Made by a program: the position numbers and the translations under genes. This document shows positions 1-32,000 of a DNA stretch of 32,000 nt, in pieces. The notes under the pieces are model-generated. The model had not been told where the DNA came from. It made no database searches and worked only from the letters and a program-made list of their open reading frames with translations. Within the stretch, counting starts at the first letter, position 1. The number at the start of each line of letters is the position of its first letter. The DNA comes from Halorhodospira halophila SL1. Its GTDB lineage: Bacteria > Pseudomonadota > Gammaproteobacteria > Nitrococcales > Halorhodospiraceae. The stretch is taken from positions 750,001 to 782,000 of the forward strand of contig NC_008789.1 of NCBI RefSeq assembly GCF_000015585.1, in the 5' to 3' direction.

Positions 1-168
1 GGCACGCACCGCCGGGGACGGCTTGGCGGTGCCGATATCCAGGCCGCGATAGATCTGCGCCGAGTCGACGCTGACGATCTCACCGCCCAGCCGCTCGGCC
101 AGGGACAGGGCCAGTTCGCTCTTGCCCACCGCGGTGGGCCCCATGATGCAGAGCACCGGCGCCGTCAT
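1..168 (-). CDS. miaA: tRNA dimethylallyltransferase MiaA, N-terminal part (the gene runs off the left edge of the window)
   Basis: The minus-strand translation from the ATG at 168-166 reads [56 protein letters not shown]. This carries the P-loop GPTAVGKS and the SxDSxQxYRGxDIGTAKP motif typical of MiaA. The start overlaps the mutL stop by 1 nt (TGATG), and the amiB-mutL-miaA order matches E. coli. Confidence 0.9.
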
Positions 169-2030
169 CACCGCCCCCGCATGAACAGCCGGGCCAGCGC
201 CTCGTCGTCGAGCACGGTGTAGGTCGGCCGCCCGTGGTTGCACTGCGCCGCCCGCGGGGTGCGCTCGATATCCCGCAGCAGGGCGTCCATCTCGGCGCGC
301 TCCAGACGCCGTCCGGCGCGGACCGACCCGTGGCAGGCCATCTGCGCCAGCAGCGCGTGGACCCGGTCCTCGACCCGCCCACCGGTCCCCTCGGACTCCA
401 GCGCCGCCACCGCGTCGCGGACCAGGGCCGCGGCGTCGGCCTCGGCGAGCAGCGCCGGTACTCGGTGAACACGCACCGACTCGGGGCCGGCGCGGTCCAC
501 CTCCAGACCCGCCCGGGCCAGCGTAGCCGCGTGCAGCTCCACCCGCTCGGCCTCCGCCGGGGTCACCGGCACACTCACCGGCACCAGCAACGACTGCGTG
601 GCGATCCCCGACGCCACCAGCTGCGCCTTCATCCGCTCGTAGACCACCCGCTCGTGGGCGGCGTGCATGTCCACCACCACCAGCCCCCGCTGCGACTCGG
701 CCAGAATATAGGCGTCGCGGATCTGCCCGACGGCGTAGCCGAGCTCCGGGGTCGCCTCACTCTCCCGGTCCCGGGTCTGCGACGGCCCGGGGGATCCGGC
801 AATGGCCGACGACGCCCCTTCAGCCGCGCCGCCAGGGCCCTCGGCAGCGGCGTCGGCGCCCCCATAGAGCTGCCGCGCCTCGGCCAGCGGCAGCCCCAGC
901 TCCGCCGTGCCGCCGAGCCCTTCGGAGGCCGGCCCCGTCCGCTCGGCCGCCGCCGGTTGCCCGGGGCCGGTCGGCGCGCCCGACGGCGGCCGCTCCGCCG
1001 CAGGCGGTGCCGCGGCACCGGCCGGCTCGGCGGTGGCCAGGGCGTCGGCGATGCGCCGGGCGAGGAAGTCGTGCACCGTCCGCCCGTCGCGAAAACGCAC
1101 CTCATGCTTCATGGGGTGGACGTTGACATCCACCCGAGCCGGATCCATCTCCAGAAAGAGGACGTAGGCCGGGTAGTGATCGCGGTAGAGGCAGTCGCTG
1201 TAAGCCTGGCGGATGCCGTGGGCCGCCCCCCGGTCGCGCACCAGCCGGCCGTTGACGAACAAGTACTGAAGATCCCCCTGGCGCCGCGCCGCCGTAGGCA
1301 GCCCCAGCCAGCCCCGCAGCTGCAGCCCGGCCCCCTCCAACTCCACCGCCAGGGCGTGATCGGCAAAGGCACGACCGAGCAGCTCCGCCAGACGCTCGTG
1401 CCGCTCCGTCTCGCTCTCCGCCCGGGGCACCGACCAGAGCCGCCGCCCCTGATGGACGAGCGAGAAACCGACGTCGAAGCGGCTCAGCGCCAGCCGGCGC
1501 AACGCCTCCTGGACGTGGTAGAGCTCGGTGCGCTCGGTGCGCAGGAACTTGCGACGCCCTGGCGTGTTGTAGAACAGGTCGTCGACGGTGACCGTGGTCC
1601 CCGGGGGGTGAGCCACCGGTTCCGGCGCACCCAGTGCGCCGCCGTCACAGCGCAGCTGATGGCCCAGCTCCGCCTCGGCGGTGCGCGAGGCCAGCGTCAG
1701 CCGCGAAACGGCAGCGATGCTCGGCAGGGCCTCCCCCCGGAACCCCAGACTGGCGATGCGCTCCAGCTCCTCGAGGCCGGTGAGCTTGCTGGTGGCGTGC
1801 CGGCGCAGCGCCAACTCCAGCTCCTCGGGCGGGATGCCGTCGCCGTCATCGGCGATGCGGATACGCTGCTTGCCGCCGCGCTCAATCTGCACCTCGACAC
1901 GCCCGGCGCCAGCGTCGAGGCTATTCTCCACCAGTTCCTTGACCACCGAACCGGGGCGCTCGACCACCTCGCCAGCGGCGATCTGGTCGATCAGGTTATC
2001 CGGCAGGGGACGAATACCGCGCGTCGTCAT
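168..2030 (-). CDS. mutL: DNA mismatch repair protein MutL
   Basis: This is a 620-aa ORF. The N-terminus ([34 protein letters not shown], then [15 protein letters not shown]) is the GHKL ATPase signature of MutL. An Ala/Pro/Gly-rich linker follows, then a C-terminal dimerisation domain ([20 protein letters not shown]). Confidence 0.97.
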
Positions 2031-2039
2031 GCGCGCATT

Positions 2040-3368
2040 CTAAGGGATGATCAGGGTGCTGCCAGCACGGATGCCATCCCCGGAGAGGTCATTGACCTCG
2101 CGCAGACGCTCGGTGCTGACCTGGTACTGCTGGGCGATCACCGAGAGATTCTCGCCCCGCTGAACCTCGTGCTCGCGCTGCCCGTTCTGGCCGGCGTCGG
2201 CCATCCGCAGCTCGGGGAGGATGTTGCGCTCGGCGTACTCGCGCACACCAGCGACGATGCCCTCGGCGAGGTCGCGCTGGTAGCTGAGGGTATTGAGCCG
2301 GCGCTCCTCCTCGGGGTTGGTGAGAAAGCCCAGCTCGATCAACAGCGAGGGCATGTCCAGGGACTTGAGCACGGCAAAGCCGGCCTGATCGACGCGGTTG
2401 CGCAGCAGATCGGCGTGGCGATCGAGCTTGGGCAGGAGGTGTTCGCCCATCTCCAGGCTTGCCTCGATGGTATGCCCCCGGGAGAGGTCCACCAATACCG
2501 AGGCCACCGTGTCGTCCTTGTCCTCCAGCGACACCCCGCCGATAAAGTCGGCCGCGTTCTCCCGGCGCGCCAGCACCCGCGCCTGCTCCGAGGTGGCACC
2601 GTCCACCGACAGGGCGTAGACCGATGCGCCTTTAACATTGGGATTTTCGGCGCCATCGGCATGGATGGACAGGAAGATATCGGCATTGCCTTCGCGGGCC
2701 ACCCGGGTGCGATCGCGCAGGTTCATGTAGTAGTCACCCTCGCGCACCAACAGCGGCTTCAGCCCAGGCGCCTCGGTCATCAGGTCGTAGAGCTTGCGCG
2801 CAACACTCAACGCCACGTCTTTCTCGAAGGTCCCCTCGGGACCGATGGCGCCGGGATCGACTCCGCCGTGGCCGGCGTCGATGGCCACGATCACATCCCG
2901 CGCCTCGCGCTCAGAGGCCGAGCGCACCGCCTGACGGCGCCCCCCCTGCTGGCCGCCGAGATCCACCACCAGACGCTGACCGCCGTCCTCGCCGCCGATG
3001 ACGAAGCTGCGCGCCTCCACCTCGCGGCTGACATCGAGGACGACCCGCAGCCCGCCGTCTTCCTGCCGGCCAGTGCGGATCTCCTGGAGAACGCCGCCTC
3101 GGGGGAGGTCTGCAGCGTTGAGCTCCACCCCCTCGAAATCGATGACCACCCGGTGCGGATCCGGCAGGCTGAAGACCCGGTGCTCGGGCACCCGGTCCAG
3201 GTCGAAGACCACCCGTGTGCGGTCGTCCGCGTCGGAAAGGCGCACATCATCGAGGGACGCGGCCGACGCCACGCCGGCCACCAACAGGCCGATCAGCACC
3301 CCGATCCAAGCCAGGCCATAGCCCCACCTCAAAGATCCTCCTCCCACCGTGCGGTGGCTTCTACGCAC
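2040..3368 (-). CDS. amiB: N-acetylmuramoyl-L-alanine amidase (AMIN domain + amidase_3 + C-terminal LysM)
   Basis: The translation shows a signal/TM segment WIGVLIGLLVAGVASAA and an AMIN-like stretch (RVVFDLDRVPEHRVFSLPDPHRVVIDFEGVEL). The amidase_3 core is IVAIDAGHGGVDPGAIG, ADIFLSIHAD and PSLLIELGFLTN. The protein ends in a LysM (HEVQRGENLSVIAQQYQVSTERLREVNDL). The listed 709-aa ORF is over-extended across tsaE. The start here is the GTG at 3368. A TTG at 3332 preceded by GGAGGAGGA is an equally good alternative. The symbol comes from tsaE-amiB-mutL synteny. Confidence 0.9.
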   Translation of the reverse strand: MRRSHRTVGGGSLRWGYGLAWIGVLIGLLVAGVASAASLDDVRLSDADDRTRVVFDLDRVPEHRVFSLPDPHRVVIDFEGVELNAADLPRGGVLQEIRTGRQEDGGLRVVLDVSREVEARSFVIGGEDGGQRLVVDLGGQQGGRRQAVRSASEREARDVIVAIDAGHGGVDPGAIGPEGTFEKDVALSVARKLYDLMTEAPGLKPLLVREGDYYMNLRDRTRVAREGNADIFLSIHADGAENPNVKGASVYALSVDGATSEQARVLARRENAADFIGGVSLEDKDDTVASVLVDLSRGHTIEASLEMGEHLLPKLDRHADLLRNRVDQAGFAVLKSLDMPSLLIELGFLTNPEEERRLNTLSYQRDLAEGIVAGVREYAERNILPELRMADAGQNGQREHEVQRGENLSVIAQQYQVSTERLREVNDLSGDGIRAGSTLIIP

Positions 3369-3442
3369 CCTCAAGGCTATGTCGGGCGCACGACCCGCTG
3401 CAAGAGTTTTTGCCCACTCAACGGGGAGATAAGCAGCAAAAC

Positions 3443-3906
3443 TCAAGCAGCACCTGAACCTAGCGCCGCCAGGGCCTTTCGCCCCCGCTCGGTGCCTGCG
3501 CCCACCGCCGCGCGCCGAGCGGCACCCGCATATCCCAGGCTCACGGTCAGGTCGGCAGGAGGCAGGACACCGGTGCCGCGCTCCGGCCACTCCACCAGCG
3601 CCAGCGTCCCCGGCGCCTCGATCTCCTCGATGCCCAGGAAGTAGAGCTCCTCGGGATCGGACAGGCGGTAGAGGTCCAGGTGCAGGATCGTCCCCGCCGC
3701 CGTGGCGTAGGGCTCGAGCAGCGTATAGGTCGGGCTGCGCACCGGGCCGGCGACACCGCGGGCGCGCAACAACCCCCGGGCCAGGGTGGTCTTGCCCGCC
3801 CCCAGGTCGCCGTGCAGGTAGACCACCCCCTCCGGGAGGGCCTCGGCCAGGGCCGCCCCGAAGGCCTCGGTGGCCGCGGCGTCGGCGAGGTTCCGCTGCC
3901 ACTCGG

Positions 3907-3910
<4 letters not shown>
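3443..3910 (-). CDS. tsaE: tRNA threonylcarbamoyladenosine (t6A) biosynthesis protein TsaE (YjeE ATPase)
   Basis: This 155-aa ORF carries the Walker A motif GDLGAGKTTLARG and the SPTYTLLEPY motif characteristic of TsaE/YjeE. Its GTG start overlaps the nnr stop (GTGA). Confidence 0.93.
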
Positions 3911-5436
<1,526 letters not shown>

Positions 5437-5515
5437 CTTAAAACGCCCACCCTGAACCCCGACACCGAGCGCACCACCGCACAACCCGACCACCAGCCAC
5501 CGAAGCCTGAGTCGC

Positions 5516-6583
5516 ATGGACCCTTCCGACCTCACCCCATCCATCCGCACCTGGGCGGCCGAACTCGGCTTCTCGGCCTGCGGCATCGCCAGCACCGAGC
5601 TGCCCGGCGACGAGGCGCACCTGATCCGCTGGCTGCAGGCCGGCCACCAGGGGGCGATGGGCTTCATGGGCCGCCACGGGCGCAAGCGGGCGCGCCCCCG
5701 GCAACTCGTCCCCGGAACCCGCTCGGTGGTGGTGGTGCGCATGGACTACACCCCGGACCAGGCCGCCGACCCCCGCGCGGTCCTCGACGACCCGCAGCGC
5801 GCCTTCATCACCCGTTACAGCCTGGGCCGGGACTACCACAAGCTGGTCCGCCGCCGCCTGCAGAAGCTCGCCGAGCGCATCCAGGCCGCCATCGGCCCCT
5901 TCGGCTACCGCGCCTTCGTCGACAGCGCCCCGGTGCTCGAGCGCGCCCTGGCCCGGGACGCCGGGCTGGGCTGGATCGGCAAGAACACCATGCTGCTCAA
6001 CCGCCACGCCGGGTCCTACTTCTTCCTCGGCGAGCTGTTCACCGACCTGCCGCTGCCCACCGACACCCCGGTGCGCACCCACTGCGGCAGCTGCCGGCGT
6101 TGCCTGCACGCCTGCCCCACGGACGCCTTCGTCGGCCCCTACCAGCTCGATGCGCGCCGCTGCATCTCTTATCTCACCATCGAGCACCCGGGGCCGATCC
6201 CCGAAGCGCTGCGTCCGGCCATGGGCAACCGCATCTTCGGCTGCGACGACTGCCAACTGGTCTGCCCCTGGAACCGCTACGCCCACCCCACCGCCGAGGC
6301 CGACTTCCAGCCCCGCCACGGTCTGGACGACGCGGCACTGGTGGCGTTATTCGGCTGGGATGAGGCCACCTATCTGGAGCGCACGGCGGGCTCCGCCATC
6401 CGGCGTATCGGTCATGAACGGTGGCTGCGCAACCTGGCGGTGGCGCTGGGCAATGCCGCGTCCACGCGGGAGGTGGTCGCCGCACTCGGGGAGCGACTCG
6501 ACCACCCTTCGGCCCTGGTCCGGGAACACGTCCGCTGGGCCCTGGCACGGCACGGCGCCGCACCAGAGCGGACCGGCGACTAG
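5516..6583 (+). CDS. queG: Epoxyqueuosine reductase QueG
   Basis: This 355-aa ORF has two 4Fe-4S motifs ([16 protein letters not shown] and [14 protein letters not shown]), the CISYLTIEH motif and a C-terminal HEAT-like tail, all typical of QueG. Confidence 0.93.
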
Positions 6584-6960
6584 GCGACCTGCAGCGGGAT
6601 GCTGCCGCGCCGCTGGGTGATGCGGTTGTCCGCATCGAGGTAGGCGAGCCGCGGCTGGAATTCGCCCAGCTCCGACTCCGGGACACCGGCGTAGGCGCAG
6701 ATGATCACCCGATCGCCTTCATTGCACTTGTGCGCCGCCGCCCCGTTCATCGAGATCATGCGCGAGCCCCGCTCGCCGATGATGGCGTAGGTCACGAAGC
6801 GCTCGCCGTTCTCGATGTTGTAGACGTGGATCTGCTCGTACTCGTGGATGCCGACTGCTTCCAACAGGTCCAGATCGATGGCGCAGGAGCCCTCGTACTC
6901 GAGTTCCGTCTGCGTCACGCGGGCCTGGTGCAGCTTGCCCTTGAGCATGTTCAGTTGCAT
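6580..6960 (-). CDS. panD: Aspartate 1-decarboxylase (pyruvoyl-dependent) PanD
   Basis: This 126-aa ORF begins [33 protein letters not shown]. It contains the Gly-Ser self-processing site (YEGSCAID) and NGAAAH. An AGAGG SD lies 8 nt upstream of the ATG. Confidence 0.96.
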
Positions 6961-7064
6961 GGCTCAAACCTCTATGCCGCGAAATCACATGCCGATCCGA
7001 TTATTGAAGAACCGGCCATGTGCACCTGCACAATCGGCAGCTCAGCGATTATGCACACCCTTGC

Positions 7065-7895
7065 TCAGCGCTTCAATCGCGCCTCGACATTGTCGATCAG
7101 CCGCGCGGCGCCGAGCCGCGCCGCGCCCAGGCACACTAGCCGCGGCTCGTCGCCCTGCGGTTCGGCGAGATCGTCGCAACGGCGTACCGCCACGTACTCC
7201 GCGGCGTCGAACCCGGCCGCCTCCAAGCGCCGGCAGGCCTGGGCCTCGAGCTGCGACCAATCCCGCCGCCCGGCCTCCAGCGCCGCGGCCACTTCGCAGA
7301 GGGTGGCGTAGAGCGCCGGGGCCCGCCGGCGCTGCTCGCCGTCCATGTAGCCGTTGCGCGAACTCAGCGCCAGGCCGTCGGCCTCACGCACGATGGGCAC
7401 CTCGACGATCTCCACCGACAGGTCAAGGTCGCCCACCACCCGGCGGATCACCTGCAGCTGCTGGTAATCCTTGCGCCCGAACGCCGCGACATCCGGCTCG
7501 ACGATATTGAGCAGCTTGATCACCACCACCGCCACCCCGGCGAAGTGGCCCGGCCGCGCCGCACCGCACAGGGTCTGGGTCAGCGCCGGCACGTCCACCC
7601 CGGTCCAGGGCGGCTCGACGCCGGGGTACATCTCGCGGGCGTTGGGGGCGAAGACCGCATCGACACCGCGCCCCTCCAGGGCGTTCAGATCGGCCTCCAG
7701 CGTGCGCGGATAGGCGTCGTAGTCCTCCCCCGGGCCGAACTGCAGCGGGTTGACGAAGATCGACACCACCAGCCGATCCACCCGCCGGGCCAGACGCTCG
7801 ACCAGTTCCAGGTGGCCGCGGTGGAGGTTGCCCATCGTCGGCACCAGCCCGATGCGCTCGCCGCGCGCCCGCCAGGCGCGCGACAGCTCCCGCAT
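7065..7895 (-). CDS. panC: Pantoate--beta-alanine ligase PanC
   Basis: The translation from the ATG at 7895 reads MRELSRAWRARGERIGLVPTMGNLHRGHLELV, followed by VSIFVNPLQFGP and FGRKDYQQ, which are PanC signatures. The upstream part of the listed 342-aa ORF overlaps panB and is Arg/Gly-rich noise. Confidence 0.94.
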   Translation of the reverse strand: MRELSRAWRARGERIGLVPTMGNLHRGHLELVERLARRVDRLVVSIFVNPLQFGPGEDYDAYPRTLEADLNALEGRGVDAVFAPNAREMYPGVEPPWTGVDVPALTQTLCGAARPGHFAGVAVVVIKLLNIVEPDVAAFGRKDYQQLQVIRRVVGDLDLSVEIVEVPIVREADGLALSSRNGYMDGEQRRRAPALYATLCEVAAALEAGRRDWSQLEAQACRRLEAAGFDAAEYVAVRRCDDLAEPQGDEPRLVCLGAARLGAARLIDNVEARLKR

Positions 7896-7918
7896 GGCGT
7901 TGCGCTCGGTGACCTGCC

Positions 7919-8746
7919 TCAAGCCTCGAACCCGTGCTCTGGTCCTGGGAAGGTTCCGGCCCGTACCGCCGCCACGTAGGCCTCCAGCGCCGCGTGCACA
8001 CCGCCGCCCTCGGCCCCGAAGGCCCGCGCAAAGCGCGGCGGCTGCTCGGTCACCCCGAGCACGTCGTGGAGTACCAGGATCTGTCCGTCGCAACCGCCGC
8101 CGGCGCCGATGCCCACCACCGGGACAGTCAGCCGCTCACTCAGCTGTTGCGCCAGGACGGCGGGCACGCACTCGAGGATGAGCAGATCGGCCCCGGCCGC
8201 CTCCAGCGCCAACGCGTCTGCCTCCATGCGCTCGGCGTCGGCCTGCTCGCGGCCCTGCACCCGGTAGCCGCCGATCTTGTGCACCTGCTGTGGCTTCAGC
8301 CCGAGGTGGCCGCAGACCGGGATGCCGTTCTGGGCCAGGCGCTCGACCAGCGCCGCCTGCTCGGCGCCGCCCTCGAGCTTGACCATCTGCGCCCCGCCCT
8401 CCTTCATCAACCGCCCGGCGTTGTGCAGGCCCTGCTCCACACCGGTGTGGCTCATGAACGGCAGATCAGCCACCACCAGTGCCCGGCGACAGGCCCGGGC
8501 CACGCAGCGGGTGTGGTAGACCATGTCGTCCACCGTCACCGGCAGGGTGGTCTCATGACCCTGGACCACCATACCGAGAGAGTCGCCGATGAGCAGCAGG
8601 TCGACGCCGGCGCGCTCACAGGCCGCGGCAAAGCCGTAGTCGTAGGCCGTCAGGCAGGCCAGGGGCCGGCCCTCGCGCTTCATCGCGCGCATGCGGGAGA
8701 CCGTCACGGCCCCGCCGGAGGCGTGCTTGCGATCACCGCTCGACAT
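7919..8746 (-). CDS. panB: 3-methyl-2-oxobutanoate hydroxymethyltransferase PanB
   Basis: The motifs LTAYDYGFA, LLIGDSLGMVVQGHETTLPVT, VKLEGG and GHLGLKPQ are PanB hallmarks. The ATG at 8746 has a GAGG 8 nt upstream. The listed ORF starts 9 nt further up, at a TTG (8755). Confidence 0.95.
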   Translation of the reverse strand: MSSGDRKHASGGAVTVSRMRAMKREGRPLACLTAYDYGFAAACERAGVDLLLIGDSLGMVVQGHETTLPVTVDDMVYHTRCVARACRRALVVADLPFMSHTGVEQGLHNAGRLMKEGGAQMVKLEGGAEQAALVERLAQNGIPVCGHLGLKPQQVHKIGGYRVQGREQADAERMEADALALEAAGADLLILECVPAVLAQQLSERLTVPVVGIGAGGGCDGQILVLHDVLGVTEQPPRFARAFGAEGGGVHAALEAYVAAVRAGTFPGPEHGFEA

Positions 8747-8836
8747 GGGGGTCAACCTCGGCTTGAGAAAGGTGGGACAGAGTACAGCGCCACTGGCGTC
8801 CGATTGAAGTACCCATGGCCGCGCCGCGTCCAGTCC

Positions 8837-9379
8837 TCAGGCCAGCTCCTGCACCGACACGTGCTCAAAACCGGCCACCGCCCCGATCCGTTCGAGGGTA
8901 TCAGCGGCCACCGCCGCGGCGGCATCGGCCAGGGCCCCGGCCCCGGGCAGGCGCACCCCCGGGGCGATCTCCAGCAGCGGATGGACGACGAACGGCCGCT
9001 GGCTCAGCTCCGGGTGCGGGACCTGCAGGCGCGGCTCCTCGACCTGCATCTGGCCGTAGAGCAGCAGGTCCAGATCCAGGGTCCGCGGCCCCCAGCGCAC
9101 GCCGTCGCGCCGGCGCTGGTGTTCGGCCTCGATGCCGAGCAGGGCGTCGAGCAGGGCCAACGGCCCCTGCCGGGTCTCCACCGCCGCCACCGCGTTGATG
9201 AAATCCGGCTGCGGCGGCACGCCCGGCGCCTGCAGGGCCGGGTTGCGGTAGAGGCTGGAGACGGCCCGCACCCGGCAACCGGGGAGCAGATCCAGGCGCA
9301 CCACGGCCCGCTCGATCTGCCGCCGCGGCTGATCGAGGTTGCTGCCGAGTCCCACATAGGCGGTGATCGCCGTGCTCAT
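8837..9379 (-). CDS. folK: 2-amino-4-hydroxy-6-hydroxymethyldihydropteridine diphosphokinase FolK
   Basis: The translation from the ATG at 9379 reads MSTAITAYVGLGSNLDQPRRQI, followed by FINAVAAVET, RWGPRTLDLDLLLYG and VPHPEL, which are HPPK motifs. The ATG overlaps the pcnB stop (ATGA). The pcnB-folK-panBCD order matches E. coli. Confidence 0.94.
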   Translation of the reverse strand: MSTAITAYVGLGSNLDQPRRQIERAVVRLDLLPGCRVRAVSSLYRNPALQAPGVPPQPDFINAVAAVETRQGPLALLDALLGIEAEHQRRRDGVRWGPRTLDLDLLLYGQMQVEEPRLQVPHPELSQRPFVVHPLLEIAPGVRLPGAGALADAAAAVAADTLERIGAVAGFEHVSVQELA

Positions 9380-10764
9380 TCCGCCGAGGACTCCGGGCTC
9401 GACGCCGCCGTATCGGCGCGATCGCCATCTTCGCTCCCTTTGCCACGCCCCCGACCACCGCGCCGGCGCCGGCCGCCACGGCTGCTCTTCTTCTGGGACG
9501 GCGGCCGCTCGGGCTGCTCCTGGAACTCGCGCCACCACTGCGCCAGCTCGGCGGGGGCGTCACCGGCCCCGGCGCGCAGCTCGAGGAAGTCGTAGGCGGC
9601 GCGGAAGCGCGGATGCCCGAGCAGCCGCTGCGCCCGCTTGCCCCCGCGGCGCGCGAAGCGCGGCTGCAGGGTCCAGATCTCGCGCATGGGGATACTGAAG
9701 CGCTTGGGCAGTGCGATGCGGGACTGCTGCAGGGTCTGCACCTCGGCAGCCGCCTGCTGCAGCGCCGGGATCGGCGCCTCGCCGTCCTCGACCAGCTCGG
9801 CCTCGCGCTGACGGACCGCCGGCCAGAGCAGCGCGGCGAAGAGGAAGGCCGGGGTCACCGGCTTGTCGGCGCCGATGCGCTCGTCGGTATTACGCAGCGC
9901 TGCGGCGATGAAGGGCACCCACTGCTCACTGCCCTCTTCCTCCAGCGCTTCGGCGGTCAGCGGCAGCAGCGACTCGAACAGCCCGTAGTGGCGCAGCATC
10001 TCGAAGGCGTCCAGCGCATCGCCGGACATGAACAGCTTCAGGGCCTCATCGAAGAGCCGCGCCGGGGGCATGTCGGCGACGCTGTCGGCCATATCGTGCA
10101 TCGGCGCCGCCGTCTGCGGATGGATGCGGAAGCCGAGCTTCAGGGCGAAGCGCACGGCGCGCAGCATGCGCACCGGGTCTTCCTGGTAGCGTTCGTGCGG
10201 ATCACCGATCAGACGGATGATGCCGTCCTCCAGGTCGTCCATGCCGCCGGCGTGGTCGACCACGGAGAAATCATCGATGTTGTAGTACAGAGCGTTGACG
10301 GTGAAATCGCGGCGCAGGGCGTCCTCGGCCAGCGTGCCGTAGACGTTGTCGCGGACGATGCGGCCGTTCTCGATCACCCGCTCGCCGTCGGCGTCGTCGC
10401 CCTCGCTGTCTTCCGGCGGATGCAGCGCACGGAAGGTGGCCACCTCGATGATCTCGGCCCCGAAGTGGACGTGGGCGAGGCGGAAGCGCCGGCCAATGAG
10501 CCGGCAGTTGCGAAAGAGCTTACGCACCTCCTCGGGCCGGGCATCCGTGGCCACGTCGAAGTCCTTCGGCTCCCGCCCGAGCGAGAGGTCGCGCACCCCG
10601 CCGCCCACCATGTAGGCCTGGTAGCCGGCGTTGCGCAGACGGTAGAGGACCTTCAGGGCGTTATCGCTGATGTCCGCGCGCGAGATGCTGTGAGCATCCC
10701 GGGGGATGATGGTTGGCTCGGCTTCGGCCAGCCGTTGAAGTTGGAGACCATTGTCGGACGTAAT
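9376..10764 (-). CDS. pcnB: Poly(A) polymerase I PcnB, with the start proposed at a non-canonical ATT codon
   Basis: MVGGGVRDLSLGREPKDFDVATDARPEEVRKLFRNCRLIGRRFRLAHVHFG is near-identical in pattern to E. coli PcnB. The basic C-terminal tail is also typical. Homology continues upstream of the first ATG (IIPRDAHSISRADISDNALKVLYRLRNAGYQAY), in a stretch with no in-frame ATG, GTG or TTG back to the TAA at 10800-10798. The ATT at 10764-10762 is preceded by AAGGGTGG with 6 nt spacing. A CTG at 10731-10729 is an alternative. Confidence 0.85.
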   Translation of the reverse strand: MTSDNGLQLQRLAEAEPTIIPRDAHSISRADISDNALKVLYRLRNAGYQAYMVGGGVRDLSLGREPKDFDVATDARPEEVRKLFRNCRLIGRRFRLAHVHFGAEIIEVATFRALHPPEDSEGDDADGERVIENGRIVRDNVYGTLAEDALRRDFTVNALYYNIDDFSVVDHAGGMDDLEDGIIRLIGDPHERYQEDPVRMLRAVRFALKLGFRIHPQTAAPMHDMADSVADMPPARLFDEALKLFMSGDALDAFEMLRHYGLFESLLPLTAEALEEEGSEQWVPFIAAALRNTDERIGADKPVTPAFLFAALLWPAVRQREAELVEDGEAPIPALQQAAAEVQTLQQSRIALPKRFSIPMREIWTLQPRFARRGGKRAQRLLGHPRFRAAYDFLELRAGAGDAPAELAQWWREFQEQPERPPSQKKSSRGGRRRRGGRGRGKGSEDGDRADTAASSPESSAE

Positions 10765-10776
10765 GGCTAACCACCC

Positions 10777-10804
10777 TTGTCTGAGTGACGAAGATCGTTA
10801 TAAT
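10777..10804 (+). promoter_or_regulatory. Candidate sigma70 promoter for tRNA-Glu (TTGTCT-N16-TATAAT)
   Basis: TTGTCT at 10777-10782 and a perfect TATAAT at 10799-10804 are separated by 16 nt. A GC-rich discriminator (ACCACCCTCG) follows, about 45 nt upstream of the tRNA 5' end. The call is from sequence motifs only. Confidence 0.5.
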
Positions 10805-10848
10805 ACCACCCTCGTTGCTGACGGTTGAGCCGTCCAGGACGACACAGC

Positions 10849-10923
10849 GCTCCCATCGTCTAGCGGTTAGGACGCCGCCCTCTCAAGGCGGAAACAGGGG
10901 TTCGAATCCCCTTGGGAGCGCCA
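10849..10923 (+). tRNA. tRNA-Glu, anticodon CUC, with an encoded CCA end
   Basis: The sequence is GCTCCCATCGTCTAGCGGTTAGGACGCCGCCCTCTCAAGGCGGAAACAGGGGTTCGAATCCCCTTGGGAGCGCCA. The acceptor stem GCTCCCA/TGGGAGC has 7 bp. The anticodon stem is CCGCC/GGCGG with loop C-T-CTC-A-A. The T-arm is AGGGG-TTCGAAT-CCCCT, the discriminator is G and the 3' end is CCA. The overall sequence is collinear with E. coli tRNA-Glu. Confidence 0.93.
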
Positions 10924-11001
10924 CCTTTCCTCTTCCTCCTCCGAGCCGCGCAGCGGCCGCCTCCGGACCGCACGCGCCGAGATGCTACCTGGGATCCCGA
11001 C

Positions 11002-11475
11002 GTGAGCCAAACGCCCCCCGATGCCCTGAGCCGAGTCCTTCGCGGCGGCCGTGTCTTCTCGAGCTTTGCCCTGCGGATCGGGGCGATCCTCTACGATCTG
11101 CTGCTGGTGGTGTCCATCGTCTTCATTGGCAGCGCGGTCTTTCTGCCGGTTTCCGGCGGTGAGGCGCCGGCGCCGGGGACGTGGACCTCGGTGGCCTATC
11201 AGCTCTATCTGCTGGCGCTGGTCTATCTCTTTTTTGTGCTCTTCTGGACGCGCGGCGGCCGGACATTGGGGATGCTGGCGTGGCGGCTGCGGGTGGTCAA
11301 TGCCGGGGGTACGCCACCGACACTCGGGCAGGCCAGTGTGCGTTTTGCGGCGGCGGGGCTCTCCTGGGCGTTGTTGGGCCTGGGGTTTGTGTGGGCGCTG
11401 TTCGATGCCGAGCATCGGGCGCTGCACGACCGCCTGGCAGGGACCTGGCTGATCCGCGAGCCCGACGAGGGTTGA
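11002..11475 (+). CDS. RDD-family integral membrane protein
   Basis: Translation from the in-frame GTG at 11002 gives 157 aa. It has hydrophobic segments (FALRIGAILYDLLLVVSIVFIGSAVFL, YQLYLLALVYLFFVLFW, LSWALLGLGFVWALF) and the RDD-type core GRTLGMLAWRLRVV with tail ALHDRLAGTWLI. The listed ORF start (TTG at 10912) lies inside the tRNA and is rejected. Confidence 0.75.
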   Translation: MSQTPPDALSRVLRGGRVFSSFALRIGAILYDLLLVVSIVFIGSAVFLPVSGGEAPAPGTWTSVAYQLYLLALVYLFFVLFWTRGGRTLGMLAWRLRVVNAGGTPPTLGQASVRFAAAGLSWALLGLGFVWALFDAEHRALHDRLAGTWLIREPDEG

Positions 11476-11511
11476 GGCGGAGCTGGGGCTGACGACCCTC
11501 GGTTGGTGCCC

Positions 11512-11737
11512 GCGCCTTTGGGCGGGTGGGGGTCCGGGCGCCCTTCTGGGCGCGCCGAGCGGCGCAGCCCGAGCGGGGAAAAGCGCCGACGCCAGGCGTC
11601 GGCGCTTTTAGCGAGGTTTTGTCCGAGCGAAGCGTCAGCGGAGCGAGTTAAGCGAGCGACCCGCTCCGGCGAGCCGCGCAGGGGACCGCGAAGCGGCGCG
11701 CACAGCGGCGCCCGGGCCCCCAACCGCCCAAAGGCGC
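11512..11737. repeat. MITE/REP-like palindromic element with 31-nt terminal inverted repeats (29/31 match) flanking about 164 nt
   Basis: The left arm at 11512-11542 is GCGCCTTTGGGCGGGTGGGGGTCCGGGCGCC. The reverse complement of 11707-11737 is GCGCCTTTGGGCGGTTGGGGGCCCGGGCGCC. The interior is also partly self-complementary and rich in GAGCG motifs. The element lies in the convergent RDD/lptG intergenic region. Confidence 0.6.
11579..11609. terminator. Bidirectional rho-independent terminator
   Basis: The sequence AAAAGCGCCGACGCCAGGCGTCGGCGCTTTT has a GC-rich stem of about 10 bp (GCGCCGACGC/GCGTCGGCGC) and a 3-5 nt loop. It is flanked by AAAA on one side and TTTT on the other. It sits between the convergent RDD gene (ends 11475) and lptG (ends 11776). 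Confidence 0.8.
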
Positions 11738-11775
11738 CGGCAGACCCAGCGGCGCCAATACCCGACAGCAACCCG

Positions 11776-12828
11776 CTACCGAACGCGCAGCGTCCCCCAC
11801 AGCCCCAACGCCGCAAACGCCACCACCGGCAACAGCGCCGACAGCGACGGCGGCACCCCATAGACCACCCCCGCCTGCCCCAGCGCCCGATTGAGCAAGA
11901 AAAACGCCACCCCCACCAGCACCCCGATCACGATCCGCTGCCCGGCCCCCGACGAACGGACCGCCGTGAACACCAACGGGATCGTCACCAACAGCATCGC
12001 CAGCGTCGCCAACGGCGTCGCCACCTTCTCCCACAGGGCCAACCGATACGGCCCGCTGTCGAGCTCATTGGCATCGAGATACTGGATATACGTCCACAGC
12101 TCCGGAACCGGCAGCGTCGATGGATCCGCCACCACCACCGCCAGCACATCCGGGCTCAGCGCCCCCTGCCACGCCCACGCCTCCAGCTCCCGGCGCTCCA
12201 GCCGGTGATCGGCGTAGACCGTCTTGACCACCCCCTCGAGCCGCCACTGGCCATCCTCGTAGTGGGCCCCGTCGGCGTCGATGCGCTCGGTCAGCTGGCC
12301 CTCGACAAAGCGGTAGAGCGTCACCGACTCCAGATGGGAGGCCGAGCGGGGGCGCTCGGCGCGCAGGAAGTCCCGGCCGTCGCGGGCCCACAGGGCGCCA
12401 TCCGGGCCGGTGCGCAGCTCGTCGGCCTCGGACAGGCCGCGCACCGCGGCGGCCTGGCGCTCTGCCGGGGGCACCACCAGCTCGCCCACCGCCGTGGCCA
12501 GCAGGGCGAGGATCACCCCGCCGACCAGCACCGCGCCGGCGATCTGCACCACCGACACCCCGGCGGCGCGCATGGCGGTCAGCTCCTGCCGCGCGGCCAG
12601 ACCGCCGAGCCCCATCAGCGCGCCGATGAGCGTGGCGAAGGGGAAGGCCTCGTAGGCCAGCGCCGGGGCGCCGAGCAGCGCCTTGAGCAGCATCGTGGTG
12701 GTGTCCAGGCCGTCGTCGGCAACGCCGTCGACCATGCTGAAGACGAAATCCAGGGCGAGGATCGCGGCCAGCGCCACCAGCGACGCCGCGATGACCGTCC
12801 GCGCCAGGTAGCCGGTGAGGATGCGCAT
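11776..12828 (-). CDS. lptG: LPS export ABC transporter permease LptG
   Basis: Translation from the ATG at 12828 gives 350 aa, starting MRILTGYLARTVIAASLVALAAILALDFVF. The layout is the YjgP/YjgQ permease type: N-terminal TMs, a periplasmic beta-jellyroll region and C-terminal TMs. The start overlaps the lptF stop by 1 nt (TGATG). The lptF-lptG pair is divergent from pepA, as in E. coli. Confidence 0.9.
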   Translation of the reverse strand: MRILTGYLARTVIAASLVALAAILALDFVFSMVDGVADDGLDTTTMLLKALLGAPALAYEAFPFATLIGALMGLGGLAARQELTAMRAAGVSVVQIAGAVLVGGVILALLATAVGELVVPPAERQAAAVRGLSEADELRTGPDGALWARDGRDFLRAERPRSASHLESVTLYRFVEGQLTERIDADGAHYEDGQWRLEGVVKTVYADHRLERRELEAWAWQGALSPDVLAVVVADPSTLPVPELWTYIQYLDANELDSGPYRLALWEKVATPLATLAMLLVTIPLVFTAVRSSGAGQRIVIGVLVGVAFFLLNRALGQAGVVYGVPPSLSALLPVVAFAALGLWGTLRVR

Positions 12829-13946
12829 CAGCCGGCCCTCCGGCCGGCAGGCCGCCGCCACCACCCCGGCACCACCCCGAAGCGCCGGCGGGTCCACAGC
12901 ACCACGGCCACCCCGGCCAGGAGGTGGACCCACCACAGCCCCAGGGGCGCCGGCACGATGCCCGCCTCCAGCCACTCACGACCGCTGCTCAGCAGCTGGA
13001 AGTAGGCCACGAAGACCAGCACCGCGCTGAGCAGCTTGCCGTAGCGGCCATCCCGGGGCTCGGCCTTGGCCAGCGGCACCGCCAGCAGGCTCAGCACCAC
13101 CACCATCACCGGCATGGACAGCCGCCACTCGATCTCGGCCCGATCCTGCAAACCACCGGCGGCCCACAGCTCCGCCGTCGGCGTGCCCTCGCGGTCGCGA
13201 CTGACCTCCCGCGGCTCCCGGGTGTCGATCAACAGGCCGTGGCGGTCGAAGTCGGTCACCCGCCAGTCCAGCTGCCCCGGATGGCCGTCGTAGCGGTGCC
13301 CGTCCTCGAAGACGAAGAAGCGCTGCCCGGTCTCCGGATCGATCAGCTGCCGGCCGCGGTCGGCGCGGATCACGGTCTCCAGCTCCCCGTCGCGGGCGTG
13401 GGCGAAGACCTCGCGCAGCACGCCGTCACCGTCGGTGCGGCTGGCGTAGACGGTGCCGGCGTCCCCGCCACCGATGAACCGCCCCGCCTGCAGGGCACCG
13501 AGATCGGCGGTGCGCGCCGCCTGCTCGGCGTAGACGTCGGCGGTGTGCGAGGCCCACGGCGCGGCCACGGTGGACAGCGCCCCCACGCCCACCGCCACCG
13601 GCAGCGCCAGCAGCAGCAGACCGCGCATCTGCCGCGCGGGACCGACGCCGCAGGCGGCGAGCACGGGCAGCTCGCTGTCGCGGTAGAGCCGCCCCAGGGC
13701 CAGGACGATGCCGAGGAACAGCGCGGCCGGGATCACCACCCCCAGATAGCGCAGGATCTGCAGCCCCATGAGCGCGGCCACCGCCTCGCCGGGCAGATCC
13801 CCGCCGGCGGCATCGGCCAGGTAGTCGATGAGCTGGTTCGCCGACAGGACCGCAAAGAGCACGGCGAGCACGGCCAGGGCCGCCCCGGCCGCCTCGCGGA
13901 CCAGATAGCGATCGATGATGCTCAGACCCAAGGGTGACGGCCCCAT
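12828..13946 (-). CDS. lptF: LPS export ABC transporter permease LptF
   Basis: The N-terminus MGPSPLGLSIIDRYLVREAAGAALAVLAVLFAVL matches the LptF type (IIDRYL). The architecture is the YjgP/YjgQ type. The start is taken at the ATG at 13946, with a TTG at 13931 as an alternative. The upstream part of the listed 428-aa ORF is not supported. Confidence 0.88.
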   Translation of the reverse strand: MGPSPLGLSIIDRYLVREAAGAALAVLAVLFAVLSANQLIDYLADAAGGDLPGEAVAALMGLQILRYLGVVIPAALFLGIVLALGRLYRDSELPVLAACGVGPARQMRGLLLLALPVAVGVGALSTVAAPWASHTADVYAEQAARTADLGALQAGRFIGGGDAGTVYASRTDGDGVLREVFAHARDGELETVIRADRGRQLIDPETGQRFFVFEDGHRYDGHPGQLDWRVTDFDRHGLLIDTREPREVSRDREGTPTAELWAAGGLQDRAEIEWRLSMPVMVVVLSLLAVPLAKAEPRDGRYGKLLSAVLVFVAYFQLLSSGREWLEAGIVPAPLGLWWVHLLAGVAVVLWTRRRFGVVPGWWRRPAGRRAG

Positions 13947-14070
13947 CCCCGGCGTGCGCTGCAAAAAAGCGCCGCATTTCCGTAGACTGTGCGCCTGCGC
14001 AAGACAACCGACGCAGCGCGGCCGAGCATAACCGAGCCAGCGCGCGGTGACGAGGGCACGGGAGGCTTCC

Positions 14071-15570
14071 ATGGAGCTCAAGACCAAAAGCGGGGATCCG
14101 GCGCGGCAGCGCACCGCCTGTGTCGTGGTGGGCGTCTACGAGCGCCGACGGATGAGCGAGGCGGCGCGGGCCGTCGACGCCGCCAGTGACGGTTACCTGA
14201 GCCATCTGCTGCGCCGGGGCGACCTTGAAGGCGAGGCCGGGCAGACCCTGCTACTGCCCGACTGCCCCGGGGTGCGCACCGATCGCGTACTGCTCGTCGG
14301 CTGCGGGCGCGAGCGCGACTTCAACGAGCGCACCTACCGCAAGGCCGTCACCGCGGCGGCCCGCGCGCTGGAGCAGGCGGGCACCGGCGAGGCGATCCTG
14401 TTCCTGCCCGAGCTACCCGTCCGCGGCCGCGACGTGGCCTGGCGCGTGGCCGCCACCGCCGAGATCCTCGAGACCACGCTCTACCGCTTCGACACCTACA
14501 AGAGCGACCCGCGCCCGCCGCGCCGCCCGCTGCGCCAGGCCACCCTGGCCGTCCCGCGGCGTGCCGACCTGCGCCGCGCCCAGCCGGCGCTCACCCTGGG
14601 CCAGGCCGCCGGCCGCGGCGCCAACTTCTCCCGCGACCTGGGCAACACCCCGGCCAACATCTGCACCCCCGGCTACCTGGGGGAACAGGCCGAGGCCCTG
14701 GCCCAGCGCTTCGACGGCGTGCGCGCCGAGATCCTCGGTCCGGCGGAACTCGAAGAGCAGGGCCTGGCGGCCCTGCTGGCCGTGGCCCGCGGCGCCGAGG
14801 CGCCGCCCCGGCTGGTGGTGCTGCACTACCGCGGCGCCGACGACGACCAGGCCCCGGTGGCCCTGGTGGGCAAGGGCATCACCTTCGACAGCGGCGGCAT
14901 CTCCATCAAGCCGTCGGCGAGCATGGACGAGATGAAGTACGACATGTCCGGCGCCGCCGCGGTCTTCGGCGCCGTCCACGCCGCCGCCGAGGCGCAGCTG
15001 CCGCTGAACCTGGTGGCCGTCATCCCGGCCACCGAGAACATGCCCGATGGCCGCGCCACCCGCCCCGGGGACATCATCGACAGCCTCGACGGGCAGCGCA
15101 TCGAGGTCCTCAACACCGACGCCGAAGGCCGCCTGGTGCTGGCCGACGGCCTCGCCTACGCCCGCCGCCTGGAGCCGAGCGAGGTGGTCGACGTAGCCAC
15201 CCTGACCGGCGCGGCCATCATCGGCCTCGGCCACCACCGCCACGCGGTGATGGGCAACGCCCCGGGGCTGGTGCGCGACCTGCTCCAGGCCGGCGAGCGC
15301 GCCGCCGACCGCGGCTGGGAGCTGCCCCTGGACGAAGAGTACGATGAGCAGCTGCGCTCGCCCTTCGCCGACGTGGCCAATATCGGCGGACAGCCGGCGG
15401 GCACCATCACCGCTGGCTGCTTCCTGCAGCGCTTCGCCCGCGGGCTGCGCTGGGCGCACCTGGACATCGCCGGCACCGCCTGGAAGAGCGGCGAGCACAA
15501 GGGCGCCACCGGGCGGCCGGTTCCCCTGCTCACCCACTTCCTCGCCGGCCGCGCCGGCTGGACGCTGTGA
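14071..15570 (+). CDS. pepA: Leucyl aminopeptidase PepA (M17 family)
   Basis: The ATG at 14071 is preceded by GGGAGG. The motifs VGKGITFDSGGISIKP, MKYDMSGAAAV and NTDAEGRLVLAD are M17 signatures. The pepA-holC-valS order matches E. coli. Confidence 0.96.
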   Translation: MELKTKSGDPARQRTACVVVGVYERRRMSEAARAVDAASDGYLSHLLRRGDLEGEAGQTLLLPDCPGVRTDRVLLVGCGRERDFNERTYRKAVTAAARALEQAGTGEAILFLPELPVRGRDVAWRVAATAEILETTLYRFDTYKSDPRPPRRPLRQATLAVPRRADLRRAQPALTLGQAAGRGANFSRDLGNTPANICTPGYLGEQAEALAQRFDGVRAEILGPAELEEQGLAALLAVARGAEAPPRLVVLHYRGADDDQAPVALVGKGITFDSGGISIKPSASMDEMKYDMSGAAAVFGAVHAAAEAQLPLNLVAVIPATENMPDGRATRPGDIIDSLDGQRIEVLNTDAEGRLVLADGLAYARRLEPSEVVDVATLTGAAIIGLGHHRHAVMGNAPGLVRDLLQAGERAADRGWELPLDEEYDEQLRSPFADVANIGGQPAGTITAGCFLQRFARGLRWAHLDIAGTAWKSGEHKGATGRPVPLLTHFLAGRAGWTL

Positions 15571-15998
15571 GCCGGGTGGATTTCTACATCCTCGACGGCC
15601 CCGGCGAGGCGCCACGGGAGCGTTTCGCCTGCCGGCTGGCCGAGAAGGCGTACGAGAACGGCTACGGCGTGCTGCTTCTGACCGAGGACGATGAACAGAC
15701 CGAGCGCCTCGACGCCCTGCTCTGGACCTTCCGCCAGGGCAGCTTCGTCCCCCACGCCACCCTCGCCGCCCGGGACGGCGAGCCGGTGGCGGTGGGCGGC
15801 GACGAGCACGCCGCCGACGACGCCGTACTGATCAACCTCACCGACCGCACCCCGGCCACCTGGCAGGCCCGCCAGCGGATCGCCGAGGTAGTCGACCAGC
15901 GCGAGGCGGTGCTGCGCGCCAGCCGCCAGCGCTACCGCATCTACAAAGAGGCCGGCTGCGAGCCGCACACCCACCGCATCGAGGAGGGGCGCCGATGA
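15567..15998 (+). CDS. holC: DNA polymerase III subunit chi HolC
   Basis: This 143-aa ORF reads VDFYILDGPGEAPRERFACRLAEKAYENGYGVLLLTEDDEQTERLDALLWTFRQGSFVPHA, which is the chi-subunit pattern. Its GTG start overlaps the pepA stop (GTGA). Confidence 0.92.
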   Translation: MSRVDFYILDGPGEAPRERFACRLAEKAYENGYGVLLLTEDDEQTERLDALLWTFRQGSFVPHATLAARDGEPVAVGGDEHAADDAVLINLTDRTPATWQARQRIAEVVDQREAVLRASRQRYRIYKEAGCEPHTHRIEEGRR

Positions 15999-16477
15999 AC
16001 TCGCCCGACGACCAGCCGCAACCGCCGCTGCTCTACGACGTCGTCATCCCCGGCGAGCAAGTGCGCGCCGACGGCGGCCCGTGGCTGCGCCCCGAGGGCG
16101 ACGGCGGGGACGCCCCGGACCCGCCGCAGCCGCCCTTCACCAAAGAGGCGTCGACACCCGCCGGCCCGGCGGCGCAACCCGGCGAGACCGGTTCAGGCCG
16201 CCCCGCCGCAGACGCCGACGCGGCCCAGCGCGCCGAGATCGAACGCGAGGCCACCCGGGCCCTGGCCCGACACCTGCGCAGCGAGCTCGAGCGCCGCCTG
16301 CCCGAGGCCTTGCGCGAGGCCGAGGCGCCCATCCGCAAAGCGGTGGATGACGCCCTGATCGACGCCGTGGCGGCCAGCCGCCGTCAGCAGACGCCGGAGA
16401 CGACCGACACCCCCGGCACACCCGACAACGCCCCCGGGGCGGACACCCACACGAACCAACCCGCACCGAATCGTTAA
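15995..16477 (+). CDS. Hypothetical protein with a Pro/Asp-rich N-terminus, a central Arg/Glu-rich predicted helix and a Thr/Pro-rich tail
   Basis: This 160-aa ORF has an ATG overlapping the holC stop (ATGA). Third codon positions are strongly G/C-biased in this frame, as in neighbouring real genes. It fills the holC-valS gap exactly. I recognise no family for it. Confidence 0.6.
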
Positions 16478-16490
16478 GAACGAGGCCCTG

Positions 16491-19244
16491 ATGGAGAAGA
16501 CGTACGACCCGAGCGCAATCGAGTCCCGACTCTACGAGCTCTGGGAGCAGGGCGGCCACTTCGCCCCCTCCGGCGAGGGCAGCCCGTACTGCATCATGAT
16601 CCCGCCGCCGAACGTCACCGGCACCCTGCACATGGGGCACGCCTTCCAGGACACGGTGATGGACGCCCTGGTGCGCTACCACCGCATGGACGGCCACAAC
16701 ACCCTCTGGCAGCCGGGCACCGACCACGCCGGGATCGCCACGCAGATGGTCGTCGAGCGCCAGCTCGAGGCCGAGGGGCTGAGCCGCCACGACCTGGGCC
16801 GCGAGCGCTTCCTGGAGCGAGTCTGGCAGTGGAAGGCCGAATCCGGCGGCACCATCCAGAACCAGCTGCGGCGCATGGGCGCCTCGGTGGACTGGCGCCG
16901 CGAGCGCTTCACCATGGACGAGGGCCTCTCCGAGGCGGTTACCGAGGTCTTCGTACGCCTCTACGAGGAGGATCTGCTCTACCGCGGCGAGCGCCTGGTC
17001 AACTGGGATCCGGTGCTGCACACCGCCGTCTCGGACCTGGAGGTGGTCTCCGCCGAGGAGCAGGGCCACATCTGGCACATGGTCTACCCGCTGGCCGACG
17101 GCAGCGGCTCGGTGGTGGTGGCCACCACCCGGCCGGAGACCATGCTCGGCGACACCGCCGTGGCCGTTAACCCGGAGGACGAGCGCTACACCCATCTGAT
17201 CGGCAAGAGCGTGCGCCTGCCCCTGGTCGGCCGCGAGATCCCGATCATCGGCGACGACTACGTCGACCCGAGCTTCGGCAGCGGCTGCCTGAAGATCACC
17301 CCGGCCCACGACTTCAACGACTTCGCCGTCGGCGAGCGCCACGACCTGCCGCGGATCAACGTCCTCACCGAGGACGCCCGCATCAACACCAACGCCCCGG
17401 AGCGCTACCAGGGGCTGGACCGCTACGAGGCCCGCAAGCAGATCGTCGAGGACCTGCGCACCGAGGGCCTTCTGCAGCAGGTCGAGGACCACAAACTGAT
17501 GGTCCCGCGCGGCGACCGCAGCGGCGCCGTCATTGAGCCGTACCTGACCTGGCAGTGGTTCGTGCGCGCCGAGCCGCTGGCCCGCCCGGCCATCGAGGCC
17601 GTCGAGGACGGGCGCATCCGCTTCATCCCCGGCAACTGGGACAAGACCTACTACGAGTGGCTGCGCAACATCGAGGACTGGTGCATCTCGCGGCAGATCT
17701 GGTGGGGCCACCGCATCCCGGCCTGGTACGACGAGCAGGGCCACGTCTACGTGGGCCGCTCCGAGGCCGAGGTCCGCGAGCGCCACGGCCTGGGCGACGC
17801 GCCGCTGACCCGCGACGACGATGTCCTCGACACCTGGTTCTCGTCGGCCCTGTGGCCCTTCTCCACCCTGGGCTGGCCCGAGCAGACCGATGCCCTGCGC
17901 ACCTTCTACCCGACCTCGGTGCTGGTCACCGGCTTCGACATCATCTTCTTCTGGGTCGCCCGGATGATCATGTTCGGGCTGCACTTCATGGGCGAGGTAC
18001 CGTTCCGCGAGATCTACATCCACGGCCTGGTGCGCGACCCCGAAGGGCAGAAGATGTCCAAATCCAAGGGCAACGTCCTCGACCCGCTGGACATCGTCGA
18101 CGGCATCGATCTGGAATCCCTCGTCACCAAACGCACCGCCGATATGATGCAGCCGCAGCTGGCTGAGCGCATCGAGGCCATGACCCGCCGCCACTACCCG
18201 GACGGCATCAAGGCCCACGGCACCGACGCCCTGCGCTTTACCTTCGCCTCGCTGGCGACCACCGGGCGGGACGTGGTCTTCGACCTCGGCCGGGTCGAGG
18301 GCTACCGCAACTTCTGCAACAAGCTCTGGAACGCCGCCCGCTACGTGCTGATGAACACCGAGGGCGCCGACTGCGGCAGCGGCGGGCCGGTGGAGCTGGG
18401 CGCCGCCGAGCGCTGGATCCGCTCGCGACTGGATCGCACCGTCGCCGAGGTCCGCCAGGCCTTCGCCGACTACCGCCTGGACCAGGCGGCGCAGGCCATC
18501 TACGAGTTCACCTGGGACGAGTACTGCGACTGGTACCTGGAGCTCTCCAAGCCGGCCCTGCGCGAGGGCACCGCGGCCCAGGCCCGCGGCACCCGGCAGA
18601 CGCTGATCCAGGTCCTCGAGGAGCTGCTGCGCCTGACCCACCCGCTGATGCCGTTCATCACCGAGGCGATCTGGCAGCGCGTCGCCCCGGTCGCCGGTGC
18701 CCAGGGCGAGACGATCATGCGCCAGCCCTTCCCGGCGGCGGATGCGCAGCGGCGCGACGCCACCGCCGAGGCCGAGATCGACTGGGTCCAGCGGGTCATC
18801 CTCGGCGTGCGGCGCATCCGCGGCGAGATGGACATCTCGCCGAGCCAGCCGGTGCCGGTGCTGCTGCGCCACGCCGGCGAACAGGACCGGGCGCGACTCG
18901 CCGAGCACCAGGGCTTCGTCACCACCCTCGCCCGGCTGGAGTCGATCCGGGTGCTGGAGGCCGACGAGCAGCCGCCGGAGTCGGCCCTCGCCCTGGCCGG
19001 CGAGATGGAGGTCCTGGTGCCCATGGCCGGCCTGGTCGACAAGGAGGCCGAGCTCGCCCGCCTGGCCAAGGAGCGGACGCGGCTCGAGGGCGAGATCGAG
19101 CGCGCCGAGAAGAAACTCGGCAACGAGAGCTTCGTCGCCAAGGCCCCGGCCGAGGTGGTGGACAAGGAGCGCGCGAAGCTCAACGAGGCGCAGCAGGCCC
19201 TGGAGAAGGTCGCCGAACAAGAGCGGCGGGTGGAGGCGCTCTAA
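16491..19244 (+). CDS. valS: Valine--tRNA ligase ValS
   Basis: This 917-aa ORF has the class I motifs [14 protein letters not shown] (HIGH) and KMSKSKGN (KMSKS), the CP1 editing domain [17 protein letters not shown] and a C-terminal coiled coil. Confidence 0.98.
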
Positions 19245-19266
19245 GTAATCAATTGCGGATCGCCGT

Positions 19267-19294
19267 GCCGTGCCCTGCCATCACAGGGTGCGGC
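19267..19294. terminator. Hairpin at the convergent valS/hepT ends (weak terminator candidate)
   Basis: GCCGTGCCCTG-CCATCA-CAGGGTGCGGC forms an 11-bp stem that includes two G-U pairs. There is no adjacent U-tract in either direction, and the right arm overlaps the last hepT codons. Confidence 0.25.
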
Positions 19295-19640
19295 ACTGCT
19301 CTCTCAAGGCCTCAAGCTCCCTCAGCAACTCGGGGATCTCCTCCCGGACAATGCTCCAGACCGTTTCCTGGTCAATGCCAAGGTAACCGTGGATCAGCCT
19401 GTTCCGCGTCGCAATGATCATGCGCCAAGGGATCTTTGGCGATGAAGACCGAACCTGCTCCGGGATATGCGTGGCCGCCTCGCCGATCAGCTCCAGGTTA
19501 CGGAGGGTGGCATCATAGACCAGTTCGTTCGCCACGAAACTAGCGAAATCTAGGCCATCCGTGTAAGCCTGCACCTTATTGGCAAACCGGATCATGTCAT
19601 CCAAGTAAAATGACCATTGCCTTGCACCGGGTTCAGACAT
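19281..19640 (-). CDS. hepT: HepT-like (DUF86) ribonuclease toxin of a type VII toxin-antitoxin pair
   Basis: This 119-aa ORF contains the R-x4-H-x-Y catalytic motif (RNRLIHGY). It overlaps the upstream nucleotidyltransferase gene by 8 nt. Local GC is about 57% against a backbone above 70% (hand count of 19381-19440). Confidence 0.85.
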   Translation of the reverse strand: MSEPGARQWSFYLDDMIRFANKVQAYTDGLDFASFVANELVYDATLRNLELIGEAATHIPEQVRSSSPKIPWRMIIATRNRLIHGYLGIDQETVWSIVREEIPELLRELEALREQCRTL

Positions 19641-19923
19641 TGATGCGCTCCTGCTCGATGTAAGGGCGCAGCTCCCGGCGCAAAGCCTGCTCAGTCACCA
19701 AGTCCACCGGGCATCCCAGCAAATCCTCGAGGTAGAATTGCACCCCGAAGTAGCGCCGGGAGGTGGCAGGTCCGTTGAACGCGACAAGCACGTCAACGTC
19801 GCTCCCCTCAGTAGCCGTTCCCCTCGCCGTGGAGCCGAACAGCGCTAACCGCTCGACACCAAATCGCTCCCGCAACTCCGGCAAACTGCGACCAAGCAGG
19901 AACAATACTTCGTCTCGATCCAT
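19633..19923 (-). CDS. mntA: MntA-like minimal nucleotidyltransferase antitoxin
   Basis: This 96-aa ORF has the motif LALFGSTARGTATEGSDVDVLV (GSxxRG...DxD, the pol-beta superfamily NTase signature). It lies immediately upstream of, and overlaps, the DUF86 gene. Confidence 0.85.
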   Translation of the reverse strand: MDRDEVLFLLGRSLPELRERFGVERLALFGSTARGTATEGSDVDVLVAFNGPATSRRYFGVQFYLEDLLGCPVDLVTEQALRRELRPYIEQERINV

Positions 19924-19984
19924 AGCCGCGTCCTCAGCGGTTCATCGACCCATCATCCTGTCACGAGCCGAAGCCGGCAAGGCC

Positions 19985-20458
19985 TCAAGGCGTATTCCAG
20001 CCAGGCAGAATGACCCTTGCCATGATCAGCGCATCCTCACGACCGGAGGCGGCCGGATAGTAGTCCGGCCGCCGGCCCACCTCGTGGAAGCCGTGGCGCT
20101 CGTAGAGGGCGATGGCGGCCGTATTGGACGGGCGCACCTCAAGGAAGAGATTCTCGGCCTGCATGACCTCGGCCCGCTCGACGGCCACGGCGATCAAGTG
20201 GCTCGCGATACCGTGCCGGCGCCAGTCCGGGTCGACGCAGATGTTGAGGATGGTGCCCTCGCCGGCGGCGCAGCTGACCACCAGATAACCGAGGATCTCC
20301 CGCCCCTGCTGCTGGACGAAGCAGCCGTAGCCCGCCGACATGCAGTCACGGAAGATGTGCCCACTCCAGGGGTAGGCCACCGAGCGCTGCTCGATGGCGA
20401 GCACGGTGGGGAGGTCTTCGTAGGTCATCGGCCGGGCTCTGCCGATCGAATCCGCCAT
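19985..20458 (-). CDS. rimI: Ribosomal-protein-alanine N-acetyltransferase RimI (GNAT)
   Basis: LPTVLAIEQRSVAYPWS, ILNICVDPDWRRHGIASHLI, LFLEVRPSNTAAIALYERHGF and RRPDYYPAASGREDALIMA are collinear with E. coli RimI. The start could be the ATG at 20458 or the one at 20428. Confidence 0.9.
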   Translation of the reverse strand: MADSIGRARPMTYEDLPTVLAIEQRSVAYPWSGHIFRDCMSAGYGCFVQQQGREILGYLVVSCAAGEGTILNICVDPDWRRHGIASHLIAVAVERAEVMQAENLFLEVRPSNTAAIALYERHGFHEVGRRPDYYPAASGREDALIMARVILPGWNTP

Positions 20459-20496
20459 GGCTGTGTCTTTCTTGTGGTTGTTCAGCCCCGGCGCTG

Positions 20497-20802
20497 CTAC
20501 AGCCAGGCGACCGCAAAGAACGCGGCCAGGATCACGGCCGTCTGCCCGGCAAGCAGGCCCACCACCCAGCGCACGACGCCGGAGCGCAGCTGCTTGATCT
20601 CTCTCGTCAGATCCCCCCGTAGCTGCTCAATCTCCTTTTGCAGGCGCAGTTCCGTCTCGCGCAGGTGCGTCTGCGTCGCCAGGTCCTTGACCTCCGGGTA
20701 GCGCTCCTCCATGCGCTCGAACGCCTCCGCGATCAGACGCGCACGCGTCTTATCGTCGGGCGCAGAGGCCAGCTGCTCGTAGAGTTCGACAACGGAAGTC
20801 AT
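20497..20802 (-). CDS. Small coiled-coil protein with a C-terminal TM anchor (DUF1640-like)
   Basis: Translation from the ATG at 20802 reads MTSVVELYEQLASAPDDKTRARLIAEAFERMEERYPEVKDLATQTHLRETELRLQKEIEQLRGDLTREIKQLR, followed by the hydrophobic tail WVVGLLAGQTAVILAAFFAVAWL. The family assignment is by pattern only. Confidence 0.6.
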   Translation of the reverse strand: MTSVVELYEQLASAPDDKTRARLIAEAFERMEERYPEVKDLATQTHLRETELRLQKEIEQLRGDLTREIKQLRSGVVRWVVGLLAGQTAVILAAFFAVAWL

Positions 20803-20856
20803 GGGAACGACGCTAGCACCACCGAGGGAGCACGGCAACGCGGGGGCGCCGCGCTG

Positions 20857-21741
20857 TCATTCCTCGACCAGCCCGCGGATCCGCTTGAGATCCTGCCACA
20901 CCTTGGCCTTCTCGCCGGGCGAGCGCAAAAGGTAGGCCGGGTGGTAGGTCACCCAGACCGGGATCGACTGCGCCCCGTAGTGGTGGACGCGCCCGCGCAG
21001 CTTGGCCAGCGGCGACTTGGTCTCCAGCAGCTGCTGTGCCGCCACCCGCCCCAGGGCAACGATCGCCTTCGGCTCGAGGAGCTCGAGCTGCCGGCGCAGA
21101 TACGGTGTGCAGGCGGCGACCTCGTCGGGCCGCGGGTCCCGGTTGCCGGGGGGGCGGCACTTGACGATGTTGCCGATGTAGACCCCGCCGCGGTCGCGGC
21201 CACGATCGATGGCGGCGAGCATGGCGTCGAGCAGTTGCCCGGCCCGCCCGACGAAGGGTTCGCCCTGGCGGTCTTCCTCGGCCCCCGGGCCCTCGCCGAT
21301 GATCACCAGATCCGCCTGCCGGTCGCCGACGCCGAAGACCGTCTGGGTCCGCCCCTCGCAGAGCTTGCAGGCGTGACAGCCGGCCACCCGGGCCTCGAGG
21401 GCGTCCCAGTCCAGGTCCTCGCAGCCCGCCTCCGGGGCCGCCGCTTGCGGGGCCCCGCCCGGTTCCGGGGCCGTCGTCGGCGCCGACGCCGGCTCCGCAC
21501 CGCCCGCCGATCCGGCCTCCATCCCGGCGCGCCCCGACCCGGTCTGGGCCCCCGCCCCCGGGGCTACCGGCTCCTGCCGGGGACCGGCGGGCGCCGCAGG
21601 CCCAGGCGGCGTCGAGACGGCCCCGGCGGCATCGGCGGAGGGCGCCTGCCGGGGCGCCGCCGGCTCCAGCACGGCGGCGTCGCGGGGGATGTAGCAGTCC
21701 ACCCCCAGTTGGCGCAGGTAGCTGAGCCGCCGGGTATCCAC
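20857..21741 (-). CDS. Uracil-DNA glycosylase, family 4, with an N-terminal Ala/Pro/Gly-rich extension
   Basis: The C-terminal 180 aa carry the CxxCxLC cluster ([10 protein letters not shown]), [36 protein letters not shown] and HPAYLLR, which are family-4 UDG motifs. The GTG start at 21741 lies 3 nt after the leuA stop. Confidence 0.88.
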
Positions 21742-21744
21742 GCC

Positions 21745-23295
21745 TTAGACGTCTCCGGCCTGCGGGTGGCGCCGATCCGGCGAGGCGAGGATCTTGTTCA
21801 GGGCGTTGATATACGCCTTCGCCGAGGCGATGACGATGTCCACATCGGCGCCCTGCCCGTTGGCCACCCGGCCGCCGCGCTCCAGACGCACGGTGACCTC
21901 GCCCTGGGAGTCGGTCCCGGAGGTGATGTTGTTCACCGAGTAGAGCAACAGCTCGGTGCCCGACTGCACCAGCGAGTCCACCGCCATGAACGCCGCATCC
22001 ACCGCGCCGCTGCCCGGGGCCACCGCCTGACGTTCCTCGCCGTCGATCAGCAGCGACACGGTGGCCTCCGGCTGCTCCCCGGTCTCCGAGCAGACGTGCA
22101 GCGCGAGCAGCCGGATGCGCTCGTTCTCCAGCGCCGCACCGGCCTCGGTGACCAGCGCCTGCAGGTCCTCGTCGAAGATCTCGTGCTTCTTGTCGGCCAG
22201 GGTCTTGAAGCGGGCGAAGGCCTCGTTGAGCTGCTCCTCGGAGTCGAGGTGGATATCCAGCTCCTCGAGCCGCGAGCGGAAGGCGTTCCGCCCGGAGTGC
22301 TTGCCCAGGACCATGCGGTTGGTGTGCCAGCCGACGTCCTCGGCGCGCATGATCTCGTAGGTCTCGCGGTGCTTGAGCACCCCGTCCTGGTGGATGCCCG
22401 ACTCGTGGGCGAAGGCGTTGACGCCGACGATGGCCTTGTTCGGCTGGACGTGGAAGCCGGTGATGTTGGCCACCAGCTTGGAGGTGGGCACGATCTCGCG
22501 GGCGTTGATCCGCGTCGAGCAGGAGAAGACGTCCTGGCGGGTCTTCACCGCCATGACCACCTCCTCGAGGGCGGCGTTACCGGCCCGCTCGCCTAGGCCG
22601 TTGATGGTGCACTCCACCTGCCGCGCCCCGGCCTGGACCGCGGCCAGGGAGTTGGCCACCGCCACGCCCAGGTCGTTGTGGCAGTGCACCGAGAACACCG
22701 CCTTGTCCGAGTTGGGGATGCGCTCGCGCAGGGTGCGGATCAGCCCACCGAACTGCTCCGGCAGGTTGTAGCCCACCGTATCCGGGATGTTGATGGTCCG
22801 CGCCCCGGCGTCGATGGCCGCCTCGATGATCCGGCAGAGGAAGTCGTGCTCGGAGCGCCCGGCGTCCTCCGGCGAGAACTCCACGTCGTCGCAGAGCTGC
22901 CGCGCCAGACTCACCGCATGCACCGCCGCATCCACCACCTGATCCGGTGTCATGTGCAGCTTGTTCTGCATGTGGATCGGCGAGGTGGCGATGAAGGTGT
23001 GGATGCGCCCGGCCTCGGCCTGGGCCAGGGCCTCGCCGGCGGCGTGGATATCCGGATCCCGCGCCCGCGCCAGGGCGCAGACCCGGCTCTCCTTGATGGC
23101 CTCGGCGACGGCGCGGACGCTCTCGAAGTCGCCCGTGCTCGCCGCCGGGAAGCCGGCCTCGAGGACGTCGACGCGCATGCGCTCGAGCCCCTTGGCGATG
23201 CGCACCTTCTCCTCGCGGGTCATGGAGGCGCCGGGGCTCTGCTCCCCGTCGCGCAGCGTGGTATCGAAGATGTAGAGATGGTCGCTTGCACCCAT
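21745..23295 (-). CDS. leuA: 2-isopropylmalate synthase LeuA
   Basis: This 516-aa ORF has [31 protein letters not shown], the HESGIHQDG motif and a C-terminal LeuA dimerisation/regulatory domain. Confidence 0.98.
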
Positions 23296-23534
23296 GGCTG
23301 CTCAGCCCTGTGTCGTGGCGGTCAGCACCGCCGAATGGAAGTCGTCCACGGCGCCGCCGGGGCGCCCGTGCAGAAGCGGTGGGGTGGGATGTTCGGCCGG
23401 CCGCTCAGGCCGGCAGTCGACCCCCGCCGCGCAGGCGGGCGTTGCTAAGCAGCCGCACGCCCCCGGCACCGCTGCAGCGAAGCCAGCGGGCGTGGGGCGC
23501 GGGGTTGGACGGGCAGGTCTTCATGATGCTTTCG

Positions 23535-23563
23535 AATATATCGCCGCAGCGCCGCCTCGGCAA
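23535..23563 (-). promoter_or_regulatory. Candidate sigma70 promoter (TTGCCG-N17-TATATT) upstream of leuA
   Basis: The minus strand reads TTGCCGAGGCGGCGCTGCGGCGATATATT, directly after the pssA stop. This would give a leuA leader of about 230 nt. The call is a motif match only. Confidence 0.3.
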
Positions 23564-23567
23564 GCGT

Positions 23568-24317
23568 TCAGGCGCGCCGATGCCGGCGCCGGTCGCGCAG
23601 CCGCAGCACCGTGAGCACCGGCCCCGAGAACATGTAGATCAGGAAGCCGAGGCAGATGGCCGTGGGCGGGTGCAGGGCCACCAGCGCCATGGCCAGCACC
23701 ACCCCCGCCACGGAGGTGAAGCGCACCCGGTAGCGGAAGTCGAGCTCCTTGAAGCTCTCGTAGCGGACGTTGCTGACCATCAGCACGGCACCGAGCACCA
23801 CCACCACCCCTACCGGGATGGCGGCCTCAAGCCCGGTCAGCCCCACCCGATCACCGAACCAGACCAGGCCGACCACCGCGCCAGCGGCCGCCGGACTGGG
23901 CAGCCCCTGGAAGTAGCGTTTGTCGTCCACGCCACTCTGGGTGTTGAACCGCGCCAGACGCAGCGCCGCCCCGGCGACGAAGAGGAAGGCCACCAGCCAG
24001 CCGACGTTGTCCCAGGGGGCACCGGCCCCGGTGTTGCCCAGCGCCCAGAGGAACGCCACCGCCGCCGGGGCGAGGCCGAAGCTGACCATGTCGGCCAGGG
24101 AGTCGTACTGCACCCCGAAGTCACTCTGGGTGCCGGTCAGCCGGGCCACCCGGCCGTCGAGGCCATCGAAGACCATGGCCACCAGGATGGCCACGGCGGC
24201 CCGCCCGAACTCGCCGTCGATGGCGGAGATCACCGCCAGGAAGCCGAAGAAGAGGCAGCCCGTGGTGAACAGGTTGGGGAGCAGGAAGATGCCGCGGCGA
24301 CGGACCTTCTTATTCAT
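23568..24317 (-). CDS. pssA: CDP-diacylglycerol--serine O-phosphatidyltransferase PssA (CDP-alcohol phosphatidyltransferase type)
   Basis: The translation from the ATG at 24317 reads MNKKVRRRGIFLLPNLFTTGCLFFGF. The motif DGLDGRVARLTGTQSDFGVQYDSLADMVSFG is the D-G-x2-A-R-x8-G-x3-D-x3-D signature. The protein has multiple TMs. The ilvC-pssA adjacency is also seen in Pseudomonas. Confidence 0.93.
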   Translation of the reverse strand: MNKKVRRRGIFLLPNLFTTGCLFFGFLAVISAIDGEFGRAAVAILVAMVFDGLDGRVARLTGTQSDFGVQYDSLADMVSFGLAPAAVAFLWALGNTGAGAPWDNVGWLVAFLFVAGAALRLARFNTQSGVDDKRYFQGLPSPAAAGAVVGLVWFGDRVGLTGLEAAIPVGVVVVLGAVLMVSNVRYESFKELDFRYRVRFTSVAGVVLAMALVALHPPTAICLGFLIYMFSGPVLTVLRLRDRRRHRRA

Positions 24318-24759
24318 CACGCGCTCCCGGCCCCGACTCGAACGGAAGCCCCTGGGCGTGCCAGGCCATGACCCCACCCTGGAGGTTGTAGACCGGCTCG
24401 AAGCCGTGGCGGGTCAGCAGGTGGGCAGCGCCGGCCGAGCGCATGCCGCTGTGGCAGTAGACGACCACCGGGCCGCCCGCCGCGGAGTGGCTGCGCAGCT
24501 CCTGCAGGCGCCGGCGCAGCTGGTGCTTGGGGATATGCACGGCACCAGGGAGGACACCGCCGCGGGTCTCGGGCGTGGTCCGCACATCGAGGAACAGCGT
24601 CTCGCCGTCGTTGACCCAGCACACCGCCTCGGTCACGGGGATCGGTCGATAACGCCGGGTCAGCCGGCGCCAGAGCAAACGCCCGCCGAGAATCGCCACG
24701 GCGGCCAGCGCCACGAAGCGGACGGGGTCTTCCTCGATCCAGTGCAGCAGCTCGGTCAT
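24310..24759 (-). CDS. Membrane-anchored single-domain rhodanese (sulfurtransferase-like) protein
   Basis: This 149-aa ORF has an N-terminal TM (FVALAAVAILGGRLLW) and a rhodanese fold pattern LFLDVRT...VVVYCHSGMRSAGAAHLL...NLQGGVMAW with an active-site Cys loop CHSGMRS. It overlaps the pssA start by 8 nt. Confidence 0.85.
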   Translation of the reverse strand: MTELLHWIEEDPVRFVALAAVAILGGRLLWRRLTRRYRPIPVTEAVCWVNDGETLFLDVRTTPETRGGVLPGAVHIPKHQLRRRLQELRSHSAAGGPVVVYCHSGMRSAGAAHLLTRHGFEPVYNLQGGVMAWHAQGLPFESGPGARDE

Positions 24760-24820
24760 GGGGCTCCCGGCGCCGCCGGCGGGCGAACCCCGGGGGGCCG
24801 CACCGCCGGCGCACGCTGGT

Positions 24821-25897
<1,077 letters not shown>

Positions 25898-26392
25898 CTA
25901 GACGCGCAGATGGCGCTCGCCGCGGCTGATGCCGATGACACCGGAGCGGACCACCTCCAGGATGTTGCTCGGGCCGATGGCCTCGATGAAGGCGTCGAGC
26001 TTGTCACTCGTGCCGGTCATCTCGATGGTATAGATCTTCTCGGTGACGTCGAGGATGCGGCCACGGAAGATGTCCGTCAGGCGCTTGAACTCCTCGCGCT
26101 GCTCGGCAACGCCGGCGGTGACCTTGATCAGCATCATCTCGCGCTCGATGTGCTTGCCCTCGGTCATGTCGACGACCTTGATCACATCGAGCAGCTTGTT
26201 CAGCTGCTTGATGATCTGCTCGATGATCTGATCGTCGCCGATGGTGACCAGGGTCAGCCGCGAGATGCTCGGGTCGTCGGTGGGAGCCACCGTCAGGCAC
26301 TCGATGTTGTAGCCACGGGCCGTGAACATCCCGGAGATGCGCGACAGCGCTCCGGATTCGTTCTCCACCAGCATCGAGATGATGTGCCGCAT
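25898..26392 (-). CDS. ilvH: Acetolactate synthase small (regulatory) subunit
   Basis: Translation from the ATG at 26392 gives 164 aa, reading MRHIISMLVENESGALSRISGMFTARGYNIECLTVAPTDDPSISRLTLV (an ACT domain), followed by an ALS_ss_C-like end. A GGGGGAGAG SD lies upstream. The remainder of the listed 206-aa ORF is not supported. Confidence 0.95.
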   Translation of the reverse strand: MRHIISMLVENESGALSRISGMFTARGYNIECLTVAPTDDPSISRLTLVTIGDDQIIEQIIKQLNKLLDVIKVVDMTEGKHIEREMMLIKVTAGVAEQREEFKRLTDIFRGRILDVTEKIYTIEMTGTSDKLDAFIEAIGPSNILEVVRSGVIGISRGERHLRV

Positions 26393-26484
26393 GTAGCTCT
26401 CCCCCGGGACCGCAGCGTGCGGAGTAAATGCGGGAAAATACTGGCAGGTGGGCTGGAGGTCAAGCAAGGCGAGCCCGCAACCGA

Positions 26485-26514
26485 TTGACCCTCGACACAC
26501 GCGCGAGCTATCTT
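26485..26514 (+). promoter_or_regulatory. Candidate sigma70 promoter (TTGACC-N18-TATCTT) for the plus-strand small secreted protein gene
   Basis: TTGACC lies at 26485-26490 and TATCTT at 26509-26514, about 28 nt upstream of the GGGAGG SD and ATG of the 26542 gene. The call is a motif match only. Confidence 0.3.
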
Positions 26515-26541
26515 CCATTTAAACCCTGCGCTTCGGGAGGA

Positions 26542-27009
26542 ATGATGAGGCGCGCGAACAGGCACTGGACGCTAGCCTTCGCCGGTTCAACGCTCGGCGT
26601 ATCGCTCCTTACCGCCGGCTCGGCGGGCGCCGAAACCCCTGGGTCAGACCAGGCCGACTTCACCCAAGAAGTGGAGGTAGTGGAGGCCGCCAGCGCCGAG
26701 ATCAAGGAACCGAACCCCCACCTCGAGCTGAACGGTGGCGCGCCCGTCACCGCAGGCGAGAGTGCTTCCGGGGCGTTCAAGTACCTCGTTGTGGGGCTCG
26801 GCACCATGGAGATCTCGTTCGATGGAACGCTGCAGGAGGCCCCCGACGGCGGCAGCGAGCATGCGAATCTAGAGGTCCCGGACGATCGGCACGAGTTCGT
26901 CAAACTGCTCCACAAAGACACGGGCGAGGTCACCGCCGAGACCGAGGAAGAGGCACCGTCCGGCGGCTACCAGTGGGAAGTGACGATCACGGCAGCCTAC
27001 GACTGGTGA
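26542..27009 (+). CDS. Small, very acidic secreted protein; paralogue 1 of the putative pilin-like subunit family
   Basis: The start is the tandem ATG ATG at 26542/26545, after GGGAGG. The signal peptide is MMRRANRHWTLAFAGSTLGVSLLTAGSAGA/ETP. The mature N-terminus has an alternating hydrophobic strand (DFTQEVEVVEA). An ISFDG motif is shared with paralogue 2. The C-terminus is GGYQWEVTITAAYDW-stop. Confidence 0.7.
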   Translation: MMRRANRHWTLAFAGSTLGVSLLTAGSAGAETPGSDQADFTQEVEVVEAASAEIKEPNPHLELNGGAPVTAGESASGAFKYLVVGLGTMEISFDGTLQEAPDGGSEHANLEVPDDRHEFVKLLHKDTGEVTAETEEEAPSGGYQWEVTITAAYDW

Positions 27010-27165
27010 TCCCCACGTCGGTGGACTGCCCCCGACCTCGCCCTTCCCCTGGACTGCTGACTGCGGAGTCGATGCGGACAGAGACCGGCGAGGCGGCCTA
27101 GAAACCAAGCCGCGGGAAGCGGCTCCCCCGATTACTGAGGCCTAGCGCATAGACGCCCGCCCCAT

Positions 27166-27756
27166 TCAGAGGTCGTACTCCGCGGTCGCCGTGATGGTTG
27201 TAGAGTAGTCTCCGGAAGCTCCTTCGGGGATATGGTCCTTCTTGAGGAAGGCCTCAACCGGCACCCGCTTTTCCCCATCATTCATGTTGAACCGGTGAGA
27301 GTTCGAGTTGGACTCCGGCGCCACGCAGAGGTCGATCGAATCGACACCATGCTGATCGGAGGTCAACGGGTAGACTTCATATTGACCATCATCCTGTCCT
27401 CGGTCGTTGCACGCACCCTCAGCGTCATGGGCACCGTCAAAGCTCACCTTGAAGTCTGCCCCTGGCTCACCGGTGAAATCCAGGCAGATGGGCGGATCCT
27501 GCCTCTCCCCCATAGACAGATCCTGCTGCCCAGCCACGAAGGGGCCCAGATGGACGACCCTGTTGGCGCAGCTCTCCTGCATATCAATAGGTTGGGCCAC
27601 GGTGAGCTCCGTCGTAAATGTATCCCGAGCCGATTCGGGCTCCGCGAAGGCCATCACCGAGACGCCCAGAAGCGCAGCGCCCAAGGCCACTGCCTTGCGC
27701 CGCACGCCTGTCGCGCGATCCGTGCCCCACTCCCTGGCTGAACTGACCGCCCCCAT
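27166..27756 (-). CDS. Small acidic secreted protein; paralogue 2 (post-usher position, tip-subunit/adhesin-like)
   Basis: The ATG at 27756 has a GGAGG 5 nt upstream. The signal peptide is RRKAVALGAALLGVSVMAFA/EPE. The mature N-terminus is DTFTTELTVAQPI. The protein has four Cys, a VSFDG motif and the C-terminus SGDYSTTITATAEYDL-stop. It lies 45 nt downstream of the usher-like gene on the same strand. Confidence 0.7.
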   Translation of the reverse strand: MGAVSSAREWGTDRATGVRRKAVALGAALLGVSVMAFAEPESARDTFTTELTVAQPIDMQESCANRVVHLGPFVAGQQDLSMGERQDPPICLDFTGEPGADFKVSFDGAHDAEGACNDRGQDDGQYEVYPLTSDQHGVDSIDLCVAPESNSNSHRFNMNDGEKRVPVEAFLKKDHIPEGASGDYSTTITATAEYDL

Positions 27757-27801
27757 AAGGCCCTCCTCAAAACACGCTGCAAGAGCAGCCTGCAACCGAC
27801 A

Positions 27802-30735
27802 TCAGTCACCCTCTTCCGCCAGTTCCAATTCTTCCTGATGCTGCCAGTGGGTGATCTCGTCCAGCGGCGAACGATCCGCCGGGACCATCACACGATCACC
27901 GTCTTCGACCTCGCCGTTGAGGATCACCACCTCCTCGTAGAGCGACTCCAGGCCACCTTCGACTTGCTCCGCACCCAGGCGATCAAGGAGTTGCGCCAGG
28001 TGATCGCGGAGGGTGTGGCTCGAGTCGTAGCTGAAGGTGATCTGCTCGACCGCCTCTGCCGGCGAAGCGACCCGGACGATCTCACCACCGTCATGGATCG
28101 TGAGATCCTGATGACTCACCAGATCACCATCCCCCTCAACGCTGATGCGCTGCGCCGTGGCGGTCTGCGGGACATCCAGGCGCTCTGCCTGCTCCTCCGA
28201 AGCGCGCACCAGATACCCTCCCGGCGGCAGCTGATCCAGGATGAAGAGACCATCGAAGACACTGCGATCCGTCTGGACCACCTCCCCGGTTTCGGTATCC
28301 ACCGCCTCCATCTCGAAACCGGAGACCTCCGATGGCTCTGCCGTGCCACGCTGGCGACGAACCACGCCATCCACCTCGCCCGTGAGGTGCAGCTCGAAAT
28401 CCAGGGGGAGTACCCGACCCGGGCGCGGCTCGAAGCTTACCCCCCGGGTTGCAGGTTGGACGAAGGGATTGTCGATCGACCCCACATCCACCTCCACGTT
28501 GACCGGATCGTGGGGATCCAGACGGGCGGCCCAGGCCTCCCCGTTCTCATCGGTGCCCCCGCAGCTGCGGCCTGCACAGACATCGACCCCCTCCACGGGC
28601 TCGCCATCCTGATGAACCCTTGCCATCACCGCCCCGTGATCGTAGCCGCGCCCGGCCTCGGGATCCGGGTACCACCCCCCGGCAGGATGGGGCAGCCCTC
28701 CCACATCCAGGCCGACCGACACCTGCCACCGACCCCCCGTATCCACCTGACCTTGCCCCGAGAAGCGCCAGTACTCGCGAGCAGTACGGGAAATGCCCAG
28801 ACGGAGGTTATGAGGACGGTCATTGAAGCTGCCGCGCACCTGGGCACTGCCCCGCCAGTTGTCATGAAGGCTCTGACTGTACTCGGCGTTGGCGCTATCC
28901 AGCTCCGCCTCGGGCGCCAGGCCATAGCTCACACCGAGGTTCAGCCGCCCCTCCCGATAACGCCCCCAGCGTGTCTGCAGGCTGCCCTGCGCGGAAGGGT
29001 CGCCGTCATCCGCCTGGCTCACGGTCAGCGAATGCCGGAGCCGCTGACCGCCGATGCTCACGTTTTCGCGGGTGCGCAGGCGTTGCCAAGTCGACTCGCC
29101 GTCCGCGGACTCCTGATGCTCGTAGCGCAGACGGGTGCGCAGCGGCCCCAAAGAGCCGCGCACTTGCAACTCGTGGCCGTGACGCAAGTCACCGCTGACG
29201 CGGCTACGCAGCTCGTCGGTCTCCAGGCCATCCACCAGGGTGTACTCGTAGTCCAGGCTCCACGCGCCCAGACCGCGCTCCAGCGCGAGCTGCCAAGCCC
29301 GGCCTTGGTCATTCTCGAAGGCACCGCGAAGACGGCCCCAAACCCCGAACGCACTGAACGAGGCGTCCGCCCCGACCAGCTCTCGGCGCGTCAGCTCGTC
29401 CTCCTCGTCATCCGGCTCCATGTAGTGGAGGTCGCCGCCGACCGTCAGGGTCTCGGTCACCCCGACGTCCATCCGCGCCGCCGCGCGCCGGTCCTGGTCA
29501 TCGCGCGGCTGGTGCTCATAGAGACTGACCCCCTCTCGGCTGGCATCCAGGCTGTAGTGCACCATGCCCGGCGGCAGCAGCCCCGGGCCGATCTCAATCG
29601 TCCGCGAGATGGTCTCGCGCTCGCCGTGGGGTCCGTAGAACTCAATGGTGTAAGGGTTGGTGCCCGGCCGGGCGTCAATGTCCTCGAACTCGTGGCGATC
29701 CGTGTCCACATCGTGTGCAAAGTCGACCAGATCGCCGTCGCGATAGAGCTCGACGTCCCAGCCCTCGGGAACCTCCACCTCGATGGACTGATCGGTAAAC
29801 GTGGTACGCGCCATACCCTCCGGTCGGTTCGTCAGGGTCACCCCCATCCCGGAGCCGCCACGCCGGATCAGGTCGTACCGGGGCGCGCGCACCCGCCCCA
29901 GCTCGTAGCGCTCCAGGGCCGGGTGGCCGACCTGCTGCCCGAGGGTCCCGTCGAAGCGCCGGATTCCGTCGGTGTCATTCGCCTGTAACCGCCACTCCGC
30001 CTCATGCCAGAGGAGATCTCCAGCGCCTGCGAGATTACCGCTGGTGCTGCTACCGTTCCCGCTTTGCTGGTGATTGAGGCTCAGGGACCATGCAGGACGG
30101 GTCATGAAACGGGCCGGCAGCGGTTCACGGGGCAGCCACTCCTCACCGCCGATACCCGCCCCGTCATCGGTCAGTCGTGCCCACCGGGCCTCGCGCTCCA
30201 GACGGCTAAGGATCGGCAATTCCTCGTCCGCACGCATGTGGACCTCAGCGCGGCGCGGGCGATATTCGAAGCCAACGGGCAGGAACTCCTGGATGGCATC
30301 CTCACGGAAGTAGATGTCATCGTGCTCTTGGATCCAATCCTCTTCCTCAAGGATCAGCGGGCGGTCGCCGACCTCGCCCATGCCGCTGGCGGTATCGAAG
30401 GAGACCGTCCGGTCCGGATCGAGGACCCAGCCGGAGACCTGCCCCTCAAGCGGGTCGACCTCGACCGCCAGCTCCAGATGGCGGGCGAGCTGGCCCAATG
30501 GGTAGTAGATCTCCCCTTTGCGCTGGAGCATATACTCGCTCTCGGAGAGGGGGTAGCCTTCCAGCTCCACGCGCAGCACCATATCCTCCACCCCCTCGCC
30601 ATCATCCTCTTCCTGGAGGCTCTCCACAGAAAGCGGGGCAGGCGCGCTGGGCGACCAGAACGCCCCCGCCGCGGCCAGGAGCCAAACCGCGACCGCAACA
30701 GACCGCCCAGTCGCACCCACGCGAGACCATCTCAC
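27802..30735 (-). CDS. Outer-membrane fimbrial usher-like protein (977 aa) with an extended C-terminal region
   Basis: The N-terminus has a signal peptide (SVAVAVWLLAAAGA). The usher-type N-domain pattern is LRVELEGYPLSESEYMLQRKGEIYYPLGQLARHLEL. A plug-like segment is IEVEVPEGWDVELYRDGDLVDFAHDVDTDRHEFEDIDARPGTNPYTIEFYGPHGERETISRTI, which parallels the FimD/PapC pattern. Long alternating Tyr/Arg/Gly/Ser-rich stretches are consistent with barrel strands. The GTG start at 30735 lies 4 nt after the chaperone stop. Assignment is by motif-level recognition only. Confidence 0.6.
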   Translation of the reverse strand: MRWSRVGATGRSVAVAVWLLAAAGAFWSPSAPAPLSVESLQEEDDGEGVEDMVLRVELEGYPLSESEYMLQRKGEIYYPLGQLARHLELAVEVDPLEGQVSGWVLDPDRTVSFDTASGMGEVGDRPLILEEEDWIQEHDDIYFREDAIQEFLPVGFEYRPRRAEVHMRADEELPILSRLEREARWARLTDDGAGIGGEEWLPREPLPARFMTRPAWSLSLNHQQSGNGSSTSGNLAGAGDLLWHEAEWRLQANDTDGIRRFDGTLGQQVGHPALERYELGRVRAPRYDLIRRGGSGMGVTLTNRPEGMARTTFTDQSIEVEVPEGWDVELYRDGDLVDFAHDVDTDRHEFEDIDARPGTNPYTIEFYGPHGERETISRTIEIGPGLLPPGMVHYSLDASREGVSLYEHQPRDDQDRRAAARMDVGVTETLTVGGDLHYMEPDDEEDELTRRELVGADASFSAFGVWGRLRGAFENDQGRAWQLALERGLGAWSLDYEYTLVDGLETDELRSRVSGDLRHGHELQVRGSLGPLRTRLRYEHQESADGESTWQRLRTRENVSIGGQRLRHSLTVSQADDGDPSAQGSLQTRWGRYREGRLNLGVSYGLAPEAELDSANAEYSQSLHDNWRGSAQVRGSFNDRPHNLRLGISRTAREYWRFSGQGQVDTGGRWQVSVGLDVGGLPHPAGGWYPDPEAGRGYDHGAVMARVHQDGEPVEGVDVCAGRSCGGTDENGEAWAARLDPHDPVNVEVDVGSIDNPFVQPATRGVSFEPRPGRVLPLDFELHLTGEVDGVVRRQRGTAEPSEVSGFEMEAVDTETGEVVQTDRSVFDGLFILDQLPPGGYLVRASEEQAERLDVPQTATAQRISVEGDGDLVSHQDLTIHDGGEIVRVASPAEAVEQITFSYDSSHTLRDHLAQLLDRLGAEQVEGGLESLYEEVVILNGEVEDGDRVMVPADRSPLDEITHWQHQEELELAEEGD

Positions 30736-30739
30736 CGAC

Positions 30740-31606
30740 TTACTCGAGGGTGACGGTGCGCTCCGCCTTCACGTGACCACCGCTCTCGCCAAAGCCCTCC
30801 TCGTCATCCTCGAAGGCCCGATACACCACCCGCAACTCATCGCCCGGGGCCACATCGTGATTCTCAACCGAGAAGGGCAGAATCCGCTCATCCATCGATG
30901 TGGAGACAGCCGCCCGAGAGCGTTCGTGGATCGGCTCATCCTCTCCGGGCCGGTAGACCTCCAGGGAACCGTAAACCCCCCGCTCACCGTTGCGGGCCAC
31001 CGTGATCTCCACTGAGTCCTCGCCGTCCGCGTCTTCCGCTGGTTCGAAGCGAGCACCCCGAATCTCCGGCTCGCCGTCCGGATCACCGACTAGGATACCG
31101 ACCGGAATCGTCATGGCGAAGAGCGCCTGAATATCGACGGCCACCTCGTCGTCCTCGAGTTCCTCCTCGGCGAATGCCTGTCCGTCGGCGGTTGGCATGG
31201 TCCGAACGGCAAAACGGGCGCGATACTCGCCCGGATCGATCTCATCCGGCACACGGGACATGATGCGCACGGTCTGGCTCTCGCCCGGCTGGAGGGTCAT
31301 CTGGCGGGGATGGTGGCGCAGCAGGTCGGCCCCGTGGTGGCCCCGCTCCCCGGCTTCAGGCTCCACGGGATCAATCAGCTCCGAACGCCCGTAGGCATCC
31401 GCCTCGACATCGGTCACCAGAACCCGGTACTCTTGGACCTCATCGCTCTGGTTAAACACCTCGACCTGCGCGCTGCGCTGCTGATCGTCGAAGAACAGCC
31501 GCTGCGGCGCGATCTGAATCGCCGCCGACGCCTGCGTCGCGGCAAATACCAAAGTCGTTGCCACGCAACCAACAGCTCCCCAGTGACACCTAACCACCCG
31601 CCTCAT
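30740..31606 (-). CDS. Periplasmic PapD-like pilus chaperone candidate (288 aa)
   Basis: An AGGAG SD lies 8 nt before the ATG at 31606. The signal peptide is GCVATTLVFAATQASA/A. The sequence continues IQIAPQRLFFDDQQRSAQVEVFNQSDEVQEYRV (first strand with a conserved-position Arg, then x-V-x-V-x-N). It also has HPRQMTLQPGESQTVRI and FAMTIPVGILVG, followed by a second beta-rich domain. Assignment is by motif-level recognition only. Confidence 0.6.
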   Translation of the reverse strand: MRRVVRCHWGAVGCVATTLVFAATQASAAIQIAPQRLFFDDQQRSAQVEVFNQSDEVQEYRVLVTDVEADAYGRSELIDPVEPEAGERGHHGADLLRHHPRQMTLQPGESQTVRIMSRVPDEIDPGEYRARFAVRTMPTADGQAFAEEELEDDEVAVDIQALFAMTIPVGILVGDPDGEPEIRGARFEPAEDADGEDSVEITVARNGERGVYGSLEVYRPGEDEPIHERSRAAVSTSMDERILPFSVENHDVAPGDELRVVYRAFEDDEEGFGESGGHVKAERTVTLE

Positions 31607-31688
31607 GGATTTCGCTCCTATCCGCTATCATTGCCCTAATGACCCTTGGGGCACCCCCCCATCCGCTTCCAATCTAAAACCGAGGTTT

Positions 31689-31717
31689 CCCCGCCTCCTC
31701 CCTGGGGAGAAGGCGGG
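31689..31717 (-). promoter_or_regulatory. Strong GC-rich stem-loop between the upstream subunit gene and the chaperone gene
   Basis: The minus strand reads CCCGCCTTCTCC-CCAG-GGAGGAGGCGGG. This is a 12-bp stem with one G-U pair and a 4-nt loop, starting 19 nt after the TAG of the upstream gene. A TTTT run lies 9 nt downstream, so it is not a textbook intrinsic terminator. Confidence 0.5.
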
Positions 31718-31735
31718 ATCCCAACGCGGCGGAGA

Positions 31736-32000
31736 CTAGTCCGCGTACTCAACCGATACAGTGAATGTATTGCTGTATACTCCGGCGTTTTCAGGGGCCG
31801 TACTATAATCCTCGCACTGATTACAAAATTCGACCCACTCATGCTTCTCCCCGTCTTCCCCTAAGGCGATCGGGTCACTGGAGCTATTGTTGTCGTCAAA
31901 ACCGAATGAGGAAGAGAGGGGAATAATCGTATCGTGGTCGCCGTTCTCTAGCTCGAGATAAACGGTGTGACCATCAGGGTTGTGAATGTCGCCGTCAAGG
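31736..32000 (-). CDS. C-terminal part of a small acidic protein; paralogue 3 of the putative pilin-like family (in the major-subunit position; the gene runs off the right edge)
   Basis: This ORF is not in the supplied track because it has no start in the window. My manual minus-strand translation is open from 32000 to the TAG at 31738-31736. It reads ...LDGDIHNPDGHTVYLELENGDHDTIIPLSSSFGFDDNNSSSDPIALGEDGEKHEWVEFCNQCEDYSTAPENAGVYSNTFTVSVEYAD-stop. The C-terminal motif is shared with the genes at 26542 and 27166. GC is about 50% (hand count of 31741-31860). Confidence 0.6.
   Translation of the reverse strand, partial: LDGDIHNPDGHTVYLELENGDHDTIIPLSSSFGFDDNNSSSDPIALGEDGEKHEWVEFCNQCEDYSTAPENAGVYSNTFTVSVEYAD

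Follow-up and report, generated by a model that had tools for sequence, protein, structure and literature searches.

A likely chaperone–usher locus with hyper-acidic, DUF4402-like subunits in Halorhodospira halophila

Overview of the locus

A gene cluster of Halorhodospira halophila is likely to encode a chaperone–usher system in which hyper-acidic, pilin-like subunits of the DUF4402 superfamily would be joined into a fibre by donor-strand exchange. The cluster has the order P4-P3-chaperone-usher-P2 on the minus strand, with the gene for P1 convergent to it, and reaches the end of the window (the 32-kb stretch of DNA that was analyzed). P4 and the greater part of P3 are outside the window and were seen in the continuation of the contig (L001). 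P3 has a full length of 186 aa as the longest ORF or 171 aa as annotated, with the remainder of its gene at L001:1663-2223, and P4 is a fourth paralogue of 144 aa situated just past the window end. The features assigned within the window are as follows:

26485..26514, plus strand: promoter-like TTGACC-18-TATCTT 5' of P1 (consensus match; the count of such matches does not exceed the shuffled expectation)
26542..27009, plus strand: P1, DUF4402-like subunit, 155-aa precursor (154 aa from the second ATG at 26545)
26656..26688, plus strand: candidate donor strand of P1, DFTQEVEVVEA, mature residues 9-19 (putative function)
26962..27006, plus strand: C-terminal motif of P1, GGYQWEVTITAAYDW, candidate F strand (regular-expression match; aligns with the DUF4402 tail)
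27166..27756, minus strand: P2, DUF4402-like subunit, 196-aa precursor, 158 aa mature, four Cys
27169..27213, minus strand: C-terminal motif of P2, GDYSTTITATAEYDL (regular-expression match; residues 152-156 of the model form its last strand)
27586..27624, minus strand: candidate donor strand and start of strand A of P2, DTFTTELTVAQPI, mature residues 7-19
27802..30735, minus strand: putative usher, 977 aa, GTG start, signal-peptide-like N-terminus
30740..31606, minus strand: putative PapD-like periplasmic chaperone, 288 aa
31681..31693, minus strand: terminator-like hairpin in the P3/chaperone intergenic region (consensus match; count again within the shuffled expectation)
31736..32000, minus strand: P3, DUF4402-like subunit, C-terminal 87 residues inside the window
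31739..31783, minus strand: C-terminal motif of P3, GVYSNTFTVSVEYAD (regular-expression match)

The chaperone stop codon and the usher start are separated by 4 nt, and P2 lies directly downstream of the usher, its longest ORF running from 27795. The hairpin at 31681..31693, which follows subunit genes, is a possible attenuator; the convergent P1/P2 intergenic region was searched for an inverted repeat or terminator and neither was found. A convergent P1 orthologue (P1 orthologues share ~67% identity) also adjoins the usher in H. halochloris, though the flanking genes differ, and that locus is without P2.

Relationships among the small secreted proteins

In the initial annotation, the small proteins of the window had been described as a paralogous family with a common C-terminal motif, in which a conserved Tyr is followed by two residues and then the stop codon. 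This was borne out for P1, P2 and P3 by a regular-expression search: the pattern G-x-Y-x-x-[TE]-[IVF]-[TE]-x-[TS]-[AV]-x-Y has only three matches in the six-frame translation of the 32 kb, these being the ends of the three proteins, and each copy sits two residues ahead of the stop codon. P4 ends in GDYEVTVEATANYDEL, and the tail of P3 is almost identical to that of a PF14352 protein encoded at locus L003, GSYSNTFSISVEY. The Cys counts noted previously (0, 4 and 2 in P1, P2 and P3) were correct, as was the [IV]SFDG segment common to P1 and P2, for which P3 has the variant ISLDG. P1, P2 and P3 each appear to carry a Sec-type leader with a basic n-region, a hydrophobic core and an AxA-type site, and reading of the sequences predicts that the leader ends between AGA and E in P1, AFA and E in P2, and AVA and D in P3. 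Export of P1-P4 via Sec is predicted, and all four are single-domain proteins.

The similarity of the paralogues extends beyond their last 12 residues, with hhalign profile alignments covering 113-134 columns and the paralogue groups matching each other at 94-98% probability. P2 aligned with the P3/P4 group over 130-134 columns (97-98% probability, E 1e-10 to 1e-11), and for the P1 group against P3/P4 the probability was 94% (E 3-8e-8). In addition, an HMM from which P1 and P2 had been left out recovered both of them (E 1.6e-12 and 0.0075) and no other six-frame ORF of the window. When the four paralogues were used as queries in a word-indexed protein search, all matches were from Halorhodospira. 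On the basis of these profile comparisons, P1-P4 are assigned as paralogous over their full length.

Divergent membership in the DUF4402 superfamily

None of P1-P4 reached the gathering cut-off of DUF4402 (PF14352; 25.2 bits): P3 scored 16.7 bits (E 0.012) in the tail region alone, P4 scored 14.5 bits (E 0.057), P1 and P2 had no match even at E<=10, and scanning the paralogues against Pfam and NCBIfam was otherwise uninformative. The scores below the cut-off are probably a consequence of composition, as Asp and Glu make up 20-33% of P1-P4 versus 6-8% of typical DUF4402 members. When profiles were compared, the P3/P4 group matched sets of 6 or 30 DUF4402 proteins with a probability of 96-98% (hhalign, E 1e-9 to 1e-12), and the full set of six Halorhodospira proteins matched six syntenic DUF4402 proteins at 95.9% probability (E 6e-9). 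The match persisted at 91-92% probability when mature sequences alone were used, and a reversed-sequence control of the profile comparison gave E 0.008-0.06. An exhaustive HMM search with a Halorhodospira-only profile identified small full-length relatives, 4/7 of which have sub-threshold PF14352 matches. Against single sequences, a DUF4402-only HMM found P3 and P4 weakly and missed P1 and P2, which are tied to DUF4402 transitively, via P3/P4 alone; the link is weakest for P1. The profile-profile matches, the intermediate sequences and the register of the N- and C-terminal motifs agree, and support the placing of P1-P4 in the DUF4402 superfamily as hyper-acidic, strongly divergent members. Of the two subunit families that had been suggested for these proteins, DUF4402 was thereby upheld by profile comparison and SCPU (PF05229) was not, since it matched none of P1-P4; among 36 aligned family members a single one matched SCPU, at E 0.29.

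The Halorhodospira subunits and DUF4402 proteins have in common a Sec leader, an alternating strand at the N-terminus and, after it, P-[IVL]-x-[IVLF], a central F-x-V-x-G-e...[YF]-x-[IV] hairpin and a C-terminal G-x-Y-x-x-x-F/I-x-V-x-V-x-Y strand. The typical DUF4402 C-terminus is G-x-Y-x-G-x-F-x-V-x-V-x-Y-[NQ], with the Tyr penultimate. After the terminal Tyr there are 2-3 residues in the Halorhodospira subunits, whereas there are 0-1 in typical DUF4402 members, and anchoring of the C-terminal carboxylate may therefore differ. Literature searches on DUF4402 (PF14352, IPR025514) found no publication. One database label, DUF4399, is attached to the UniRef cluster of P1 (P0003); this identification was rejected, as P1 had no match to PF14347 at E<=10.

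Candidate donor strands and subunit fold

Alternating hydrophobic segments had been pointed out at the mature N-termini of P1 and P2 as resembling donor strands, and such segments were in fact found in all of P1-P4, in register with DUF4402. The P1 segment aligns with F-x-[TV]-x-[LV]-x-V of P2-P4 in a register that corresponds to A-T-A-T-A-T-I of DUF4402, and, more broadly, the DUF4402 N-terminal A-T-A-T-A-T-I-I-x-P-I is in register with F-x-T-x-L-x-V-x-x-P-I of the Halorhodospira proteins. In P2, the F, T, L and V are located at -9, -7, -5 and -3 from the conserved Pro, positions taken in the DUF4402 register by A, A, A and I/V; the residues of the candidate donor segment are Phe, Leu and Val in Halorhodospira, in contrast to the small Ala of typical DUF4402 proteins.

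The AF2 model of P2 is a beta-sandwich of mediocre confidence (pLDDT 69.5), in which residues 1-19 of the monomer form no intramolecular strand by DSSP. Its best 25 PDB matches are all chaperone–usher pilins or pilin domains, although these fold matches are weak (E>=0.01, TM 0.33-0.45); the nearest are FimF, FimG, FimA, PapA and the FimH pilin domain, and CsuA/B is among the matches at E 0.1-0.3. A PDB sequence search with the paralogue profile did not find a pilin. Supporting the proposal that these proteins are pilin-like subunits was their proximity to a PapD_N-like chaperone and a protein with the usher fold, in an operon that recurs elsewhere. That the subunits undergo donor-strand exchange is what we infer from these features together.

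The putative chaperone

The 288-aa protein of the window matched PapD_N at E 1e-3 (19.5 bits, cut-off 23), and PapD_N was identified in 48/67 members of its family at E<=0.01 (best 3.8e-9); PapD_C had no match in the chaperone. Among known structures, the family profile gave weak matches to FimC, CupB2, PapD, CfaA and 4ncd, such that 5/9 of its PDB sequence matches are true pilus chaperones. The best of these matches for the 67-member profile was to EfmWxLIP1 (E 2.5e-4, nearly full length), and 4/67 family members have weak Pfam matches to WxLIP_PGBD. The position equivalent to Arg8 is basic in 64/67 members, and a near-invariant Arg (63/67) is located in the predicted F1 strand; classical Lys112 has no obvious equivalent in the family, an invariant Pro being found there. 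Comparison of the profile with FimC alone by hhalign was weak (P 0.004), yet it aligned the Arg8 motif. The candidate G1 strand is VAVDIQALFAMTIPV. As judged from these sequence comparisons, the protein is probably a divergent PapD_N family member and PapD-like chaperone.

The putative usher

The 977-aa protein is assigned by fold as a putative outer-membrane usher, an assignment that depends on one AF2 model made from 13 sequences (pLDDT 78.8). The model consists of an N-terminal domain, a large beta-barrel and C-terminal beta-sandwich domains, which include a CarboxypepD_reg/SdrD_B-like domain, and it matched FimD (3rfz_B) at E 2.5e-27 over 907 columns in Foldseek. The best 17 Foldseek matches are all FimD/PapC, outside the barrels the best match, at ~1e-8, was that of SdrD to the C-terminal domain, and large beta-barrels of other kinds gave ~1e-6 or weaker. 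The barrel carries an inserted small beta-domain with GWDVELYRD, the best-conserved motif of the family; this plug insertion is derived from the DSSP strand pattern alone.

At the level of sequence, the window usher had no match to Pfam Usher (PF00577), which matched its relatives weakly in 1/13 (E 0.0017) and 1/48 (E 0.006), and PDB sequence searches did not find a known usher. Since the comparison of the usher profile with FimD by hhalign was not significant, the impression that the plug-domain motif is conserved in classical ushers is unsupported. The idea that the C-terminal tail of the Halorhodospira usher is LysM-like was likewise rejected, as it had no Pfam match. The database version of the protein (P0007) is 941 aa long and is without the signal-peptide-like N-terminus. 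Relatives of the usher are annotated as 'hypothetical' or 'carboxypeptidase regulatory-like'.

Distribution of the operon type

A single 9-residue pattern retrieved 234 relatives of the usher in species-representative genomes. The usher was used to retrieve 80 loci; the chaperone is encoded in 76 of these, of which 69 carry 1-6 DUF4402-like genes as well. In these 69/80 three-component loci, which are from many phyla, the usual gene order is DUF4402 subunit(s), chaperone, usher, and several subunit genes per locus are the rule; the DUF4402 operons thus resemble the Halorhodospira locus in their chaperone and usher families as well as in gene order. Precomputed PF14352 assignments adjoin usher homologues in four metagenome loci. 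The module was identified in Proteobacteria, Chlorobi, Acidobacteriota, Myxococcota, Armatimonadota, Fibrobacterota, Desulfobacterota and others. A literature search that joined chaperone-usher, usher-like and AlphaFold found nothing, and a DUF4402-type chaperone–usher class seems to have gone undescribed in the literature that can be searched. We tentatively raise the possibility, to which we give slightly less than even odds, that the module represents a distinct, unclassified and phylogenetically very broad chaperone–usher clade, of which Halorhodospira is a salt-adapted, hyper-acidic branch.

Comparison with known chaperone–usher systems

The mechanism of classical and archaic chaperone–usher systems has been described (PMC4654587). 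Archaic (sigma) pili, such as Acinetobacter Csu and Pseudomonas CupE, resemble the class reported here: their subunits are small, have one domain and carry a G-x-Y...aromatic strand at the C-terminus, the chaperone and usher are preceded by several genes for subunits, and the distribution is broad and mostly environmental. Unlike archaic subunits, P1-P4 have no SCPU match; archaic ushers are, as far as is known, recognized by PF00577, whereas the Halorhodospira usher is missed by it; and the Halorhodospira locus has no CsuE-like two-domain tip adhesin, in which it differs from archaic Csu.

With the classical Fim/Pap systems, the locus shares the PapD_N match of its chaperone and a usher model that superposes on FimD/PapC over ~900 columns. 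The classical pilin signature, a Gly ~14 residues before the C-terminus with a Tyr close to the end, is echoed in the Halorhodospira subunits. In contrast to Fim/Pap, however, the usher and subunits have no significant sequence similarity to their classical counterparts, and 46/48 of the usher relatives have a transthyretin-like CarboxypepD_reg/SdrD_B domain by which they differ from classical ushers; in the Halorhodospira ushers there is, in addition, an extra C-terminal tail of ~100 residues. In the chaperone family, an equivalent of Lys112 is not visible, unlike in classical chaperones, a basic residue is retained at the classical Arg8-like position, unlike in archaic systems, and the near-invariant Arg recalls Arg89, the anchor of non-classical chaperones (PMC4654587). 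Were Synechocystis CccS (slr1667), which has the chaperone slr1668 (bioRxiv 10.1101/130278), a DUF4402 protein, it would be the closest relative to have been studied by experiment.

Proposed assembly and alternative explanations

In the assembly pathway that we propose, each subunit, following cleavage of its leader, would adopt, once in the periplasm, the fold of an Ig-like beta-sandwich without the seventh strand, with the C-terminal G-x-Y...Y as its last strand, and the PapD-like chaperone would provide the missing strand in trans. Chaperone–subunit complexes would be taken up by the usher, a FimD/PapC-like gated barrel, where the N-terminal F-x-T/V-x-L/V-x-V of the incoming subunit would displace the chaperone strand by donor-strand exchange to produce a thin surface fibre. 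Because of the gene order, P4 and P3 are the likely major subunits; we speculate that P2, which is species-specific, and P1 are minor, adaptor or terminating subunits.

It is conceivable, but in our view unlikely, that the machinery is of the chaperone–usher type and that export of P1-P4, or of some of them, yields monomers or short oligomers, which serve as a surface coat, adhesin or cap, instead of a fibre built by donor-strand exchange; in a variant of this, P1 could be expressed on its own and share no more than the fold. P1 is indeed on the opposite strand with its own promoter-like site and is the paralogue with the weakest link to DUF4402, the model of P2 fits with a groove or with no groove, and, with P1-P4 being single-domain, the locus has no obvious two-domain tip adhesin. 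However, both the alternating segment at the N-terminus and the strand motif at the C-terminus are retained in all of P1-P4, in the register of the family, the P1 orthologue of H. halochloris still adjoins the usher despite different flanks, and multi-subunit loci are usual in this class, all of which argue against this reading.

Given that EfmWxLIP1 was the best PDB sequence match of the chaperone profile, that WxLIP_PGBD had weak Pfam matches in the family and that WxLIP occurs low among the fold matches of P2, we also considered whether the small proteins, together with the 288-aa one, form a surface/peptidoglycan complex like that of WxL-interacting proteins, the large protein being some other transport barrel. 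This is very improbable in view of the predominance of PapD_N over WxLIP_PGBD among chaperone family members (48/67 versus 4/67), the true pilus chaperones among the PDB sequence matches (5/9) and the fit of the large protein to ushers, which is better than that to other barrels by ~20 orders of magnitude. Moreover, WxL systems belong to Gram-positive bacteria, whereas the Halorhodospira locus is Gram-negative and has an outer-membrane barrel. Still less credence can be given to the notion that the C-terminal motif arose by convergence or chance in unrelated small, acidic, secreted proteins, or that P1 belongs to DUF4399. It is true that pairwise BLASTP of the paralogues detected the tails alone (E 0.005-0.013) and that P0003 bears the DUF4399 name, but the DUF4399 model was unmatched, and motif convergence among unrelated proteins is effectively refuted by the confinement of the motif to these ORF ends, the significance of the profile alignments over the full length and the retrieval of P1 and P2 by an HMM made without them. 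The donor-strand-exchange fibre remains our favored explanation for the locus.

Significance

The analysis gives DUF4402, a Pfam domain of unknown function, a concrete and testable role as a pilus subunit, and identifies a usher family behind the 'hypothetical' and 'carboxypeptidase regulatory-like' annotations. Chaperone–usher classifications that are based on the usher would overlook the whole class. If the module is a distinct clade, surveys with usher models pass over it, as its usher escapes PF00577, and donor-strand assembly must work at molar salt in Halorhodospira. The subunits of this extreme halophile represent a natural experiment, in which a fold based on hydrophobic strand insertion is set against a content of 20-33% acidic residues, and H. 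halophila itself is predicted to bear a surface fibre that has so far gone unreported.

Locus organization and paralogy of the secreted proteins

ORFs were surveyed from ilvC/ilvH to the end of the window, which yielded five. A 3.2-kb contig (L001), recovered by exact match to the 288-aa protein, runs past the window end and encodes P3 in full together with a fourth paralogue, P4. The database copies of the proteins of this locus are from Halorhodospira halophila. The features are as follows:

26542..27009, plus strand: ORF, small secreted protein P1
27166..27756, minus strand: ORF, small secreted protein P2
27802..30735, minus strand: 977-aa ORF, usher by its predicted fold
30740..31606, minus strand: 288-aa ORF, probable PapD-like chaperone
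31736..>32000, minus strand: ORF, small secreted protein P3, only the 3' part in the window
L001:1107-1541, operon strand, beyond the window end and upstream of P3: P4, 144 aa, ending GDYEVTVEATANYDEL
L001:2-745, minus strand, outside the window: gene with HTH_3 and PAS domains, divergent from the operon

P4 opens the operon and, because of this position, likely encodes the major subunit; the mature protein is 33% Asp+Glu and has no Cys, Lys or Arg. The HTH_3/PAS protein runs off the contig edge in LTGLPDRES, which resembles the start of a GGDEF domain; it may regulate the pilus operon in a c-di-GMP-linked manner. The sole RNA gene of the window by ARAGORN and Rfam was a tRNA-Glu (CTC) at 10849..10923 on the plus strand.

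The initial annotation had described P1, P2 and P3 as paralogues with a common C-terminal motif. The three C-termini it quoted, the Cys counts (0, 4 and 2, respectively), the [IV]S[FL]DG element and the alternating N-terminal segments were all confirmed, and a six-frame search of the 32 kb with G.Y..[TE][IVF][TE][AVI][TS][AV].Y matched only the three tails, each with a stop codon two residues past the motif. Each paralogue is predicted, by reading of the sequence, to carry a Sec leader of typical form, whose site is of the AxA type. Pairwise BLASTP between paralogues detected the tails alone. For profile comparisons, the paralogues were grouped with orthologues from an HMM search run exhaustively over 1.84 billion representative proteins. 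P2 and the P3/P4 group aligned across 130-134 columns (97-98% probability, E 1e-10 to 1e-11). The P1 group matched the P3/P4 group at 94% probability (E 3-8e-8), and an HMM from which P1 and P2 were left out retrieved both, and nothing more, among the window's six-frame ORFs. Based on these profile and HMM results, the similarity is not restricted to the last 12 residues, and the family proposed initially is borne out and extended to P4.

Assignment to DUF4402 and the subunit fold

The subunits had been likened to the SCPU and DUF4402 types, of which the latter (PF14352) proved to be the correct family, while SCPU received no support at the sequence level. Every paralogue was below threshold in Pfam and NCBIfam scans, and the DUF4402 link was reached via usher gene neighbourhoods. 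The 977-aa protein has 13 homologues, and four of the six distant homologue contigs examined had PF14352 gene(s), a ~280-aa chaperone-like gene and a ~900-aa large gene, in that order. One syntenic DUF4402 protein has the C-terminus GSYSNTFSISVEY, versus AGVYSNTFTVSVEYAD in P3, and another has the N-terminus ANVTLQVWQAISV, versus FDVSLDVWQPIDV in P4 (from the alignment). In profile-profile comparisons, all Halorhodospira proteins matched the syntenic DUF4402 proteins at 95.9% probability (E 6e-9; 91-92% with leaders removed), and the P3/P4 group matched six syntenic or 30 typical DUF4402 proteins at 96-98% (E 1e-9 to 1e-12). The match between the 30 typical proteins and a pooled profile of all six Halorhodospira proteins was much weaker (23-52%, E 9e-4 to 2e-5), and the reversed-sequence control gave no significance. 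P1 and P2 tie to DUF4402 only through P3/P4, not directly. Four of the seven small intermediate proteins found with a Halorhodospira-only profile had a sub-threshold PF14352 match.

The mature paralogues are 20-33% Asp+Glu and 30-35% Ala+Thr+Ser+Gly, versus 6-8% and 44-53%, respectively, in typical DUF4402 members, and it is likely because of this composition that Pfam misses them. Extreme halophiles have acidic proteomes, with which the composition is in keeping. The UniRef cluster name of P0003, the database copy of P1, is DUF4399; PF14347 gave no match even at E<=10, and for this protein the label looks wrong.

For mature P2, AF2 (36-sequence alignment) gave a beta-sandwich model of modest quality (pLDDT 69.5, pTM 0.62), in which the C-terminal motif is the last strand and residues 1-19 have no intramolecular strand assigned. 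The 25 best matches of the model in the PDB were, without exception, pilins of chaperone-usher systems or pilin domains (FimF/G/A, the FimH and PapG pilin domains, PapA, CsuA/B, Caf1 and SafA), at weak scores (E 0.01-0.4, TM 0.33-0.45, probability up to 0.97). Typical DUF4402 proteins end in ...G-x-Y-x-G-x-F-x-V-x-V-x-Y-[NQ], with a penultimate aromatic residue in 96 of 162. Their N-terminal segment, A-T-A-T-A-T-I-I-x-P-I, is matched in register by the Halorhodospira F-x-T/V-x-L/V-x-V-x-x-P-I, which has larger hydrophobic residues. The segment resembles the donor strand followed by strand A of known systems (PMC4654587), and we infer an incomplete subunit fold and donor-strand exchange.

Probable chaperone and usher

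The 288-aa protein scored 19.5 bits against PapD_N, below the cut-off of 23; in its family alignment, 48 of 67 members matched at E<=0.01 (best 3.8e-9). The family profile matched FimC, CupB2, PapD, CfaA and 4ncd weakly in the PDB, and its top match, ahead of the pilus chaperones, was the enterococcal WxL-interacting protein EfmWxLIP1 (9i25/9i1y; E 2.5e-4, nearly full length), which is suggestive of a deep relationship of PapD-like chaperones to WxLIP proteins. A basic residue occupies the FimC Arg8-aligned position in 64 of 67 members. P99 (numbering begins with the residue that follows the initiator Met, since the alignment reference lacks the start codon) would, by motif only, correspond to the Pro described as invariant across chaperone-usher chaperones (PMC4654587). 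A near-invariant E-Y-R in the predicted F1 strand recalls the non-classical Arg89 anchor, and an invariant Pro lies at the place of the classical Lys112; given these positions, the carboxylate anchor is not assignable to the classical or the archaic type by sequence alone.

The usher is entered as 'hypothetical' or 'carboxypeptidase-like regulatory domain-containing' in the source annotations, and almost all family members have a CarboxypepD_reg/SdrD_B-like domain. Weak PF00577 matches were found in one of 13 and one of 48 relatives, PDB sequence searches with the 13- or 48-member profiles retrieved no usher, and hhalign against FimD gave no significance. The AF2 model (13-sequence alignment, pLDDT 78.8) has an N-terminal domain and a long beta-hairpin run, into which a small beta-domain is inserted about six strands along; its C-terminal part consists of beta-sandwiches. 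With Foldseek it matched FimD in the PDB at E 2.5e-27 over ~900 columns, and the top 17 matches were without exception FimD or PapC. The next, staphylococcal adhesin SdrD (~1e-8), fits the C-terminal SdrD_B-like domain, and other large beta-barrels were at ~1e-6 or weaker. The usher is invisible by sequence and recognisable by its predicted fold.

The database version, P0007 (941 aa), begins 36 codons past the GTG at 30735 (minus strand) and lacks a signal-peptide-like N-terminus at 30628..30735 (minus strand; VAVAVWLLAAAGAF), which the H. halochloris orthologue keeps. The longer ORF begins 4 nt past the stop codon of the chaperone gene; the annotation probably sets the start too far downstream. 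Halorhodospira ushers have a helix-containing extra C-terminal tail of ~100 residues (residues about 850-977; 27802..28200, minus strand), which is missing from most relatives (880-920 aa). A LysM-like motif suspected in this tail was unconfirmed, and the tail had no Pfam match.

Distribution and significance

Species-representative genomes scanned with one conserved usher peptide, GW[DA]VELY[RL][DNE], yielded 234 confirmed relatives. The best 80 were from Chlorobiales, Acidobacteriota, Desulfobacterales, Myxococcota, Armatimonadota, Fibrobacteraceae, Alphaproteobacteria (Sphingomonadaceae, Micavibrio, Rhodospirillales) and Gammaproteobacteria (Pseudoalteromonas, Vibrio and others). In this set of 80 loci, 79 had the usher ORF, 76 the chaperone and 69 one to six DUF4402-like genes as well, usually in the order DUF4402-like gene(s), chaperone, usher. 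In some loci of this class (L019, L032, L047, L056) there are DUF4402-like proteins of far greater length (268-394 aa), which may be two-domain tip adhesins; the Halorhodospira locus has none.

In H. halochloris the order is a GerE-type regulator, P4 and P3 orthologues, chaperone, usher and a convergent P1 orthologue, and P2 is absent, which marks P1 as part of the module and P2 as a species-specific addition. The upstream gene is of the GerE/LuxR type there versus the HTH_3/PAS gene in H. halophila, and uvrA flanks the locus versus ilvH in the window. G+C is 0.60-0.68 across 26001..32000, compared with roughly 0.70-0.77 over most of the window. The pilus module may have been relocated or acquired; alternatively, the lower G+C may simply stem from many GAN codons for Asp and Glu.

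The DUF4402 profiles, usher fold, chaperone family and conserved operon support the pilus-subunit interpretation of the initial annotation, and we consider it quite probable that the paralogues are chaperone-usher subunits assembled by strand complementation. Since the mechanism is in all likelihood that of known chaperone-usher systems, this is no new kind of system. Full-text literature searches for DUF4402, PF14352 and IPR025514 found no paper; Synechocystis slr1667/slr1668 (bioRxiv 10.1101/130278) is a possible experimentally studied relative. The DUF4402-type system looks like an unclassified, widespread chaperone-usher variant, of which the Halorhodospira subunits look like an extreme, acidified branch.

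Follow-up and report, generated by a model that had tools for sequence, protein, structure and literature searches.

What is encoded by the acidic, minus-strand operon that closes this 32,000-nt window of the Halorhodospira halophila genome (the window being the whole stretch of DNA analysed, whose positions are used throughout)? The original prediction read it as a divergent chaperone–usher-like operon in the order partial subunit, chaperone, usher, subunit. Our analysis supports this interpretation: the locus very probably encodes a distinct and very divergent kind of chaperone–usher machinery for assembling a surface fibre, in which the subunits are of DUF4402 type, the chaperone is PapD-like and the usher bears a prealbumin-like second C-terminal domain.

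Gene content and extent of the locus

All open reading frames (ORFs) and quoted peptide strings were found at their coordinates, in the claimed minus-strand order. For the sequence beyond base 32,000 we used genome locus L083, which is identical to the window where compared, including 200 bases that match exactly at the end of the window (window position w corresponds to L083 position 41565 − w). The operon start lies outside the window: sub184 reaches about 32290 (184 aa in full, L083 9275–9829), and a co-directional 144-aa subunit gene is located upstream of it, just past base 32,000. The four predicted ORFs are present, but the cluster is larger by two subunit genes, the second being a 154-aa gene (sub154c) that is convergent with the operon and lay outside the coordinates first proposed. 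The features in the window are:

26470–32000, no strand: in-window part of the deviant hypervariable block (blastn and GC3 shift)
26545–27009, plus strand: sub154c, 154-aa secreted subunit paralogue ending ...GGYQWEVTITAAYDW (ORF; gene call in L083)
27166–27756, minus strand: sub196, 196-aa secreted subunit with four Cys (ORF; 209 aa if read mechanically from TTG)
27802–30735, minus strand: usher-like outer-membrane protein, 977 aa, whole gene, GTG start (AF2, Foldseek, hhalign)
30740–31606, minus strand: predicted periplasmic chaperone, 288 aa, two Ig-like domains (ORF, AF2 model, Foldseek, hhalign)
31689–31718, minus strand: G+C-rich 13-bp hairpin in the sub184–chaperone spacer, followed within a few bases by a U-rich stretch (RNA fold)
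31736–32000, minus strand: 3′ part of sub184, secreted subunit and DUF4402-like pilin candidate; translation ends ...GVYSNTFTVSVEYAD, stop at 31736

The chaperone and usher genes are closely spaced, both here (4 nt from chaperone stop to usher start) and in other Halorhodospira clusters. In the preceding spacer, a weak terminator call (31693–31681) overlaps the 3′ arm of the hairpin. Two other Halorhodospira clusters have strong hairpins, differing in sequence, in the same spacer and in the one after the first subunit gene. The hairpin at 31689–31718 may act as an attenuator or stabilise the mRNA; hairpins following each of the first two subunit genes would probably hold subunit transcripts in excess over those for chaperone and usher.

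The lower GC content noted originally was borne out (0.54–0.67 in the cluster versus 0.62–0.76 in flanking genes), most clearly at third codon positions (GC3 of 0.60–0.81 versus 0.87–0.97 in 14 flanking genes). So was the unusual Asp/Glu richness: the cluster proteins contain 17–27% Asp+Glu and have a pI of 4.05–4.55, compared with 13–15% and about 5.1–5.6 for neighbouring soluble proteins, an excess beyond the known acidity of the proteome as a whole (PMC7042295, PMC3817357). By blastn against a syntenic Halorhodospira strain, the flanks were 86–91% identical, whereas the block, which extends to about 32788 in genome terms, was 72–74% identical or unalignable. Intact ORFs are present in three Halorhodospira lineages at 38–73% identity, and the locus is hypervariable between strains. 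Because its composition deviates, similarity between strains is incongruent and copies of the module occur on plasmids (one with IS elements on its flanks), horizontal acquisition, as originally suggested, is favoured. Horizontal transfer probably brought in the block or replaced an earlier version of it, and the parts exposed at the surface probably evolve fast.

Predicted folds and remote homology of usher and chaperone

The AF2 model of the 977-aa protein (pLDDT 78 over the whole protein) has the predicted usher layout, with an N-domain, six barrel strands, a six-strand plug, eighteen further barrel strands and C-terminal sandwich domains, all on the minus strand:

30226–30588: N-terminal periplasmic domain, aa 50–170 (beta/alpha domain in the model)
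29830–30093: barrel strands 1–6, aa 215–302 (six long strands, DSSP on the model)
29590–29787: plug (middle) domain, aa 317–382 (six short strands between barrel strands 6 and 7)
28690–29562: barrel strands 7–24, aa 392–682 (eighteen long strands; 24 in total, as in PapC/FimD)
28426–28635: C-terminal domain 1, modelled beta-sandwich, aa 701–770
28183–28413: C-terminal domain 2, prealbumin-like CarboxypepD_reg/SdrD_B fold, aa 775–851 (Pfam CarboxypepD_reg, E 1.4e-5)
27805–28152: C-terminal extension of the Halorhodospira clade, aa 862–977 (predicted beta-alpha-alpha-beta unit, pLDDT about 85)

The top Foldseek matches of this model were FimD (9fw9_D, E 1e-27; 3rfz) and PapC (7lhg and 2vqi), spanning 1e-27 to 1e-17 at 12–14% sequence identity. 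Across the Foldseek comparisons, TM-scores were moderate (0.45–0.57), as expected for multi-domain models, yet not proof. The barrel matched the PapC/FimD translocation domains (2vqi, E 3e-18; 3ohn, E 1e-12). At the sequence level, the family aligned with CsuD-type ushers and FimD (hhalign 98.3%, E 1.1e-14, 474 columns), the references being verified archaic and classical components that are themselves strong Pfam passes. A single FimD sequence gave no hhalign match, a 110-sequence HMM of the family reached FimD only at E 0.43 (touching residues 685–745, in C-terminal domain 1 of FimD), and Pfam Usher did not match. Conservation within the family peaks in the plug (GW[DA]VELY[RL][DNE]...G.Y.F.D...N...YGP.G), where invariant and near-invariant columns concentrate and which hhalign paired with the PGPF...G plug segment in CsuD and FimD.

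Could the 977-aa protein instead be a conventional porin or transporter of the outer membrane that contains a CarboxypepD_reg domain, next to an unrelated periplasmic Ig-like protein in a functionally meaningless neighbourhood? CarboxypepD_reg is indeed the sole Pfam match, relatives are named in RefSeq only as "carboxypeptidase regulatory-like domain-containing protein", and the domain is also known from TonB-dependent receptors. Here, however, it lies C-terminal to the barrel, not N-terminal; the next fold classes were LptD (E 2e-7) and porins and TonB-dependent receptors (about 1e-6 to 1e-5), far behind the usher structures; a plug is inserted after strand 6 in the model; and all three kinds of gene are found together in nine phyla or more. 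Together with the profile alignment, these points largely refute the transporter reading, which we consider highly improbable.

C-terminal domain 1 of the usher aligned with the CsuD region preceding PapC_C (hhalign), while domain 2, found in 49 of 50 relatives and similar to SdrD B domains in the PDB (E 2.4e-9), occupies the place of PapC_C in canonical ushers. The extra C-terminal region noticed originally was confirmed; it is limited to the six closest homologues and gave no match in a Pfam search. Other relatives end in SPOR or LysM, which fits a periplasmic, cell-wall-facing C-terminus, as in ushers. The N-domain region matched Pfam Cu_amine_oxidN1 in 9/50 relatives (best E 1e-8) and PapC_N in none; from its position, it would recruit chaperone–subunit complexes. 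Since neither it nor domain 2 is of the PapC_N or PapC_C kind, the docking sites may work differently.

The 288-aa protein has a signal peptide (...ATQASA followed by AIQ), and its AF2 model (pLDDT 79.4) is a two-domain boomerang of two Ig domains. Foldseek placed CsuC first (4e-9), with CfaA, FimC, Caf1M and PapD also among the PDB matches (4e-9 to 1e-7), and the family profile aligned with CsuC-type chaperones and FimC (hhalign 96.9%, E 1.5e-10). Against a single FimC sequence hhalign found no match, and Pfam PapD_N remained below its cut-off of 23 (19.4 bits, E 1.1e-3). Model and profiles thus support the predicted PapD-like, two-Ig-domain chaperone, in very divergent form. A competing reading is a cell-envelope binding module like the WxLIP proteins (DUF916 + DUF3324) of Gram-positive WxL clusters, which would tether partners to peptidoglycan rather than assist assembly. 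WxLIP likewise has two perpendicular Ig-like domains, and the family profile matched E. faecium WxLIP significantly over both (E 3.4e-5), better than any chaperone–usher chaperone in the PDB; Foldseek also returned WxLIP (E 2e-8), and Pfam WxLIP_PGBD weakly matched 3/25 members. WxLIP, though, is anchored by a C-terminal membrane helix that the 288-aa protein lacks, occurs in monoderms, and binds WxL domains on peptidoglycan without an usher partner (PMC10599100). The host here is a diderm, a WxL-domain partner was not found, and the 288-aa gene is always paired with the usher-like barrel; 81 of the 85 related loci have a chaperone homologue adjoining the usher gene. Given these differences and the alignment with CsuC and FimC, a WxLIP-like role seems very doubtful.

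Subunits, spread of the module and its likely product

Single-sequence searches gave no match above a curated threshold for the cluster, with no Usher, PapC_N, PapC_C or SCPU in Pfam and nothing in NCBIfam, matches at this level staying below threshold, in line with the motif-level similarity described originally. Its proposed profile searches were significant once profiles were compared with Csu-type and Fim components, showing remote homology for all three component types. The small proteins, judged by such comparisons, are divergent DUF4402 subunits, one of the families named beforehand. In hhalign, the Halorhodospira subunit profile and DUF4402 proteins aligned across their whole length (96.4%, E 1.3e-9), and the match to SCPU pilins was weaker (87.2%, E 3.9e-6); DUF4402 and SCPU aligned with each other at 92.2% (E 5.8e-7). 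Pfam DUF4402 (PF14352, uncharacterised secreted proteins) matched 30 of 40 sampled small proteins (best E 1.5e-32), a sample in which 33 were from outside Halorhodospira. It matched neither of the two in-window subunits at E ≤ 1 nor the 144-aa one at E ≤ 0.01, and the four H. halophila subunits have no Pfam family in the precomputed table for L083. They hold the same locus position as Pfam-positive DUF4402 genes in relatives but are far more acidic and contain insertions. A C-terminal motif, G-x-Y-x-G-T-F-x-V-T-V-x-Y, is conserved over 161 subunit ORFs, with Tyr last or second-last. Sub154c shares the common motifs (N-terminal SF.xxVxV, C-terminal G.Y...VT.TA.YD) and has conserved counterparts, convergent and in the corresponding place, in H. 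halochloris (156 aa) and strain L089 (151 aa). The analysis gave no support for the proposal that the 196-aa protein is a tip subunit. This protein has a single domain and is a strain-specific paralogue of sub184 (29% identity, E 4e-10), absent from the two other Halorhodospira clusters and matching only itself in a search of 5.8 billion proteins.

The DUF4402–chaperone–usher module is spread over no fewer than nine bacterial phyla, with 3,845 clusters passing E ≤ 1e-30 and at least one DUF4402-like gene in 75/84 related loci; ssCU (28 loci), sCU (8) and sssCU (5) are the commonest gene orders. We found no paper on this module or its usher. The lineage is poorly described, as first suggested, but not rare, and standard annotation does not recognise the outer-membrane component of this widespread family as an usher.

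We infer the following mechanism, including the individual subunit roles and the regulation suggested above. The chaperone, the usher and the four acidic small proteins of 144, 184, 196 and 154 aa would be exported by Sec; signal peptides can be seen in the sequences. In the periplasm, the chaperone would donate a strand to cap each subunit, and the N-domain of the usher would dock the complexes. By donor-strand exchange, the N-terminal S-F-x-x-x-V-x-V of an incoming subunit (alternating hydrophobic) would displace the chaperone strand from the previous one; the plug would swing out, and the growing, presumably filamentous polymer would exit through the 24-strand barrel. Much less likely, though deserving some weight, is that the same machinery builds no discrete fibres but an acidic coat, amorphous or capsule-like, comparable to those of Caf1/F1 antigen and Myxococcus spore coat protein U. 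The subunits are remotely related to SCPU (spore coat protein U) domains, are extremely acidic (pI about 4.05–4.4) and all measure 144–196 aa, with no two-domain adhesin gene. The sequence holds nothing that separates a coat from a thin fibre, but a set of several subunit paralogues at one locus is what structured fibres typically show, and the solved archaic relatives Csu and CupE form thin zigzag filaments (PMC9452303, PMC10104325).

Comparison with known pilus systems

FimD and PapC, from the classical type 1 (Fim) and P (Pap) pili, match the 977-aa protein best in structure, and the model shares their layout (N-domain, 24-strand barrel, plug after strand 6, two C-terminal sandwich domains). 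The two-domain boomerang chaperone is also common to these pili and the locus; their subunit family is different. The archaic pili Csu (Acinetobacter baumannii) and CupE (Pseudomonas aeruginosa) resemble the locus in gene order, with small subunits, chaperone, usher and one more subunit (csuA/B-A-B-C-D-E). The chaperone model finds its best structural counterpart in CsuC, profile–profile comparison shows remote homology for all three component types, and the subunits share an N-terminal strand-like segment, an L.FG motif and a C-terminal G.Y.DT..VT..[FYW] end. In contrast, Pfam recognises Usher (1e-29 to 1e-38), PapC_C, PapD_N (1e-20) and SCPU (1e-22 to 1e-30) in Csu-type parts, whereas the H. 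halophila parts pass none: the subunits are DUF4402-like, the usher has a prealbumin-like domain instead of PapC_C plus the extra extension, its N-domain is Cu_amine_oxidN1-like in relatives, and the locus lacks a two-domain tip adhesin such as CsuE (339 aa). Plasmids from different Novosphingobium strains carry one type or the other, so the two are separate systems. The original assignment to archaic (sigma-type, Csu/SCPU-like) pili thus holds for remote homology and gene order but not for class as defined by Pfam; the H. halophila system stands beside the archaic (SCPU) class as a remote sister, not within it.

Gene content, composition and expression signals of the cluster

The original prediction had placed four ORFs of a chaperone-usher-like operon on the minus strand, and all four were found at those positions. 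The features of the cluster that lie in the window are listed below.

Features of the cluster in the window
26545-27009, plus strand: sub154c, convergent subunit gene, 154 aa, with the N- and C-terminal motifs common to the other subunits
27166-27756, minus strand: sub196, subunit ORF of 196 aa
27802-30735, minus strand: usher ORF of 977 aa, GTG start
30740-31606, minus strand: chaperone ORF of 288 aa
31689-31718, minus strand: 13-bp G+C-rich hairpin 3′ of sub184, predicted by folding
Stop at 31736, minus strand: partial subunit gene (3′ part of sub184), translation ending in ...GVYSNTFTVSVEYAD and stop

As anticipated, the cluster continues beyond base 32000. In the longer genome locus L083, which shares a 200-base exact match with the window end and is identical to it wherever compared (window position = 41565 − L083 position), a 144-aa gene lies outside the window and the partial gene encodes 184 aa in full. 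The gene order is sub144, sub184, chaperone, usher and sub196, followed by the convergent sub154c, and the subunit, chaperone and usher ORFs of the window are clustered and co-oriented. One flank carries a divergently transcribed HTH-PAS-GGDEF-EAL gene and proS, the other ilvH and ilvC. In the public annotation, the usher starts 36 codons downstream (window 30627-30735, minus strand), giving 941 aa and losing the signal peptide; in favour of the GTG start of the 977-aa form is the conserved N-terminus of the orthologues (M...R.G......A...LL....APAPLS). The annotated chaperone is 14 aa shorter (274 aa), with a start that falls inside the signal peptide. On the plus strand, an open frame of 716 aa opposite the usher gene (27838-29988) was dismissed as a high-G+C artefact and not a gene. 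The remainder of the window consists of ordinary housekeeping genes, and its sole Rfam match is a single tRNA gene (10849-10920, plus strand).

The lower GC content that had been predicted for the cluster was borne out at third codon positions, with a GC3 of 0.60-0.81 in the six cluster genes versus 0.87-0.97 in 14 flanking genes. The same holds for the acidity of the components, which contain 17-27% Asp+Glu (pI 4.05-4.55), compared to 13-15% in neighbouring soluble proteins. An acidic proteome is known for H. halophila (PMC7042295, PMC3817357, PMC3746430), so the acidity of the cluster is an exaggerated form of a trait of the organism. It is plausibly what is to be expected of proteins facing saturated brine and does not mark a different mechanism.

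The position of the cluster promoter is outside the window, and scans for consensus promoters and terminators performed no better than on shuffled sequence. In three Halorhodospira clusters, each of the two upstream subunit genes is followed by a strong G+C-rich hairpin (z-scores as low as −4.3), in spacers whose sequences are not conserved (L083 9145-9278, window 31607-31740, and the equivalents in H. halochloris, L084, and in a syntenic strain, L089). These hairpins fit a candidate role in attenuation or transcript stabilisation that would favour subunit mRNA; such effects are known from pap and fim. The HTH-PAS-GGDEF-EAL gene (L083 6411-8351, upstream and divergent) is found beside the cluster in two strains of the H. 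halophila group, and a LuxR/GerE regulator takes its place in H. halochloris; c-di-GMP or LuxR-type control of the putative fibre genes is possible.

Relationship of usher, chaperone and subunits to known components

The original prediction had also held that the similarity to chaperone-usher systems is at motif level only, and single-sequence searches were indeed nearly silent. PapD_N and CarboxypepD_reg matched below threshold, and NCBIfam and PDB-sequence (phmmer) searches with either of the two large proteins returned nothing relevant. Family HMMs searched against PDB sequences found an SdrD-like C-terminal domain and the Gram-positive protein WxLIP, with ushers and chaperone-usher chaperones appearing only at E 0.14-0.9; a 110-sequence usher-family HMM reached FimD only at E 0.43. 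Alignment of the family profiles to single FimD, FimC or CsuA/B sequences with hhalign gave nothing significant either, and we therefore built small alignments of genuine archaic and classical components, taken from plasmid records of archaic operons (A. baumannii csuA/B-A-B-C-D-E, Novosphingobium, Burkholderia thailandensis) and from E. coli fim. As a positive control, these reference components strongly passed Pfam Usher, PapC_C, PapD_N and SCPU. Against them, the usher family aligned to CsuD-type ushers and FimD over 474 columns covering plug, barrel and first C-terminal domain (hhalign 98.3%, E 1.1e-14), and the chaperone family aligned to CsuC-type chaperones and FimC (96.9%, E 1.5e-10). 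Since the profile-profile matches are significant, we consider usher, chaperone and subunits to be remote homologues of chaperone-usher components. As judged from sequence, none of the three component types belongs to the Pfam families by which the known classes are defined.

For the 977-aa protein, the predicted likeness to FimD and PapC was upheld by a confident AF2 model from an alignment of homologues (pLDDT 78.0), which has a 24-strand barrel whose strands 6 and 7 are separated by a plug. This is the layout of PapC and FimD.

Predicted organisation of the usher (AF2 model; DSSP where indicated)
aa 50-170: N-terminal domain
aa 215-302: six long barrel strands (DSSP)
aa 317-382: plug, a six-strand insert (DSSP)
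aa 392-682: eighteen further long strands (DSSP)
aa 701-770 and 775-851: two beta-sandwich domains
aa 862-964: extra unit

In Foldseek, the usher model matched FimD and PapC at E 1e-27 to 1e-17 and the next fold classes (LptD, porins, TonB-dependent receptors) at 1e-7 or weaker. The alternative that the protein is a TonB-dependent receptor, or another outer-membrane protein with a CarboxypepD_reg domain, was rejected: the sub-threshold Pfam match to CarboxypepD_reg (aa 804-851) sits after the barrel and not N-terminally, the model has 24 strands and a plug inside the barrel sequence rather than a 22-strand barrel, and BtuB and FrpB matched only at about 1e-5. Pfam Usher, PapC_N and PapC_C (PF00577, PF13954, PF13953) did not match the window usher. 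Among its relatives, Usher was matched below cut-off in 1 of 13 and 3 of 50 (E 1.7e-4 to 1.7e-3; CsuD-type ushers score 1e-29 to 1e-38 as positive controls), PapC_N and PapC_C in none of either set. At the position of PapC_C, 49 of 50 aligned usher representatives instead carry a prealbumin-like SdrD_B/CarboxypepD_reg domain. The N-domain matched Cu_amine_oxidN1 in nine of the 50, and the peptidoglycan-binding modules SPOR and LysM were found at the C-terminus in six and one, respectively; to our knowledge, canonical ushers have neither such a C-terminus nor such an N-domain. A C-terminal location of these modules fits the periplasmic location of usher C-terminal domains and suggests that they might anchor the usher to the cell wall. 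The ushers of the Halorhodospira clade have a C-terminal extension of their own (∼115 aa, aa 862-977), for which Pfam gave no match; a LysM-like reading of it, based on a beta-alpha-alpha-beta topology, was dropped for want of Pfam support.

The 288-aa protein had been predicted to be a PapD-like chaperone, and its AF2 model, from an alignment of homologues, has the two beta-sandwich (Ig-like) domains of one (pLDDT 79.4). Its best PDB matches in Foldseek were CsuC (4e-9), followed by CfaA, FimC, Caf1M and PapD (to 1e-7). Pfam PapD_N (PF00345) scored 19.4 bits (E 1.1e-3), below the 23-bit gathering score and compared to 72.5 bits for CsuC as a positive control, and matched 5 of 25 chaperone relatives at E≤0.01 (best 7.6e-6). 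The chaperone family profile also matched both Ig domains of WxLIP (DUF916+DUF3324; PDB 9i25_C, 9i1y_A) at E 3.4e-5, better than any solved chaperone-usher chaperone. We nevertheless rejected membership of the WxLIP family. WxLIP has a C-terminal transmembrane anchor, a WxL partner and monoderm hosts, whereas the chaperone studied here ends in ...HVKAERTVTLE without a hydrophobic helix, is encoded by a diderm and has an usher-like barrel as its partner. The two families may share a deep sequence link; the WxLIP paper leaves chaperone-usher chaperones unmentioned (PMC10599100). If true, such a bridge would be a hint of strand-complementing Ig chaperones older than the diderm/monoderm split.

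The four H. halophila subunits align with one another and with their orthologues. They have in common a conserved S-F-x-x-x-V-x-V segment downstream of the signal peptide and a C-terminus of the form G-x-Y-x-x-x-V-T-x-T-A-x-Y-D. An iterative HMM search seeded with the H. halophila subunits retrieved 163 small ORFs beside usher and chaperone genes of other genomes, and 161 subunit ORFs end in G-x-Y-x-G-T-F-x-V-T-V-x-Y, Tyr being the last or second-last residue. CsuA/B has a terminal strand motif of the same kind (...GDYKDTLLVTVNF; sequence checked against 7zl4_A), and its donor strand is formed by the N-terminal 14 residues, which the self-complemented construct 6fm5 carries added at the C-terminus. 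The subunits' N-terminal segment of alternating hydrophobic residues is, by analogy, likely their donor strand. Together with the profile-level homology to SCPU pilins, the two terminal motifs also lend indirect support to a putative incomplete Ig fold of the subunits. Of the families proposed for the small proteins, DUF4402 was matched by 30 of 40 sampled subunits (33 of 40 non-Halorhodospira; best E 1.5e-32) and SCPU (PF05229) by none of the 40. The H. halophila subunits themselves gave no direct Pfam match to DUF4402 (PF14352), and a profile of seven Halorhodospira subunits aligned over its full length with Pfam-positive DUF4402 proteins (96.4%, E 1.3e-9). A relation to SCPU pilins is visible at profile level only, both for the seven Halorhodospira subunits (87.2%, E 3.9e-6) and, end to end, for DUF4402 proteins (92.2%, E 5.8e-7). 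For sub196, a large protein database yielded no homologue except itself, because it is a strain-specific paralogue (of sub184) present in the lineage of the window only.

Distribution and probable exchange of the module

A word-indexed protein search found only 13 usher homologues, but the apparent rarity of the family was a sensitivity artefact, as revealed by an exhaustive profile search. At E≤1e-3 this search returned 22,403 usher cluster representatives, of which 3,845 remained at E≤1e-30 (clusters counted at 50% identity). The best 150 of the 22,403 matches all had E<1e-175, and all but one were near full-length; the weakest may reflect the prealbumin-like domain alone. One conserved peptide pattern, run against a collection with one genome for each species, gave 234 confirmed relatives. 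They include alpha-, beta- and gammaproteobacteria (such as Pseudoalteromonas, Vibrio, sphingomonads, Micavibrio and Polaromonas) and, elsewhere, Chlorobiales, Acidobacteriota, Desulfobacterota, Myxococcota, Armatimonadota, Fibrobacteraceae, Krumholzibacteriia and a spirochaete. The phyla in which the module occurs number at least nine, among them Chlorobiota, Acidobacteriota, Armatimonadota, Fibrobacterota and Spirochaetota. A chaperone homologue adjoins the usher in 81 of 85 related loci, and 75 of 84 carry at least one subunit gene, the commonest orders being ssCU (28 loci), sCU (8) and sssCU (5; s, subunit; C, chaperone; U, usher).

The syntenic Halorhodospira strain carries a cluster at the same site as the window. 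The proteins encoded on its flanks share 78-100% identity with their window counterparts (IlvH 100, IlvC 99, LeuA 99, ProS 94, UDG 78), whereas identities within the cluster are 33-38% for sub184, 43-46% for sub144, 56% for the chaperone, 63% for sub154c and 70% for the usher. DNA identity is 86-91% in the flanks, and the block from ∼26470 to beyond the window end is 72-74% identical or unalignable. H. halochloris has its cluster at another chromosomal site, adjoining uvrA and ssb, and the cluster proteins of the window are nearer to these (sub184 57%, sub144 55%, chaperone 78%, usher 73%) than to those of the syntenic strain. In GC3, too, the window's cluster is similar to the background of H. 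halochloris. As DNA identity is only 71.6%, a recent transfer out of this species itself was rejected. Together, the identity pattern and GC3 indicate, at the level of sequence comparison, cassette-like replacement or horizontal exchange with fast divergence of exposed parts. The hypervariability is sharply confined between near-identical flanks, and the locus is therefore probably subject to diversifying selection, by phage or grazers for instance.

Elsewhere, the DUF4402-chaperone-usher module is also found on conjugative plasmids, such as pMC4 of Sphingopyxis indica, and on plasmid 2 of Polaromonas sp. JS666 (L088 891-8494) it lies between two IS6-family transposase genes in a composite-transposon-like arrangement. 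The horizontal acquisition originally proposed is thus supported by composition, by the incongruent similarity between strains and by the plasmid copies, one of them between IS6 transposase genes.

Comparison with known chaperone-usher classes

Overall, the original reading of the cluster gained support, and we regard it as a divergent, acidic and horizontally mobile chaperone-usher-like operon. Textbooks use chaperone-usher pili as the model of how proteins polymerise across the outer membrane in an energy-independent manner. From fold and homology, it is quite probable that the system described here would operate in the same way, by donor-strand complementation and exchange through a plugged 24-strand usher; the putative product would be a discrete fibre or coat. 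If this is a working assembly system, it would provide a function for DUF4402, widen the range of chaperone-usher fibres to many environmental and extremophile lineages, offer usher variants with other periplasmic docking domains and wall anchors for mechanistic comparison, and supply an example made wholly of hyper-acidic proteins, whose folding and polymerisation must take place in saturated brine.

Chaperone-usher surveys have for the most part relied on Pfam's Usher, PapD and pilin families, and the present family is a large one that these models miss. RefSeq calls the subunits "DUF4402 domain-containing protein" and the chaperone "molecular chaperone" or "fimbria/pilus periplasmic chaperone"; the usher is not annotated as such because its RefSeq name is "carboxypeptidase regulatory-like domain-containing protein". 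Our literature search found no paper mentioning DUF4402 or PF14352, and nothing relevant on IPR025514 or on chaperone-usher systems with a carboxypeptidase regulatory-like domain or in Halorhodospira.

Within the genus Novosphingobium, plasmid pLA3 of N. pentaromativorans US6-1 carries an annotated SCPU-type archaic operon, and plasmids of two other strains carry the DUF4402-type module. Both types thus occur in one genus, in different strains, and are therefore distinct systems.

Reviews recognise classical, alternative and archaic classes only (PMC10104325). We tentatively entertain the idea that the DUF4402 type could be an unrecognised fourth major chaperone-usher-like class, as far from these three as they are from each other, or further. 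Such a class would span at least nine phyla, with a chaperone bridging PapD-like proteins and Gram-positive WxLIP and with swapped periplasmic domains in the usher, namely a Cu_amine_oxidN1-like N-domain, a prealbumin-like second C-terminal domain and often a SPOR/LysM wall anchor. The original assignment to the archaic class stands as far as a remote relation to Csu-type systems is concerned; without SCPU subunits, the system is not a member of that class as currently defined. It is best placed in a distinct DUF4402-type branch, widespread and uncharacterised, with a remote relation to the archaic Csu-type systems.
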